Positions 1-64,000 of a DNA stretch of 64,000 nucleotides are shown here, one piece after another. The stretch's first letter is position 1, and each line of letters opens with the position of its first letter. The position numbers and the translations under genes were made by a program. Under the pieces are notes generated by a model, which was not told the DNA's origin, ran no database searches, and saw only the letters and a list, made by a program, of their open reading frames with translations. Source of the DNA: Candidatus Marinacidobacterales bacterium (lineage in GTDB: Bacteria > Acidobacteriota > Vicinamibacteria > Marinacidobacterales > DATDRI01); assembly GCA_965226495.1 (NCBI GenBank), contig OZ245365.1, positions 4,192,001 to 4,256,000 of the forward strand, written 5' to 3'.

Positions 1-103
1 ATCGGTAGCCCTCGCTGGCGAGAACGATCTCGCCATTGCTTGCTCTCAGGCGAAAGCGGAACTCCCCACGTTTGTCTTTGAAGATTTCGAATTTTCCAGC
101 CAT
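1..103 (-). CDS. YegP/DUF1508 family protein, partial (runs off window)
   Basis: Manual translation MAGKFEIFKDKRGEFRFRLRASNGEIVLASEGY; GAGGAGGGG RBS upstream. Confidence 0.85.
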   Translation of the reverse strand, partial: MAGKFEIFKDKRGEFRFRLRASNGEIVLASEGYR

Positions 104-260
104 GTCGGCATCCCCTCCTCGGTTAAGTTGCCAAACTAACGGCGAGAAGTATACACCGAATAGTGACCAGGGTATTGCCGGCTAGCGGCGTGAAGGATGT
201 TCAACTGTGCGTACGTGTGAGACAGCGAAATATGTGCTCATCATTGCGGTGCCGGTGCTG

Positions 261-1097
261 TTATTCGGGCCGCGTCCTTACTGGCGCTTGTTCGGTGTCC
301 GGAAGGAACGGATCGGCGAGCACCCAATGAAGCGATAGGTACTTCGGGTCTCTCCGCTCGGGCACTCCAAGGATCATTGCTTCATGGCCTCCCGCTGGCT
401 GGTCCAGATAAGTTCCGAAGAAGTAGTCCCAGCAGGGCAGCAAGACTCCGAAGTTCCTGTTCGACTCGCGCGGAAGAATCGAATGGTGCACACGATGCAT
501 TTCGGGTGTCACCATGACGAGTCGAAGGACACGGTCAATTCCTAGCGGATAGCGCACGTTGCTATGCACCACAAAGGCCGACACTACGACCAGTGTCTCA
601 TAGACGAAAACAGCGAGCACCGGAGCACCGATGGCCACAATCACCACGAAATCCGTTGCAAAAATCAGGAGGGCTTCGAAAGGGTGAAATCGGATGCCGG
701 TCGAGAAATCGCCGTCTAGATCGGCGTGATGCGTTCGGTGAATGCGCCACAGGGCCGGGATGTCGTGAAGCAGAACATGCCGACCGAACCCAGCGAGGTC
801 GAAGAACAGAAGCGAGCACGTGAACGCGAGCCAATAAGGCGCCGGAAGCCCGTTGAAGAGCCCCCATCCCCGCTCGGAGGCGACCACCGCAGCGGTGATG
901 CCAGCGATGGGTGAGACCCAACGCAGCAGCGCCGAGTCGATCAGGGCCAGTGAGATGTTGGTGCCCCAGCGCTTGCCAAGGGGGGCGGTCGAGGAACGCC
1001 GTGGGGCCATTCCCTCCCAGACCGCCATGAAGAAAACCGCACCAAAATACGCGCCGGCATAGATGACTCCTCCACGACTAAGGAGAAAATCAGCCAC
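261..1097 (-). CDS. Sterol desaturase / fatty acid hydroxylase family membrane protein
   Basis: His boxes HVLLH, HRTHH, HSN, HRVHH; RFHPFE and WDYFFGTY motifs; several TM segments. Confidence 0.85.
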   Translation of the reverse strand: MADFLLSRGGVIYAGAYFGAVFFMAVWEGMAPRRSSTAPLGKRWGTNISLALIDSALLRWVSPIAGITAAVVASERGWGLFNGLPAPYWLAFTCSLLFFDLAGFGRHVLLHDIPALWRIHRTHHADLDGDFSTGIRFHPFEALLIFATDFVVIVAIGAPVLAVFVYETLVVVSAFVVHSNVRYPLGIDRVLRLVMVTPEMHRVHHSILPRESNRNFGVLLPCWDYFFGTYLDQPAGGHEAMILGVPERRDPKYLSLHWVLADPFLPDTEQAPVRTRPE

Positions 1098-1167
1098 CGG
1101 TAGATCTCAAACAGTGTGCCTCTCGACCCGAAATCAATTCCAGGTCAGGGTGAGAGGGCTGACCCGG

Positions 1168-1350
1168 CTACTTGCGTCGCCAAAGCCTGGCGGCGAGTGC
1201 AGCGGCGGCAAGACCACCGGCGAGCAGCGCCGTCGAGCTAGGCTCCGGCACCGGTTTTGTGAGACTGGCCCATGCCGGGTTTGCCAGAAAACCGAGCGCC
1301 ACCAATGCTCCGACGCCCGTCCATCCGATTCGCAGGAACTTCTCATACAT
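1168..1350 (-). CDS. Minimal PEP-CTERM sorting-signal protein (60 aa)
   Basis: Signal peptide ending AWA, then SLTKP-VPEPSS, hydrophobic helix, RLWRRK tail; AAAGGGGG RBS. Confidence 0.8.
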   Translation of the reverse strand: MYEKFLRIGWTGVGALVALGFLANPAWASLTKPVPEPSSTALLAGGLAAAALAARLWRRK

Positions 1351-1380
1351 GATGTTGGGTCCCCCTTTGGTGACGAATTA

Positions 1381-1397
1381 AGCAATCGGTGGGCCAA
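1381..1397 (-). promoter_or_regulatory. Sigma54 (-24/-12) promoter for the PEP-CTERM gene
   Basis: Minus strand TTGGCCCACCGATTGCT = GG-N10-GC with TTGC, about 30 bp upstream of the ATG. Confidence 0.75.
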
Positions 1398-1460
1398 TAT
1401 GCTAACGCGCGTCGACTCAATCTGTTACGCGCGGCACGCTCCACGCTCGACCTCGGCGAT

Positions 1461-1600
1461 TGTAAGAGATGCCGACGTTTCCGCGCCCAGGTCGGTGACG
1501 GTCACGTCACGTAGAGTACAGATAGCCAGGAAAATAGCGGCCATTTGTTGCCCATGCGAAAGAGTGACCCCGAAATCGAAATATGTAAGAGAAAGCGACG
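1461..1600. promoter_or_regulatory. Two putative enhancer boxes (1461-1477, 1584-1600) upstream of the sigma54 promoter
   Basis: TGTAAGAGAtgcCGACG and TGTAAGAGAaagCGACG, placed as expected for bEBP sites (PrsR-type by inference). Confidence 0.55.
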
Positions 1601-1737
1601 CCGCGGTGGGACCAAGTTGGAGCCAGATGCACATTCCAGAGGGTCGTGGAGGGTCGAGGTCTCAGTCCGAAGGCGGTGAATGCGGGCTCTCCGATGGGAC
1701 CGAGTAGGTGTCGGTGAGCATGTTCATCATGACACTA

Positions 1738-2330
1738 GCGATCAAGTACGACGTCCTGCCGCTGGATGACCGTACGTTCGAACGTTTCAACGCGGCGATT
1801 GCCGGCAGGCCAGACCTGATGGGCGACCGCACGTCACTTACGGTGTATCCCGGCATGACCCACATGACGGAGAACACGTTCATCAATGTGAAGAATCGCT
1901 CACAAACGATCACCGCAGAGGTGGGAGATCCCGAGAGGTGGTGGAGAAGGCGTGATTTTGGCTCAGGGAGGGCGCTTCGCCGGCTGGAGTCTTTATATGA
2001 AGGACGGCAAGGTTTCCTACGTACATAACTGGGTCGGCAAGGAGCGTTACACCATCACCGCACCGGAGCCGCTGGCTCCCGGTAGGCGACAATCCGCTAC
2101 GAGTTCGCCGACGAGGGCGACCAACCCGGTTCGGGCGGTATGGGAACGATCTCCGTGAATGGGCAGAAGGTGGCCAAAGGTCGAATCGGCAATACCACGC
2201 CATTCGTCTTCTCTGCTGACGAGCCCGCCGACGTGGGCATGGACGAGGCCACTCCTGTGACCGAAGACTATGCCGGGGTGACAACGAGTTCACCGGAGAG
2301 ATCGAGAAGGTGACGGTGCAGCTGCAATAG
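1738..2330 (+). pseudogene. C-terminal fragment of a large arylsulfatase, frameshifted
   Basis: KYDVLPLDDR..GRPDL..FINVKNRS..ITAEV / GVILAQGGRFAGWSLY / DVGMDEATPVTEDY..FTGEIEKVTV spread over several frames; catalytic N-terminus missing. Confidence 0.75.
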
Positions 2331-2350
2331 GTGCGTGAGCGCGTCCGCTG

Positions 2351-2434
2351 TTCTACATGGAGCCGGCCCGCCTTCGCCCTACGGGCTACGGCGCGGCAGG
2401 CCGAGAGGACTTGAATCCACCTGCTGATTACGAA
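2351..2434 (-). repeat. Degenerate copy of tRNA-Thr 3' half (att site) with a 35-bp hairpin insertion
   Basis: ttctacatggagccggc[ccgccttcgccctacgggctacggcgcggcaggcc]gagaggacttgaa..acctgctgattacgaa matches 8601-8652. Confidence 0.8.
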
Positions 2435-2836
2435 GAAGCAAAGAAGGGTCCCAAAGACCGCGAAAGGGCATCATCCCTTTCCCTAAAGGAGGATCGGCTG
2501 ACCGGGTGTCCCTTCGTGTTCCCTCGTGACCGTGCCCAAGTGCCACAGAGGTGCCACAACCACCTGGTGCCAGACTCCTAGTAATGTGAGCGGGGACGCG
2601 AGTCGAGCAGCCCGACGCAAGGATTTTCAGGGCTCGCGGATACGGTCTCTACTGGTCGTTCTGTCGACTTTGGTTTGTTTCCTCGCTTTTACGAGAGGGC
2701 GGGAAGGCAGAAACAACCCGATCCGACCACATCCCGCCCGCAAGACGGGCAAAGTGAGGGGCGACGGGTCATGAGGATGATCGTTGAGCAGCAAACTTGG
2801 TACATCCGAACGAACCAAGTTAGTCGGCATTGAGTT

Positions 2837-3696
2837 TCAAAAAAATGTTTTCAGTGTTTCAAAAGCATGGCTGAGGGTGCCTTCAATACCACATTCCTCA
2901 GCGAGTTTGCCATATGGCCCCTCCCATTCCGCAGGAGGAGGTGATAGCTCCGATGGTAATTCGTGAGTGCCTCTGCACTCAAACGTGGCTCGAATTGCGG
3001 TGTGGACCTGATCGTGAACCATGCCGTCCTCGATGAGGAGAAGCATATCCACGAGATCCTTCACCCGCGAATTCTGGCGGTCGCCGTCCCTCGGTAGGCT
3101 ATAAGCATGCAGCTTTTCGGCAAACTGCTGCTCCTTGGAGATCGCAGGAAACGCGCCTGGCTCGATCCCAGCAAAACCGAGCCAATCCCTAGGCGTAAGC
3201 TCCTCGATCGGCTCTGTCCAAACATCTCCGAGTCCGATATCTAGGTGGAACTTCGCGAATGTCCTTCCATCCATCTTCGCCTCGATCGGAAAGCGAGCCC
3301 GCCTTCCGGTGGGGCATCAAAATCCATTTGAGCAGCACCTATCGTAAAATCAAAGAAGTCCAGCACGGACGGTTGCGACACACATTCCTGGATCGTCTCT
3401 TGAAGTGCGAGATTCCTGTCACCAACGCCGAGTGAGTAGAGCTTTTCGTCTCTCATCGCGAGGTCGATATCCTTCGTTGCTCTTGCTGACTGGATTCTCA
3501 GTTCCATCGCATATCCGCCTTTGAGAACCCATGGAACATCACCTTTCGAAAACAGTCTGGTCAGGAGTCGATCAAAAGAGACCTGCTTTCTCAACCTCTG
3601 AAGATCCTCACCCTTTTCAGTAGAAATTCGCTTGAGTCGATCTTCTAAGGCCGTCCTAAGGGCCGCTGCCGACTTGTAAGTCTTGGGCTTCTTCAT
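2837..3696 (-). pseudogene. AbiEii/AbiGii nucleotidyltransferase toxin, split by a 1-nt frameshift near 3298
   Basis: WVLKGGYAMELR..RATKDID in the 5' part; AEKLHAY and NSRVKDLVD in the 3' part; one more G in GGCGGGCT rejoins PEGG-ARFPIEAKMDGR. Confidence 0.8.
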
Positions 3697-4316
3697 GCTC
3701 GAACTCTACCCAGTTCCTGTTTGAGCCACTCGATGAACGTATTTTTCATCCCTTCGGGGAGCTTGTTCGATTTCGTATCTCTAATCGGAATGAGTCCACG
3801 TTCGACCGCCTGGAAAAAGGCTTGGCGAATGAGATCCTTCGCGAGCCCGTCCTCGGTCAGCAGATCTACGATCGTTCGAAGCGGTTTCGTCACTCGGTAC
3901 CCCCTCATTTGTTCGATGTCAGAGTCCTTGAGTTCATCATAGTGGAGAACGAGCGCCCTCGGCGTTTTGGCGTTCCTCCTAAAGTGCTTCGGTACGGTCA
4001 TATGAAGCCTCGCAGGCATCACATCAGAAAGGTCGTGAATGCTAAGAGCCGTTTCGTGGGAATAGACCCCTTCCGGCTTGTCCTCACGGTTCCTGGTCCA
4101 CAGCGAGAGTGCGATGAGCTGGCTGTCGTCGGTTCTTGGAAATGTGCTCAGGCGATAGACCCCTCGCCCCTCTCGGATCCAATTCCCAGCTCTGACGTGG
4201 TAGCCGTGGTTTTTATTAAGAAAACCCGCCTTCTCGGCCTGTTTGGCCGTAAAGAACCCTTGCTGGCTCTCAGCGAGTTCAAAGAGATCCGTTCGTTTTC
4301 GGACTTCTCGTTTCAT
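3693..4316 (-). CDS. AbiEi family type IV antitoxin
   Basis: AESQQGFFTAKQA..RGVYRL..SHETALSIH..VTKPLRTIVD; ATGA overlap with the toxin. Confidence 0.85.
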   Translation of the reverse strand: MKREVRKRTDLFELAESQQGFFTAKQAEKAGFLNKNHGYHVRAGNWIREGRGVYRLSTFPRTDDSQLIALSLWTRNREDKPEGVYSHETALSIHDLSDVMPARLHMTVPKHFRRNAKTPRALVLHYDELKDSDIEQMRGYRVTKPLRTIVDLLTEDGLAKDLIRQAFFQAVERGLIPIRDTKSNKLPEGMKNTFIEWLKQELGRVRA

Positions 4317-4334
4317 CCCTTCACTCCTGCATAC

Positions 4335-4392
4335 TATACTTAATTATTAAGTATAACGTGAAAACACATACAATACTTAAAAATTACGTATT
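4335..4392. promoter_or_regulatory. Two inverted-repeat operators upstream of abiEi
   Basis: TATACTTAA-tta-TTAAGTATA (4335-4355, perfect) and AATACTTAA-aaa-TTACGTATT (4372-4392). Confidence 0.7.
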
Positions 4393-4615
4393 TCGTGAAT
4401 TCCAGGAAACCAAAAAGGGTCTTCAGCAGAATATGTGGGCAGAAACCGGCTGCCATCGCCCGTCCCCCGTGTCAGGATAGTTGTCGCATGCAAGATGCGG
4501 GGCGGCAAGCGATGAGACCCGAACCTCCAACAAGCTAGTTTGCCGAGCCGTCGCAGCCGCACCGTGTTCTGCAGCCAGCGAGATAGACACCTGCTCCGCG
4601 AGGTGAACTCGTGAT

Positions 4616-5205
4616 CTACCCACGTCCTCCCGCGACAACCTTCGCGAGCCAAACCTTCAACTCGGGGTATAGATCAAGGTCGAGGACGAATTCCTGCCCA
4701 CGCCCGACAGTGAGGAGGCGAGCGTTCTGGCCGCTTTGGGACCAGCGATCTGGCGACGTATAATAGCTCAATGGTGTTCTTCCCTTCGGAAAGAACCCAC
4801 CTGGCAAGGACCACTCGGAAGGTTTCTTAGCATCGCGGGCAGTGAGCCGCCAAGCATCGTCGACGTACTCGAACACACCGGAGCCCGGAATCGCCGCCAG
4901 CCCCTCCCCGGGCAACGAGAGCCGCTTGGCCGCAACGTAGAAGGTATTCGTCGGATCCTTTGGAAAGGCGAAGTGCGGATGCACTTCTGCCCATCGCCAC
5001 TTCTCGCCTCCATTGCGAACGGCCTTGTCCACTGAAACCATCTCTCCGACCCGGAGCCAGCCTCAGATGTAATGTACTGGGCGTTGTAACAACTTCAGCT
5101 CGCTGTCGACTGCCCGAAACGAGCCCCAGAAGAGGAACAAGTCGTCAACCGGAACCCCTTGGTTTCGGAGGTGACCTTGGGCGTTTCCGTGCTGACCGAG
5201 AGTGG
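4616..5205 (-). pseudogene. Nmad3-like (nucleotide modification-associated domain 3) gene, 5'-truncated, internal TGA
   Basis: LGQHGNAQGHLRNQGV..DLFLFWGSFR..HYI*GWLRVGE..LSYY..RW..GRGQEFV; ORFs 5063-5404 and 4616-5041 are in one frame. Confidence 0.65.
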
Positions 5206-5420
5206 GACCGACGAGCTGCCGAAAGATCGAACTCCTTACGATCTTCGTCACACGTTTGTCACGCACAGTCTCCAAGTTGAACGCCAGGAGATCGGATTCG
5301 TAAGCAAGCAGCTCGGGCACGACAAGGTCACGACGACGTGGGACTACTATTACCACTGGCTCCCGGAGAACATGATGACGAATCGCGATGCTGATAAGTG
5401 GCACCGAACGACCTCAGGTG
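5206..5420 (+). pseudogene. Tyrosine recombinase (integrase) C-terminal remnant
   Basis: RTPYDLRHTF..VSKQLGHDKVTTTWDYYYH box II motifs, adjacent to the att copy. Confidence 0.75.
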
Positions 5421-5491
5421 CCACAACCGGGTCATCTGGCGAGACGGATGAAGAAGCGGATTCGGAAACCCCTATGCCTCAAGGGGAAGAA

Positions 5492-5537
5492 TGGAGCCGG
5501 CGAGAGGATTTGAACCTCCGACCTGCTGATTACGAAT
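5492..5537 (-). repeat. Copy of tRNA-Thr 3' half (att site)
   Basis: tggagccggcgagaggatttgaacctccgacctgctgattacgaat, one mismatch to 8608-8653. Confidence 0.9.
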
Positions 5538-5898
5538 TGTGTTCAGAGCCAACTGAGGGCACCCAAGAAGACCCACCGACAACTGAAATCAAAGACTTAG
5601 ACAACAAGTAGGTGCCCGTGGATCCCCTTGGTTCGGGGTGTTCTGGTAGCAAAGTGGTAGCAAGATGGACAAGGATAAACTTGAGTTTTCCACCTAACAG
5701 ATTCCGCCTAGCAAGTCTGATCAGAATCCCTCTCAGAGGATCTGGGATCCCGTCTAAGGATCTCCCAAGCCCCGACCCGATCCAGACCATTCCCCCGGCC
5801 CGGGAAGCCCGCTACAGGATCGCTGAGCGCCTTTCCTGGTCCCCCCATTGACTTTCCGCCTGTGCAAGGATATCTTCACACGAATTGAAGGGCCGGCC

Positions 5899-6232
5899 AT
5901 GCCACTCAACCCCGGAAGTAAACTGGGTTCCTACGAGATCCTTGCCGCTATTGGTGCAGGCGGGATGGGCGAGGTCTACCGCGCCAAGGACAGCAAGCTC
6001 GGTTCGGGAAGTCGCTATCAAAGTCCTTCCCGAAGAGTTCACGCAACATCCGCAAAAGCTGGCTAGGTTTGAGCGCGAAGCAAGATTGCTAGCCGGGCTG
6101 AACCATCCCGGAATTGCCACGCTCTATGAAGTCGAAGAAGCCGAAGGCAAGCCCTTCTTGGTCATGGAGCTTGTCGAGGGCGAAACGCTCTCCGAGCGGA
6201 TTGCCCGCGGGCTTGTAAGAACTGCGCGATGA
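5899..6232 (+). pseudogene. Ser/Thr protein kinase N-lobe fragment, frameshifted and truncated
   Basis: MPLNPGSKLGSYEILAAIGAGGMGEVYRAKD / REVAIKVLP..RFEREARLLAGLNHP..LVMELVEGETL then stop. Confidence 0.75.
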
Positions 6233-6369
6233 TCTTCCGCTCAAGGGAGGAGGACATCGAGGCGGGCTACAAGCGTTACTGGGCGGCTCCAATTGACATG
6301 AGCGTTCAATCCCAACTAGATTCTTCAGTGATTGTAGGCAGCTCACTGTGACAGCAAAGGAGGGAATCG

Positions 6370-6879
6370 ATGACGAGCTTCACGGATCGGATGCTCGGCG
6401 CTGCAAAGCTGGACGTTGACACCTACGAGGAAGTGGAACACGACCAGGCGGCTACGGGGCAGGCCATGGGGGTGGTCATCATCTCCAGTCTTGCAGCGGG
6501 AATCGGCTCGGTCGGGGGCGGTGCGTCTGGGCTGATTGCAGGGACGATCGGCGCACTAGTGGGCTGGTTCATCTGGGCGGCGCTGACTTTCTTAATCGGC
6601 ACGAAGATCCTGCCGGAACCGCAAACCAAGGCAGATCTGGGCGAGCTGCTTCGGACCATTGGCTTTTCGGCGTCTCCGGGCGTCCTCCGGATATTCGGGA
6701 TGATTCCCTTGCTGGGCGGTCTGATCGCGCTCGCGGCGAGCGTCTGGATGCTGGTCGCCATGATCGTCGCGGTCCGACAGGCGCTGGACTACACCAGCAC
6801 CCGGCGGGCTGTGGGCGTCTGTGTCATAGGTTGGCTAGTGCAAGTCGCTATTTTTTTCACTTTGCGCCTGTTTGTGTGA
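6370..6879 (+). CDS. YIP1-family integral membrane protein
   Basis: YEEVEHD, LLRTIGF, AVRQALDYTST motifs; about 5 TM segments; GGAGGG RBS. Confidence 0.7.
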   Translation: MTSFTDRMLGAAKLDVDTYEEVEHDQAATGQAMGVVIISSLAAGIGSVGGGASGLIAGTIGALVGWFIWAALTFLIGTKILPEPQTKADLGELLRTIGFSASPGVLRIFGMIPLLGGLIALAASVWMLVAMIVAVRQALDYTSTRRAVGVCVIGWLVQVAIFFTLRLFV

Positions 6880-6999
6880 GCCGCTACCGCCGGCCTTCTT
6901 GGTGGGCGGAAAGGTGGGAGGGCGTGACCCCGTCTCAACGCGAGGAAATCCCTTTGACTTTTCAGTCTGTGCAGATACTTTCACGCTCAAAGGGCCGCC

Positions 7000-7207
7000 A
7001 TGTCACTCTCTCCCAGCACCAAGTTGGGTCCCTATGAAATCCTCGCACCACTCGGTGCAGGTGGCATGGGTGAGGTTTATAAAGCCAAAGACACGCGGCT
7101 CGACCGAACGGTCGCCATCAAAGTCCTCCCGTCTCACGTAGCCAGCAATCCCGAAGTCCGCCAGAGATTCGAGCGTGAAGCCCGCGCTGTCTCCAGCTTG
7201 AACCACC
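7000..7207 (+). pseudogene. Ser/Thr kinase N-terminus truncated at an IS end
   Basis: MSLSPSTKLGPYEILAPLGAGGMGEVYKAKDTRLDRTVAIKVL..SSLNH stops at the IS left end. Confidence 0.8.
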
Positions 7208-8542
7208 TGTGCATCGTCAAAACTGGTCCGCCCATGAAATCAAGGACTTGCGCTTTGCTTGAGTTCCGGGCCGAAGGCGGCGAAACTGCGCCGCTATGCT
7301 CCGCGTACTCACCTTCCTCGTCTCTCTCGGCGTCCGCGCCATCCGGGCGATGTGTCGGCGCCGAGCCGACCTCGTGATCGAGAACCTCGCTCTGCGACAG
7401 CAGGTGACAGCGCTGAAGAAGGAGCGCCCGCGGTCGACGCTCGACGACACGGATCGGGCTTTCTGGGTCGCCCTTCGCCGCTCGTGGCCCGTGTGGGCGA
7501 GCCGCCTGGTCATCGTCCACGCCGACACGGTGGCCCGGTGGAATCGGGATCGATTCCGCCGATACTGGGCGAAGATCTCACGGAGGCGCTTTCCGAGCCG
7601 ACCTCGCATCGAGGCGGACATTCGCCGGCTCATCCGGCTAATGGCACAGGACGGCTGGGGTGCGCCGCGCATCCACGCCGAGCTCACCAAGCTCGGTTTC
7701 ATCATCTCCGAGATCACGGTGTCCCGATGCATGCCGCGCCGTCCAGTCGAGCCCGACCAGGTCAAGCGATGGGTTGCGTTCCTGCGTAACCACAGGCACG
7801 AGATCCCGGCGATGGACCTGTTCACGGTACCGACGGCGTCGCTGAGGTTGTTGTACGGCTTCTTCATCATCGAGCTCGGCCGTCGACATATCGTCCATTT
7901 CAACGCCACGTTCCATCCGACGTCCGCTTGGGTGATTCAGCAATTGCGTGAAGCGTTTCCCTACGACACCGCGCCGCGATATCTCATCTTCGACCGCGAC
8001 TCTATATTCAGCCCTGCTGTCGTCCAGTTCGTCAGGGCGCTCGGCTGCATTCCCATGCGTACCTCGTATCGGAGCCCGTGGCAAAACGGAACCGCCGAGC
8101 GCTGGATCGGGAACTGTCGTCGCGAACTCCTCGAGCATGTCGTCATCTTTGGCGAGCGGCATCTCGTCCGACTCGTGCGTTCGTACATCTCTTACTATCA
8201 CGAAGACCGCGGTCACTTGGGACTCGACAAAGACACGCCAGACAAGAGATCAGTTACCCCAAGAACGTCATCCGCAGCGAAGATCGTCGCGCTGCCGCGA
8301 GTCGGCGGCCTTCATCATCGCTATGAATGGCGGGAAGCTGCCTAGCACCGTTTCCGCTTGTGCCGGTGGCCAGCGTCGCTTGGCTTCTCCGACTCGTGAA
8401 TCCGCGCTCCCGGCGGTGTCTTGCAGCCATCGATCCTTCTTTCGTGGCCGCTTGTCGTTTCGCGTAGCTTCTGAATTCCGCTCCAAATTGCCGGAACCCG
8501 CATAGCTTACTTCCTGGCCGGATCAATAATGACGAGGCACAG
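7207..8542 (+). mobile_element. Insertion sequence with rve/DDE integrase-core transposase (IS481/IS3-related)
   Basis: Terminal inverted repeats CTGTGCATCGTCA / TGACGAGGCACAG; CCAC on both flanks. Confidence 0.75.
7296..8345 (+). CDS. Integrase core domain transposase
   Basis: ENLALRQQ, WGAPRIHAEL, MDLFTV (D), FDRD (D), SPWQNGTAERWIG..RRELL (E), GGLHHRY. Confidence 0.9.
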   Translation: MLRVLTFLVSLGVRAIRAMCRRRADLVIENLALRQQVTALKKERPRSTLDDTDRAFWVALRRSWPVWASRLVIVHADTVARWNRDRFRRYWAKISRRRFPSRPRIEADIRRLIRLMAQDGWGAPRIHAELTKLGFIISEITVSRCMPRRPVEPDQVKRWVAFLRNHRHEIPAMDLFTVPTASLRLLYGFFIIELGRRHIVHFNATFHPTSAWVIQQLREAFPYDTAPRYLIFDRDSIFSPAVVQFVRALGCIPMRTSYRSPWQNGTAERWIGNCRRELLEHVVIFGERHLVRLVRSYISYYHEDRGHLGLDKDTPDKRSVTPRTSSAAKIVALPRVGGLHHRYEWREAA

Positions 8543-8607
8543 CCACCGTTGGTGCCACTGAATCGAGATCGGACAACGAACACTCTTCGGAAGTTATTGA
8601 TTCTACA

Positions 8608-8682
8608 TGGAGCCGGCGAGAGGACTTGAACCTCCGACCTGCTGATTACGAATCAGCTGCTCTACCACTGAGCTACACCGGC
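8608..8682 (-). tRNA. tRNA-Thr(CGT)
   Basis: GCCGGTGTAGCTCAGTGGTAGAGCAGCTGATTCGTAATCAGCAGGTCGGAGGTTCAAGTCCTCTCGCCGGCTCCA; cloverleaf with encoded CCA. Confidence 0.96.
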
Positions 8683-8798
8683 TCGAGGTGTGACGACAAG
8701 CGAAGTGAGTGAGGATACCGCGATTAGGCACGTCCTGCCAACTTCGGACGCCTGAAAAACCGCTCTGACTCAGGAGTTATCGGGATGTATCCTCGCGC

Positions 8799-9014
8799 AA
8801 CCCTCACCCCGGCCCTCTCCCAGAGGGAGAGGGAGTAAAGGAAGAAGAAACTAGGAATAACCTCACCCCGGCCCTCTCCCAGAGGGAGAGGGAGTAAAGG
8901 AAGAAGAAACTAGGAATAACCTCACCCCGGCCCTCTCCCAGAGGGGAGAGGGAGTAAAGGAAGAAGAGACTAAGAATAACCTCACCCTGGTCCTCTCCCA
9001 GAGGGAGAGGGAGT
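8799..9014. repeat. Tandem array of four REP-like hairpins, period about 59-60 bp
   Basis: CCTCACCCCGGCCCTCTCCCAGAGGGAGAGGGAGT x4 with near-identical linkers. Confidence 0.9.
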
Positions 9015-9139
9015 CACTCAACATTCCGTAGTTTTACGGATTTCACTCTGTTTCCGCCTGTATTACCATATCGGGTGTTTTTACATTTTCGGCGGCTGAA
9101 CAAATCGGCCGCTCCGCTACAGAAAGAAGGAGAACAGAC

Positions 9140-9682
9140 ATGAAAATGCTTCAAACCTTGGCTGCATTGACCCTGGCCGTCGCGCTGGGAGCAGCCTGCT
9201 CATCGCAGAAGGTCAACCACGACTACGATCACCAGGCCGATTTCTCACAATTCAAGACTTACCAATACACCAAGGGGACGCCGGTCGAGGACCAACTCAT
9301 GGATGGGCGGATCGTTTCCGCGATCGAGGCGGAGATGGGTCAGAAGGGGTTCACCAAGGCCTCATCGAATCCGGACGTCGTGGTGACTTACCACGCCTCT
9401 TCGACACAGAGCAAGCAGTACGTAACGGACAACTTCGGCTACGGCTACGGCCCGGGATGGGGCTGGGGCGGATACGGCGGTGGCATGGGCACCTCGACCA
9501 CTCGCGAGTATACCTACGAGAAAGGTACCCTCGTCGTCGACATGTACGATGCGAAGAAGAAACAGCTCGTTTGGCGAGGAACGGGTACCGATACCGTCGA
9601 CGAGAACCCTCAGAAGATCGTGAAACTTATCAACAAGATCGTGGACAAGATATTCCAGAACTACCCGCCCAAAGCGAGCTAG
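9140..9682 (+). CDS. DUF4136 family lipoprotein
   Basis: Lipobox LGAAC, DYD..ADFSQFKTY, Gly-rich segment, YEKGTLVVDMYD..LVWRG. Confidence 0.85.
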   Translation: MKMLQTLAALTLAVALGAACSSQKVNHDYDHQADFSQFKTYQYTKGTPVEDQLMDGRIVSAIEAEMGQKGFTKASSNPDVVVTYHASSTQSKQYVTDNFGYGYGPGWGWGGYGGGMGTSTTREYTYEKGTLVVDMYDAKKKQLVWRGTGTDTVDENPQKIVKLINKIVDKIFQNYPPKAS

Positions 9683-9697
9683 TCTCTCTGACTCAGG

Positions 9698-9730
9698 TTG
9701 GAAGGCGAGGTCTCACACCTCGTCTTCCAA
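9698..9730. terminator. Hairpin between convergent genes (likely bidirectional terminator)
   Basis: TTGGAAGGCGAGGT-ctcac-ACCTCGTCTTCCAA. Confidence 0.55.
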
Positions 9731-9739
9731 TCGAACCCT

Positions 9740-10393
9740 TCAAAAACGAAACGCCGCGCCGATCGTGATCTCGGTGTTCCGGGGCTCGGCGATGTTGCCT
9801 GCGAAAGCCAACCCCTCGGAGAGGATCTGATACCGTAGGTCGAAGCGCGCTCCCACCCACTCGGTAAAGAAATACTTCACTCCCCCCCCGAAGTTCAGGC
9901 CGGTACTGGAATCGTTCGTGACTCCGCTGATCTCGGTGTCGAGATCGGTTCGCATCCAAGCGAAGCCGAGCGTTCCATAAGGCACCAATCCGATTTCAAG
10001 CGGAAACTGGGCCACGAAATTGCCGCTTATGTTCTGGACGGTGGTGGTGAACTGGTCACCCAAGTTGACAATCCCCACATCGTTGTCGTTTACGGTAAAG
10101 GCAAATATCTCCTTCGTCCGCGAGTAACTCACTTCCGCGCCGAGGTTGGGACTGAAGTCATAGCTGAAACGCCCTCCCCAAAGATCCCCAAAAGGGACAT
10201 TATCGGCCGCTCCGGTGGTCGTGAAAAAGAGATTCGAGACCGTGCCGAGATCGTGGCTGACCGACATGCTACCGACGAAACCGCTGGCCTCGAAGCGTTT
10301 ATCTTGAGCTTGCGCCGGACTAGACGCCATGATGACGATGCCGCAGGCTAGAAAAAAGAACCGCAAACCTTGCATCCGCCCTCGCACGCTCAT
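9740..10393 (-). CDS. Outer membrane beta-barrel protein (8-strand type)
   Basis: Signal peptide, alternating strands, NFGGGVKYF, C-terminal Phe. Confidence 0.8.
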   Translation of the reverse strand: MSVRGRMQGLRFFFLACGIVIMASSPAQAQDKRFEASGFVGSMSVSHDLGTVSNLFFTTTGAADNVPFGDLWGGRFSYDFSPNLGAEVSYSRTKEIFAFTVNDNDVGIVNLGDQFTTTVQNISGNFVAQFPLEIGLVPYGTLGFAWMRTDLDTEISGVTNDSSTGLNFGGGVKYFFTEWVGARFDLRYQILSEGLAFAGNIAEPRNTEITIGAAFRF

Positions 10394-11394
10394 GGGTTGA
10401 CCGCCACGTCGATCCTGGTTGTGGTGCTGCCCACGGTGACTTCCGCACTGCCTTCGTGAAAAGTGACCTCGAAATCCAAGTCGGTCGTGAAGTCATTGAA
10501 GCCGAAATCCGAGGGCGATGTGGGATCGGTAATGGGGTTCACCCGCACCACCATGGGGCCCGAAGAGAGGCCTTCGACCACATACTGCCCGTCCTCAGTC
10601 GTGAAGACGCCGAGTAGCTCGTCGGTAAATGGGTTGTAGACTGTTACCTGGGCACCTCCCAGGCCCTCTCCGCTCTTGGTTACCCTCCCGGACATGCGTC
10701 CCTGTCTACTGAAGTTACTTGCCGGGTAGTTCACCGACGCGCCGGTGAGGTCGTCAAGAGTCAGCGTGCGTCCGAGGGTAGTGCCTCTGGGAAAGGCGAA
10801 GGGATACATAATCGCGGAGTCTTCGAGCAAGAAGCGTCGCCCGGCCCGGTTCTCCATCACCCCGACGGCGGAATGGTCGAGACCGATGAAGTGTCCGATC
10901 TCGTGTAGTGCCGTCGACTGGTAGTCGAAGCGTCCGGCCTGTCCGTTGGGAGACACCGACCATGGTGCATCGTCATTGAAGAAGATGTCCGATTCCGCGA
11001 TCTCTCCGGTCAAGGTGAAGACGATAAAATTCGTGGCTGCGAGAATGCCGCTTCCTTGGAGATCTGGGTCGGTGATGAAACCCAGAGTGTTGATGAAGTC
11101 GAAGAAAACGAAGGGCTCGGCGTTGGTCGTTCCGGCGAAACGAAAGGTGATACCGCTGGTCTCGACGTCCTCCCAGGTATCGTACGCTCTCTCGGTCGCG
11201 TCGATGGCGGCGTCCAGAGAGAAGTCCTTCGGGGGCGTGTTGTTGTAATGCCACGCCACAGGGGTGTCTTGTGGTCTCCACTTCAGAAACACTCTTTCGC
11301 CATCCGGATTGATGAAATCGATGATCTTGTAGGCCGATCCGGCGCGAGAAACCGTGAGCACCAATAATAAGGCAAACGTTAGTCTCAATCTCAT
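10390..11394 (-). CDS. Matrixin (M10) metalloprotease with C-terminal carboxypeptidase-regulatory-like domain
   Basis: HEIGHFIGLDH zinc motif, Met-turn AIMYP, signal peptide. Confidence 0.85.
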   Translation of the reverse strand: MRLRLTFALLLVLTVSRAGSAYKIIDFINPDGERVFLKWRPQDTPVAWHYNNTPPKDFSLDAAIDATERAYDTWEDVETSGITFRFAGTTNAEPFVFFDFINTLGFITDPDLQGSGILAATNFIVFTLTGEIAESDIFFNDDAPWSVSPNGQAGRFDYQSTALHEIGHFIGLDHSAVGVMENRAGRRFLLEDSAIMYPFAFPRGTTLGRTLTLDDLTGASVNYPASNFSRQGRMSGRVTKSGEGLGGAQVTVYNPFTDELLGVFTTEDGQYVVEGLSSGPMVVRVNPITDPTSPSDFGFNDFTTDLDFEVTFHEGSAEVTVGSTTTRIDVAVNP

Positions 11395-11419
11395 CTCGAC
11401 GGTCCCCTTATTGTGGGCG

Positions 11420-11983
11420 CTAGCGCCCGAGGGCGGCGCTGATGCGCGACTCGACCTCGGAAAGCAGGAACCGCGTTGGAGGGGTGCCGGCCTGTACCGA
11501 ATCCGTGCGGTAGTTGACCAGGATGAGCCCGGATATGTCGCGCTTCAAGATCCTCTGTCCGGCGTCATCAACGCTCAGCGTGAACTTTCCAAGGGCAAGT
11601 CCCAAGAGGGTTGGGACGCGAGCCCCCGAGCCAACACAAAAAAGAAGCACTTGCTCTCCATTGGTGAAATCCGGAGTTCCAGGAACGATGGAACGCAGGG
11701 GACCAACTTGCCCTCCCCACAACCGGACAGTCATCGACCGCTCACCGGCTCCTCCCTTGAGGAAGCGCTCCACCTCGAAGGTGGTGTGGGTATAGACGCG
11801 AGTATGTTGGGCATTCCAATCCGCACGTGAATCGATGCTTCGCCCGATGAAGATCATGTCTGCTCGCTGCGCCATCTCTTCTAAGGTCATGGCCTCAACC
11901 GTCGCGCCCTCCGCCTTGATGTTAGGAACGAGTGTTAGCGAGATGACGCCGAGCAGATACAACGCCTGGTTCACACTTCGCAT
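11420..11983 (-). CDS. Secreted protein resembling the N-terminal domain of matrixin fusions
   Basis: Signal peptide; TLEEMAQRADMIFIG..VYTHTTFEVERFLKG..GG..P.F..GEQVLLF..GLALGKF. Confidence 0.6.
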   Translation of the reverse strand: MRSVNQALYLLGVISLTLVPNIKAEGATVEAMTLEEMAQRADMIFIGRSIDSRADWNAQHTRVYTHTTFEVERFLKGGAGERSMTVRLWGGQVGPLRSIVPGTPDFTNGEQVLLFCVGSGARVPTLLGLALGKFTLSVDDAGQRILKRDISGLILVNYRTDSVQAGTPPTRFLLSEVESRISAALGR

Positions 11984-12011
11984 CGATTGCCTCCTTTGAT
12001 CGACTCTCGAC

Positions 12012-13184
12012 TCACGTTGTCAACACTTCGTGGTGCGGTCGCGGAGCCCGAAGCCTCTGCTGAGCCACCGATAAGACTTCCTCGGCCGCCTTGCGTGAAG
12101 CACCCCGAGCTCCCAATCGAGCACTCACTTCCCGAAGCCCTCGCCGCATAGATTCCGCCTCCTCGGGATTCTCGAGCAATTTGAGGGTCTCCGAACAAAC
12201 TCTATCCTCCGTCATGTGCTCTTGGATCAACTCGGGCACCAGGGATCGCCCCGCTATCAAATTGACCATAGCGTAATGAGGAACCCGGACCAAGGGTTTC
12301 CCCAAAAAATAACTCAATCCGCCCACCCGATAGACGACGACCATCGGCGTTTCACAGAGGGCGGCTTCGACGGTCGCAGTGCCCGAAGCCACGATCGCGA
12401 CGTCGGCGTGTGAGAGACCCTCGTAGTTAGACTCGCTTAGGATGTGCACAGAGGACGAGGCATCACCTAATCTCCCCGACACGTCGGCGAGCTCGACGGT
12501 TGGTGCCTTCAACAAGACAAACTGCAGATCCGGACGCCGGCCCTTCATTCTTCGTATCGCACTTACTAAAACGGGAAGATGAAGCTCTATTTCCCGAGGA
12601 CGGCTCCCAGGCATCAGGGCGACCACCGGGCGGTTTGCATCGAGCCCGATGCGTTGAAGGAACGCCGAGCGATCTTCTTGGCTGCGAACGATGTCGACCA
12701 ACGGATGCCCTACGAACGTCGCCGTAATACCAGCCTCTCGGTAGAACTGTTCCTCAAAGGGAAGGATCACAAGCATTTTGTCGACAGTTTTCTTGATCGT
12801 TTTGAGACGCCCTCGGCGCCAGGCCCAAACTTGCGGGCTCACGTAATAGACGACCGGGATTCCCAAGGATTTGAGTTTTTTGGAAAGACGCAGATTGAAT
12901 CCAGAGAAGTCGATAAGTACCGCAACGTCTGGCCTGCGCTCGGCGGCCGTTTCGACAAGCGTGGTTTGCGCTCTCTTGAGCGCCGGCAGCTTCCCGACGA
13001 CCTCGACGAGGCCAATGACCGAGATTTCGTTGAGATCGACCAGAACTTCGGCTCCCGCTTTACGGAGTCGGTCGCCGCCCAAGCCGAAACACTCAATCTC
13101 CGGATCTAGGGCGAGTAGCTCTCGGACGAGCCCCGCTGCATAGAGCTCGCCGGATGCTTCCCCGCAACTCAGAAGCACTTTCAC
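12012..13184 (-). CDS. lpxB: Lipid-A-disaccharide synthase
   Basis: GEASG, IDFSGFN, YYVSPQVWAWR, FVGHPL, PGSR..E, SGTATVE. Confidence 0.95.
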   Translation of the reverse strand: MKVLLSCGEASGELYAAGLVRELLALDPEIECFGLGGDRLRKAGAEVLVDLNEISVIGLVEVVGKLPALKRAQTTLVETAAERRPDVAVLIDFSGFNLRLSKKLKSLGIPVVYYVSPQVWAWRRGRLKTIKKTVDKMLVILPFEEQFYREAGITATFVGHPLVDIVRSQEDRSAFLQRIGLDANRPVVALMPGSRPREIELHLPVLVSAIRRMKGRRPDLQFVLLKAPTVELADVSGRLGDASSSVHILSESNYEGLSHADVAIVASGTATVEAALCETPMVVVYRVGGLSYFLGKPLVRVPHYAMVNLIAGRSLVPELIQEHMTEDRVCSETLKLLENPEEAESMRRGLREVSARLGARGASRKAAEEVLSVAQQRLRAPRPHHEVLTT

Positions 13185-13287
13185 GCAGCCCCTGTTCGCC
13201 TTTTCTCTCGCTTGTCTTTGACAGTAGTAACGAACCGACTATAGCATAGCCACTCGCTCTCCTCCATGCGTTAGCGAGACCCCAACT

Positions 13288-13394
13288 CGATGATCGGACA
13301 CGTGGTCAAGTTGCTCGGGAAGACGTGCTCAGTACGACCAGAGCCCGCAACGGACCCTATCTACGAGTGCCCATCTTCGCGGACGATTGTTTGA
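13288..13394 (+). repeat. Degenerate duplicate of the rsgA 5' end (about 105 bp)
   Basis: cgatgatcggacacgtggtcaagttgctcgggaagacgtgctc.. closely matches 14749-14854. Confidence 0.85.
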
Positions 13395-13602
13395 TTCCCC
13401 AGGAGTCCAAATCGCGTGGTGTATTGCTTGGCAGCGGCTTCGGACGGCGAGGGCCTGCTCGGCGTCGGCATAGCGTTGGTTGCCGTAGCCAAGAGCCGCC
13501 GCCCTGACGCAATCGGCACCGAATGGCTGGGTAGCGACGTCATTGCGATGCTCGTTGGCGCCGCGACAAGGCGAGAATTAACCGTTTGGCAGGGGTTCAA
13601 TA

Positions 13603-14727
13603 GTGCAAGTCAAAAAACCGATTTCAAAAATGAATGTTATGGTGACCACTCTGGCGTTGTTGGGTTCAATATTGGGCAGGCCTGAGAGCGCTGGAGCGGC
13701 GGCTTTTGATATTGAATTCGAGGAAGTGGCCGATGGCGTCTGGGCTGGCATCCGGCCGGACGCACCGAGATTTCCTGTGATGGGCACGTCTGTTTTCGTT
13801 TTGGGCAACGAGGGTGTCGTTGTGTTCGACGGCGGTGGAATGCCGGTAATGGCGGAAAAAGTGATCGCCAAGATTCGGTCATTGACGGACGCGCCGGTAA
13901 CCCACGTCGTCATCAGTCACTGGCATGGCGATCACAACTTCGGCATCTACCGCTTTGTGGAAGAATTTCCGCATGTGCAATTTGTGGCCCACCGCTTCAC
14001 TCATGCTGTGATGAATGCTTCCAGGATTCGCTACATTGACGGGTATCCGGATTTCATCGAAAAAAACCTTCCGCTTGCAAAAGAAGCGCTGAGAACCGGT
14101 GTTACGGAAAATGGTGACAAATTATCGCGCACCGACCGCATGGAATATGAACGCATGGTCGAGGAAGCGGATGAGATTGACGCCGAGTTTGAACGCGCCA
14201 AAGTGACATCTCCGAACGTGGTCTTCGATGATGCACTCACCATATATTCGGGTGGGCGGCGCATTGAATTATTGAAGCTTGGACACGGCAACACGGAAGG
14301 TGACATCGTCATGTGGTTACCTGAAGAGAAAGTCGTTGCAACCGGCGACATCGTTGTGTTGCCAACGCCTTATGCGTTCAATGTGCCGCCGCGGCCATGG
14401 GCGGCAACGCTCCGAAAAATCAAGGAGCTCGGCTATGAGATCCTGATTCCGGGCCACGGTGCGATTCAGCGGGACACTGAGTATGTCGATCTCAACATTG
14501 AGGCGGCCGATTCGATAGCAGACCAGCGCGACGAAATGCTTGCCGAGGGCTTAAGTCACGAAAAGACTGCAGAGCAGCTCGATTTCTCCGGATTCGAGCA
14601 GAAATTCACCGGTGGTGATGAATATCTTAAAGGCTACTACTATGACTATTTCGAGAAACCATTTCGTGCCGCCGCAATCAAAGCGTTGACGGGCGAACAA
14701 ATGGTAACGATCGAGCGCCCTGAATAA
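13603..14727 (+). CDS. Secreted MBL-fold metallo-hydrolase
   Basis: SHWHGDH, TGD, PGHG; signal peptide; start may be the ATG at 13630. Confidence 0.85.
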   Translation: MQVKKPISKMNVMVTTLALLGSILGRPESAGAAAFDIEFEEVADGVWAGIRPDAPRFPVMGTSVFVLGNEGVVVFDGGGMPVMAEKVIAKIRSLTDAPVTHVVISHWHGDHNFGIYRFVEEFPHVQFVAHRFTHAVMNASRIRYIDGYPDFIEKNLPLAKEALRTGVTENGDKLSRTDRMEYERMVEEADEIDAEFERAKVTSPNVVFDDALTIYSGGRRIELLKLGHGNTEGDIVMWLPEEKVVATGDIVVLPTPYAFNVPPRPWAATLRKIKELGYEILIPGHGAIQRDTEYVDLNIEAADSIADQRDEMLAEGLSHEKTAEQLDFSGFEQKFTGGDEYLKGYYYDYFEKPFRAAAIKALTGEQMVTIERPE

Positions 14728-14750
14728 AGCTTTCCGGCCGTTGTCATGCG

Positions 14751-15710
14751 ATGATCGGACACGTTGTCAGGTTGCTCGGAAAGACGTGCTCGGTACGACC
14801 AGAGCTCGCGGCAGACAAACTCTACGAGTGCTATCTTCGTGGTCGACTGTTCGAAACTTCAGGGGTTCACGTGGCGGTGGGAGATCGCGTCGAGTTCGAT
14901 CCGGTCGAGGAGCCGCACTCTTATGACTCTGTCGAGCCGGGACCCAGAAAAGGAATCGGTGTCATCCACGAGATCCTTCCTCGACAAACCGCCCTCGCAC
15001 GCCCGCCGTCGAAAAGAGGAGGCCGACCTCAAATCGTCGCGGCGAACATCCATCAGCTCGTCGTGGTGTCGGCGATAAAGCAACCGCCGTACAGAACGGG
15101 ACTCATCGATCGTTATTTGGTCATCGCACATAGAGCGGGGATCGTCCCCGCTCTGTGCATGAACAAGATCGATCTCGCCAATCCGGAGGAGCGCGACGAG
15201 GCCGACAGGAATCTAAAACCTTATAGAGACCTCGGGCTACCGAGCATCTTCACGAGCGTAGTGAACGGCGAAGGGATAGAAACGTTACAAAACTTGCTGA
15301 AGGACAAGCGCTCGGTCTTGGTAGGCCATTCCGGTGTAGGGAAGTCGAAGCTCGCCGGTCGATTGCAACCAGGACTCACATTGTCGAGCTCGTCGGTCAG
15401 TCGGCAAGGCAAGGGACGTCATACAACTTCGGCTTCCACACTTTTCGCCCTCGACATTGGCGGGGAGCTCGTCGACACTCCAGGAGTCCGCGAGCTCTCG
15501 ATCTCGGATTTAGATCAGAGTGAACTAAGCGCGCACTTTGCCGACTTCGCGCCTTTTCTAGGGAATTGCCGCTTCACGTCTTGCTCGCACATTCCCGAGC
15601 CTGGGTGTGCGGTGCGAGAGGGGGTAACGTCTGGGAAGATTTCGCATGCGCGCTACGACAGCTACGTGCGGCTATACCACGAGCTTCAACATCATCACCG
15701 AGCGCGGTGA
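14751..15710 (+). CDS. rsgA: Small ribosomal subunit biogenesis GTPase
   Basis: Circularly permuted GTPase NKID..GHSGVGKS..GRHTT..DTPG; zinc finger CRFTSCSHIPEPGC. Confidence 0.95.
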   Translation: MIGHVVRLLGKTCSVRPELAADKLYECYLRGRLFETSGVHVAVGDRVEFDPVEEPHSYDSVEPGPRKGIGVIHEILPRQTALARPPSKRGGRPQIVAANIHQLVVVSAIKQPPYRTGLIDRYLVIAHRAGIVPALCMNKIDLANPEERDEADRNLKPYRDLGLPSIFTSVVNGEGIETLQNLLKDKRSVLVGHSGVGKSKLAGRLQPGLTLSSSSVSRQGKGRHTTSASTLFALDIGGELVDTPGVRELSISDLDQSELSAHFADFAPFLGNCRFTSCSHIPEPGCAVREGVTSGKISHARYDSYVRLYHELQHHHRAR

Positions 15711-17365
15711 GCCTCGGCCTTGGACTCTGTTACGACTCGAGCCCCGATGAGTTTCACGAGGGCGTCCAACCCCTCGCCCTTTAGCGCCGAGACGGCGACG
15801 GTGTCGGAGCGTCCCGCAAATGCCCCGCTGTTCTCGAGTCGATCTACTTTGTTGAAGACAGCCAGCCGCGGAATGTGCTCGAGCTTGAGCTTCCCGAGAA
15901 TCACTTCCACCGCCTCCATCTGCTCACGGTAGCGAGGATCGGAGCAATCTACAACGTGAAGGATGAGAGTCGAGTTCTCGATTTCCTCCAAGGTAGCGCG
16001 GAAGGCGTTAATCAGGTCGGGTGGGAGATCTCGAATGAAACCGACCGTGTCGGCTAGCAATACCTCTTGCTCCACCGGGACGCGCAGGCGTCGGGTCGTC
16101 GGGTCGAGCGTCTCAAACATGCGGTTTCCCGCGGCCACCTCACTGTTGGTGAGGCGATTCAGCAACGTCGACTTTCCGGCGTTGGTATAGCCGAGGAGCG
16201 AAACGATGGGTAGCCCACGCTCGACGCGCCTTCTCCTTCGAACACCTCGCTTGCGCCGCACCTCTTCGATCTCTCGCTCGAGCCGCGCGATACGGTCCCG
16301 CGCCCGCCGACGATCCATCTCCAGCTTGGTTTCACCAGGCCCCCTCCCCCCGATCCCCCCCGTCAGCCGGGAAAGCGCGGTATCCATTTCGGTAAGCCGA
16401 GGCAGAAGGTAGCGAAGCTGCGCCAGCTCGACTTGCAACTTTCCCTCCCGCGTGGAAGCACGGCGCGCGAAGATATCGAGAATAAGTTGTGTTCGATCCA
16501 GAATCTTGAGGTCGGTCGCCGCCGCGATGGAGCGGACCTGAGCCGGAGTCAAGCTCTGGTTGAAAATGATGAGGTCGGCGCCGTGCTGCAGGGACGCGAT
16601 CACCAGCTCATCGATCTTCCCTTTGCCCAACAAGAATCGGGGATCGAGCTTGGGCCGTCGCTGCACGAGCGTATCCAGAACGACCACATCGCAGGAGCCG
16701 GCGAGCTCAGCGAGCTCCACCAGGGACTCCCGCTCCGCCTCGGCTCGGCTCGTCGTGACCCCGACTAAGATGGCACGATCCCGATGATCGGAATGATGCA
16801 GTTCGCCTCGCTGGCGGGTGAATTCGTCCTCGAGATCATCGATGAAATCCAGAAAATCGACGTCCAACTGGCTGGGAGCGCGCGGCTCCAAGAACTCCCA
16901 TGCGGTTGCCGATGTGCCATTCCGTAGTTTCCCGTTGGAGCTGGCCGGCAAGAGGTAGGCGGCCCGAACCAGGCCCGGCAGTCCCTCTTTGGTGACGTCG
17001 ATGGACACCATTAGATCCAGGCGAAGAAGCGCCAAGTCACTCAGGTCGTCGTGCGTGAGCGGCTCACCGGCGAGATGCGTATGGAGGCACCGGAGTCCAC
17101 GGAAGCGCTGCTCCGCGACACGGACGCGTTTTAGATCCGGGAGAACGATTCGCCGCGCGTCACCCACGATCACGGAATCAACGGCGCCCCGTCGATTCAC
17201 GAGGACACCGATCTGTCGATTGATCTCTCGGGAGAGCTCGGTGAGAGCCCGGGCAAACTCTTGAGTGACGATGTCGCGGGGAGGGATTCGCCTCTGATAA
17301 ATCTTTTCCAGACGTTTCCGCTGCAGGGCCTTTAGGCCAGTGGAATTGCCTTGTAACTTATGGAT
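15695..17365 (-). CDS. hflX: GTPase HflX, long form; probable non-AUG (ATC) start
   Basis: LILDIF, GIGGRGPGETKLE, GYTNAGKS, DTVGFI; conserved N-terminus extends 55 codons beyond the GTG at 17200. Confidence 0.9.
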   Translation of the reverse strand: MHKLQGNSTGLKALQRKRLEKIYQRRIPPRDIVTQEFARALTELSREINRQIGVLVNRRGAVDSVIVGDARRIVLPDLKRVRVAEQRFRGLRCLHTHLAGEPLTHDDLSDLALLRLDLMVSIDVTKEGLPGLVRAAYLLPASSNGKLRNGTSATAWEFLEPRAPSQLDVDFLDFIDDLEDEFTRQRGELHHSDHRDRAILVGVTTSRAEAERESLVELAELAGSCDVVVLDTLVQRRPKLDPRFLLGKGKIDELVIASLQHGADLIIFNQSLTPAQVRSIAAATDLKILDRTQLILDIFARRASTREGKLQVELAQLRYLLPRLTEMDTALSRLTGGIGGRGPGETKLEMDRRRARDRIARLEREIEEVRRKRGVRRRRRVERGLPIVSLLGYTNAGKSTLLNRLTNSEVAAGNRMFETLDPTTRRLRVPVEQEVLLADTVGFIRDLPPDLINAFRATLEEIENSTLILHVVDCSDPRYREQMEAVEVILGKLKLEHIPRLAVFNKVDRLENSGAFAGRSDTVAVSALKGEGLDALVKLIGARVVTESKAEAHRAR

Positions 17366-17640
17366 AGCTTTCTCTACCTCCTCTTCCCTCTATTATACGC
17401 GGCTGATGGAATCCTTGCGGGGCGCCCCACCGAGCGTCCTCCCGGCTGGACGTCGAATAGCCAGAAAGAGACAGGGGGCGGCGCCGACAATCTACGCACC
17501 CTTAGTGCGCCAATCGTTTACGACCATCCGCCAGTGGTACCAGTCTTGCAAATCGTGTTATGAAGAAATGCCCTCGTGAGCTTGGAGGATCCCTATGAAG
17601 TGGTCGAGAGTCCAAGATCGCCTACGTGAGCCGGACCGAG

Positions 17641-17766
17641 AAACTCGATGAACTGATCGCGCGGATGTACGTCCACGGGATGTCGACGCGTGACATTGAG
17701 GCGACGTTCGCGGACGTGCTGAGCGGCACGGGTGTCTCGAAGTCGGTGGTGAGCTCACCCTACTGA
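17641..17766 (+). pseudogene. IS256-family transposase fragment
   Basis: Manual translation KLDELIARMYVHGMSTRDIEATFADVLSGTGVSKSVVS. Confidence 0.65.
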
Positions 17767-17777
17767 CGCCGCTGATC

Positions 17778-18593
17778 TTGTCTAGCGTGTTGGTGGCAAG
17801 CCCCCGCCAAAGTGCCTTCTCCTTTAGCGTTCATGGCCCCCGATTCGGTTTCGGGTTGGGATATCGCCACCGGCACTTTGCCTACCACTGGCCAACCGTC
17901 AGGCTTGGCTCCCCCTATCCTTACTACCACCGACTTGTGTACGCACGCGCGCGCCCACTGCCAACATACGCTCCCTACCAGGGCTACACGTACGGGTCGG
18001 GCGCTATTCGAACACTCGTGCAACCGAAGCGCGCGGAGGTCTACGTCGACGGCTACTACGCGGGCATTGTCGATGACTTCGACGGTGCGTTCCAAAAGCT
18101 CTACCTTGCGCCTGGTGAGCATGTTATCGAGCTGCGGCTCGAAGGGCACCGAGACTTTCAGCAGCTCATCCTGGTCACTCCGGGCCACACTCAAAAGATC
18201 CACCATGAGTTGGTTCCCCTCACCCCGGAGGAGACCGAAAAGCCCGTACAGCCAGCGGGTGTCGTCCGGGAAGAGAGTCCGGAAGGCCGCGATCGACGGG
18301 CTCCCCCGCCGCCCACCAGTACCGCGCCGGCACCACCAACCTCTCCAGTTCCTGGCTCCGCCTCGCGGGCCCGTTTCGGCGTTCTCAAGCTTCGCGTGCA
18401 GCCGGCGGAGGCCCAGGTCCGGATCGACGGCGAGGTATGGGGACATCTCGGCGGGATGGAAGAGCTCTCGATTCACCTACCCGCAGGTCGGCACTGGATC
18501 GAGCTTCTCCGGGATGGCCAACCTGACTTTTCCACGGAAGTAGAGATCCAGCTCGGACAGCCAACGCCACTGAACGTTAGACTCGCCCCCTAG
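17778..18593 (+). CDS. PEGA domain-containing protein (two PEGA domains, Pro-rich linker); start uncertain
   Basis: VQPKRAEVYVDGYYAGIVDDFDG..L.PG.H; VQPAEAQVRIDG. Confidence 0.75.
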   Translation: MSSVLVASPRQSAFSFSVHGPRFGFGLGYRHRHFAYHWPTVRLGSPYPYYHRLVYARARPLPTYAPYQGYTYGSGAIRTLVQPKRAEVYVDGYYAGIVDDFDGAFQKLYLAPGEHVIELRLEGHRDFQQLILVTPGHTQKIHHELVPLTPEETEKPVQPAGVVREESPEGRDRRAPPPPTSTAPAPPTSPVPGSASRARFGVLKLRVQPAEAQVRIDGEVWGHLGGMEELSIHLPAGRHWIELLRDGQPDFSTEVEIQLGQPTPLNVRLAP

Positions 18594-18668
18594 GCGGGGG
18601 CGAGAGGCGACTCACTCCGTCGGCGGAGCGAGCGGCCCTCGCCCCAGCAACGGGACGACTCGCAGAAC

Positions 18669-18698
18669 TTGACACTTTCCGACCCGGGCGATTATCCT
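18669..18698 (+). promoter_or_regulatory. Sigma70-type promoter
   Basis: TTGACA-N18-TATCCT upstream of the GWxTD gene. Confidence 0.5.
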
Positions 18699-18752
18699 AG
18701 CCCGATCTTGTAGTCACGGATCGACATTTAGAACCTTTGGGAGGACAGTATT

Positions 18753-20180
18753 TTGACGCTTCAAGCTAAGCTCGGCAGCCTGACGATGGCGATGGGTCTA
18801 ACTTTGCTCTTGGGGTCATCGGCCAACGCCGATGGCGACAAGCTGAGCAAGGATGACAAGAAATGGCTCGAGGAGGAGGTTGCGGCCCTCATCACCGCCG
18901 AGGAGCTCGAGATCTACAAAGACCTCAAGTCGAAAGATCGCAAGCTCTTCAAGGAAATCTTCTGGGCCCGCCGAGACCCCAACCCCATGACGCCCAAGAA
19001 CGAGTTCATCGACGGATACAAGGAAAGGGTCAAGGCGGCGGACGAGAACATCAAGAACGTCGGCATGAAGGGTTCTCGCTCGGACATGGGTCGCGTCGTG
19101 CTGCTGCTGGGGAGTCCAACGGAAAACAATCGCGACGGCCAGATCGTAACCTGGAGATACGATCCCAACCCTCCGCTGGGTATCCCCGACGGTCTCAAGC
19201 TTGAGTTTCGCGACGTCGGTATGGGGTATCGCATGTTCGGTTCCGATGACGTCGAGGCAACGCTGGAGCGCGTCAAGACCTTCTACCTGATGAACCGAAG
19301 CGTCCTCTACACCAGGGACGAGGACGGGCGTCTGCTCAAGCCGGACTCGCAATTCGATCCCAATAGCCCAGCCAAGAAGCTGCTGCAAGAGCTGATAGAT
19401 ACGCAAACCGAGAACCCAGCCATCCCCTTCGTAGCGAGAAGCTCTTTCTTTAGAGCCCAGGAGGGCGCGGTTTATGTACCGGTTCTCTTCGAGATCAAGG
19501 CCGAGGCGCTGACCTGGAAGCAAGACAAGGCGGCGGCGACGATTTTCGGAGCCGTGCAAAACGCCGAGGGTCAGACTCTCTTTCCCTTCGAGCAACCGGT
19601 CGAGCTCGAGAACAAAGACGGCATCGCCTTGTACGAGATGCCCGTACAGGTTAGTCCGGGCTCCTATACTTTTCTCTTCGGTGTGCTGGACACTGAATCC
19701 AATACCGTCGGGACGAGGGTTCTTCCGGTCGAGATACCGGACTTCGGCGGCGAAGGCCTAAAGTTGTCTTCCCTGGTCGTCTATTCGGAAGGCCGGAAGG
19801 TCGAGGACTTACCGGGTACTCCTGGGCACGCGTTTCAATTCGGTCCGATCCAATTCGTCCAAATGCCGGGCGACATGGTGACGTACTCGACGAGCGACAA
19901 CATCGGGATCTTCTACTTCGTCTATGGATTCGGCGTAGAGGAAGGCGGCGAGCCCGACCTCACCGCGCAATACGTTTTCTTCAAAGACGGGAAGAGGCGC
20001 GGGCAAACCGGAGCAGAGCCACTTCAAGGTGGTGAGGGCCAGGCGGTCGGAAACGCCGAGATTCCGCTGGCCAGCTTCGAGCCCGGAAACTACAAGATCC
20101 AGATCAAGGTGATCGATAAGGTTACGAAGGAAACAATCACCGACGAGTTCGAGTTCGTCGTGGAGGGTGCTTCCGAGTAG
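18753..20180 (+). CDS. GWxTD domain-containing secreted protein
   Basis: WLEEEV..LIT.EE..FWARRDPNPMTPKNEF..GSRSDMGRV..LG.P; GGAGGA RBS before TTG. Confidence 0.8.
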   Translation: MTLQAKLGSLTMAMGLTLLLGSSANADGDKLSKDDKKWLEEEVAALITAEELEIYKDLKSKDRKLFKEIFWARRDPNPMTPKNEFIDGYKERVKAADENIKNVGMKGSRSDMGRVVLLLGSPTENNRDGQIVTWRYDPNPPLGIPDGLKLEFRDVGMGYRMFGSDDVEATLERVKTFYLMNRSVLYTRDEDGRLLKPDSQFDPNSPAKKLLQELIDTQTENPAIPFVARSSFFRAQEGAVYVPVLFEIKAEALTWKQDKAAATIFGAVQNAEGQTLFPFEQPVELENKDGIALYEMPVQVSPGSYTFLFGVLDTESNTVGTRVLPVEIPDFGGEGLKLSSLVVYSEGRKVEDLPGTPGHAFQFGPIQFVQMPGDMVTYSTSDNIGIFYFVYGFGVEEGGEPDLTAQYVFFKDGKRRGQTGAEPLQGGEGQAVGNAEIPLASFEPGNYKIQIKVIDKVTKETITDEFEFVVEGASE

Positions 20181-20204
20181 AAACCACGTTTAACCGAAAC
20201 AAGG

Positions 20205-20248
20205 ACGGGAACGGCTTCCTACAAAAGTCGTTCCCGTTTTTCTTTTTT
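20205..20248 (+). terminator. Rho-independent terminator
   Basis: ACGGGAACGGCTT..AAGTCGTTCCCGT followed by a T-tract. Confidence 0.7.
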
Positions 20249-20266
20249 GGGGATGAAAAGTCCTGG

Positions 20267-20368
20267 CCCCTCACCCAGGGGGAGAGGGATTAACGGATGA
20301 GGAGTCCTTTAGCCCTCACCCAGGCCCTCTCCCAGAGGGAGAGGGATTAACGGATGAGGAGTCCTTTA
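20267..20368. repeat. Two copies of the CCCTCTCCC-GGGAGAGGG REP-like unit (one internally deleted)
   Basis: ccctcacccagg[..]gggagagggattaacggatgaggagtccttta twice; same family as 8799-9014. Confidence 0.8.
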
Positions 20369-21538
20369 TTAAGCGGCTTTGCGAGCCTTGGACTTGGATA
20401 GGATTTCGATAGCCTTCTCGAGAATGGGGTCGCCATCACCGTTGTCTGCCTGAAACGAATCCGCGACTTCTACGGTAGGCTCGAGACCCTTGCCCAGAAG
20501 GGTTTCGCCTTTCGGTGTCGAGTACTGAGACACCGAAAGCACGAGGCCCGAACCGTCGTCGAGGGGGATAGCCTTCTGGACACCGCCGCGGCCGGCCGTA
20601 CGCTCCCCGACCAGCTCGCCTCTTTCCGCATGCTGGATAGCGCTTCCGAAGATCTCTGCAGCGGTGGATGTACCACGGTTCGCCAGGACCGTGATGGGAC
20701 CGTCAAAAACAACCCGCCCGGTCTCGAGCGCAAGTTCGGTCTTTTCTCCGGCGCGATTCTCGAGAATGGCGGCCACGCCACCTGACATGAAGAGCTCAGC
20801 CACCTGAGAACCCTCTGCAGCTGTCCGACCGAAACTATTCCGCACGTCCACGACCAAAGCGGTCGCACCGTCGCCGGTCATGCTCCGAACGGCGCTCGTC
20901 ACTTCTTCGTCCACTCCGGGTCGAAAGGCCGCGATCCGAATGTACCCGATGGAGTCCGTCAGCATCTTGTAGGCCACCACGTCCCCGGAATGGACCTCTC
21001 GCTTGACGCTGATCTCAATGGGATCCGCCTGACGCCCGCGGATCACCTGCAAATCTACGGTGGTACCGGTGGGACCTCGTAACATCGATTCGCCAATCGC
21101 AACGCTGAATTCACGCGTGTTTCTACCTCCCACCGATTTTAGGAGGTCGCCCGGTTGAAGGCCGGCTTTTTCGGCAGCAGAATCTGGGAGCACACCTACT
21201 ACCGACAGGTAGTAACGCTTGGTTACTTCGACTCCAATCCCCGCCGTTTCCTGTTCCCCCGGATTCTGAAACTTGGCGAACTCTTCCGGCGACAGGTAGG
21301 CGCTATCCGAATCGAGGGCTTCCATCATCCCTCGGATCCCGCCTTCGAGTACTCCATCCATCTCCACCGCGTCCACGTAGTTGTTCATGATCAGAGTGAC
21401 GACGTCTTGAAAGACGGACAAATATCGATAGGCGGAGTCTCGGGCCAGGGCCCGACCCAGGACCCCTCCCAAAACCACGTAGATGACGAAGGGACCGGAG
21501 AGCAGCAGGAGCAAGTGCCTGGCACGAACGAACTTCAT
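20369..21538 (-). CDS. S41 (CtpA-like) PDZ peptidase with substituted catalytic residues
   Basis: PDZ GIGV, IGYIRI; TSTAAE and TAGRGGVQ in place of SASASE and TxGKGxVQ. Confidence 0.8.
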   Translation of the reverse strand: MKFVRARHLLLLLSGPFVIYVVLGGVLGRALARDSAYRYLSVFQDVVTLIMNNYVDAVEMDGVLEGGIRGMMEALDSDSAYLSPEEFAKFQNPGEQETAGIGVEVTKRYYLSVVGVLPDSAAEKAGLQPGDLLKSVGGRNTREFSVAIGESMLRGPTGTTVDLQVIRGRQADPIEISVKREVHSGDVVAYKMLTDSIGYIRIAAFRPGVDEEVTSAVRSMTGDGATALVVDVRNSFGRTAAEGSQVAELFMSGGVAAILENRAGEKTELALETGRVVFDGPITVLANRGTSTAAEIFGSAIQHAERGELVGERTAGRGGVQKAIPLDDGSGLVLSVSQYSTPKGETLLGKGLEPTVEVADSFQADNGDGDPILEKAIEILSKSKARKAA

Positions 21539-21611
21539 GATGCGGGAGCCTCCTGGGCGTGTAGCGTTACAAAAACCATCTTTTCCATTCTGCCTTCACG
21601 CCCGCCAATCG

Positions 21612-22847
21612 TCAAGGCGAAGGCATTCTCAGGTCTGTGGTGCGTTTTGGTGGCTCGGCCAGCCACTCCTCCGGATTCACCGGCTGGCCGTCCTCGCGGA
21701 TCTCGAAATAAAGGCTGGGCCCGATGAGAGACCCCGTATCCCCAACGAGGGCGATCTCATCGCCGCGCCGGATAGTGTCACCCTCCCGGACCTTGATCTC
21801 GGACAGATGCCCGTAGAGGCTGTGTACCTTGTGCGGGTGGCTCACAATAAGGAGTGTGCCGTAGCCTTGGAACCAGGACGCAAAAACTGCCTCCCCGTCG
21901 TAGACCGCCCGAACCGAGGTACCGATCGGGGCGTTGATCTCGACGCCGTTTTGCACGGTCACGGTGCGGAATCGAGGGTGCCGGTGCTTGCCGAAGCTGG
22001 CACCGATCCGGCCCTCGACTGGCCAGCCGAGCTCCCCGCGAAAGAGGCGGATGGGAAGAAACAACGTGTCGAGCTGGTTCTCCCCACCTACTTCCAGGTC
22101 GGCGATCAAGGTAGTCAGTCGCGACCGCGCGTCTTCCAACTCGAATTGCAAGGTCTCAGCCATCTCTCGGCGTTCATAGATTTCTTCCAAGAGCGCCGCC
22201 CTAGTGGCCCGCCGTCGCTCGAGGGATCGCGCCGTCCCTTCGAGATCTTTCTTGGTCTCGAGTGTCTGCCTCGTCCCTTCGAGAAGCTCCGCTTTCGTTT
22301 CCTCGAGAGCTTCTTGATCGGCCAAGAACTGACTGATCTTTTCCGCATCCACCCGAGCCAATCGAGAAATGTAGCGATACGCACGGGTCAGCTCATTCGG
22401 CTCTTCGACCGAAAGCAGCAGACGCATATAGCTAAGCTTGCCCAGCTTGTAGAGACCCACCGCTCGGCTCGCAAGGTAAGGCATCAATTCTCGGATGGAA
22501 GCCTCAAGAGCCTGAACCTGCTTGAGATTGCGATCGATCTCCCGATAACCCCGCTCGAGCTGAAGCGTCAAAAGCTGGACCTTCTGATGCGCAACTGCTA
22601 TCTGCACTTCTAGACGATGGAGCTCCCCGATGACCGTCGTCTGCTGATCGTCCAGGGACACGAGCTCATCGTTCAGGACAGCAAGCTTCTCGGATAGCAG
22701 CTCGAGCTTGGCTTCTTCCTCGGCAAGACGGTCTGGGTCGGGGTCCTGACCAACGAGCACACTAGCCGCCATCAGGCACAGAGTCATGGCGGAAGAGACA
22801 AGTGTCCACTTGGCGAGGAGCCGGCGGCGAATCCGGGAAACGCGCAA
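21612..22847 (-). CDS. envC: Murein hydrolase activator EnvC family (coiled coil plus degenerate M23)
   Basis: Long coiled coil, WPVEG, NGVEI, SLYGHL, LYFEIR. Confidence 0.8.
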   Translation of the reverse strand: MRVSRIRRRLLAKWTLVSSAMTLCLMAASVLVGQDPDPDRLAEEEAKLELLSEKLAVLNDELVSLDDQQTTVIGELHRLEVQIAVAHQKVQLLTLQLERGYREIDRNLKQVQALEASIRELMPYLASRAVGLYKLGKLSYMRLLLSVEEPNELTRAYRYISRLARVDAEKISQFLADQEALEETKAELLEGTRQTLETKKDLEGTARSLERRRATRAALLEEIYERREMAETLQFELEDARSRLTTLIADLEVGGENQLDTLFLPIRLFRGELGWPVEGRIGASFGKHRHPRFRTVTVQNGVEINAPIGTSVRAVYDGEAVFASWFQGYGTLLIVSHPHKVHSLYGHLSEIKVREGDTIRRGDEIALVGDTGSLIGPSLYFEIREDGQPVNPEEWLAEPPKRTTDLRMPSP

Positions 22848-22932
22848 GATATTTCTCAGTGAATGGAGGATAAGCTAGTGTCATTATAAGCGTTTACCCT
22901 CGGAGTGACAACGGATTTTTGGAGCGAAGGGC

Positions 22933-23964
22933 TCAGCGAACCACGAGTCGTCCGGGCTGCCCTAGCTTCCCCGCGAGCTCGACGGTACGCTCGAGAAACG
23001 CCTTGATCACATCGACGTTCGTTCGGAGGTGCTCGGTTACCCGGACGGTCGTGAACTCAGAGGGGCCGGACGCCAAAGCGAGGGGGAGTACGATTTGATC
23101 GGCGAGCCGCTCATCAACCGCACCGGGTCGTTCCAAGTAGAAGCGGAACTGCGCCGCCGCCTCCTCACCGACCGCTTCCGCCGACTTGCCCCGCGTCCCG
23201 AGCGCAGACGTGGTGATCCACGTTTCATCGAAGCGGCCGGAGATGGCGACCACGCTTCCCGGTGACGCGGCATCGAGCTTCAGAAGTTGCACCGAGGCCT
23301 CGTGCCCGGTCGCCTGCACTCCGGCGCGCGCCCGTGCCGCTTGTCTCTGTCGAACATGGGCCGGAATACCGGCCGCCGCTGAAACGATCTCGAGAGACCG
23401 CAGCGACCCAGGGTCCAGAAGTTGAAGGGAACGAAGCTTGGCTCCCCCCTCGATGCGCGCCGAGATCTGTCCGCCACCTCTTGGGTAAAAGCCAGCCCTA
23501 TCGAGTTGGACGTTCATCTCGAGACCGAGACGGCGCACGAAGGGAAGCCAGCACGACTCGATATAGTTGAACGGTGGGCTCCCGGGTACGTGCGTGCCCC
23601 CGCAGAGAACGAGCTCCGAGGGCCCCTCGGCGAGCGCCAATGGCAGGGTGAGAGCCTGGAGCACCAAGGTCGCCGACCCGGCGGTGCGGATGTCCACTCG
23701 ATAAGACCCTGGCCGCAAACGCTCGGGTGTGAAAACCACTTCGCGGGAACCCTCTTCGTCGCCGCGGCAGGAAGCCCCGCTCAGTTCGCGAAACGCCCTC
23801 AGCGCGTGCAGGTGTTGCGGTGCCAGTCCGGGTGGGCTTCGCCGCCCACGGATCCCACGAATATGGAAGGGGCGTCCGGTAATGACAGAAAGGGCGAGCG
23901 CGGAACGAAGCACTTGGCCGCCGCCCTCTCCGCGACCCCCATCGATTTGAACAAGCTCGGCCAT
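22933..23964 (-). CDS. rtcA: RNA 3'-terminal phosphate cyclase
   Basis: GEGGGQVLR, GL.PQH, GGTHV..SP, GFYPRGGG, LADQ, catalytic HLRTN. Confidence 0.93.
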   Translation of the reverse strand: MAELVQIDGGRGEGGGQVLRSALALSVITGRPFHIRGIRGRRSPPGLAPQHLHALRAFRELSGASCRGDEEGSREVVFTPERLRPGSYRVDIRTAGSATLVLQALTLPLALAEGPSELVLCGGTHVPGSPPFNYIESCWLPFVRRLGLEMNVQLDRAGFYPRGGGQISARIEGGAKLRSLQLLDPGSLRSLEIVSAAAGIPAHVRQRQAARARAGVQATGHEASVQLLKLDAASPGSVVAISGRFDETWITTSALGTRGKSAEAVGEEAAAQFRFYLERPGAVDERLADQIVLPLALASGPSEFTTVRVTEHLRTNVDVIKAFLERTVELAGKLGQPGRLVVR

Positions 23965-24028
23965 TTCTGTTGTTTGACGGTTGTTTTAACCGGTGGCTAT
24001 ACTACTTTTTTCCAAAAATTCTCACACG

Positions 24029-24496
24029 ATGCGATTCATGGGGCTGGATTTCGGCAGCAAATACATCGGCATTGCTGTCTCCGACGAAGGGGGCCTCATC
24101 GCCTCGCCGCGCGAGTCACTGCGCCGCACCAACCTCGAAAAAGACATCGAGCACCTTACTTCGGGGGCTGGGGAGGAAGACGTCGGAGAGTTTGTGGTCG
24201 GCATGCCGCTTTCCCTAGACGGGAGCGAGGGGCCGCAGGCGAAGAAAGTGATGGCATTCATCAGTAAGCTCCAGCAAATGTCGGAAATCCACGTCACGCC
24301 GTGGGACGAGCGTCTTACGACGGTCGCGGCCCAGCGCTCCTTGATCGAAGCCGACGTGTCTCGCGCTCGCCGCAAGAAAGTCGTCGACAAGGTAGCGGCT
24401 GCCATTATGCTCCAAAGCTACTTGGACTACCGTAGTATCAAGCAGTCCTCGGAGGAGTCGCAAGCCCGGCAGGCCGAGTCGGACGAAGAGTCCTGA
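24029..24496 (+). CDS. ruvX: Pre-16S rRNA nuclease / Holliday junction resolvase-like YqgF
   Basis: GLDFGSKYIGIAVSD, VVGMP, WDERLTT, VDKVAAAIMLQSYLD. Confidence 0.93.
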   Translation: MRFMGLDFGSKYIGIAVSDEGGLIASPRESLRRTNLEKDIEHLTSGAGEEDVGEFVVGMPLSLDGSEGPQAKKVMAFISKLQQMSEIHVTPWDERLTTVAAQRSLIEADVSRARRKKVVDKVAAAIMLQSYLDYRSIKQSSEESQARQAESDEES

Positions 24497-24517
24497 CATT
24501 GATGAAGTGACGAAGCG

Positions 24518-25591
24518 ATGAAACGATTGAAGCGCGTCCTGTGGCTCCTTGCAATTTCTGTCCTTCTCGTCTGCGTTGCGGCAGGGGTCGGAGTGTATGC
24601 CGCTTACCAAAAGGCGACCGAACCCTACAAAGGTTACTCTGGAGACGAGATCTTTTTCACGGTAACGCAGGGGCAAACGGGCGCATCCATTGCTCGGGAG
24701 CTCGAAGCTGAGGGAATTACCCGCGATCACCGATTGTTCGTCGCCGCACTCTGGCTCAAGAAGGCGACCGGCCGCCTACAAGCCGGTGAATATCGTTTCA
24801 CGAAACCGGCCTCCACGGTGGATGTTATCGACCGGCTCGCCGACGGCGACATCTATTTGTTGTCGGTAACGATACCGGAGGGATTGACTCTTTCCGAGAC
24901 CGCCGACCACCTAGCAAGAAAGGGCATCGGCGACGCCGACGCGTTTCGCGCCGTCTTCGGTCGACGCGAGCTCATCGCGTCGACCGATCCCGAGGCCAGC
25001 GACCTCGAGGGCTACCTTTTCCCCGAGACCTATCGATTTCCACGCCGGCCCGCACCGGAGGAAGTAGCCCGCGCCTTGACCGCCCGCTTCATCCAGCTCT
25101 TCGATGAAGAACGTCTGGCAAAGGCAGCCAGTCTAGAGTTCGATGTACGCGACGTCGTGACCTTGGCCTCGATCGTTGAGAAGGAAACGGGCCGAGCCGA
25201 AGAGAGGCCTCTCATTGCCTCGGTGTTCTGGAACCGGCTCAATCGCCGCATGGCATTGCAGTCGGATCCCACGATCATCTACGCCCTGAAGCGGCAGGGT
25301 CGCTACGACGGGAATCTCAGGCGAGACGATCTCAAGTTGGACTCCCCATACAACACCTATCGTTTTCCCGGGCTTCCTCCCGGTCCGATCGCATCTCCGG
25401 GCCTGGCAGCCATCGACGCGGTGCTCTCGCCGCCGGAGACCAAGTATCTCTACTTCGTATCCAAGAACGATGGCTCCCATTATTTCTCGCGCACTCTGAG
25501 AGAACACACCAACGCGGTGCGGAAGTACCAGGTGGAGTATTTTCGGCAGAAGCGTCGCGAAAGGCAAAAGAAGAAGGCAGGCGTTTCGTGA
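24518..25591 (+). CDS. mltG: Endolytic transglycosylase MltG
   Basis: TIPEG, LEGYLFPETY, ASIVEKET, LQSDPT, SPYNTY..GLPPGPI. Confidence 0.95.
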   Translation: MKRLKRVLWLLAISVLLVCVAAGVGVYAAYQKATEPYKGYSGDEIFFTVTQGQTGASIARELEAEGITRDHRLFVAALWLKKATGRLQAGEYRFTKPASTVDVIDRLADGDIYLLSVTIPEGLTLSETADHLARKGIGDADAFRAVFGRRELIASTDPEASDLEGYLFPETYRFPRRPAPEEVARALTARFIQLFDEERLAKAASLEFDVRDVVTLASIVEKETGRAEERPLIASVFWNRLNRRMALQSDPTIIYALKRQGRYDGNLRRDDLKLDSPYNTYRFPGLPPGPIASPGLAAIDAVLSPPETKYLYFVSKNDGSHYFSRTLREHTNAVRKYQVEYFRQKRRERQKKKAGVS

Positions 25592-27684
25592 TCGGGAAGA
25601 GGGCGGGCCTCGGCCTCACCCTCGTTCTGGTCTACGCCGGACTCACCGTCCTCTTTACTTATCCCTTGGTCTGGTTTCTTACCAGCCATCATGCGGGCGA
25701 AGCCGGCGGTGACGCGCGCGTCTACCTGTGGAACATGTGGTGGGTGGACAAAGCGCTGACCGAGCTCCACACCAACCCCTTCGAGACCGATTTCATCTTT
25801 TATCCTCTTGGCATAGGCCTTTCGCTGCACACGCTCGGTCTCTCACAAGGTCTGCTCTTCATTGCCTTGAAGATCTTGCTCGGCGACGTCGCGGCGGCCA
25901 ACTCCATCCTGCTGATTACCTTTGTTGCCTCGGCCCTCGGAATGTACGCGCTCGCTCGATACTTAGGAGCGTCGACGTTGGGAGCCTTCCTTGCCGGGCT
26001 CGCCTTCGCTTTTTGCCCGTATCGGCTGGCTCGACTGGCCGGACACTACGATCTGCTTGGAACCGAATGGATTCCTCTCTATACCCTCTTTTTCCTCAAG
26101 GCGCTCCGTGTAAAAAGGCTCGACGCGAAGCTGCTACTAGCTGCGGGAGTGCTGGCGGCGCTCTGCGGATATACGACGCTTACTTATCTCGTCTTTCTCG
26201 CGTTGTTGAGCGGCCTCTATGTGCTTTGGCGAACGGCCTGCGACCGGCGCGACTTTTCGCCGATTGGGCGCGCGGCGCTCATTGGCCTAGTGACGGCGGG
26301 ATTGCTTCTCCCTCTTTTGCTCCAAGTGAATCGAGACCTATCTGCGTGGCGTTACTCCGCCTATCCGGGCTCCGATCGCTACGGCGCCGATCTTGCCTCC
26401 TACGCGTTGCCTGGACCCCAGCAAAACCTGTTGGGCGATTCGCTAGGACAAAGCTTCGATTCGAACTTGACCGAGGCCACCATCTTCCCGGGTTATGTGC
26501 TGCTGCTCGTGCTCGTCGGAGCGTTGTCAACGTCTTACGTGCGTCGCAACTACGTGTTTTGGTTTGTCGCTGCGGGAGTCTTTCTTCTATTGAGTCTCGG
26601 AAGTTCGTTGAAGATCGCAGGCTGGGAATCGGGGATCCCTCTCCCCTTCGCGTTGTTTCAAGAGCTCCCTTTGCTCGAGCATTTGCGCGCACCCTCCCGG
26701 CTTTCCATCGTGTTCATGCTTTGTGCCGCGGTACTTCTCGGCGTGACCTGGAGTTTTTGGATGGAGCGGGTCCGAAGGCCAGTATCGCGGGTGTTCCTGA
26801 CCGGCTTGGTGGCTATCGGTCTCGTCGCCGAATACCTGGCGATCCCGGTCCCCGTCTTCACCGCGGGGGTAGCGCCCATCCATCGGCAGCTCGCGGCGGA
26901 ACAAGAACAGTTCACGGTGATGGAGATCCCTGGCATCGAGCAGGTGCCTGAGCAATTGATGTATCACCAGACGGTGCACGGCAAGAACATCTTTATTGGA
27001 ACCGCAGCACGAGTCCCCCCCGAAAAGACGGCGTACTATTTCGGCCTACCGCTCGTCCGCCCGCTGGTCGACCTTCGCAAGGGGAAGATCGCTTTGAGCC
27101 CCGAGCTAATCAGCGAGCAAAGCGAGTTGGCGCCCGGCGTGGCTGCGTTTCTCGGCCTTCGCTACTTCATCGTGGAGAAGGCCTATGCTAAACGAGGCGT
27201 CCTGGAGTTTCTCGAAAAGGTTCTGCCGCTGGATCGTACCTACGAGGACGAAGAGAGGATTGGGTTGCGCGTCCGGGCCGACGAGCTCCCCCTCCCCCGG
27301 CATGCGATCGATCCGGGGGCCGCGGACTCACGTATGTATTTCGCCACCGGCTGGTCGAGGGCGGAGCAAGCGGAAGGGAGGAGCTTCCGGTGGGCCAACG
27401 AGAGCCGCTCGACCCTGTTGCTAAGGCGCCCCGACGACGCGGCGGGAGTGGTGGTCGAAATCTCTCCGCTCGACAACGAGTCGCAGCGGGTGACCGCGCG
27501 TATCGATGGAATGCTCCTCGGCGAAGCTACTCTCTCGCCTGGCTGGAACGAGATTCGATGGACGCTTCCTTCGCGCACGCGCCGCGTGGAACGACTCGAC
27601 CTTCAGTGGTCCGTGCTTACGCAGGCTTCCGAAGCCGACCCGAGGCGATTGGCCGCGCGCGTGTCCTCAATCCGCTTTGAGTAG
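25588..27684 (+). CDS. Polytopic GT-C/YfhO-like membrane glycosyltransferase
   Basis: GD..YLWNMWW, IFYP, AFAFCPYR, RAPSR, YHQTVHGK; many TM segments; GTGA overlap with mltG. Confidence 0.6.
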   Translation: MIGKRAGLGLTLVLVYAGLTVLFTYPLVWFLTSHHAGEAGGDARVYLWNMWWVDKALTELHTNPFETDFIFYPLGIGLSLHTLGLSQGLLFIALKILLGDVAAANSILLITFVASALGMYALARYLGASTLGAFLAGLAFAFCPYRLARLAGHYDLLGTEWIPLYTLFFLKALRVKRLDAKLLLAAGVLAALCGYTTLTYLVFLALLSGLYVLWRTACDRRDFSPIGRAALIGLVTAGLLLPLLLQVNRDLSAWRYSAYPGSDRYGADLASYALPGPQQNLLGDSLGQSFDSNLTEATIFPGYVLLLVLVGALSTSYVRRNYVFWFVAAGVFLLLSLGSSLKIAGWESGIPLPFALFQELPLLEHLRAPSRLSIVFMLCAAVLLGVTWSFWMERVRRPVSRVFLTGLVAIGLVAEYLAIPVPVFTAGVAPIHRQLAAEQEQFTVMEIPGIEQVPEQLMYHQTVHGKNIFIGTAARVPPEKTAYYFGLPLVRPLVDLRKGKIALSPELISEQSELAPGVAAFLGLRYFIVEKAYAKRGVLEFLEKVLPLDRTYEDEERIGLRVRADELPLPRHAIDPGAADSRMYFATGWSRAEQAEGRSFRWANESRSTLLLRRPDDAAGVVVEISPLDNESQRVTARIDGMLLGEATLSPGWNEIRWTLPSRTRRVERLDLQWSVLTQASEADPRRLAARVSSIRFE

Positions 27685-27752
27685 GCGTCTGACGGGGCAT
27701 ACAGCAGCAACCACGCTGACTGACGCCAAGAATGGGTTTAAGCAAGCAACGA

Positions 27753-27811
27753 GGGTCTGAATGCACAAAACTAGATCAGACCCCTGTAATAAAACGGGGT
27801 CAGACCCCTGT
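27753..27811. repeat. GGGGTCAGACCCC-type REP palindromes between convergent genes
   Basis: gggtctga..tcagacccctgt..ggggtcagacccctgt. Confidence 0.6.
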
Positions 27812-27812
27812 C

Positions 27813-28955
27813 TCAGCTGTTGAAGATTTCGCGGGCGATGATAATGCGTTGGATCTGGCTGGTTCCTTCGTAGATCTGATAAATCTTGGCGTCACGGTAG
27901 AGCTTTTCGACCGGGTACTCTTTGCTGAATCCGTTTCCGCCGAACACCTGAACGGCGTCGGTGGCAACTTTGACCGCCGTATCGGCGGCGAAGAGCTTTG
28001 CGAAGGCAGCTTGCTTTGTGTTCCGGCGACCCTGGTCGATGGCCCAACCGGATTGCCAAACCAGAAGCCTCGCCGCTTCAACGGCGCACGCCATGTCGGC
28101 GATCATGAAGCTGATCCCCTGATGTTTGTAGATCGGGACGCCGAAAGTCTCTCTCTCCTTGGCATAGTTCACGGCGTGCTCGTAGGCCGAGCGGGCGAGC
28201 CCCACCGCAGCAGCTGCGACCACCGGTCGCGAGTGATCGAAAGCAGCCATCGCTACTTTCCAACCCGCACCCTCTTCACCCAAACGATTGCCAACCGGCA
28301 CCTTGACGTCTTCAAAACTGACCGCGCGCGTGTCGGAACAACGCTGGCCCATGTTGTTTTCCTTTTTGCCCAGCACGATGCCATCTGAGTCACGCGGAAC
28401 CACGAAAGCGCTCATGCCCCGGTAACCCTGATCCGGGTCCGTGTAGGCGAGCACGAAATACCAGCTGGCGACACCACCGTTGGTAATCCACATCTTGCTG
28501 CCGTTGAGGACGTAATCGTCGCCGTGTCGTTTGGCGGTGGTGCGGATGCCCTGAACGTCTGAACCGGCCCCCGGCTCGGTAACGCAGTACGCGGTGAAGA
28601 GGAATTCATCGATCGTCGGCGTGAGCCACTTCTTTTTTTGCTCGTCGTTGCCCGCGACGATGATCGGGCACTCCGCTAGAGTATTCGCCTCCATCGCGGT
28701 GCTGACTCCGGTGCACGCCCAGGCAGTCTCCTCGGCGATGAGGCATCCCTCGAGAACTCCCAGACCCAATCCCCCGTACTCCTCGGGAATGTGCGAATTC
28801 ATGAGCCCGAGCTCCCAGGCCTTCTGACAAATCTCACGCGGGTACTCGGCAGTTTCATCGAGACGTGCAGCGTGGGGAGCGATCTCTTTTTCGGCAAACT
28901 CGTGGGCGAGATCGCAAAGCTGCTTCTGTTCGTCGCTGAGCGTAAAGTCGATCAT
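27813..28955 (-). CDS. Acyl-CoA dehydrogenase
   Basis: [46 protein letters not shown]. Confidence 0.93.
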
Positions 28956-28983
28956 GGTCTCTCTCCAACAGGTTGATTGGCTC

Positions 28984-29769
28984 TCATTTTCCCTTGAACC
29001 GAGGCGGGCGCTTTTCCGCAAATGCGGTGAACCCTTCAAGGGAGTCCTCGGACTCGAAGCAGGCCGTTTGGGCCTCCTCCTCGTAATCTAGCATCTGATC
29101 GAGGGAGGCCCCTACCGCATCGTAGATAGCCTCTTTTGCGAACCGGACCGCTTGAGGTGGTGCGGCGACCAGCTCGCGCGCCAGCTCCAACACCCGATCG
29201 GGAAACTCGTCGTCCTCGACGACCCGATTGACCAAACCCACGCGCAGAGCTTCCTCCGCGCTCAGCATGCGTCCGGTGAAGATCATCTCGCAGGCCATGC
29301 CGGTGCCGACCAAACGAGGGAGGAAAAAACTACCACCCCAATCGGGATGGAGCCCCACCCGCGAGAAGGTCGCGCCCAGGCGAGCGTCGCTCGATGCAAT
29401 ACGGAGATCACAGGCAAGGGCGAGACTCAAACCCGCACCCGCTGCAACCCCGTTGATGGCGGCGACCGTCGGAAGCGGCAATTCACGCAGGAGCTCGACC
29501 ACACGGCGGCCAGATTCCATGAGCTGCCTCAGCGCCTCGGTGTCGCCCCGGCGCCGAAGCTCCGTCATGACCTTCACGTCGCCTCCGCTGCAAAACGCCT
29601 TTCCGGCGCCGGTGATGACCAGGACGCGGGCCCGGCCGAGTGACTTGGCGATGGCCTGATGAAGATCATCCCGCATGGTTCCGGAGAGGGCGTTGAGCTC
29701 CTCGGGACGATCCAGAGTCACGGTGGCGATATCGTCCGATACTTCGAACAGGACGTGCTCCCAGCTCAT
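28984..29769 (-). CDS. Enoyl-CoA hydratase/isomerase (PaaG-like)
   Basis: AFCSGGD, AAGAG, GLHPDWG. Confidence 0.85.
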
Positions 29770-29776
29770 CGCTATT

Positions 29777-30967
29777 TCAGACCTTCTCTACCAGCAAGGC
29801 GAGTCCCAAGCCGCCACTGATACAGAGCGTCGCCAAGCCTCGGCGGGCGTCGCGTTTCTTCATTTCGTGGAGGAGTGTGACGACGATCCTTGTTCCGGTG
29901 GCGCCAATCGGGTGTCCAAGGGAGATCGCCCCGCCGTTCACATTCACTCGCTCCAGATCGAAATCCAGCTCTTTGTGGCAGGCCAACACTTGGCTTGCAA
30001 ACGCTTCGTTCAGCTCGATGAGGTCGATGTCCTCAAGCGAGAGACCCGTTTTGTCGAGAAGCTTCTTGACCGCAGGTACCGGGCCGATGCCCATGATCGC
30101 GGGGTCCACGCCTGCCGACGCATAGCCCACGATACGGGCCATCGGTTCCACACCGAGACGGTTGGCTTTCTCTTCACTCAAGACAACCAGCGCCGCCGCA
30201 CCGTCTGTGATCCCGGATGAGTTCCCGGCGTGAACCGTTCCGTCTTTCCGAAAGACGGGCGGAAGCTTGGCGAGGCTCTCCGGTGTCACGCCGTCCCGCG
30301 GATGTTCGTCTTCGGAGATCGTCAACATCTGCCCCTTCTGACCTGGCACCTCCACGGAAACGATCTCATCTTTGAACCGGCCCGACTTCCGAGCCGCCTC
30401 GGAGCGCCGCTGGCTTTGGGACGCGTACCGATCGCTCTCTTCTCTAGAGATTCCGTATTTATCCACGAGGTTCTCGGCGGTGTCTCCCATCAGCTGATCG
30501 CACAGTGGACATAGGAACCCGTCCCGGTACATGCCATCTACGATCTCGGAATGCCCCAACCGATAACCCCACCTTGCCTCGAGCATGAGGTAAGGCGTGT
30601 TGCTCATGCTCTCGGTCCCACCGGCAAGCACCACGTCGGCGTCCCCCAGCGCGATGGCCCCATAGGCATTCATGATCGCCTTCAGACTGGATCCACACGC
30701 CTTATTAATGGTGTAGGCAGGAGTGGTCTCGGGCACGCCAGCACGGTAGGCAATCTGGCGGGCGACGTTGGGCCGAACACCGGCCTGCCGACTGTTTCCG
30801 AAAATGGCCTCATCAACCGCATCGGCGGGCGTTCCGCTACGTTCGAGGGCCGCTGTCGCGGCGGCGGCGCCCAGGTCGGCGGCTTGGAGCGGCGTCAGCC
30901 CCCCACCGAACTTCCCTATGGGTGTCCGCACCGCGCCGGCTAGGAAGATGTTCTTCGCCATGCTCAC
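29777..30967 (-). CDS. Acetyl-CoA C-acyltransferase (thiolase)
   Basis: NKACGS, NEAF, GHPIGATG, LCISGG. Confidence 0.93.
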   Translation of the reverse strand: MSMAKNIFLAGAVRTPIGKFGGGLTPLQAADLGAAAATAALERSGTPADAVDEAIFGNSRQAGVRPNVARQIAYRAGVPETTPAYTINKACGSSLKAIMNAYGAIALGDADVVLAGGTESMSNTPYLMLEARWGYRLGHSEIVDGMYRDGFLCPLCDQLMGDTAENLVDKYGISREESDRYASQSQRRSEAARKSGRFKDEIVSVEVPGQKGQMLTISEDEHPRDGVTPESLAKLPPVFRKDGTVHAGNSSGITDGAAALVVLSEEKANRLGVEPMARIVGYASAGVDPAIMGIGPVPAVKKLLDKTGLSLEDIDLIELNEAFASQVLACHKELDFDLERVNVNGGAISLGHPIGATGTRIVVTLLHEMKKRDARRGLATLCISGGLGLALLVEKV

Positions 30968-31758
30968 TTGCCTTTGAACGCGGGCTTTCTCTTCTCGAGG
31001 TGAGCGTCCAATCCTTCCTTGGCGTCTTCGGAAATGAAGAGCTGCTGCTGAAGCTCTCGCTCCAAAGCCAGCGCTTCCGAGAACGGAACCTCGAGACCGG
31101 AGCAGACAGCCCGCTTGATCCGTCCGACCGCCTTCGAGGCCTTGGCTGGAGGCACGAACTGCGAGGCATACTCCATCACTCGCTCTCTAAAACCTTCCGC
31201 CGGCCAGACGTGATTCACCAAACCGAGCTTCTCCGCGTCGTCGAAGGATAGGAGGCTGCCCGTTGCCATCAGCTCGATGGACCTGGACTTGCCCAGCAAA
31301 CGTGCCAGGCGCTGGGTGCCACCCGTTCCGGGCAGGACGCCCAGAGAAACCTCGGGGAGACCGATCTTGCCGCCGTCTTTCTTGGCGAGGCGTATGTCAG
31401 CAGCAAGGGCGACCTCCAGCCCACCGCCGACAGTGTGTCCGTTCAACGCCGCAATAACTAGCTTCGGAGTTTGCTCCAAGCGATTCAAGGTTTCGTTGGC
31501 ATGGAGGCAGAAGTAGTACTTGAACTCCGGATCGGCCTCGGTGAGCATCTTGATGTTGGCTCCCGCACAGAAAAATTTGTCCCCCTTGGCGGTGATCAAG
31601 AATACGTGGACGTTCTGGTCCATGCGCGCCTCGAGGACGGCATCATCCAATTGCCGCATCATCTCGTAGCTGTAGGTGTTGGCCGGCGGATCGTTCAGCT
31701 CGAAAATAGCGACGCCGTCTTCGGTTCGGTAGTCAACCAGCCGTGCATCGGAAGACAT
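30964..31758 (-). CDS. Enoyl-CoA hydratase associated with the box cluster
   Basis: FFCAGAN, GGGLE, PEVSLGVLPGTGGTQR, FKYYFCLHANETL. Confidence 0.85.
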   Translation of the reverse strand: MSSDARLVDYRTEDGVAIFELNDPPANTYSYEMMRQLDDAVLEARMDQNVHVFLITAKGDKFFCAGANIKMLTEADPEFKYYFCLHANETLNRLEQTPKLVIAALNGHTVGGGLEVALAADIRLAKKDGGKIGLPEVSLGVLPGTGGTQRLARLLGKSRSIELMATGSLLSFDDAEKLGLVNHVWPAEGFRERVMEYASQFVPPAKASKAVGRIKRAVCSGLEVPFSEALALERELQQQLFISEDAKEGLDAHLEKRKPAFKGK

Positions 31759-31796
31759 GATTTTCCTCTCTTAAAAACGGACCGACCAACTGTGAG

Positions 31797-31853
31797 GTCA
31801 GGCTGTCAGGCTGTCAGGCTGTCAGGCTGTCAGGCTTGTCAGGCTTGTCAGGC
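31797..31853. repeat. Tandem 8/9-mer repeat (GTCAGGCT) x7 at the boxB stop
   Basis: Read directly from the sequence. Confidence 0.9.
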
Positions 31854-33254
31854 CCTTCTCACGTACTCGAAATCGAACGGCTTTCCTTTGACCCCAGATT
31901 GCGGCGGCGCGATCCAGTTTGCGATCTTTCCTGGCTCGTGGACCGGCTTCATCAGGCTTGCCACAAAAGCTTCGTCCTCCTTCGAGGGCAACCATTCGTC
32001 CTTTCGAGCGTTCCACTGATCCTCGGAGAGCATCTCTCCCTTCGGGTCGAAGAAGTAGCCCGAAAAAGCCCCGATCTGTCGATTGAACCGCCGGTGGGGT
32101 AATGCCAGGCGCTCTGCGATCCCGTGCTGCTCCAAGATTCGGTTCCACCGATCCACGCCCCTCTGAGAGTCTTCGACGTAGGCGTCACGGAGGATCTCGT
32201 TCATCGCATTGCGGAGCGGCACTTCGGAACGCGTGAGCTTCCCGTTGTCGACCACGTCCATCTCGTACACACCCTCGAGGGCTTTGTGGTCGGAGTAACT
32301 TTCTTCCTTGTGCCGTCCCTTTAGGCCCGCCGCGAAGAACTGTGCTGCGTTCGTCGAGACTTCCCCGCCGAACAGATCGAGGGAGATGGCAAACCAGAAG
32401 TTGAGATACCTCTGAATCGTCTGTAGGTCGAACGCTCCCTCGCGACGGACATCGTCCTTTCCATCGCGCATCAACTGGGCGGCGCGCTCCACCATGCGCC
32501 CCACACCGGTCTCTCCGACCGACATGTGGAAAGCCTCCTCGGTCAACATGAACCGGCAGGTACGGGAAAGTGGATCGAATCCACTTTCGGAGAGTGCCAG
32601 CAACTGGAACTTCCCATCGCGGTCGGTGAACATCGTGAACATGAAGAAGTTGAGCCAATCCCCACAAGGGGCGTTGAAGGCCCCGAGCAAACGCGGCTTG
32701 TCCGGATTACCGCTACGTCGTTCCAACAAACCCTCCGCCTCTTCACGCCCGTCGCGACCAAAGTACGAGTGCAGTAGATAGACCATCGCCCACAGGTGAC
32801 GTCCTTCCTCGACATTCACCTGAAACAAGTTTCGCATGTCGTAGATGCTCGGAGCGGTCTTCCCGAGCTCGCGCTGTTGCTCGACACTTGCCGGTTCCGT
32901 ATCCCCCTGAGTGACGATCAGGCGACGAAGCTGCGTCCGGAACTCGCCGGGCACATTCTGCCAAGCCGGCTGTCCCTCGAAATCACCGAACCCGATCTTT
33001 CGATCGGCAGCGGTCGGTGTCAGAAAGATACCCCAGCGGTACTCGGGCATCCGCGTGAAATCGAAGTGCGCCCATCCGCCCGGCTCCACCGAAATGGCGG
33101 TGCGGAGATAGACTTCGTCGGCCTGGAAACCATCAGGGCCCATATCCTTCCACCATTCGATGAAGTTGGGCTGCCATTTCTCGAGCGCCCGCTTCAGTTT
33201 CGGGTCTTGGGAAAGGTTGACGTTGTTTGGAATCCTTTCGTCGAGTTCCGACAC
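31848..33254 (-). CDS. boxB: Benzoyl-CoA 2,3-epoxidase subunit B
   Basis: IPNNVNL, QGDTEPASVEQQ, di-iron EEGRH and EEAFH, DRDGKFQL. Confidence 0.93.
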   Translation of the reverse strand: MSELDERIPNNVNLSQDPKLKRALEKWQPNFIEWWKDMGPDGFQADEVYLRTAISVEPGGWAHFDFTRMPEYRWGIFLTPTAADRKIGFGDFEGQPAWQNVPGEFRTQLRRLIVTQGDTEPASVEQQRELGKTAPSIYDMRNLFQVNVEEGRHLWAMVYLLHSYFGRDGREEAEGLLERRSGNPDKPRLLGAFNAPCGDWLNFFMFTMFTDRDGKFQLLALSESGFDPLSRTCRFMLTEEAFHMSVGETGVGRMVERAAQLMRDGKDDVRREGAFDLQTIQRYLNFWFAISLDLFGGEVSTNAAQFFAAGLKGRHKEESYSDHKALEGVYEMDVVDNGKLTRSEVPLRNAMNEILRDAYVEDSQRGVDRWNRILEQHGIAERLALPHRRFNRQIGAFSGYFFDPKGEMLSEDQWNARKDEWLPSKEDEAFVASLMKPVHEPGKIANWIAPPQSGVKGKPFDFEYVRRA

Positions 33255-33255
33255 T

Positions 33256-34893
33256 TTAAGTTTTCCTCCAGTCAAACTCGGGCAAGCTTGGCTTGCCATA
33301 TAGAGTGAGCGCCCCTTTCTCCCCCACCGCGTTGGGACGCTGGAATATCCAGTTCTGCCAGGCCGTCAATCGACCGAAAATTTTGGTTTCCATGGTCTCG
33401 GGGCCCGGGAAACGAAGCGAGGCCTCCATCCCGGTCATAGCGTCCGGCGAGAAACCCGCTCTTTCTTCGATCGCGATACGTACTTCGTCGTCCCAATCGA
33501 GCTCGTCGGGCACGAACGTAACGAGACCATGCTCCTCCGCCTCCTCGGCGTCGAAGAGTTCTTTGTGCTCCAGGATTCGCTGGACTCTCGTGGGATCTCC
33601 CAAGAATCTTGTTTCCAAGCGAGAGAGCCCGTTACTCATCGGCAATAGTCCACCGTTCAAGGGCCCGAGGCCGAGCCGCACCGGGGGCTCGGCTCCAGCA
33701 AGCATGTAGCTTCGGTCTGCGGCGAGGGCGAGCTCCAAGAGACTCCCCGCAAAACACGAGCCTGGCTCGATGAGAGCGAAGAGGCTTCTCGCGGTCAGAT
33801 CGAGCCGCTTGAGCATTCGCCGGAGCTTCAGAATGATCTCGCGAGCCAGCCAATTGTCGGCGAGGCGAGCCAGGGCACGATCAAACGCCAGCACTCGCTC
33901 GGGGTCGCCGGTCGTCTTCAAAATCAAGAGCCCCACCGTCTCGTAGTTGAATCGTAGTTGGCAAAGCGCATCGTCGAGCTCGCGCGCCATGGCCAGCGTC
34001 CAAAAGTCACAGCCAGCCTTGTGCAATGCTTCCACCGACTCGGGAGGTTCTCCTTCCGGTCCGCGAACCATCAACTCTGCGGTGCGTCGCTTCAGATCGA
34101 TCGTCACCGTGACGTGTCGATAAGCCAAACGGTTCTCGGTACGCTCCGCTTCCAGCGGTGTGAGCTCGATGCCTTTTTCTCCCGAGTCGTCCGGCGACGC
34201 CTCGACCAACGCTCGAGCTCGCTCTTGAACCGTGGCGTCGAATTGGCTGCGGGGTGCGATGCGATCGACCAAACCCCACTCCACGGCGCGCTTGCCTTTG
34301 ATCCCTTCCACCAAGGTGGAGAACACGTCGGCCCGATCGCGACGAACCCTTCGTTTGTCGACGAGTCGCGTGAGTCCTCCCGTTCCCGGCAACACGCCTA
34401 GCAGGGGTACTTCCGGCAACGCGACCGCGGCGTTGCCGTCATCGACCAAAACGATTTCGTCTGCGGCGAGGGCCAACTCGTAGCCTCCCCCCGAGCAGAC
34501 GCCGTTGACCGCGGCAATGTAGTGCTGGCCACTTTCGCGGCTCGCTTCCTCCATGGCCAAGCGCGTCTCGTTGGTGAACTTACAAAAATTGACCTTGTAA
34601 GGATGGGAGGAGCTCGCCAGCATATAGATGTTCGCACCCGCCGAGAAGATCCGATCCTTGCCGCTCCGCACGACGACCGCCTTGATCTCAGGATGCTCGA
34701 AGCGCAGACGCTCGATCGCGTCGGCCAGCTCGATGTCGACACCGAGATCGTAGCTATTGAGCTTTAGCTGATAGCCCGGCCTGAGGCCGCCGTCTTCTTG
34801 GATGTCGATGGTGATGGTGGCCACCGCTCCGTCGAGCGTCAGCTTCAGATGGCGGTAGGCGCCCGGATTTGTCTCGCAATCAATTGGTTGCAT
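33256..34893 (-). CDS. boxC: 2,3-epoxybenzoyl-CoA dihydrolase
   Basis: LKLNSYDLGVDIELADA, KVNFCKFTNETR, ETKIFGRLTAWQNWIFQRPNA. Confidence 0.93.
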   Translation of the reverse strand: MQPIDCETNPGAYRHLKLTLDGAVATITIDIQEDGGLRPGYQLKLNSYDLGVDIELADAIERLRFEHPEIKAVVVRSGKDRIFSAGANIYMLASSSHPYKVNFCKFTNETRLAMEEASRESGQHYIAAVNGVCSGGGYELALAADEIVLVDDGNAAVALPEVPLLGVLPGTGGLTRLVDKRRVRRDRADVFSTLVEGIKGKRAVEWGLVDRIAPRSQFDATVQERARALVEASPDDSGEKGIELTPLEAERTENRLAYRHVTVTIDLKRRTAELMVRGPEGEPPESVEALHKAGCDFWTLAMARELDDALCQLRFNYETVGLLILKTTGDPERVLAFDRALARLADNWLAREIILKLRRMLKRLDLTARSLFALIEPGSCFAGSLLELALAADRSYMLAGAEPPVRLGLGPLNGGLLPMSNGLSRLETRFLGDPTRVQRILEHKELFDAEEAEEHGLVTFVPDELDWDDEVRIAIEERAGFSPDAMTGMEASLRFPGPETMETKIFGRLTAWQNWIFQRPNAVGEKGALTLYGKPSLPEFDWRKT

Positions 34894-35004
34894 GGACCAT
34901 CCAGCATACTACTAAACCCAAGATCCAAAAAATTAGACGGGATGAATGGGATTGAGGGCCTTGCCCGAGGCCGACCTAACCGGGGAGCGTGCTAGGATGC
35001 GGGC

Positions 35005-36963
35005 ATGCGCTGGTTGCTAATCGCGCTCGGCTCCCTTTCGGTGGCCGTCCTCGCGTCGGCGTCACAGCAAAAAACCGAGCCTTCCAACGCACTCACCATC
35101 GAAGGAATTCTTCGCGTTCCCCGGATAAATGAATACGCTCTGGCGCCCGACGGCGAGCGGACCGCTGCAGCCATTTCGATTCTCGGCCTAGAGAAAATCT
35201 GGGTCATCTCCGAGCCCGACAAAGTCGGCGTGCCGGTTGCTCACAGCGAGGGCGGCGACCGCGAGCCCGATTGGTCCCCGGACGGCAAGGAAATCGCCTT
35301 CGCTTCCAACCGCACCGGCAGCTGGCATGTCTTCGTGGCCGCCCCCGGGGACGAAGGAGCGCGCCAGATCACGAGTCGGCGTGACGGCGACGATCGCAGA
35401 CCGCGCTGGTCCCCCGACGGACAGCGGATCGCATACCTATCTCGCGCCTCGAGTGGCAGCTCGAGCTGGGACGTCTGGGTACAACCGATCGCGGACGGTG
35501 AGCCGCTGCGACTGACGCGAGACCCCTTGGACGAACAGGATCCGCGATGGTCGCCAGACGGCAAGTGGATCGCGTTTACGTTTCGGGGCGGCCGACACGT
35601 GAATCGGCGCGTCGCGGTTGTTCCCGCTGCGGGCGGTGATTTGCGCGAGCTCCTCCCTCAGAAATGGACCGGCGACAGTCACTCCGTCCGCTGGTCGCCA
35701 GATGGAGAGCGCCTGGCCTTCGTCTCCGATGAAGGCGGGCGGAAATCCATCTTCATCGTGTCTGTCAACGAAGGCAATGGAGGCGAGGGAGGCAAGCCCA
35801 AGCGACTCACTGATTCCAAGCACGAGCAGTCCGAACCCGCGTGGAGTCCCGACGGAGAAATGATCGCGCACGTTTCGAATAGCGAGGGAACCCAGCGCCT
35901 CATGGTGACGTCGGTCGCCAATCGCCAGAGCAGGCCCTTCACGCTCGGTCCGGGCGCCTACGAAAGCCCTCAATGGACGACCGACGGAGAGGCGTTGGCG
36001 AGTTTGTTCTCGGGCCCCGTCTATCCCGCTGACGTGTGGCTCTTCGAGAAGAACGCCGGGCGGCGAAGAGTAAGCGACACCCTGCCGCCGAATCTCGACG
36101 TCCGGAAGATGGTTCGCCCAGAGCTGGTGCGGTATTCGAGCTTCGATGGCCGGACCATCACCGGTTATCTCTATTTGCCCACCATCGCCAGCGCGGAACA
36201 ACCGGTTCCGCTCGTCGCACACCCCCACGGAGGGCCCACCTCGCAGTGGCTAAACGGCTGGCACCCATTCGTTCAGCTTCTTGTGCAACAGGGCTACGCC
36301 ATCTTCGCACCCAACGTACGTGGCAGCTCCGGCTTCGGCGTCGAGTTCGAAGAGCTCAACAATGGCGATTGGGGGGGAGGCGACCTCAAAGATCTCGTGG
36401 CCGGCGTTCGAGAGCTCATCCAGCGGCCGGAGATCCGCGACGACCGTATCGGCATCTGGGGTGTGAGCTACGGCGGTTTTCTCACCCTCGCCGCAATCGG
36501 CCAGTATCCGGACCTGTTCACCTGCGCGGTCGAAGCGGTAGGAATGCCCGATCTCGAGATGCTTTACCGAGAGACGAACACCGACGGCTTGACTTACTTA
36601 GAAAGGGAGCTCGGTCCGCTGCGCGATCACCAAGACCTTTATCGCGAGCTTTCTCCGGTCCGCCTGGTCGATGCAATGAAAACGCCATTGCTTACGTTCC
36701 ATGGGGAGGATTACCGGCTAGTCCCCTACTCGACCAAGGTTGGTATGTTGAAATCCCTCGTCGAGCGGAAATATCCCCTCGATGAGTTCGTTTTCAAGGG
36801 CGATCAGGGCCGCGGTGTGTACCGATTCGATCTCTACCCGCAGGCAGGCGGCCTTTACATGGAAAAAGTACTGGAAGTCTTCCGCGAAGAGCTTACTGGG
36901 CGTCCGGTGGCCCCGGCGGCGGAGCCGGCGGCGTCTGCCTCCAAGCTCGGAAGCGACCGTTGA
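35005..36963 (+). CDS. Secreted S9-family peptidase-like protein with PD40 propeller; triad Asp and His substituted
   Basis: Many WSPDG repeats, HGGP, GVSYGG; HGEDY and DQGRG in place of HGxxD and EGHG. Confidence 0.8.
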   Translation: MRWLLIALGSLSVAVLASASQQKTEPSNALTIEGILRVPRINEYALAPDGERTAAAISILGLEKIWVISEPDKVGVPVAHSEGGDREPDWSPDGKEIAFASNRTGSWHVFVAAPGDEGARQITSRRDGDDRRPRWSPDGQRIAYLSRASSGSSSWDVWVQPIADGEPLRLTRDPLDEQDPRWSPDGKWIAFTFRGGRHVNRRVAVVPAAGGDLRELLPQKWTGDSHSVRWSPDGERLAFVSDEGGRKSIFIVSVNEGNGGEGGKPKRLTDSKHEQSEPAWSPDGEMIAHVSNSEGTQRLMVTSVANRQSRPFTLGPGAYESPQWTTDGEALASLFSGPVYPADVWLFEKNAGRRRVSDTLPPNLDVRKMVRPELVRYSSFDGRTITGYLYLPTIASAEQPVPLVAHPHGGPTSQWLNGWHPFVQLLVQQGYAIFAPNVRGSSGFGVEFEELNNGDWGGGDLKDLVAGVRELIQRPEIRDDRIGIWGVSYGGFLTLAAIGQYPDLFTCAVEAVGMPDLEMLYRETNTDGLTYLERELGPLRDHQDLYRELSPVRLVDAMKTPLLTFHGEDYRLVPYSTKVGMLKSLVERKYPLDEFVFKGDQGRGVYRFDLYPQAGGLYMEKVLEVFREELTGRPVAPAAEPAASASKLGSDR

Positions 36964-38857
36964 GGTATTGGGCCTCGTATACCAGCCAAGTTCCCTCGAG
37001 CCGATTTCCCACAAGCTCGGCGTCGAGATGAATATTGATCTCCTCGTCATAAGTGACGCGGGCAACCAGGGATTCACCGATGGGGCTCACGCGCGTGAAG
37101 AGCCCCTCCACCGATTGCGCACCCCCCTCGTTAAGAACGACGTTCCCGCCGAGAGATTCATCGGCCCCGACAGCCCCAACAGCGCCAACAGATTGTTCGG
37201 TGATGGAAAAACTCACCGGATACCCTTGGGGCAACACGTAGCCATGCCAATCTCCGACTAGAGATATAGGCTCATCGACGTCGCCGGCTTCTTCAGCGTC
37301 GATGAGGACTCGACCGGGCACCGATTCCTTGGGCAGCACGCGAAAGAAAGGACCCGTGGGAACGAAGTGGTAAGTTTCTAGAAGGCTTTCCACAATCGGA
37401 TTGGGAGGATGGAGACCGACCAAGAAAAGAGGAACGTCTGTGCTGGCGGCCCACTCTTGGAGCCGGCTTTCGTCTCTCGGGGTCGCCCTTTCATACATCA
37501 CCTCGGGTCCCGCCTGCTCCACCTCGGACATATAGCGCAACGGGTCAAGAAACAACTCTCCATGCCGTGAAACTGCCGCGACCCGCGCGCGTTCCGGAAG
37601 CTCCCGGAGCGCTGCCTGCGCGAAGGCCCGGGCGTCCGGGCTCTCGCGGCGATCGGGATTGAGCAGATGGGTCAGGGGATCGAACGGCACTTCGAACTCC
37701 AAGTCCAGAAAAGACCCCGCCCGGGGCTTTTGTTCCAGACGGTCGAGCGCCCAAGGCGCCGCGCGATAGAGAAGCACGGGCGATAGACTCAACACAAGGG
37801 CAAACGCGTAGTCTCGCCATCCTCCATCCGCGAGTAGCTTCCACCAACCGTAGCCAGCCGCGATCGAGACGACCACCCAAGCTGGCACATAGGCGCTCAT
37901 TGGGTCTGGCAACTTCAGGGTGATCGCCAATACGGAATACACCACGAACAATGGAAACAGGAGACCGAAGACATACTTCTGTCGGCGGAAGAGCTCCAGC
38001 ATTCCGAGTAGTCCGATGAAAAACGTCCACGGAGGAAAGCTGTATAGCAGGGTCATACCGAACCGAATGGCCGATGCTTTCAGGGGTTCGTCCCACGACA
38101 GCATCATGTTGTCGCGCCAGAAAGTCACCCAAGCCCACTGTTCCGGTGGAATCTCGAAACCCGTCCTCGCCCAATGAGAAGCCGAAACCGCCAGCGCGAC
38201 GCCGGAACTCAAGAGCAACACTCCTAAACCGCGCGCCCTCACTTTTCCTATTTCGCGTACCAAAGGCGGGCGCACGACCCGCACCCAGATCGCAAAAACC
38301 GGGAGCAGGAAGACCATCATCAGGTTATTGGACAGCGACAGGCCGAGGATCCCCATCGCCAAATAGAAAAAGGGAACCCGCCCTTCGTTGGCGAAACGCA
38401 GTAGGTAATAGAGGAGGGCGGCGAGCAGGAGGCCATCCAGCGCTTCTGGCCCCGGCGTCACGGCGCGCAGCCAAAACGTGTGTGAGACGACGAGAACGAT
38501 GGCACCGACGATACCCACTCGGCGAGCAATGAATTGCGGGGCGATCTGTAACAGGAATTTCAAGAGAAGATAAACGTAAAGACAAGCCGCTGCGGCAAAG
38601 GCGGCGGATGCGACGTTCGTCCGGCGAGGAAGCGAATCCCTCGGAATCATCAAGAAGGGCTGCGAGACCAGCACGTACAGGGGTCGATCCCAAGGGCCCT
38701 CTCCGATCTCTGCCAACGCGACGCGACGCTGGTAGCCTGCGCCTTCGCCCCAAGCGATGTCCGGAGGACCGGTAAAGACGTAGAAGGCGAAGCAGCCGAC
38801 GAAGACCGCCAGAGCTATGCCAGCGTTGACCCAGCCGCGATACCAGTTCGGCCTCAT
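36893..38857 (-). CDS. DUF2723 (TMEM260-like) membrane glycosyltransferase-like protein
   Basis: Y..T.PPDIAWGE, PLY, SHTFW..A..P, GLSLSN; multiple TM segments. Confidence 0.55.
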   Translation of the reverse strand: MRPNWYRGWVNAGIALAVFVGCFAFYVFTGPPDIAWGEGAGYQRRVALAEIGEGPWDRPLYVLVSQPFLMIPRDSLPRRTNVASAAFAAAACLYVYLLLKFLLQIAPQFIARRVGIVGAIVLVVSHTFWLRAVTPGPEALDGLLLAALLYYLLRFANEGRVPFFYLAMGILGLSLSNNLMMVFLLPVFAIWVRVVRPPLVREIGKVRARGLGVLLLSSGVALAVSASHWARTGFEIPPEQWAWVTFWRDNMMLSWDEPLKASAIRFGMTLLYSFPPWTFFIGLLGMLELFRRQKYVFGLLFPLFVVYSVLAITLKLPDPMSAYVPAWVVVSIAAGYGWWKLLADGGWRDYAFALVLSLSPVLLYRAAPWALDRLEQKPRAGSFLDLEFEVPFDPLTHLLNPDRRESPDARAFAQAALRELPERARVAAVSRHGELFLDPLRYMSEVEQAGPEVMYERATPRDESRLQEWAASTDVPLFLVGLHPPNPIVESLLETYHFVPTGPFFRVLPKESVPGRVLIDAEEAGDVDEPISLVGDWHGYVLPQGYPVSFSITEQSVGAVGAVGADESLGGNVVLNEGGAQSVEGLFTRVSPIGESLVARVTYDEEINIHLDAELVGNRLEGTWLVYEAQYLNGRFRAWRQTPPAPPPGPPDAQ

Positions 38858-38945
38858 AGCGGAATATCTTATAACACGCTTGGCCCGTGTCGAATGATCG
38901 TAAATCGGGAAGGCACGAGTCGGATCCGCGGTAAAATGCGCCGCG

Positions 38946-39689
38946 GTGGATAAAGACCAATATCAGAGACTCTTCGAGCTGGAGGACCGCTTGTGGTGGT
39001 TCGTCGGCATGAGGAAACTGAGCCTCGCACTCATTGAACGATTCGTGCGGGCCTCCCCACCCCTTTCTATCCTCGATGCCGGCTGCGGAACGGGAGGCAT
39101 GATCCCGCATCTTCAGTCGTACGGCTCGGTGGTGGGGGTCGATCTTTCCGACGACGCCCTCGCGTTCGCCCAGCGCCGGCAAAAGGGCCATCTCGTGAGG
39201 AGCTCCCTTCCAAGCCTTCCCTTCGCCCCGAGCGCTTTCGATCTCGTCACGTCTTTCGACGTCATCTATCACCAAGCAGTTGCCGACGACGAGGCCGCGC
39301 TTGAGGAAATGGCGAGGGTTCTCCGGCCAGGCGGTACATTATTAATAAGGGTACCGGCTCACGACCGCCTTAGGAGCCGCCACGACACCGCGGTCCACAC
39401 CCGCCACCGTTACGCAAAACGTGAGCTCGAGGAAAAACTCTGGCATGCGGGCCTAGAGCCGCTCTACGTTTCCTATGTGAACTGCTTTCTCTTTCCGGTC
39501 GCGGTCGCCTCGAGACTCGTAGACAAGATCTTGCCGGGAGACCAGGACGCCTCGCAGCTGAGGGACGTACCACCTGCACTCAATGGATTGCTAACGGCCG
39601 TCCTCGAGCTCGAAGCCTCCATCATCCGGGTCGGGAGCCTTCCTTTCGGATTGTCCTTGGTTGCGGTAGCGAGGCGTCAGGCCTCGTGA
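38946..39689 (+). CDS. Class I SAM-dependent methyltransferase
   Basis: WWF..R, ILDAGCGTG, FDVIYH, LRPGG, HD..VH..HRY. Confidence 0.85.
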   Translation: MDKDQYQRLFELEDRLWWFVGMRKLSLALIERFVRASPPLSILDAGCGTGGMIPHLQSYGSVVGVDLSDDALAFAQRRQKGHLVRSSLPSLPFAPSAFDLVTSFDVIYHQAVADDEAALEEMARVLRPGGTLLIRVPAHDRLRSRHDTAVHTRHRYAKRELEEKLWHAGLEPLYVSYVNCFLFPVAVASRLVDKILPGDQDASQLRDVPPALNGLLTAVLELEASIIRVGSLPFGLSLVAVARRQAS

Positions 39690-39752
39690 ACCTCCGGGCG
39701 TTTCGAACCTAGTGGCATTTCCGTTACCATGTCCCACCGACGGGGCGATTCC

Positions 39753-39893
39753 ATGAAAAACGAGCTAGATGTCGTCCGTGATATTTCAGCCAAGTTCGAC
39801 GAACTGGGAATCCAGGATAGCGGACTTCGGAACCTACATCACTAGCAAAGAGGATCTGATCCTTTCGAAGCTGGTGTGGGCCAAAGACAGGCC
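39753..39893 (+). pseudogene. Internally deleted nucleotidyltransferase-like gene remnant
   Basis: MKNELDVVRDISAKFDELGI joined out of frame to TYITSKEDLILSKLVWAKD. Confidence 0.45.
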
Positions 39894-41759
39894 TTACTGC
39901 TGCCCGGCGAACGCGCTCTCCACGACGTAGCCGGTTTCCATCGCGACATTGGTACCCGGGGCTCCCGGGCGGTTAACGTGAACGCGAAGCACCAGATCCA
40001 TTTCGGTGATCCCGAGATAGAGCGAACCCGAAGAATCGAAGGACAGAAAGTCCAAACGTTCGGGCATCAGCTCACCGGGAAGAATCACCGAACGTGATGT
40101 CGGCGCCTCATCACGTTGACGCCACCAATCGGAAAGGCGAAAGATCTCCAGCGGCATCTGCGACAGATCGCCCGCCCACCGCGGCGAGATCTCGACGATG
40201 ACCGCATCCCCCAAGCCGCCTCGAACCAAAGCGTAAAGAGAATTGCCCTCAGGATCCCACGCCAGAGACAGGCCTTGCCCCGGCAAAGGGCCCACACGGG
40301 CCGCGGGGCCAGCGGATGCGGTGTCGTCAAAGGGCAGCTTCCACAGACTCCCGCTGCCGTACTCGTCCATCAGGAAGTAGATGTTTTGGTCTCGCCCAAG
40401 GATCATGCGTCCAGGACTGCCTGGGAGGGCGGCCACTTCTTCCGGATGACCCTTCGGGTCGCCGTTCGAATCGAAGCGGTACCGAAAGATCGCACCGTAC
40501 TCGCGACGAGAAACGTATAGAGCGCCGTCGGGTCCAAACGTCATGCCACCAATCGGATCGAGTATCTCGGTGTTCGTCAACGTCAGCTGCCGAGACCGCG
40601 GCGAAAGCCCAACGCCGTTTTCGGGCAGCACGCGCACCAAGTGGCCGGGCCCGGCGCCGAACGCGGCAACGAAGACCGAGCCCGCGAGAGGACCCTCTTC
40701 CGGGCCGAAACACATTGCAATCGGCCCGCGAACACCGGGAAGAAGAACGACGCTTCCCCTCGCGTCGACACCGCCCTGCCCCTCCATAGGAAATACCTGA
40801 AGCGACACCGCGTCTTGGTCATTCGACAAAACCACGCGCTCGCCGGTCCGACTGCGGCCAACGAAATCTGTTGGATTGGCGATCGGATGGACAATATGTG
40901 TGAGCCGCAATCGCGGCAACCGCCGCGTCTCCAAACCCAAGACCACCGAGTGACGGCCAAGTGCGATGGCCGTCGTGAGCGACGAAGTCGATGATTCGGC
41001 CTCGGCCAAAGGCAGCGCAAGTTGAACGCGAACGAGAGCCACCCGCTCGCCGGAATCCACCCGAGCCGGCGGAATGATCTCACCGCGCCCATCGAGGTAA
41101 TCGAATTTCAAATCGCGGACCCCGCGAGCCAACATGCGCGGCTCGCCGCCGGAGACTTCCTTTATTAGGACGTTCCCTGCTTCATCAGGTCGGGGCTCGA
41201 GACGAAACCGAACCTCGCGTAGTTTCAAAACCCTCGCCCGTCGATAAGGGGAGTAGATCTCGAGCAATTCACCGTCGGTGGAGTCGAGGGAGCGAAAAGC
41301 TAGAGTCTCGCGAGTGGCGAGCGCGACTTCAGCGCTCTCCGAGTTCCCACCTTGGTCGATGAGAAGCACCCAATCGCCGACCTCGAAAGAATCGGCTCCG
41401 TCGACACGTACTTCCACGTTGCTCGAACCGAGGTCCTCTAGCAACACGCCAACCAGCCCCTCCGGATTGGACCGGAGTGTAATGACGTCGGAAGCAGGCG
41501 TGGAGTCCTCGGCGAGAAAAGGTAAGACCTCGGTCGCCCCCTCCATCCCATAGCCGGCCTTCCCGATCTCGCGTACGATTTCATCGAAGGCCCAGGTCGC
41601 CATCGCCGTCTCGGCGTCGCTAACAACATCTATCCCGTTTAGAGACTCGACCATGCGGCTGCTGTGTAGGAGGAAACCCACAACGACGAGTGTGAGCGAA
41701 AGACTAATCAACGCCTCGGTGAGACTGTAACCATCAACGACTCGCAACTCCGTCGACAT
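39894..41759 (-). CDS. PilW-like minor pilin fused to a probable beta-propeller
   Basis: Prepilin motif G-YSLTE plus hydrophobic helix, REIGKAGY; GMTFGPDGALY-type repeats. Confidence 0.6.
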   Translation of the reverse strand: MSTELRVVDGYSLTEALISLSLTLVVVGFLLHSSRMVESLNGIDVVSDAETAMATWAFDEIVREIGKAGYGMEGATEVLPFLAEDSTPASDVITLRSNPEGLVGVLLEDLGSSNVEVRVDGADSFEVGDWVLLIDQGGNSESAEVALATRETLAFRSLDSTDGELLEIYSPYRRARVLKLREVRFRLEPRPDEAGNVLIKEVSGGEPRMLARGVRDLKFDYLDGRGEIIPPARVDSGERVALVRVQLALPLAEAESSTSSLTTAIALGRHSVVLGLETRRLPRLRLTHIVHPIANPTDFVGRSRTGERVVLSNDQDAVSLQVFPMEGQGGVDARGSVVLLPGVRGPIAMCFGPEEGPLAGSVFVAAFGAGPGHLVRVLPENGVGLSPRSRQLTLTNTEILDPIGGMTFGPDGALYVSRREYGAIFRYRFDSNGDPKGHPEEVAALPGSPGRMILGRDQNIYFLMDEYGSGSLWKLPFDDTASAGPAARVGPLPGQGLSLAWDPEGNSLYALVRGGLGDAVIVEISPRWAGDLSQMPLEIFRLSDWWRQRDEAPTSRSVILPGELMPERLDFLSFDSSGSLYLGITEMDLVLRVHVNRPGAPGTNVAMETGYVVESAFAGQQ

Positions 41760-41992
41760 GGGACGGGTATTTTACTTCAACGTTGACTCCGCAAACCACC
41801 CGGCTGCGTCTCCGGTAGGCAGTTCACACGCTACCTTCACGATCCAAGCGATCCGCGAAGCCTCAGTCACAACTTCGCCACGTCCCTCCTCGTGGATCGG
41901 CTAGGTGGACTTGACCAAGGTCCAATAGCCCTCTCACAGTTAACCCCCTTACACTTCCCATGGTCCGCTGGGAAACCTTGTGGACGCTACTC

Positions 41993-42361
41993 ATGAAGAA
42001 GAACCCGAAAGTGTACGTAGTCGACGACGATGCATCGGTGCGCAAATCGCTCGGCGGGCTACTTCGAGCGGTCGGCTATGAGGCTACGACCTTTGCTCCG
42101 GGGGAGATTTTCTGGATTCGGTGCCACTTGAGAGGGAGGGTGTCCTCATCCTGGATATTGAAATGCCGGGGCTTAGCGGCTTCGAGCTTCATCATGCTAA
42201 CCGCAGCCGGCTCGAACATGCGCATCTTCTTCATTACTGCCCACGACAGCGAGCCAGTCCGCGCGCGGGCGAGCGCAGCGGGGGTAGCGATTCTAAAGAA
42301 ACCGTTTGATGACGAAGCACTACTTGCCGCGATACACGGGCTTGAAAAGCAGAGCTCATGA
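41993..42361 (+). pseudogene. Single-domain response regulator receiver with two compensating frameshifts
   Basis: VYVVDDDASVR, FITAHD and KPF in one frame; ILDIEMPGLSG in another. Confidence 0.7.
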
Positions 42362-42615
42362 GGCGCATGTCCCCGTATTTTTTCGCTAGAAAACTCCGTA
42401 TTTTTCCGGGGTTGCCCCTCGGGAAACGTTTGGATTACGATGCCGCGGCCTTGTTCAGGCCATCCCCATGGACACCGTTCCGCGGCACCAAGGGTATGGT
42501 CCTGGAAGGCGGTTTCCGCGGGATAAGGCCAAGGCCGGCGGGGTTGCGCAGTAATCATCGTTGCTGCGGGCGCCCCTTGTTGGGCGCCCGCTCTAGCTTC
42601 GGGTGAGGTGACGTC

Positions 42616-43617
42616 ATGAAACACGTTTTTGCCTTGCTGTTACTATCTCTCGCCGCCTGCACTCCTCTTGACAGTCCGGGGGTGGCTCAGACCACGAGCG
42701 ATCCTCTGCCATCCTGGAACGACGGTCCCACGAAACAATCCATCACGGAGTTCGTCGACACCGTGACCGATGCCTCGAGCCCCGACTTCGTGCCGCCCGA
42801 GGAGCGGATCGCGACGTTCGACAACGACGGAACGATGTGGAACGAGAAGCCGCTCTACATCCATGTCTACGCCGTTCTAGGACGCTTCAAGGAGCAGATG
42901 AAGGCGGATGCGAGCCTCGCCGACAAGGAGCCCTACAAAGCCGTCGCGACGAAGGACCTCGACTTTTTCATGGATCTCGTGGAGAAGGGCGAGTTCCTTG
43001 AGATTGTCGGGGACATCATGGGTATACCGTTCGAAGGAATGTCACCGGATGAATTTGCGCAGTGGAACCGTAAGTGGCTCGCGACCTGGAAGCATCCCAA
43101 GTTCGACGTCGGCTATCGCGATCTCATCTACCAACCGATGGTAGAGCTCTTCGACTACCTTCGAGCCAACGGCTTCGAGGTCTACCTCTGTACTGCGGAT
43201 GAAGCGGCTTTCTTGAGGTTGGTCTCGGAGGAGCTCTACGGCGTTCCTCCGCAAAACGTCCTGGGGAGCTCGGTGAAGCTCGACTACAAAGGTGAGGACG
43301 ATCCGCCGAGCGTGTTCCGAACCGATAAAGGCAATTTCCTCAACAACTGGGGCGGCAAGCCGCGGCACATCACGCAGACCATCGGTCGCGAGCCGATTCT
43401 CGCCGGGGGAAACTCCAACGGGGATTTGCACATGCTCCAATGGGTGGCAGGAGCCAAACGAAAAACACTCGCCATCCTCGTCCACCACACGGACGACCGA
43501 GAGTATCAATACGACAAGCACACCGAGAAAGTCATGCCGCTCGCGAAAGAGGGCGGCTGGACGATCGTCGACATGAAGAACGATTGGAAGACTGTTTTTC
43601 CAAACGGCAGCGATTGA
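42616..43617 (+). CDS. HAD-family phosphatase lipoprotein
   Basis: Lipobox LAAC, DPLPSWND, FDNDGT, GGNSNGD, VDMKNDW. Confidence 0.85.
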   Translation: MKHVFALLLLSLAACTPLDSPGVAQTTSDPLPSWNDGPTKQSITEFVDTVTDASSPDFVPPEERIATFDNDGTMWNEKPLYIHVYAVLGRFKEQMKADASLADKEPYKAVATKDLDFFMDLVEKGEFLEIVGDIMGIPFEGMSPDEFAQWNRKWLATWKHPKFDVGYRDLIYQPMVELFDYLRANGFEVYLCTADEAAFLRLVSEELYGVPPQNVLGSSVKLDYKGEDDPPSVFRTDKGNFLNNWGGKPRHITQTIGREPILAGGNSNGDLHMLQWVAGAKRKTLAILVHHTDDREYQYDKHTEKVMPLAKEGGWTIVDMKNDWKTVFPNGSD

Positions 43618-43655
43618 CCTGAGCTGCCAGCCTCCCGGCACGCCGCCGGCGTGGC

Positions 43656-45410
43656 CTACAACGGCCAGACCATAACTAGCAGCGGTAGTGAGATCACGAC
43701 GATGAAGATTTCGAGCGGCAAGCCCATCCGCCAGTAGTCACCGAAGTGATACCCGCCGGGCCCCATGACCAGAACGTTGTTCTGATGGCCGATGGGAGTT
43801 AGGAACGCACACGATGCCCCGATGGCGGTCGCCATCAGAAAGGGGTCGGCGTTGACGTTGAGCGCGGCGGCCACGCTGGTTGCGATCGGGGCCATGATGA
43901 CGGCGGTCGCCGCGTTGTTCATGAGATCGGAAAGCGTCATCGTGATAATCATGATCGCCGCGAGAACGGCGATGGGGTGTACTGCCGAGCCCAGCTGAGC
44001 AATGACGCCCGCAATCCACTGGGTTCCTCCCGTCGTCTGAAGAGCCTGCCCGAGGGGAATCATGAAGGCCAAGAGAATAATGACCGGCCAATCGATGGTT
44101 TCGTAGACCTGCCGGGGCGTGAGGACGTTAAAGACGACGAGCGCGGCGACCGCAGCTCCGAACGCGATCTCCACCGGCAGAATGCCCGCCGCGGTGACAC
44201 CGATGGCCCCGAGGAATATGGCAACGGGCAAAAAGGTCTCCCGACGCTTTCCGAGCTGGAGCCCGCGCTCCGCCAGCGGGAGAACGTCGAGCGAGGCCAC
44301 GGTGTCGGCAAGCGTCTCAGACTCTCCTTGAAGAAGCAGCACGTCTCCGGCGCGCAACTTGACCTTGCGGAGCCTGGTCTTGATGGGTCTTCCCTCTCGG
44401 GATATGGCAAGTAGGTTTGCGTTATAACGCGATCGTAGTCTGAGGCTTGCGCACGTTCGACCTTCGATTCTGGCACCGCGAGGGATGACGGCTTCGATCA
44501 AGGCCATCTCGTCAGCGCGCGGGGCCTCTGCGTCATCGTCCTTCTTGCCGGCCAACTCGAGCCCGGCGGCTTTCATCAACTTGTCTAAGTCTCCCGGATC
44601 CGCCTCCATCAATAAAATGTCGCCCTCTTCTAGCATTTCGTGCCTCGGTGCTCCGGGCAGACGCTTTCTTCGGCGAATCAGGGAAACCGCCATGACCTCG
44701 CCCTCTGACATTTTCTCTAACTCCTCGACCTCCTTCCCCACCGACTTCGAACCCTTGGGCACCTTCACTTCGACAACGTAGTTCGCAATCTCAAAGAGAT
44801 CTTGTGGCGGCTTCTGACCACGACGCTCTTTCGGAATCAGCCTCCATCCAAGAAACGTGATGTAGAGGACGCCGACGATCGCCAGCGGCACGCCGACCGG
44901 CGAAAACGCGAACAACCCGAACGGCTCGCCCGCGGCGTCCGCCCGGTAGGAGCCGATGATGATGTTGGGAGGCGTCCCGATGAGCGTAGTGAGGCCACCG
45001 AGAATCGAACCGAAGGAGAGAGGCATCAAGATCTGCGCGGGAGGTAGTCCCGATTGCAGCGCCAAAGGCATCAGTAGCGCGAGCGCGGCGACATTATTCA
45101 TAAAGGCGGAGAGAAAGGCGGCCAAGACGGTGAGCGCCCCTATCATCAGAAGTGGACGCTGATTGAAAACGGTAAGGCCGCGGGCCAGTCGATCGATGAG
45201 ACCCGAGCGCTGCAAGCCACGGCTAAGTACCAGTGCCGCGGCGACTGTGATGACGGCGGGGTGGCCTAGGCCAGAGTAAGCGTCTTCAAACGGCACCACA
45301 CCGGCCAATACTCCGACCGTAAGGCAGACGAAGGCGACCACGTCGTAGCGCCAGCGTCCCCAGATAAAGAGGACGAGCGCGGCGCCAAGGATACTGAACG
45401 TAATTAGCAT
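43656..45410 (-). CDS. SLC13 family permease with TrkA-C domains
   Basis: SAFMNN, TLIGTPPN, FLTPIGHQ..VMGPGGY. Confidence 0.9.
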   Translation of the reverse strand: MLITFSILGAALVLFIWGRWRYDVVAFVCLTVGVLAGVVPFEDAYSGLGHPAVITVAAALVLSRGLQRSGLIDRLARGLTVFNQRPLLMIGALTVLAAFLSAFMNNVAALALLMPLALQSGLPPAQILMPLSFGSILGGLTTLIGTPPNIIIGSYRADAAGEPFGLFAFSPVGVPLAIVGVLYITFLGWRLIPKERRGQKPPQDLFEIANYVVEVKVPKGSKSVGKEVEELEKMSEGEVMAVSLIRRRKRLPGAPRHEMLEEGDILLMEADPGDLDKLMKAAGLELAGKKDDDAEAPRADEMALIEAVIPRGARIEGRTCASLRLRSRYNANLLAISREGRPIKTRLRKVKLRAGDVLLLQGESETLADTVASLDVLPLAERGLQLGKRRETFLPVAIFLGAIGVTAAGILPVEIAFGAAVAALVVFNVLTPRQVYETIDWPVIILLAFMIPLGQALQTTGGTQWIAGVIAQLGSAVHPIAVLAAIMIITMTLSDLMNNAATAVIMAPIATSVAAALNVNADPFLMATAIGASCAFLTPIGHQNNVLVMGPGGYHFGDYWRMGLPLEIFIVVISLPLLVMVWPL

Positions 45411-45423
45411 CGGTCGGAAGTCC

Positions 45424-47436
45424 TTACCAGATATAATTCTTCGCGATGTCTCGCTTGTCTCGTCCCGCCAGGAGATGCACAACGCGGATCTTTTTCACCG
45501 TCACCGGTGACATCGCACCGAGAGGAATGTGAATGATACGCTTCTTCTGCGAAGCGGCGTAGCGATGCATCGCCGGTGAAGGCGCATCCTTCGCCAGGTG
45601 GACCACGAACTTTTCTTCACTGTAATCCACCGCCGACATGAGCAGAACTTCCCCTTTCTCCTTGGCAAGACGGTACTCCCGATCCTGCCAGACATCGAAG
45701 ACTCGGCGCGGTGGGTACGTCATCATAAATCCACCGTACGTCGCGCGCATGATACCCGGCCCCACAACCTGCCCCCCTGGATCGGTGGAGTAAAACGCCA
45801 TGTCCGACTCTTGTTCATCTTCGCCGAGCCATGTCATGCAGTAAGGAAAACTCTCGCCCTCGCGGTCTCGATCGAAAATCACGACGACCGATCCCGCCTC
45901 TCCCAATGAGCGACCCAGCTCCTGAACGTAGATTCGACCTTCGTGTAGGTTGCGGAGGGTTTCCCGCATGTCGATACCGTCGAGCATAGTGCTGGTAAAG
46001 GGCTCGGTTCGTTTGCGCTCGGCGGAGAGAATGGCGACCGCCTTGCTCTGAAGGTATCGCGCATAGTCTTCGATCACGATGTCTTCGGGGCGATGGGAGC
46101 AAAGGCCCGTCGGATCGAAAGCGTCGAGCCACTTTTGCGGGTCGTCGGTCGTCGGCCGCTCCCGCACCGGAACACGCATCGGACGCTGCTTGACGCGAAA
46201 GAAGCGTTTGCGAAACGTGATCTTCCGCGTGCCGAGATCGAGCTCCTCCCCATCGACGCGCGCCGTGGCCAGCTCCGCGGTCTCCTTCTGCCAGGGGTAG
46301 GTGCGCGCCACGTCGAAAACCTCCCAAGCCAGGTTGTCGTCTCCGACTCCCCGTGCGGCGACTGCCCATTCGTAGAGTCCGGGGACCAAGACACCCTGAA
46401 GCCGGGCGTAGCGGCGTCCAAAGTCCAAAAACACTTTCCGCTGCCAAGGTTGAACTTTTTCTCGGGTCTGCCCTTCGTACGATGAAGCGCCGATGCGCCA
46501 AACGACATTCTGCAGTGCTCGGCGATCGGGGAACCGTTTTTTCGTAAATGGGGCCTGGTGTCCGTGGTACGCGGCGTACCGGGCCACATTCATTGGGCGC
46601 TCTTTCGCTTGCCCATCCTTCTCTCCGGTGATGACCCTAAGCCCGTACTGGACCCATGAAACTTGACGCGAAAGCGCCGAGTGCAGCTCGACCTCCTCGG
46701 GAACCTCTCCATCCCGCAAAAGTTCGAAGACGGAATGTGCCAGCGGCGGATCGGGCAGGATCGCGGTGAGACTGTCTGGATGGAGATGGCGAATATCGGC
46801 GTGACTACGTTTGACGCGGACAAACGGCTCCGCAGTGGGCTTTTTCAACAGACGACCCACCGCCCGCACGTGCGCCGCCCCGAGCAGGGACAGCAATGGA
46901 CCAGGGGGGCAAACCTCTCTCGCTTGTTTGATGCGGTGAGCCATGCCCGATTCACGTTGTCGATCCACATCGCTCGACGGCGCTCGGTCACTTTGCTCGA
47001 CCAGAAGCTCGAGGTATTTCTGCGGCCCGAGGTTCCAGAGTGCGTAGGGATCGGGCACCGGATCCCTTCGACGCTCCTCGTAAGGAATATCGGGATCCAC
47101 GAAGAACACTGATTTTTCACGCTCGTTCGCCCAGCGGAGCGCTTCGGCAAACGGATCGCCGGGAACGGAGACCCAGACCAGAGCGTCTTCGCCACTTCGC
47201 TCGGAGATGACGAGCGAGATCTTGGGCAGACGCCGGATCGCTTTGAGAACGATATCGGTCAGGCTGGTTGGTAGCTCAACTGCGATGCCGGCGGGATTCA
47301 GCTCATCCAAAACGGCCCGCACCACCGAGGCCACGTCAAGGCGGTCGTGCACAACCGGAAGTAGGTGCACACCGGGGACAACCTCCGGAGTCAAAGCCTT
47401 CAGGTTGGTCTTACTCTTGTGGCGCTTTCGGCCCAT
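45424..47436 (-). CDS. Conserved hypothetical protein with TraB/Tiki-like N-terminus, MoxR partner
   Basis: PVVH, IAVELP, RE..MA, LLGAAH; later CS..PED..IE and DGIDMRETLRN. Confidence 0.55.
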   Translation of the reverse strand: MGRKRHKSKTNLKALTPEVVPGVHLLPVVHDRLDVASVVRAVLDELNPAGIAVELPTSLTDIVLKAIRRLPKISLVISERSGEDALVWVSVPGDPFAEALRWANEREKSVFFVDPDIPYEERRRDPVPDPYALWNLGPQKYLELLVEQSDRAPSSDVDRQRESGMAHRIKQAREVCPPGPLLSLLGAAHVRAVGRLLKKPTAEPFVRVKRSHADIRHLHPDSLTAILPDPPLAHSVFELLRDGEVPEEVELHSALSRQVSWVQYGLRVITGEKDGQAKERPMNVARYAAYHGHQAPFTKKRFPDRRALQNVVWRIGASSYEGQTREKVQPWQRKVFLDFGRRYARLQGVLVPGLYEWAVAARGVGDDNLAWEVFDVARTYPWQKETAELATARVDGEELDLGTRKITFRKRFFRVKQRPMRVPVRERPTTDDPQKWLDAFDPTGLCSHRPEDIVIEDYARYLQSKAVAILSAERKRTEPFTSTMLDGIDMRETLRNLHEGRIYVQELGRSLGEAGSVVVIFDRDREGESFPYCMTWLGEDEQESDMAFYSTDPGGQVVGPGIMRATYGGFMMTYPPRRVFDVWQDREYRLAKEKGEVLLMSAVDYSEEKFVVHLAKDAPSPAMHRYAASQKKRIIHIPLGAMSPVTVKKIRVVHLLAGRDKRDIAKNYIW

Positions 47437-47445
47437 ATCGACGCG

Positions 47446-48315
47446 TCAAAATATGTCGAACTGCTTGGCTTCCTCGGCTCCCATCGCCAATTCGAGCGCT
47501 TTGTCTACGGCGGACTTGGCGTCCGGCGCGCGCTTGGTGTGCAACATCTTCATCGCGTAGCGCACGACGTTCATCCCGTCCCTAACGGTGTAGCGAAGAT
47601 CGGCTTCGTGCGCGGCCTGCAGGTAGGCAAGGACGTAGTTCAGCACATCGTCGTCGGCGAAAGGAATCTGCTCCTTCAGAATCGCGCGTTCTTCATCTTC
47701 TTCGGGGAAGTCCACATAGATTTGCGGCATCAGGCGCGAGTGGATGTACTCAGGAACCTCGTAGGTCGACGCGTCTTCGTTCATGGTGGTCACGAAACGA
47801 AATTCGTCATGAGCAGAGACCTTGACGCCGGCAACAAGACTCTCCGCGTAACGACGATGATCGAGAAGTGGTGCCAAAGAGGCCCAAGACTTCTCGCTCA
47901 TACGATTGGCCTCGTCGAGAACGCAAGCCCCGCCTCGAACCATAGCGCTTACCAGAGGAGAGGCCATGTACCGTACCCCACCAGCGGGATCGAGGACCGG
48001 CGAAACCAAGAGATCCTCCGGGCGCGTATCCATCGTCGCCTGCATGATGTAGACCTCCAGGCCTAGCTCCTGTGCGGCGGCGCACGCCAGAGTCGTTTTG
48101 CCGACGCCCGGCTTGCCGAGGAGACGCGGATGAAGAGGTACATCCTTCTCTTCGACACGGGTCCAGGCGGCCAGAAGCTGCAACAAAACTTCGCGCTGCC
48201 CCACCCACGTCGGAACTTTCTTTTCCGGCGAAGTGAGGTGAAGAGTCACCCCTTCGATCTCGATGGTCTTGGCTTTCTTAACCGGCTTCACTCTGTCCCC
48301 ACGCGCATCACCCAT
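47446..48315 (-). CDS. MoxR-type AAA+ ATPase (AAA_5)
   Basis: Walker A GKPGVGKT, Walker B VLDE, TMN sensor, SRL Arg finger. Confidence 0.85.
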   Translation of the reverse strand: MGDARGDRVKPVKKAKTIEIEGVTLHLTSPEKKVPTWVGQREVLLQLLAAWTRVEEKDVPLHPRLLGKPGVGKTTLACAAAQELGLEVYIMQATMDTRPEDLLVSPVLDPAGGVRYMASPLVSAMVRGGACVLDEANRMSEKSWASLAPLLDHRRYAESLVAGVKVSAHDEFRFVTTMNEDASTYEVPEYIHSRLMPQIYVDFPEEDEERAILKEQIPFADDDVLNYVLAYLQAAHEADLRYTVRDGMNVVRYAMKMLHTKRAPDAKSAVDKALELAMGAEEAKQFDIF

Positions 48316-48373
48316 TATTACACCCCAGGGAGGTTTATATCGCTTTCACGGGTTCTGAAACCATTCTCGTCTA

Positions 48374-48413
48374 GTGACTTGACAGGTCATATCAAAGTGA
48401 CTATTATGGACAT
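48374..48413 (+). promoter_or_regulatory. Leaderless sigma70 promoter overlapped by two operator palindromes
   Basis: TTGACA (48379)-N17-TATTAT (48402), ATG 6 nt later; GTGAC-N7-GTCAT and GTGAC-N7-GACAT. Confidence 0.7.
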
Positions 48414-48707
48414 ATGAAAAAGGCAGGAGTGGCCGAATTGAAAGCCCGTCTGACGACCTACCTCAAAAGAGTCAAAGCGGGAGACGAGGTTCTGATCACG
48501 GAGCGCGGGCAGCCCGTAGCGAAACTGGTGCCGCTCGACGGAGCGGAAAAGCGCGGTCCGCGGCGGGAGCGACTTGCGAAAGCCGGGCTGCTGCAGTTGG
48601 GCCGAGGTAGGGTACCGAAGTCCTGTTTGTCAGCGCCGGCTGGCCCGTCCAAGATCGGCGAGGAGGTGCTCGCGGCCCTTCTATCCGAGAGGGCAGAGGG
48701 CCGCTAG
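48414..48707 (+). CDS. vapB: Phd/YefM family antitoxin
   Basis: AGVAELKARL..YL..VKAG.EVLITERG.PVAKLVP. Confidence 0.9.
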   Translation: MKKAGVAELKARLTTYLKRVKAGDEVLITERGQPVAKLVPLDGAEKRGPRRERLAKAGLLQLGRGRVPKSCLSAPAGPSKIGEEVLAALLSERAEGR

Positions 48708-49130
48708 TTGTTCTGGGACAGCTCAGCGCTCGTTCCGCTCCTTCTACCTGAGCCGAGGTCTAACGAAATGGTTTCGCTCGCAAGCCTGGGCGAAGTCCCT
48801 GTTGTGTGGTGGGCCAGCCCGGTCGAATGCAAATCGGCTATCTACCGACGTCATCGGGAAGCGCCGATGCCGCGCTCAGTACTCGACATCGCCCTCGAGA
48901 GGTTGGCGTCCTTTTTCCTCTACGCCGATACAGTTCAAGCAACGGAGGAACTGCGCTCAAGAGCTGGGCGGCTGCTGGCCGTGCATCCGTTGCGGGCGGC
49001 GGATGCGTTGCAACTCGCGGCCGCCCTTGTCGCGTGCGCCGAAGAGCCGATCGGAGAAAAACTCGTTAGCCTGGATCAGCGGTTGCGTGAGGCGGCCATT
49101 CGAGAAGGCTTCGCGGTTATCCCTAACTGA
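48708..49130 (+). CDS. vapC: VapC PIN-domain toxin
   Basis: FWDSSALV, E, LRAADALQLA, SLD.RL. Confidence 0.9.
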   Translation: MFWDSSALVPLLLPEPRSNEMVSLASLGEVPVVWWASPVECKSAIYRRHREAPMPRSVLDIALERLASFFLYADTVQATEELRSRAGRLLAVHPLRAADALQLAAALVACAEEPIGEKLVSLDQRLREAAIREGFAVIPN

Positions 49131-50016
49131 GCCGTTGAGTGAGTGCAGCGCCGGGGACTTGGCCGGCGGCGTGATAGGAGCTTCGAACCAAAGGCCCGGA
49201 CTCGACGTGGCGAAAGCCAGTCCCTTCCCCGACGCGCTTCAGCTCGCGAAACTCGTCGGGGTGATAAAAGCGCTCAACCGGTAGGTGTTCCTTGGTTGGC
49301 TGGAGATATTGGCCGATCGTAAACACTTCGACGCGAGCCTGTACTAGTTCTTTCATGACACCCACGATCTCGTCAAAGTCCTCACCCAGCCCGACCATGA
49401 TTCCCGTCTTGCTCACGACTTCGGGAGCAAGCGTCTTGGCGCGCTCTAGCAGTTCTATCGACTGAGAATAGTTGGCTCCCGGTCGCACCCGCTTATAGAG
49501 GCGGGGGACGGTCTCGACGTTGTGGTTCAAAATCTCGGGTCGAGCCGTCAACACTCTTTCAAGGGCTGGCTTCGAACCTTTGAAGTCCGGTATCAAGACT
49601 TCGATGGTGGTATCCGGATTGTCGCGCCTCACGGCTTCGATGGTGCGGGCGAAGATAGTAGCGCCGCCGTCCGGTAGCTCATCGCGATTGACCGAAGTGA
49701 TCACCACGTGTCGCAAACCCATAGCCTTCACCGCCGCGGCGACACGAGACGGCTCGTTCAAATCGAGCGTGGTGGGCAATCCGGTGGTCACGGCGCAGAA
49801 GCCGCAGGCCCGAGTACAGATCTCACCCAGAATCATGAAGGTAGCGGTCCCCTGCCCCCAGCATTCGGCCACATTGGGACATCGGGCCTCCTCGCAAACA
49901 GTGTGGAGATTGTGCTCCCGCATCACCGACTTGAGGCGCGTGTAGTTTTCCCCGCCGGGGAGCCTTACCCGGAGCCAATCCGGCCGAGGGGATTTCGTAG
50001 CTACCATTGCCACCAT
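49123..50016 (-). CDS. lipA: Lipoyl synthase
   Basis: CEEARCPNVAEC, CTRACGFC, PLVRSSY. Confidence 0.96.
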   Translation of the reverse strand: MVAMVATKSPRPDWLRVRLPGGENYTRLKSVMREHNLHTVCEEARCPNVAECWGQGTATFMILGEICTRACGFCAVTTGLPTTLDLNEPSRVAAAVKAMGLRHVVITSVNRDELPDGGATIFARTIEAVRRDNPDTTIEVLIPDFKGSKPALERVLTARPEILNHNVETVPRLYKRVRPGANYSQSIELLERAKTLAPEVVSKTGIMVGLGEDFDEIVGVMKELVQARVEVFTIGQYLQPTKEHLPVERFYHPDEFRELKRVGEGTGFRHVESGPLVRSSYHAAGQVPGAALTQRLS

Positions 50017-50021
50017 TCTAT

Positions 50022-51325
50022 AGAGATCTAGACAGGATGGAAACGCGGGAGGTCGCCGGCTACGGGCAAGCGCTTCCGCCGAGAGGAATCGATCTTCCCT
50101 TGGATGAAAGCAACACCGAACGTCCGCTCAGCAGTTAGACGATTGTGTGGTCCGCAGTGAAGGCGCAGATTCCGCTCGGCGTGGCTGCCATTCAAGGCAA
50201 AGGCCCGCAAGTGCTCGACTTCGAGTCCCGTGCGTGCACGACACCGGGTCCGGTCTTGACCCCGGAATTCACACTGGTAGTCGGCCCGATCTTGAACGCG
50301 CTCCCGGACCTCAGAAGGTATGTAGCGGGACCTCGCGGAAACCTTGTCCAGACGGGATTTTTTGTTACTTTTCGACACCCTCTGGAGTCGCCGTTCACGC
50401 TTCCTCTTCAGATCTTTCTTGTCGAGCGCGATATCCAGGGCCTGCTCCATGATCTCGGCCATGCGTTGCTGGGAGTTTTCGACACCGAGGACCTCAGCCA
50501 GCCGCTCGAACTTCTCCTTAAACTTTCGGTCGGCGGCGAAGCGGAAATTGAACACCTCCGGCTTGGCGGGCTCGAGGATAGTCGGTGACACCCACGGAGT
50601 CGGGCGCGCTTTCTGAACCGGCAGCGGCTGGGGCGCCGGCATGGTTGGCACCTTCCTAACCGAGGGCGCGAAGACGGGCTTGGGTCGGAGCGCGATAAGG
50701 TGCTCCTCTGCCTCTCGTTTGGTCATTCCAGCACAATCCCCAAGAAGCTTCTCGACGTTGCTCTCGGTGAGAACAGGGGCGAGGAGACCCGCCACGGTGA
50801 GACTCAATCGGTTCTCAGCTAACGCCACGAGTAACTGAGGGAACCGTCTCGACACATTAGCCACCTGAATCCGCCGGGCGACCGAGCCTTCGCTCAGATT
50901 CAATCGCTCGGTACAGTACGCGAACAGACTCTTATACCCACGTTGCAGATAGCCCTTTCTTCTCGACATCTCCGCGATGTGAGCGATGATGAGCGCTACG
51001 TTTCGCTTCTCTGCACGGACCCGCTGCTCGGTTGAGCGGTCGAGCTCTTCGGTGGATAGACTTTCGAGCGTTTCGAAGTATGTCTTTACTTTTTCGATCA
51101 TGGCCGTTGCCCCCTCTCCTAAATATAGCAACGGACTTTTTTGTAGCCTCAGTGGTCTTGGGCGAGTAGCAAACGGACTCAGTCTAAAAAATACTCAAGA
51201 TTGTAGAGAAAGGGTGCGAGAGGGCACGTGTGGGTTTCCTGAAGGTAACTGTGCTAATAGCTCTTTGCTTTTCGATTTCGTATCACGAAACTTGTCAAGT
51301 CTTTCTTGATCTTTTTTTCCGCTGC
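50022..51325 (-). mobile_element. HNH-endonuclease-only insertion with TTCTAT target duplication
   Basis: TTCTAT at 50016-50021 and 51326-51331; removal abuts the E2 stop and lipA start. Confidence 0.6.
50028..51101 (-). CDS. DUF222-like protein with C-terminal HNH endonuclease
   Basis: GYKSLFAYCTERLNLSEGS..RRI; SRYIP..V..R..QC..C..EH..G..NLRLHCGPHN; AGGAGAGG RBS. Confidence 0.8.
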   Translation of the reverse strand: MIEKVKTYFETLESLSTEELDRSTEQRVRAEKRNVALIIAHIAEMSRRKGYLQRGYKSLFAYCTERLNLSEGSVARRIQVANVSRRFPQLLVALAENRLSLTVAGLLAPVLTESNVEKLLGDCAGMTKREAEEHLIALRPKPVFAPSVRKVPTMPAPQPLPVQKARPTPWVSPTILEPAKPEVFNFRFAADRKFKEKFERLAEVLGVENSQQRMAEIMEQALDIALDKKDLKRKRERRLQRVSKSNKKSRLDKVSARSRYIPSEVRERVQDRADYQCEFRGQDRTRCRARTGLEVEHLRAFALNGSHAERNLRLHCGPHNRLTAERTFGVAFIQGKIDSSRRKRLPVAGDLPRFHPV

Positions 51326-51331
51326 TTCTAT

Positions 51332-52669
51332 CTACAAAATCTTCTCATCCCAGGTCTCGAGCTTCTTCCTCAGTTCGGCCATGAACTGATCCCCAACCGC
51401 GCCGTCGATGACGCGATGATCAAAAGTCAACGACAAGTAGATCATTGAACGGACTGCTATGGCGTCGTTCACAACGACGGGGCGCTTGTGAATCCCTCCT
51501 AGGCCCAGAATCGCAACCTCGGGCTGATTAATGATGGGCGTGCCGTAAAGGGCTCCGAAGGGGCCGGGATTCGTGACCGTGAAGGTCCCACCCTGAACCT
51601 CTTCCGGCTGGAGCTTCTTTTCCCGCGCCCGCGTCGCCAGATCGTTGACCGTTCGCTGCAAACCGAGGAAGCTCTTCTCGTCGGCGCGATGAAGTACGGG
51701 CACGATGAGTCCCCAATCGAGAGCGACGGCGATCCCGATATTGAGATCCTTCTTATAAATAATGTTGCTTCCATCCAAGGAAGAGTTCACGATCGGAAAC
51801 GCCTTCAGCCCGTGGAGCACGGCCCGGATGAAAAAAGGCATGTAGGTGAGCTTGACGCCTTCCTCCCGCTCGAAGCGTCCTCTGCTCTCCTGGCGCAGTT
51901 TCACGACCCTAGTCATGTCTGCTTCCCAGACGGTTGAGACATGCGCCGACGTCCGCCGCGACATGACCATGTGCTCGGCAATGGACTTGCGCATCACGCT
52001 CATCGGCTCCGAACGCACCCGACCTGTATAACCGGCGGTGGGAGAAGGTACAGGCGCAGCTGCCAAAGGCACGGCTCGGGTGGGCTCGGGGGGCGGTGGC
52101 GCGATCGCTTCGGCGGGAGCGGGAGCAGCAGCAGCAGGGGGCGCGCCTTGCTCCAAGAAACTCGAAATATCCTGCTTGGTGATTCGTCCTCCGGCACCGG
52201 TGCCTTGAATCTGCGACAGATCGGTGTTGTGCTCCCGCGCCATCCGTCGAACTAGAGGGGACGAGCGTTGGCGATCACCGACGGCGGCTTCGGCAGACGT
52301 TGGTTCCGGAGCCCCCTCCTTAGGTGGAGCCGCCACTTCAGGTGGAGCCGCCACTTCGCTCGGGACCTCGACCGTTGGCTGCGTGGTAGCCAAGGAGGGC
52401 TCGGCGGCCACGGACTCTACGGCCTCCCCCGCCTCACCACCGATGACACCCACCACCGTATTGATGGGCACCGTCTCGCCTTCTCCGACCTTTATCTCGG
52501 TGAGCACTCCGGCCGTCGGCGAAGGGATCTCGGTATCGACTTTGTCGGTCGAGATCTCGAAGAGCGGCTCGTCCCGCTCGACGTGATCGCCGGCCTTCTT
52601 GTACCATTTGGTGATCGTTCCCTCGGCGATGCTTTCGCCCATTTGGGGCATGATGATCGGTGTCGCCAT
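51332..52669 (-). CDS. 2-oxoacid dehydrogenase E2 dihydrolipoamide acyltransferase
   Basis: Lipoyl STDKV, PSBD SPLVRR..GTGAGGRIT, DHRVIDG. Confidence 0.93.
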   Translation of the reverse strand: MATPIIMPQMGESIAEGTITKWYKKAGDHVERDEPLFEISTDKVDTEIPSPTAGVLTEIKVGEGETVPINTVVGVIGGEAGEAVESVAAEPSLATTQPTVEVPSEVAAPPEVAAPPKEGAPEPTSAEAAVGDRQRSSPLVRRMAREHNTDLSQIQGTGAGGRITKQDISSFLEQGAPPAAAAPAPAEAIAPPPPEPTRAVPLAAAPVPSPTAGYTGRVRSEPMSVMRKSIAEHMVMSRRTSAHVSTVWEADMTRVVKLRQESRGRFEREEGVKLTYMPFFIRAVLHGLKAFPIVNSSLDGSNIIYKKDLNIGIAVALDWGLIVPVLHRADEKSFLGLQRTVNDLATRAREKKLQPEEVQGGTFTVTNPGPFGALYGTPIINQPEVAILGLGGIHKRPVVVNDAIAVRSMIYLSLTFDHRVIDGAVGDQFMAELRKKLETWDEKIL

Positions 52670-52762
52670 CGGTCCTTTTCCTCCAATGCATCAGTGCGCG
52701 CTTCGTTCGCGCGCCTGGCGCCTCGCTCCTCGCTCGGTGGTTCGTCGGCCCACTCGGCCCGG

Positions 52763-52806
52763 GCTCGCTCCTTCATCAATGCGGCGGGGCCCCACCCCCA
52801 CCGCCG
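52763..52806. repeat. Intergenic REP-like element, copy 1
   Basis: gctcgctccttcatcaatgcggcggggccccacccccaccgcc; related copy at 56981-57022. Confidence 0.7.
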
Positions 52807-52862
52807 TCCAGCTGATAGCTCCTCGCGCAGGGTGCCGTGAATTCCTTAGCACCCTGCTAGGT

Positions 52863-53837
52863 TTAGTAGGCCGCTAGTTTGCGGGCCGCCTCGACCACGT
52901 CGGTCACTTGCGGTATAAACGCATCCTCGAGCTCGGCGCTATAGGGTACCGGCGTATCCGGCGCCGTGATCCTGAGGATCGGGCCATCCAAGTCCTCGAA
53001 CGCTTCCTCGGAAATGACTGCGGAGATCTCGCCCGCCATCCCGCCGGTGCGGGTGTCTTCATGGAGGATCATGACTTTGTTGACCCGCCGCACGGATTCC
53101 AGGATCGTCTCCCGATCGAGGGGTACTAGGCTCCTCAAGTCGATCACCTCGAGCTCGACCCCCTCCTTTTCTAGTACCTCCGCTGCCTCGAGAGCGACGT
53201 GCACCATCGCTCCGTAGGTGATCAGGACGATGTCCCTACCGGTCCGTCGCACCGCAGCCTGTCCGATGGGTACGGTGAAATCTTCACTGGGCAGCTCTTC
53301 CTTTATCCTCCGATAAAGATACTTATGCTCCAGGTACAGTACCGGATCTTCGTCCCGCACGGCAGCCTTCATCAACCCCTTTGCGTCGTGCACCGTGGCT
53401 GGCGCCACTACCTTCAGCCCCGGCGTGTGAACGAAATGCATCTCTGGATTCTGAGAGTGAAACGGTCCGGCGCGCACCCCGCCACCCGCCGGGCCACGTA
53501 GCACGATGGGTACACCTGCTCCCCAACGGTATCGACTCTTGGCGGCGAAATTAGTGATCATGTTGAAGGCATTGGCGATGAAGTCGATGAACTGAAACTC
53601 CACGATCGGCCGCAAGCCCATATAGGCGGCGCCAATCGCGACGCCGGTGTAGCCTTCTTCACTAATCGGCGTGTCGATCACCCGGTCTCCGCCGAACTTC
53701 TCGAGAAAACCCTTTGTTACCTTGAAGGCACCACCGTAGACCCCGATGTCTTCACCTAGTATGAGAACACGCTCGTCGCGCTCCATCTCCTCCCACATGG
53801 CTTGACGGATCGCCTCGAGGTAAGTGATTTCGGCCAT
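52863..53837 (-). CDS. 2-oxoacid dehydrogenase E1 beta subunit
   Basis: GEDIG..GG.F, DTPISE, EFQF.DF, GPFHSQ. Confidence 0.93.
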   Translation of the reverse strand: MAEITYLEAIRQAMWEEMERDERVLILGEDIGVYGGAFKVTKGFLEKFGGDRVIDTPISEEGYTGVAIGAAYMGLRPIVEFQFIDFIANAFNMITNFAAKSRYRWGAGVPIVLRGPAGGGVRAGPFHSQNPEMHFVHTPGLKVVAPATVHDAKGLMKAAVRDEDPVLYLEHKYLYRRIKEELPSEDFTVPIGQAAVRRTGRDIVLITYGAMVHVALEAAEVLEKEGVELEVIDLRSLVPLDRETILESVRRVNKVMILHEDTRTGGMAGEISAVISEEAFEDLDGPILRITAPDTPVPYSAELEDAFIPQVTDVVEAARKLAAY

Positions 53838-53840
53838 GAT

Positions 53841-54884
53841 CTAACTGGAACCGCTTTCTACCGGAGCCGACGTTTGATGAAAGACCCCATCGCCCACCGG
53901 CGTAGCCTCCGTAACCATTGGCGCGGGCTCTTGCTCGGCCCGAGCAACGTCCTCGCCAATGACGCTCGCGACGCGAGCGAGAATGACCTCTTGCTCTCCG
54001 CGTTGGATCTGGGCGTGCTCGACGAGAAAGGCTTCGAACTGCTCCACCGGATCGGTCAACGCGTCGTCTCCCAGTGCTAGTTTCTGCTGGCCGTCGTCCT
54101 CGTTAGCAGCGCCAACTTCCCTCTGCAGGGGAAAGACATCCTCGCGCATGCTGAATCGAGACCGACCCGCTGCGCTTGCTTCGATCAGAGACGGTCCTTT
54201 TCCGGATCGCGCGCGATCGACGGCTGCGTCTACGACCTGTAACACTTGCAGCACATCGTTTCCATCTACCATAACCGTGGGTAGACCGTACGCCTTTAGC
54301 CGCTCGTAGTGACGCTGACCGGCGGGTGCATGAGTTGCGGGCGCACGCGAACCGACGGGCGTTTTCTCGACCACCACCACCAGCGGAACATCGTGCACCA
54401 CGGCGAAGTTGACACCCTCGTGAAAATCACCGGTGGCCACGGCCCGGTCACTCACCATCGCTAACGCTACCGAATCCTTCTTCTGCACCTTTGCGGCGTA
54501 GCCTACACCGGCCATAACCCCCAAGTGTGTGGCCAGGTGTCCGCTAGGCCCCACCAGTCCGCGACCCACGTCCCCGAACTGTATCGAGCCATCGCGACCA
54601 TGTGTCGGACTCGCCTGTTTCCCCATGAAGTGCGAGAGGACCTCGTAGGGACGGACTCCACGCGCGAGCAAAGCGCCGTTACAGGGAATCGCGGAGGAGA
54701 AAAAATCACAAGTCTCCAAAGGGTAGGCGGCTCCTAAACTGAGCGCCTCCTGTCCGGTGCTAATGGGAAGCGCCCCCACTAGTTTCCCGGCGCGGAAGAG
54801 TCGAACCAGCTCTTCCTCGAGGCTGCGATTGAGCTTCAGATAATAGTAAAGCTCATGAAGTTGTTGCTTGCCAAACCTCGACAT
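53841..54884 (-). CDS. E1 alpha subunit homologue with degenerate TPP-binding and catalytic motifs
   Basis: GQEA, FHEG.NFA, VDGNDV, GP.LIE retained; GDG..NN replaced by SDR..KT; R..GH loop absent. Confidence 0.8.
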   Translation of the reverse strand: MSRFGKQQLHELYYYLKLNRSLEEELVRLFRAGKLVGALPISTGQEALSLGAAYPLETCDFFSSAIPCNGALLARGVRPYEVLSHFMGKQASPTHGRDGSIQFGDVGRGLVGPSGHLATHLGVMAGVGYAAKVQKKDSVALAMVSDRAVATGDFHEGVNFAVVHDVPLVVVVEKTPVGSRAPATHAPAGQRHYERLKAYGLPTVMVDGNDVLQVLQVVDAAVDRARSGKGPSLIEASAAGRSRFSMREDVFPLQREVGAANEDDGQQKLALGDDALTDPVEQFEAFLVEHAQIQRGEQEVILARVASVIGEDVARAEQEPAPMVTEATPVGDGVFHQTSAPVESGSS

Positions 54885-55563
54885 GAGATTCCTGGAGAAA
54901 GTTCTCGAACGTGCCGGCGAGCATCACTCTGTCGAAGACCCGCCCGAACTCGGAGCACAGTGCATCGGCCACTCCACTGGCTGGCACCGCACCGCCCAAC
55001 ACACTTTGCATCGAAGCAACTTCGCGGCCGACGATACCACACGGGACTATGCGTTTGAAGTAGCTGAGGTCGGTGGTAACGTTGAGAGCGAAACCATGGG
55101 ATGTCACCCATCGCGAGACACGCACCCCGATGGCGGCGAGCTTTCCCTGCTGATGCCAAACACCGGTGAGACCCTCTTGACGCCGGCCCTCGATCCCGAA
55201 CCGGGCGACGGTGCGGATGAGCACTTCCTCGAGACGCCTCAAATAAAGATGGACGTCTGGCTGGGACTCCTTGAGATCTAAGATCGGATAGCCCACGAGC
55301 TGACCATGACCGTGAAACGTGATATCGCCTCCCCGGTCGGTAAGAACGAAGGTAGCGCCCAGCCGTTCCAGCTCACGCTCGTCAGCGAGGAGGTGCTCTC
55401 TCTTTCCGGCCCGGCCTAAGGTGTACGTAGGCGGATGCTCGACGAGAAGAAGAACGTCTGGAATATCGCCAACCTGGCGGCGCTTTACCAGTTGACGCTG
55501 AAGCTCCCAGACCTCGTGATAACCGAGACGGCCTAGGTCAATCCGCCAGCAGATCTTAGGCAT
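54853..55563 (-). CDS. lipB: Octanoyltransferase
   Basis: EHPPTYTLG, RGGDITFHG, K.AAIG, HGFALNV, IVPCG. Confidence 0.95.
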   Translation of the reverse strand: MPKICWRIDLGRLGYHEVWELQRQLVKRRQVGDIPDVLLLVEHPPTYTLGRAGKREHLLADERELERLGATFVLTDRGGDITFHGHGQLVGYPILDLKESQPDVHLYLRRLEEVLIRTVARFGIEGRRQEGLTGVWHQQGKLAAIGVRVSRWVTSHGFALNVTTDLSYFKRIVPCGIVGREVASMQSVLGGAVPASGVADALCSEFGRVFDRVMLAGTFENFLQESHVEVWQATTS

Positions 55564-56959
55564 GAATCGGCAGGTCCTCCGCAGCGTGCGCCGCTTCCAT
55601 GACGGATTCCGAAAGCGTCGGGTGTGCGTGAACCGAACGCATCAGCGACTCAGCGGTGGCTTCGTGCTCGAGGGCCACCACCGCCTCCGCAATGAGGTCC
55701 GTGGCGTGTGGTCCAATGATGTGAACTCCGAGCAGCTCGTCGTACTTCGCTTCGCTGACGATCTTCACGAACCCTTCACGTTCTTCCAAGATGCTGGCCT
55801 TGCTATTGGCGGCGAAAGGAAATCGACCCACTTGGACGTCGTATCCCCTCTCTTTGGCGGTGGCTTCGGTGATCCCAACGCTTGCCACTTCCGGTGAACA
55901 GTAGGTAGCGCTCGGCATGTGCTCGTAATTCATCGGCCTTACCTCACGGCCGGCGATCTTCTCGACCGCAAGAATCCCTTCCGCCGAACCCACATGGGCC
56001 AGTTGTTGCGATGGAACGATGTCACCGATGGCGAACACGTTACTCGCAGACGTCTCCATGAAGCCGTTGACCGGAACAAAGCCCCTTTCCGTTTCGATAC
56101 CGATCCGCTCCAATCCGATCCCTTCGGTGCGCGGCTTCCGGCCGACGGCGACGAGAAGCTTCTCCACGGTGCGGACTCCCGTCTTCCCGTCAGGTGCGGT
56201 GAAGGTGATGGTCACCGCGTTTCCTTCGTTCTTGACGGATTCCACTCTTGTTCCGGTAAGCGTCTCGATGCCCCGCTTCTTGAATGACTTTGCCAACTCG
56301 TCGGAGATCTCCTCGTCCTCCAACGGCAAGATGCGCGGCAACATCTCGAGCAGCGTGACATCGGTGCCGAAGCTGGCGAACATCGATGCGAACTCGACCC
56401 CCACCGCCCCAGCGCCGATAACCGCGAGCGACTTCGGCTGTGCAGGTAACGACAAGATTTCATTATTGGTAAGAATGTTTTGGCCGTCGATCTCGATGCC
56501 CGGGAGACTCCGGGGCTCGGATCCGGTCGCAATAACAATGTTGCGTGCGTATACGGCCTGGACGCCGTCGTCTCCTTTGATCTCGACCTTGCCGGCGCCG
56601 GCGATGACGCCAAACCCCTTGACCGTCTCGACCTTGTTCTTTTTTAGGAGGAAACCGACTCCCCCAGAGAGCCTCTTGACGACCCTTTCTTTGCGTTTCT
56701 GGAGCGCCGCCCAATCGAGGCGGACATTCTCCACAACCACACCGAAATCACGTGCGTGCTTGAGCTGGTCCAGAAGGTCCGCGGTATGAAGGAGCGCCTT
56801 GGTAGGTATGCAGCCCACGTGGAGGCAGGTGCCTCCGAAGACACCGTCTTTCTCCACAACCATCGTTTTGAGCCCCAGCTGGCCGGCCCGAATCGCAGCC
56901 ACATAGCCACCAGGACCGCTTCCGATCACCACCACGTCAAATACGGTTTCTTGCGCCAT
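55556..56959 (-). CDS. lpdA: Dihydrolipoyl dehydrogenase (E3)
   Basis: GSGPGG, GGTCLHVGCIP, GAGAVG.E, HAHPTLSE. Confidence 0.96.
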   Translation of the reverse strand: MAQETVFDVVVIGSGPGGYVAAIRAGQLGLKTMVVEKDGVFGGTCLHVGCIPTKALLHTADLLDQLKHARDFGVVVENVRLDWAALQKRKERVVKRLSGGVGFLLKKNKVETVKGFGVIAGAGKVEIKGDDGVQAVYARNIVIATGSEPRSLPGIEIDGQNILTNNEILSLPAQPKSLAVIGAGAVGVEFASMFASFGTDVTLLEMLPRILPLEDEEISDELAKSFKKRGIETLTGTRVESVKNEGNAVTITFTAPDGKTGVRTVEKLLVAVGRKPRTEGIGLERIGIETERGFVPVNGFMETSASNVFAIGDIVPSQQLAHVGSAEGILAVEKIAGREVRPMNYEHMPSATYCSPEVASVGITEATAKERGYDVQVGRFPFAANSKASILEEREGFVKIVSEAKYDELLGVHIIGPHATDLIAEAVVALEHEATAESLMRSVHAHPTLSESVMEAAHAAEDLPIHA

Positions 56960-56980
56960 GCTACGCGTCCTTATCTTAGT

Positions 56981-57022
56981 GCTCGCTCTTCAATCAATGG
57001 CGCGGGGCCCCACCCCCACGCC
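56981..57022. repeat. Intergenic REP-like element, copy 2
   Basis: gctcgctcttcaatcaatggcgcggggccccacccccacgcc. Confidence 0.7.
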
Positions 57023-57630
57023 TCATGCTCCGTGGCTCCGCGACTGAGCATGGGCTCAAGGCTGTGCTCGCCCGGGTCACGACCCTGACGCAATCGTCCG
57101 CATTCGGGCTGCTTCGAGGGAATCAGATGTCCGGGTATCACTTCGAAGCTACTCACCCCCGGGATAATTCCCTTGCCGTGCCATTTCGTCCGCAATTCCT
57201 CCCGGCCGGCGTCCCTCACGGGCTGCTGTGTCTCTCCTGCCCGCCTACGGTTCATTTCGTTTTTTATTCTTCTTAGAGTGGACTTTTTTTCACCCTGGAA
57301 CGCCCGGGACCCCGAGTCCCTCCAACGACTTGACAGGGCTGATCTTTTGGCGTCCGGCCGGCAGTTTACCCCCGGCCGACGGCTCCAGGCAATAGAAAAG
57401 GGCGGGCTCGCTCGGTAATCAAGAAATCCATTGCACCGGCCGGCCCCTGTGATAAACTACCACTTAGCCTGTCCGTGGCATCTACACCGTTTTGCTGGGC
57501 TTATACGCCTCACTCACTTCTAAGACCAGACTGGAGCCGGACAGGAATAGACCTCGAAGTGATACCAGCGCTTCCATCCTTCGAAGTTGCCCGAGAAACA
57601 GCGGTCGACGGACCCGAAATAAGTGAAATC

Positions 57631-59109
57631 ATGAGGACCTATAAGAACTTCGTTGGGGGTAAGTTTGTGCTCTCCGAGAGCACGAAAAAAATCCCCAATG
57701 AAAACCCTTCCGACACGACCGACGTGCTCGGAGAGGTGGTCCTCTCTACGCGTGAGGAGGGGCGTCGAGCCATCGAAGTGGCGGCCGAAGCCTATCCGGA
57801 ATGGCGGGCGACCTCGGCTCCGGTTCGCGGAAGGATGGTATCGCGTGCCGGCCAGATTCTCCGGGACGACAAAGACTCGATGGCCGAGCTCATTTGCCGA
57901 GAAGAAGGCAAGACGGTGGGGGAAGCGGGAGGAGAGATCCTGCGCTCCATCAACGTGCTGGAGTTCAATGGCAGTCAAGCCACCCGGATGAGCGGTGAGA
58001 CCATTCCCTCGGAGCTTCCGAACAATCTCGTTTACACCATGCGTCAGCCACTTGGGGTCGTGGGAACTATCACGCCCTGGAACTTCCCGTTAGCCATCCC
58101 GGCCTGGAAGATCGCCCCAGCCCTGGTGGCGGGCAACACCGTGGTCTTCAAACCCGCCAGTTTGACGGTCGCGACGGCGACGCGATTGGTGGAGATCTTC
58201 GCCGAGGCTGGAATCCCTCCCGGCGTTCTGAATATGGTCATCGGGTCAGGGAGCGAGGTCGGCGACGAAATCGTTGTGAACCCGGCCGTCCGCGCCGTGT
58301 CGTTCACGGGCTCGAATCCGGTGGGCGTGAAGCTTTATGAGCAAGGCAGCCGGCGCGGACTACGCGTCCAGTGCGAGATGGGCGGAAAGAACCCGATCGT
58401 CGTGCTCGAGGACGCTGACCTAGACCTAGCCGTTGCCTGCGCTGCCAGCGGGGCCTTTGGCTCCTCCGGCCAGCGCTGTACTGCTACGAGTCGCGCGGTG
58501 GTCGTCGAGGAGATTGCCGACGCCTTCGTCGAAAAGCTCGTGGAGACAACGAAATCCCTTCGTGTCGGCCGCGGCGACGATGCCACGACCGGCGTCGGAC
58601 CCTTGGTGGACAAGCATCAGTATGATTCCGTACTCGGCTACATCCGTATGGGGCGCGAAGAAGGCGCCGAGCTCGCATACGGCGGAGGCAAGGCCAGCGG
58701 ACCTGGCCTGGAGAACGGTTTCTTCGTCGAGCCCACCATCTTCGACAAGACGACCCCCAACATGAGGATCATCCAGGAAGAAATCTTCGGACCGGTGCTC
58801 TCTATTCAGCGAGTACGGAACTTCGATGAAGCCATTGAGGTGGCGAATTCGGTTCCCTTCGGTTTGGCGTCCGCGATCTTCACCAATGACACTTCAAAGA
58901 GTCTCCGTTTCGTGGACGCAATCGAAACGGGCATCACCCACGTCAATTCTTCCACCACGGGTGGCGAGGCCCAGGTACCGTTCGGCGGTATCAAGGCCAC
59001 TGGAATCGGCGATCGAGAGCAGGGTTCTACCACACTTGATTTCTACACCGAGGTCAAGGTGGTTTACGTTGACTATACCGGTACCAAGCGTACCGGCCAT
59101 TTGTATTGA
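57631..59109 (+). CDS. Aldehyde dehydrogenase (KGSADH-like)
   Basis: TPWNFP, FTGS, EMGGKN, GQRCTA, EEIFGP. Confidence 0.92.
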   Translation: MRTYKNFVGGKFVLSESTKKIPNENPSDTTDVLGEVVLSTREEGRRAIEVAAEAYPEWRATSAPVRGRMVSRAGQILRDDKDSMAELICREEGKTVGEAGGEILRSINVLEFNGSQATRMSGETIPSELPNNLVYTMRQPLGVVGTITPWNFPLAIPAWKIAPALVAGNTVVFKPASLTVATATRLVEIFAEAGIPPGVLNMVIGSGSEVGDEIVVNPAVRAVSFTGSNPVGVKLYEQGSRRGLRVQCEMGGKNPIVVLEDADLDLAVACAASGAFGSSGQRCTATSRAVVVEEIADAFVEKLVETTKSLRVGRGDDATTGVGPLVDKHQYDSVLGYIRMGREEGAELAYGGGKASGPGLENGFFVEPTIFDKTTPNMRIIQEEIFGPVLSIQRVRNFDEAIEVANSVPFGLASAIFTNDTSKSLRFVDAIETGITHVNSSTTGGEAQVPFGGIKATGIGDREQGSTTLDFYTEVKVVYVDYTGTKRTGHLY

Positions 59110-59116
59110 GGTTGGA

Positions 59117-59767
59117 TTGGGAAGCAGGCGAGAATTAAAGAAACCGAAACCGCGGATCGCGTCGAGTCGAACGGGATCTAAGTCGAAAACCAAGTCCGCG
59201 ACGGCCCTACGGCGAACCCGCACCAAGGTTGTACGCCCGAAGCATTTGAAGGCCGTCCAGGCGGTGAAGAGCGCGCCCAAGAGCGTACCGACTCCGCCCC
59301 CAAAGCTTGTGCCCGTCCCCTTCCCGGAGGGGTTTCGTCCCCAGAAGGCACCAGAGTCGAACGAGAGATCGGCCCATCTGGAGAAGCTCAAGCAGCTTTT
59401 CGAGGGCGCGCCTATCAGCCGTTCGCTGGGAATGACGCTCGGGTATTGCGAAAATGGCGTAGCCCGTGTCCGTTTGGGATTCCGCAAGGAGTTCGAAGAG
59501 GGCCACGGCGTCATACACGGTGGATTGATCGGTCTTCTGGCCGATACGGCCGGCAATTTCGCGGTCGGCTCGGTGTCCCCGGGCTCCACCGTCAAAACGG
59601 TCGAGTTCAAGATGAGCCTCCTGGCGGGGGTTCAGGGCGACCTCCTGGCCATCGGCGAAGTCGTCCGCAAGGGAAGAACGCTAGCAACTTGCCGGCTGGA
59701 AGTCGTGGAAGGAAACGATCGCGTCGTAGCGATCGGCTTGGCCACGTACGCACTCCAAGCGGTATAG
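59117..59767 (+). CDS. PaaI thioesterase with Lys/Arg/Pro-rich N-terminal extension
   Basis: HGG..LAD.A, TVEFK hotdog fold; TTG start with GAGGT RBS inferred. Confidence 0.7.
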   Translation: MGSRRELKKPKPRIASSRTGSKSKTKSATALRRTRTKVVRPKHLKAVQAVKSAPKSVPTPPPKLVPVPFPEGFRPQKAPESNERSAHLEKLKQLFEGAPISRSLGMTLGYCENGVARVRLGFRKEFEEGHGVIHGGLIGLLADTAGNFAVGSVSPGSTVKTVEFKMSLLAGVQGDLLAIGEVVRKGRTLATCRLEVVEGNDRVVAIGLATYALQAV

Positions 59768-59807
59768 AAGCACCGACCCCAGCGGAGATTGGAACGCCCC
59801 TAGTGTC

Positions 59808-60599
59808 CTAGGGATGCTCCAGTGTACTCACGAAGTCCCACATCTCTTCGAACAGTGTTTCTTTGTGTTCCGTCAACCGGTGATCTCCATCGGCGATGAG
59901 TGTGAGCTTCGAGACCTCCACCTTCTGAGTGAAGTTCTTGGAAAGTCGGTAAGGGACCGTTTCGTCCTGAGTGCCGTGCAGGATGAGAGTCGGAGTCTTT
60001 AGCTTCCTCACCAACGTCGCAATGGGATAGCGCGCTTCGTCTTCGACGAATCCATAAGCCAAGTCGAACTCCGCGTACTCGGTAACCAAATGGGTCTTAC
60101 CCTCCTCACGCCACTTTTGTGCCTTGCCACGCCCGAGGGACAAGAGGAGTCGCCCGGCCATTTCGAAGGCGGGAGCCACCACCAGATTCGCGGCGATCTT
60201 CCCTGGGTTGAGCGCCGAGTACCAAAGCGCGGTGAGCCCGCCCATCGAGGACCCGACAAGGCACACTGAAGCGAATGGACCTTCTTGTCCAACGAAACGA
60301 AGTCCCCTCTCGACATCGTGCAAGTTCCGGCTCAAAGACAAGCCGAGGAGCTCGCCTTCCGAGTCGCCGTGTCCCGTGAGGTCCAGGCTGGCGAATGCCT
60401 CTCCTCGCCGCGCCACCTGACGGGCGAAATACAGGGCCTTCTCACCTCGTCGATGGGAGTTGAGGCCGTGGACGAAGAACCAGAGCCGAGAGGACTTGCT
60501 GACCGCGGGAACGAAATCAAAGGCGAGCTTCGCCTCATCGTCCCTCTCGGGTTCGACCCATCGCGGCGGGCTTTCTTTCATTACCGGTTCAACTTCCAC
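59808..60599 (-). CDS. Alpha/beta-fold hydrolase
   Basis: VHG, GHGDSEG, GSSMGG, HGTQDETVP, GDH. Confidence 0.85.
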   Translation of the reverse strand: MEVEPVMKESPPRWVEPERDDEAKLAFDFVPAVSKSSRLWFFVHGLNSHRRGEKALYFARQVARRGEAFASLDLTGHGDSEGELLGLSLSRNLHDVERGLRFVGQEGPFASVCLVGSSMGGLTALWYSALNPGKIAANLVVAPAFEMAGRLLLSLGRGKAQKWREEGKTHLVTEYAEFDLAYGFVEDEARYPIATLVRKLKTPTLILHGTQDETVPYRLSKNFTQKVEVSKLTLIADGDHRLTEHKETLFEEMWDFVSTLEHP

Positions 60600-60962
60600 T
60601 TAGGCTCCTCTGGGCTCACGCGTTCGCAGTAGCTAGTGTATCTGTACTATGGATACGGCACCGGGCACACGGAAAAAGAACAGGATAACCCATTGTAACG
60701 TGCGCGCTTGGCGGCGGTCAACGATCCTCGACTCGACGTCGAAACTCTTGCCCACTCCTTGACGTTCGAGGCCGCTATGGGCTCGAGATTTACGAGGCGA
60801 CGGTCGCCGAAGCGCTGCAAGGAGCGCCGATTACTACGGCACCGTATCTCCTGAGCAAGTCGGGGAGTATCTCGAGAAGTTGGTGTCTTCGGGGCTGGTG
60901 GCGATGAACGGTGTGGGTACCGATTAGCGAGCGGCCAACGCCTATCGGATCGGCTTCGCAAG

Positions 60963-61487
60963 CTAAGGCTGAGGCGGAGCGGTGGGTGGTGCTTTATCTT
61001 TCCGGCGGCTCCACCATGCAATGATCCCCGGCAGGAGGACGAGGAGCAGGAGCCACCGGGAATGCTGCATTAAGGTCCTACCGAAGCGCACGGCGCTCAT
61101 TTTCACGTACTCCTGAGCTTCGGCGTCGTTGGCATGTTCGGCGATGGCGTAGCCCCCTAGCGCGTACTCTTTCGCGAAGGCCGCACCGCCCAGAGCGCAC
61201 TCCCAACCAATGGCCATACCACCCATGGCGAGGTAACCGAGCGCGAGCCCCCCGATGGCGTAGCCTCCTATCGAGACGCCCGCGAGCGAGATCAAACCGA
61301 GACCGAACCCACCCAGCGTGATCCCACCGAAGGCGACCCCCCCGACGGCGACGACACCGAAGGCGATGTCCCCGAAGGCGATCCAACCTCGCGCCACACC
61401 GCGCCGCACACGCCCGTCCACCATCTCTCCGGTACTCACATGGACAAGGGGCAGACCGAGGATCGAGGCACTCGAGCGGTATTGCAT
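60963..61487 (-). CDS. Gly-rich membrane protein of unknown function
   Basis: YRS...GLPLVH..ARGWIAFGDIAFG followed by repeated xGG hydrophobic units. Confidence 0.65.
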   Translation of the reverse strand: MQYRSSASILGLPLVHVSTGEMVDGRVRRGVARGWIAFGDIAFGVVAVGGVAFGGITLGGFGLGLISLAGVSIGGYAIGGLALGYLAMGGMAIGWECALGGAAFAKEYALGGYAIAEHANDAEAQEYVKMSAVRFGRTLMQHSRWLLLLVLLPGIIAWWSRRKDKAPPTAPPQP

Positions 61488-61525
61488 CGGTTCTTTTCTA
61501 CGCCTTCATATCATAGCGGTTGCTT

Positions 61526-62212
61526 CTAGCCCAAAGTCTTGCGCGCCCGTCGAAAGACGCGGTGAAACATGGCTCGGGTGAGCCTCCCGGTGAAAGTGTT
61601 TTGTTGGCTCGGATGATAACTACCGAGGAGCAAGAGGCCGCCTTCCAGTGTGGTTGCGCTACCGTGACCGAACTGCGGCCGCGGCTTCCCCGTCGGATGC
61701 CCCGCCTCTTGCCAGGCACCGAGAAACGCGTCGAAACCGATACGGCCGAGCGCGATGACCACCTGCACTCGAGTGAGCAGAGCGAGCTCCGCGACCAGGT
61801 AGGGTCGGCAACGGTTGAACTCTTCTCGCGTGGGTTTGTTGCCCGGAGGCGCACATCGTGCCGCCGCGCTGATGAAGGTGTCTTGTAGCTCGAGCCCATC
61901 GTTCCGGTCGACCGAGCTCGCTTGATTCGCAAAACCGAATCGATGCAGGGCCTCATAGAGCCAGTCGCCACTTCTATCGCCGGTGAACATCCTTCCGGTC
62001 CGATTCGCCCCGTGGGCCGCTGGAGCCAGTCCGACTATGAGAAGCCGGGCGCGCGCATCTCCGAAGCTGGGCACCGGCCTGCCCCAGTACTCCTGGGTGG
62101 CGAAACGGCGCGTCTTGACACCCGCAATGTGCTCCCGGTGATCCACCAGTCGAGGGCAAAGTCGGCAACCGATGATCTTTCGTTCCAGCTCGGCGAGAGA
62201 CTCTTCCTTCAT
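61526..62212 (-). CDS. Uracil-DNA glycosylase family 5 (UdgB-like)
   Basis: C..C.RL, GLAPAAHGANRTGRMFTGD, RCAPP.NKP, YHPSQQN. Confidence 0.92.
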   Translation of the reverse strand: MKEESLAELERKIIGCRLCPRLVDHREHIAGVKTRRFATQEYWGRPVPSFGDARARLLIVGLAPAAHGANRTGRMFTGDRSGDWLYEALHRFGFANQASSVDRNDGLELQDTFISAAARCAPPGNKPTREEFNRCRPYLVAELALLTRVQVVIALGRIGFDAFLGAWQEAGHPTGKPRPQFGHGSATTLEGGLLLLGSYHPSQQNTFTGRLTRAMFHRVFRRARKTLG

Positions 62213-62288
62213 AAACCTGCGTTATCTTAACGCCGGGCAACGGCCAGTTGAAGTGGGAAGGCATTTTAGGCGAAGCTCGCTAAGGCAG

Positions 62289-63084
62289 ATGAGTGAATCG
62301 TCCGATAAATGGAGCGAAGACGACTCGGCGCTTTACCGAGAGCTCGCCTCGGTCGCCGTTCCCGCACGTGAGGATCAAATCGCAACCGTCTTGACGCTCT
62401 TGCCGTTCGCACCTGACGACGCATTCCGTGCGGTGGAGATCGGCTCGGGGCCGGGAACTTTGAGTTACGCGATACTCGATTGCTTCCCCGTGGCAACGGT
62501 GGTTGCGCTCGACGGCTCGGAAAGCATGAGAGCTCACGCCAGGACCCGGCTGAGCTCTTTCGGTGACCGGTTCTCGGTCCAAGCGTTCGAGCTCGGCGCA
62601 ACCGAGTGGCATCGTTATCTGGACTCCGCGGACGCGGTCGTCTCTTCTCTGTGCATCCATCACCTTTCTGGAGAAGGCAAGCGGCGATCTTTACACGTCA
62701 ATCTTTCAGAGAATCTCGTCGCGAGGAGCGCTCGTAATCGCCGACCTCGTGGAACCTCAACTACCTCAGGGGCGTGAGGTCTTCGCAGCGGGCTGGGATC
62801 GTGCTGCGAAGCAGCGGGCCGATGGGCGCTCTGGAACACTCTTCGAGCGCTTCGTGAAGGAAGAGTGGAACTATTATCGTTTCCCCGATCCGAGTGACCG
62901 CCCCTCGCCCCTGATCGACCAACTGGTCTGGTTGAAGGAAGCGGGATTCGAGGTGGTCGATTGCTTCTGGGTCCAGGCCGGCCATGCCATTTTCGGCGGC
63001 TACAAGTCGCCTCCCCCTACGGACGCCCTCCGATTTTCCGATGCACTCCAATCTGCGCAAAAGGCTTCTAACAAAACAACTTAA
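62289..63084 (+). pseudogene. Class I SAM methyltransferase with a +1 frameshift near 62686
   Basis: EIGSGPG, DGS..M, SLCIHHL in one frame; GALVIAD..D.PS..QL.WL..AGF in another. Confidence 0.7.
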
Positions 63085-63102
63085 CCGCCGTCGACCCGGC
63101 GT

Positions 63103-63250
63103 CACAACCTGGGGTCCACAACCTGGGGTCAGATCCGGTTTTGTCGCAGAGGTCGGATCCGAAATTGTGCAGGCACAGCACTACGTGCGTGGGGGCGCTA
63201 GAATACGGCGGTGCTATCAATCAACGTGGCCAGGCGCCGGATCTGACCCC
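63103..63250. repeat. MITE/REPIN-like unit with 14-bp perfect inverted ends
   Basis: GGGGTCAGATCCGG (63125-63138) / CCGGATCTGACCCC (63237-63250); tandem CACAACCTGGGGTC at 63103 and 63117. Confidence 0.65.
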
Positions 63251-63381
63251 CTGTTATGTGCGTTTGGAGCGCCATTTGCGTTTTCGTCTTCAGGTGCTTA
63301 ATCTGGTGGCAGGTAATCAGCGCGCCCCAAAGGTCGGGCCCAACCCGCCTCTAACTGTTCTCTTTCAGGAGAAGAAGTCTC

Positions 63382-64000
63382 GTGGATCTCGTGGGTCAAT
63401 TACTGGGGTCGTATCGCCTCCAGGCGCTGATCGGTCAAGGCGGCACCGCGGAGGTCTATTCCGCTCAGCACCCCTCTTTACACCGGCAGGTCGCGGTCAA
63501 GGTTCTGGCCAAGGAAATCAGCGAAGACCCCGACTGGGTGCGAAGATTTCGCCAAGAAGTGACCCTTTTGGGGCGGCTCGACCATCCGAACATCCTCCCG
63601 ATTTACGACACCGGAGAGTTCGACGGGCGCCCGTTCTTCGTCATGAAGTATGTCGAGAACAGCGAGACGCTGCGCCAGCAACTCAACGGCACTCCGTGGC
63701 CGCTCGACCGTGCGATCGGGGTACTACCGCAGGTTGCGGAGGCGCTGCATGCGGCACATGAAGCCGGCGTCGTACACCGGGACGTCAAACCCTCGAACAT
63801 CCTAGTGACGCCGGACCTACAGTGCCTGGTTTTCGATTTCGGGATTGCGAAACCCTTAGAGCGCCGGGATCCTGTGACCGGAAAGGGCCTCATTATCGGC
63901 ACCCCGGAGTACATGTCGCCTGAGCAGTGCCAGGGGGGCGCAATCGATCACCGCACCGATATCTACTCATTGGGTATCTTGGCCTACGAGTTGTTCACCG
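63382..64000 (+). CDS. Ser/Thr protein kinase, partial (runs off window)
   Basis: Manual translation: GQGG.AEV, VAVK, HRDVKPSN, DFG, GTPEYMSPEQ, D.YSLG; AGGAG RBS before GTG. Confidence 0.9.
   Translation, partial: MDLVGQLLGSYRLQALIGQGGTAEVYSAQHPSLHRQVAVKVLAKEISEDPDWVRRFRQEVTLLGRLDHPNILPIYDTGEFDGRPFFVMKYVENSETLRQQLNGTPWPLDRAIGVLPQVAEALHAAHEAGVVHRDVKPSNILVTPDLQCLVFDFGIAKPLERRDPVTGKGLIIGTPEYMSPEQCQGGAIDHRTDIYSLGILAYELFT

Follow-up and report, generated by a model that had tools for sequence, protein, structure and literature searches.

A multicopy cassette encoding a putative HNH nuclease, inserted between the E2 and lipA genes of a Marinacidobacterales bacterium: a candidate homing-like family of the REP13E12 kind

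The window, by which we mean the whole 64,000-nt stretch of contig OZ245365.1 that was analysed (Candidatus Marinacidobacterales bacterium, assembly GCA_965226495.1; genome G000 below), carries the genes for the dihydrolipoamide acyltransferase E2 and for lipoyl synthase (lipA), separated by a 1.3-kb unit with an open reading frame (ORF) of its own. Every gene at the E2–lipA locus lies on the minus strand, and the features, from E2 onwards, are as follows.

51332–52669, minus strand: E2, dihydrolipoamide acyltransferase (Pfam 2-oxoacid_dh 4e-84, Biotin_lipoyl, E3_binding; NCBIfam SucB-type 7e-128)
51326–51331: upstream TTCTAT (gene strand, ATAGAA), after the E2 stop and before the first bases that align across the family
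51312–51325, minus strand: 5′ edge of the cassette, GCAGCGG then an A-run (AAAAAAA, gene strand), where homology to the paralogs starts
51293–51299, minus strand: CTTGACA, −35-like, the best-conserved block of the leader
51102–51311, minus strand: leader, ~46% G+C, with modular conservation, including the next two features
51122–51130, minus strand: TGCTATATT, extended −10-like, in the leader
51110–51119, minus strand: GGAGAGGGGG, Shine–Dalgarno, in the leader
50028–51101, minus strand: ORF, 357 amino acids from ATG, with ParB-like helix–turn–helix (HTH; DUF222-like), RHH-like and HNH parts
50022–50068, minus strand: locus-specific 3′ tail, common to the copy in G001 and, more loosely, to that in G002
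50015–50021, minus strand: downstream TTCTAT (50016–50021), overlapping the lipA −10 box TAGAAT (50015–50020) as read from the junctions of relatives and a promoter scan
49123–50016, minus strand: lipA, lipoyl synthase (NCBIfam lipoyl synthase 2e-127)

The original prediction described the unit as 1304 bp lying exactly between TTCTAT repeats at 50016–50021 and 51326–51331, with a single ORF whose stop is 6 bp before the downstream repeat, and both statements are borne out in the sequence. Its further description also held: the 224-nt leader is AT-rich (46% G+C, against ~60% in the surroundings), no terminal pair occurs among the 25 longest of the 66 inverted repeats between 49950 and 51400, and Pfam and NCBIfam detect no DDE, serine, tyrosine or HUH transposase, recombinase or reverse transcriptase, the ORF giving only weak DUF222 and HNH matches. 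The edges of the window copy bear no IS remnants or ISL3 ends. On the upstream side, the E2 stop TAG (51332–51334) abuts the insert and its TTCTAT copy. Downstream, the ORF of most family copies stops at the TAG of TCGTAGCC; in the window copy a deletion of ~25 nt in the region of TCGTAGCC shifts the frame, so that this TAG (50060–50062) is out of frame and the ORF continues to 50028. The first ATG of lipA overlaps the downstream TTCTAT copy, and the true start is likely the second in-frame ATG, at 50007, since lipA of some relatives with empty sites reads TAGAAT, then 5–7 nt, then ATG; the lipA mRNA would then be leaderless.

The protein divides into a ParB-like HTH (DUF222-like) domain at residues 30–140, an RHH-like part at ~179–247 and an HNH domain at ~253–332. 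It had been labelled DUF222-like/HNH; what stands of this is a remote, collinear relationship, whereas DUF222 itself (PF02720) falls below the Pfam gathering score (15.9 bits where 24.4 are required, E=0.009). Of the 47 family members, six reach E≤0.01 against DUF222 (best 0.001) and eight match HNH. Comparison by hhalign of the family alignment with a bona fide DUF222–HNH protein of the same genome (L133:1135-2430; Pfam DUF222 3e-22, HNH 1e-6) gave a probability of 82% and E=1e-5 over 292 collinear columns spanning both domains. The HNH domain matches PHROG HNH at 3.5e-7, and its best NCBIfam match is IscB (E=9e-4). In an AlphaFold2 model (pLDDT 80.5), residues 30–140 matched ParB, KorB and Spo0J folds at Z 6.8–7.9, and superposition on HTH-containing DNA-binding domains, SopB included, gave Z 4.5–7.9, a range in which helical folds can match by arrangement alone. 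The HNH part matched GVE2 HNH, McrA, IscB and Cap5 (Z 5.5–7.7; IscB HNH domains 5.9–6.2). The zinc ligands C277, C287, C316 and H319 and the residue N320 do not vary among the 47 sequences, and the presumed catalytic histidine, H297, is at least 90% conserved. Searches by sequence against solved structures, ParB-type ones included, gave nothing below E=0.18, Foldseek with the model gave nothing at E up to 0.001, and PADLOC defence families did not match the window protein. The protein is best read as a predicted modular site-specific nuclease, remotely related to DUF222–HNH (REP13E12-type) proteins; on the model, DUF222 would be assigned by fold as a ParB-like DNA-binding domain.

The leader varies between copies (across 91 pairs the median identity is 60.5%, and conservation reaches 93% or more in 29 of 224 columns), and its conservation is limited to promoter-like and ribosome-binding blocks. 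GCAGCG followed by the A-run is common to the window copy, c6047 and c4294; the A-run is present in 14 of 15 aligned copies, an A-rich run also occurs in subfamily B, and cluster C has GAGAAAAATAAT. Further in, at least 93% of the 14 subfamily A leaders that were aligned retain ACTTGACA, and subfamily B and cluster C have CTTGACA as well. A palindromic operator at ACTTGACAAGT was considered and rejected: its right half differs between copies, so that CTTGACA alone is conserved.

The empty E2–lipA sites proposed as a check were found. At all 26 loci outside the genus that were informative (the locus of G007 is cut by a contig end) E2 lies directly before lipA, with no HNH gene, which identifies the window unit as an insertion. 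The site is occupied in all three species of the genus: the congeners G001 and G002 carry degraded HNH relics, riddled with IS elements, at the same 3′ junction. The comparison shows the cassette to have entered the E2–lipA junction before the genus diversified. The stretch is present in 20 public sequencing runs, and no RNA run containing it is among the 24 runs listed. Among the joints listed for four metagenome runs, whose contigs are short, none skips the insert.

The unit is also, as had been suggested, dispersed and multicopy. The window ORF has 50 protein matches in G000, where ~15 close DNA copies (72–82% identical) and at least 17 distant ones were counted; of 121 genomes examined in the class, 44 have the family, frequently as many copies. 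Over 55 pairs from 11 ORFs the median dN/dS was 0.17 at a dS of 0.90, which shows the family to be under purifying selection. Three of the 15 subfamily A copies carry in-frame stops, one is frame-split and one is truncated. No copies above 94% identity were found in G000, G001 or G002, nor any recent presence/absence polymorphism of a bare cassette. Alignment of the paralogs had been proposed as a way to define shared ends. Three subfamilies with only ~35% protein identity have a 5′ edge in common; the 3′ ends are ragged even between copies 86–91% alike. Copies tend toward the 3′ ends of co-oriented genes: in 18 of 32, the stop of a co-oriented ORF of at least 100 amino acids falls within a 79-nt window at the 5′ edge, compared with 14.5% of random windows and with 3 of 32 for anti-oriented ORFs. 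A REP-like target for the 5′ hairpin of cluster C was also considered and set aside, as it occurs only in cluster C copies and one other place.

Comparisons among the three congeneric species show that the bodies of cassettes are apparently exchanged between lineages of the family, whereas the sites that the cassettes occupy do not change. At E2–lipA the tail adjoining lipA is common to G000, G001 and G002 and is not shared with the paralogs c4059 and c4667, yet the bodies upstream of it differ. The relic in G001 has 84.6% identity to paralog c4059; its eight best hits in G000 do not include the window copy, which is 42–86% identical to it per 100-nt window of the cassette body. The G002 relic is 91–94% identical to the c1922/c1438 lineage. 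The dS of host genes between the congeners is 0.40–0.64, below that between the paralog lineages. The E2–lipA bodies of the three species are thereby shown to represent different lineages of the family, joined to one locus-specific 3′ tail. A permease locus holds subfamily A on the plus strand in G000, subfamily A on the minus strand in G001 and cluster C on the minus strand in G002, and a locus at 3.82 Mb holds subfamily B (plus) in G000 and subfamily A (minus) in G002. Because the cassettes there lie in opposite orientations, simple gene conversion does not suffice, and re-insertion or inversion is needed. Elsewhere, sites orthologous to those of the cluster C copies b3212 and b4462 are occupied in G002, the c4366 site retains only small relics in G001, the flanks of the c943 site are 52 kb apart in G002, and a site occupied in G001 and empty in G000 (L129) is not flush, having 2.26 kb in place of 22 nt.

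We favour the explanation, to which we give about an even chance, that this is an old multicopy selfish cassette of homing-like character, consisting of a promoter-bearing leader and one nuclease gene and renewed by recombination or gene conversion. The nuclease would bind and cut DNA at or near cassettes or landing sites, the break would be repaired from another copy, giving gene conversion or cassette replacement, and now and then a cassette would move over a long range aboard an ordinary transposon, ISL3 in G018 (below) being the suggested case. No cleavage site, binding site or donor–recipient pair was seen, and the nuclease-driven step is one that we infer. Several findings sit badly with this explanation: the opposite orientations at the permease and 3.82 Mb loci; the presence of one exact core between E2 and lipA with 13 + 11 nt to spare; and a first alignable base (GCAGCGG) flush with ATAGAA, as a true target-site duplication requires. 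Recombination between unrelated flanks does not readily account for so exact a single-core insertion, which calls for some other mechanism. That many copies are under strong purifying selection could also mean a host function. More tentatively, and with considerable doubt, the family may be a self-maintaining nuclease family, whose ParB-like domain would recognise conserved DNA of cassettes or landing sites and whose HNH domain would break it, with copies overwriting each other and re-seeding a limited set of ‘landing pads’ at gene 3′ ends. If so, this would be homing from one paralogous site in the chromosome to another, not from allele to allele, and would explain the behaviour of REP13E12-type repeats generally.

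It is unlikely that the cassettes are simply passive cargo, spread by other transposases (ISL3 and others) or by segmental duplication, with IS ends that erode and a nuclease irrelevant to mobility. This explanation draws on genome G018, in which at least six cassette copies are 99.2–99.8% identical, ISL3 ends frame each core, the core is 1304 nt as in the window, and an ISL3 transposase (Pfam 2e-71) adjoins the core in three loci. At one G018 locus (L141), and so at one of the six copies, a 3-kb composite of ISL3 and the HNH cassette is flanked by the expected 8-bp duplication, GGAAAAAT. The recent burst in G018 is best explained as a ride on an ISL3 transposon. MITE copies derived from ISL3 also lie in or beside cassettes of G001 and G002, and some G000 copies stand between paralogous Ser/Thr kinase genes with flanks in common, as co-duplication would give. 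Against cargo as the general explanation, the window copy and most G000 copies bear no IS remnants at their edges, and G000 has a single ISL3-derived relic, elsewhere than at the window copy. The common 5′ edge across three subfamilies suggests that the unit has a defined end of its own, and body swapping on a retained tail is left unexplained.

Improbable, too, is a domesticated host family, a nuclease or regulator serving, for example, repair, defence or gene control and expanded by duplication, of which the insert would be one paralog retained for its role in the host. The low dN/dS across old copies, the promoter-like motifs and Shine–Dalgarno sequence conserved with each copy, and the presence in 44 genomes of the class are what such a family would show. 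However, several of the subfamily A copies are broken, the E2–lipA copies of G001 and G002 are degraded, no PADLOC defence match was obtained, copy number and location differ widely between species, and a position inside a conserved gene pair is typical of selfish inserts.

The original prediction had proposed an autonomous transposon without a transposase, in which the HNH protein makes a 6-bp staggered cut and mobilises its own locus, TTCTAT being the target-site duplication; we consider this decidedly improbable. The geometry invites it: a perfect 6-bp repeat is flush with the first alignable base on the 5′ side and stands 6 bp after the stop on the 3′ side, the insertion of a discrete unit of 1.3 kb brought hardly any additional DNA, and removal of the unit with one repeat gives E2-TAG-A-TAGAAT-lipA, a junction of the same sort as the empty sites in relatives. 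When the 16 nt from the E2 stop to the A-run were compared with the 37 nt from the last family-alignable base to lipA, any shared 6-mer appeared in 4.1% of 100,000 mononucleotide shuffles, a post hoc figure by which the repeat goes only marginally beyond chance. TAGAATG precedes lipA in 3 of the 18 junctions read (G003, G006 and G008; G022 is identical over the stretch), and a promoter scan calls TTTCCA-17-TAGAAT, with TAGAAT as the −10 box. Since some relatives with empty sites keep this hexamer and it is called as a −10 box, the downstream copy is native lipA sequence. A parse with TAGAT as the repeat fits equally and leaves a spacer nearer the lengths in relatives. In the congeners no ATAGAA follows the E2 stop, but there IS elements have overwritten the 5′ parts, and two other copies starting with GCAGCG have no flanking repeat. 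Nor did paralogs show an excess of repeats: the longest flanking direct repeat averaged 5.17 nt in 29 paralogs and 4.91 nt in 812 mismatched controls, a test of little power since the copies are old (dS ~0.9), so that self-transposition is unsupported rather than excluded. Ragged 3′ ends among copies 86–91% alike also speak against it, and the only recent burst found, that in G018, bears ISL3 ends on every copy and so gives no sign of self-transposition. No result of the analysis shows transposition of the locus through a staggered cut by its HNH protein. The TTCTAT pair is most probably a coincidence of the lipA −10 box with a TAGA-rich junction, and not a mark of transposition; short flanking repeats beside promoter boxes are a poor ground on which to propose a new transposition system.

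Close to refuted is an RNA-guided system in which the leader is a guide-like RNA for the HNH protein, as HEARO or omega RNA is for IscB: the NCBIfam and fold matches to IscB and a ~225-nt leader with conserved blocks before every copy suggest it, but Pfam, NCBIfam and fold comparison detect no RuvC domain, no conserved RNA structure appeared in the leader (RNAalifold −2.2 on the sense strand, essentially no shared fold among 14 leaders), Rfam gave no match to the leader at E up to 1, and leader conservation is confined to the promoter-like and ribosome-binding blocks.

Set beside known systems, the cassette shares with IscB a similar HNH fold and a conserved non-coding stretch 5′ of the ORF, and differs in having no RuvC, conserved RNA structure or Rfam match. 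In the model of its protein, residues 30–140 can be superposed on DNA-binding domains with an HTH from ParB, KorB, Spo0J and SopB; unlike ParB, the protein has no N-terminal CTPase domain and no sequence-level match. With ISL3 elements that carry passenger genes it has in common the G018 arrangement, a core between ISL3 ends beside the transposase, with the 8-bp AT-rich duplication of that family at one composite; the window copy, by contrast, lacks ISL3 ends, inverted repeats and a transposase.

Free-standing homing endonuclease genes, which in T-even phages include mob (HNH) and seg (GIY-YIG), are another parallel. Like them, the cassette is a promoter-bearing nuclease gene between conserved co-oriented genes with scarcely any added DNA, lacks inverted repeats and probably duplications, and joins a DNA-binding domain to a nuclease; its site has conserved neighbours and empty alleles in the 26 loci outside the genus, as homing sites do, and by analogy it may share their spread by break repair and their mosaic flanks. 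Unlike the phage genes, which occupy one site per phage genome, it has dozens of copies at unrelated chromosomal sites; these are old, and it has no known cognate cleavage site.

The closest likeness is to the REP13E12 repeats of actinobacteria (PF02720 + PF01844), which likewise have one ORF with an N-terminal DUF222-type and a C-terminal HNH domain, units of ~1.3–1.4 kb, many dispersed copies, no transposase and an unresolved mobility mechanism. Gordon et al. in 1999 reportedly described the unit size of REP13E12 and a phage attachment site. DUF222–HNH repeats have been known since 1999, and we know of no mechanism or function for them; literature searches on DUF222 with HNH, REP13E12 and HNH proteins of Vicinamibacteria found no description of the present family or of a mechanism. 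REP13E12-type loci are gene-conversion hot spots according to passages of two articles (PMC13061034, PMC10589994), the former placing REP13E12 loci among the most gene-converted regions of M. tuberculosis, with 87 events in 10 of 14 genes. The kinship is remote: our cassette belongs to another phylum (Acidobacteriota, Vicinamibacteria) and differs in its RHH-like middle, its conserved promoter-like leader and its bias toward gene 3′ ends. Together, these comparisons lead us to regard the family as a variant of the REP13E12 kind; a new transposition system is not shown. With dozens of copies per genome, clear empty sites, three loci at which one member has replaced another in sister species and the assignment of DUF222 by fold, the Vicinamibacteria family, whose host is a harmless soil bacterium, turns the question of how DUF222–HNH genes spread into one of concrete binding, cleavage and conversion assays.

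The insertion lies between the genes for the dihydrolipoamide acyltransferase E2 and lipoyl synthase (lipA), in a region where the minus strand is the coding strand of every gene:

49123–50016, minus strand: lipA
50016–50021: downstream copy of the TTCTAT direct repeat
51101 (ATG) to 50028 (stop), minus strand: HNH open reading frame (ORF), 357 aa
51326–51331: upstream copy of the TTCTAT direct repeat, 1304 bp from the other
51332–52669, minus strand: E2 gene, with its TAG stop at 51332–51334

This layout had been described correctly, as the TTCTAT pair, the 1304 bp between its copies, the lone ORF and an AT-rich 224-nt leader (approximately 46% G+C versus 60% in the surroundings) were all found in place. 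The reported lack of terminal inverted repeats and of transposase, recombinase or reverse transcriptase genes also held, with no such repeats found at the window cassette and zero family matches for these enzymes in Pfam and NCBIfam searches. The cassette family usually stops at a TAG within TCGTAGCC; because approximately 25 nt are deleted at this site in the window copy, its ORF reads on to 50028. Elsewhere on the minus strand of the window are a gene for an AAA_5 (MoxR/dynein-type) ATPase (47446–48315) and, next after it, a 670-aa ORF without a Pfam match (45424–47436).

The E2–lipA cassette represents an old insertion. lipA was present in 41 of 41 related genomes searched, and we read the E2–lipA loci of 29 relatives. 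The empty sites sought there were present in all 26 informative loci outside the genus, a set that leaves out the locus of G007, which is interrupted by a contig end: E2 stands immediately upstream of lipA without an intervening HNH gene, at spacings of approximately 5 to 350 nt (18 of the 26 junctions read). Both congeners, G001 and G002, carry degraded HNH copies at this position and share the lipA-side junction with the window (G001 ...GTCTAGATCTTTATAGAATGG versus window ...GTCTAGATCTCTATAGAATGG), the 5′ parts of the relics having been replaced by IS3, IS256 and IS110 elements and other genes. In these two species the interval now serves as a dump for insertions: G001 (L086) has an IS3 element (rve), an M78 peptidase/HTH pair, a methyltransferase and a beta-lactamase-like fragment there, and G002 (L085) has IS256 (Mutator) and an IS110 element, the latter splitting the HNH relic.

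The original prediction read the TTCTAT pair as a 6-bp target-site duplication, made by the HNH protein as it moved its own locus by a staggered cut. We regard the duplication as unsupported rather than refuted. The upstream ATAGAA is flush with the first alignable bases (GCAGCGG, common to two other copies), and a 6-mer in common arose in just 4.1% of shuffles of both junction stretches. However, the downstream copy falls in TAGAAT, which is found 5–7 nt before the lipA ATG in relatives (G003, G006 and G008, 3 of the 18 junctions read; G022 is identical over that stretch), and at this TAGA-rich junction an alternative parse, with TAGAT repeated, fits equally and leaves a more usual spacer. 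Moreover, the longest direct repeat across the edges averaged 5.17 nt in 29 of the 32 copies (three without a 5′ edge were omitted) versus 4.91 nt in 812 mismatched pairs, a test with little power on such old copies because dS is about 0.9. Nuclease-driven self-transposition by the HNH protein is likewise not supported. TAGAAT upstream of lipA is probably its −10 box, and the gene seems to be transcribed from a promoter of its own into a leaderless mRNA (window 50005–50020); in the window copy, a matching −35 (TTTCCA) sits within the 3′ end of the HNH ORF.

The genome of the window, G000, holds approximately 15 copies of subfamily A, with 72–82% DNA identity to the window copy, together with subfamily B (approximately 35% protein identity), the younger cluster C (copies 86–91% alike) and the c1922/c1438 lineage (93% alike). 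Median dN/dS among subfamily A ORFs was 0.17 at a dS of 0.90 (55 pairs, 11 ORFs; c2410, c3735 (internal stop), c4547 (frame-split) and c2778 (truncated) omitted), so that these are old copies whose proteins are under constraint. The leaders of all subfamilies have the same block order: an A-run, CTTGACA approximately 10–20 nt on, approximately 170 nt of poorly conserved sequence, the extended −10-like AAAAAGTnCGTTGyTATATT and a G-rich Shine–Dalgarno before the ATG, which in cluster C immediately follows a TATAAA box. Within subfamily A, median pairwise leader identity was 60.5%, and only 29 of 224 columns were at least 93% conserved, nearly all inside the named blocks. A search for a shared RNA fold in the leaders found none and Rfam returned zero matches; with conservation so limited to blocks, the leader looks like promoter and regulatory DNA rather than a guide RNA.

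The 5′ homology edge is sharp, at the A-run or a few bases ahead of it, and approximately 55 nt of extra 5′ sequence with a terminal hairpin is nearly confined to cluster C copies; the 3′ edge is ragged, cluster C included. A co-oriented ORF (≥100 aa) stops in the 79-nt 5′-edge window at 18 of 32 copies, against 14.5% of random windows and 3 of 32 copies when anti-oriented ORFs are scored, counts that overstate independence because the copies are kin and some have common paralogous kinase flanks. The upstream ORF terminates at the TGA within CTTGACA in three copies. G000 has a large expansion of Ser/Thr kinase genes at many loci (for example, in the flanks of c4667, c4547, c6047, c6137, c2410, c2778, b1127 and b94), with products ending ...LNWFEEL(K/E)RLVP, and cassettes often lie between such paralogs; three have in common a region of approximately 300 nt upstream of the next kinase gene. 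Beside c4366 is another repeat family of approximately 450–650 nt (L003:565–1228; G000:C1 ~4366050–4366713), with dozens of matches (70–83%) in all five of the family genomes searched. The cluster C copy b176 (L054, G000:C1 ~176350–176460) lies approximately 20 nt downstream of an apparent tRNA 3′ end, a tRNA-Sec candidate with a TCA anticodon loop and a long extra arm.

Each of the three congeners has a different cassette lineage at E2–lipA. The nearest paralogs are c4667 and c4366 for the window copy (81–82%) and c4059 for the G001 relic (84.6%). The window copy falls outside the eight best G000 matches of the G001 relic, and the G002 relic is 91–94% identical to the c1922/c1438 lineage. Yet G000 and G001, and more loosely G002, share the approximately 40-nt tail from the family's usual stop to lipA, which is not in c4059 or c4667, and dS of the host genes at this locus between congeners (0.40–0.64) is lower than the divergence among paralog lineages. 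Read most simply, a single old insertion had its body overwritten afterwards by other members of the family, through gene conversion or recombination inside the cassette. Cassettes have also turned over at two further loci. Behind an ABC-permease gene, two distinct subfamily A copies occupy G000 (+) and G001 (−), and a cluster C copy occupies G002 (−). At 3.82 Mb, the G000 copy is of subfamily B (+), and the G002 copy, within approximately 15 nt of the same flank, is of subfamily A (−). Simple conversion would not give such opposed orientations, which call for re-insertion or inversion.

In G018, of the same order, at least six copies are 99.2–99.8% alike. Their 1304-nt core, again beginning at the A-run, comes immediately after an ISL3-family element's right end, and after it stands another ISL3 right-end fragment that has 77% identity to the first. 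Approximately 220 nt of the left-hand piece has at least 25 further matches in G018 (83% identity), which are copies of an approximately 1.78-kb ISL3 element (nine compared, 99.1–99.7% alike), and three loci have an ISL3 transposase (Pfam 2e-71) next to the core. One 3-kb ISL3–HNH composite stands between a perfect 8-bp duplication, GGAAAAAT, and another copy has AAATTAAC on either side. ISL3 transposition that carried the cassette along as cargo best accounts for this burst. The ISL3 right-end pieces around the core (L140–L145) contain repeated GTTTTCCACAATC motifs, one pair forming a palindrome with a 10-bp stem that we take to resemble a DnaA-box-like sequence. G000 has a single ISL3-derived relic, elsewhere in its genome. 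An ISL3-derived MITE of approximately 670 nt with terminal inverted repeats GGGTCTACGCGGATTCGTGTGGGT... (G000:C1:6275118–6275779, outside the window) is single-copy in G000 and 95–99% identical to G001/G002 copies (L116, L121 and L124), of which one splits an HNH cassette and another sits 74 nt ahead of the A-run of a cassette.

The window protein scored 15.9 bits for DUF222, below the Pfam cut-off of 24.4, and in NCBIfam the HNH part of IscB matched weakly; among 47 aligned family members, 8 matched Pfam HNH and 6 DUF222 (E up to 0.01). PHROGs identified the C terminus as an HNH endonuclease (3.5e-7). G000 also encodes a bona fide DUF222–HNH protein (Pfam 3e-22), with which the family profile aligned collinearly in hhalign (292 columns, probability 82%, E=1e-5). 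The AlphaFold2 model (pLDDT 80.5) has three parts: residues 30–140 resemble DNA-binding domains of ParB, KorB and Spo0J (Z 6.8–7.9), residues 179–247 weakly resemble RHH-type antitoxins and regulators (Z 4–4.8) and residues 253–332 match the HNH fold (Z 5.5–7.7), all moderate values, and a match between helical folds may reflect their arrangement alone. The family shows no variation at the Zn ligands C277, C287, C316 and H319 or at residue N320, and the presumed catalytic H297 is conserved at ≥90%. Homolog names place the family in Vicinamibacteria; within a sample of 121 genomes of the class, 44 carry it, often in many copies, and a search of 24 genomes of family f3 found it in none.

Together, these results establish a genuine insertion, a selfish HNH cassette belonging to a remote DUF222–HNH lineage. 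They do not support the 6-bp duplication or the self-transposition of the original prediction, and the evidence points to fixed sites, exchange among copies and occasional transposon rides. Our literature search, supplements aside, found no account of the family or of its mechanism. A cassette wedged between two conserved genes resembles phage free-standing homing endonuclease genes. Among known kinds, the DUF222–HNH or REP13E12 repeats come closest. For Mycobacterium tuberculosis, a passage of PMC10589994 lists them as repetitive elements close to IS elements, and passages of a 2026 preprint (PMC13061034) describe them as repeats without a defined biological function whose loci are among the most gene-converted of the genome.
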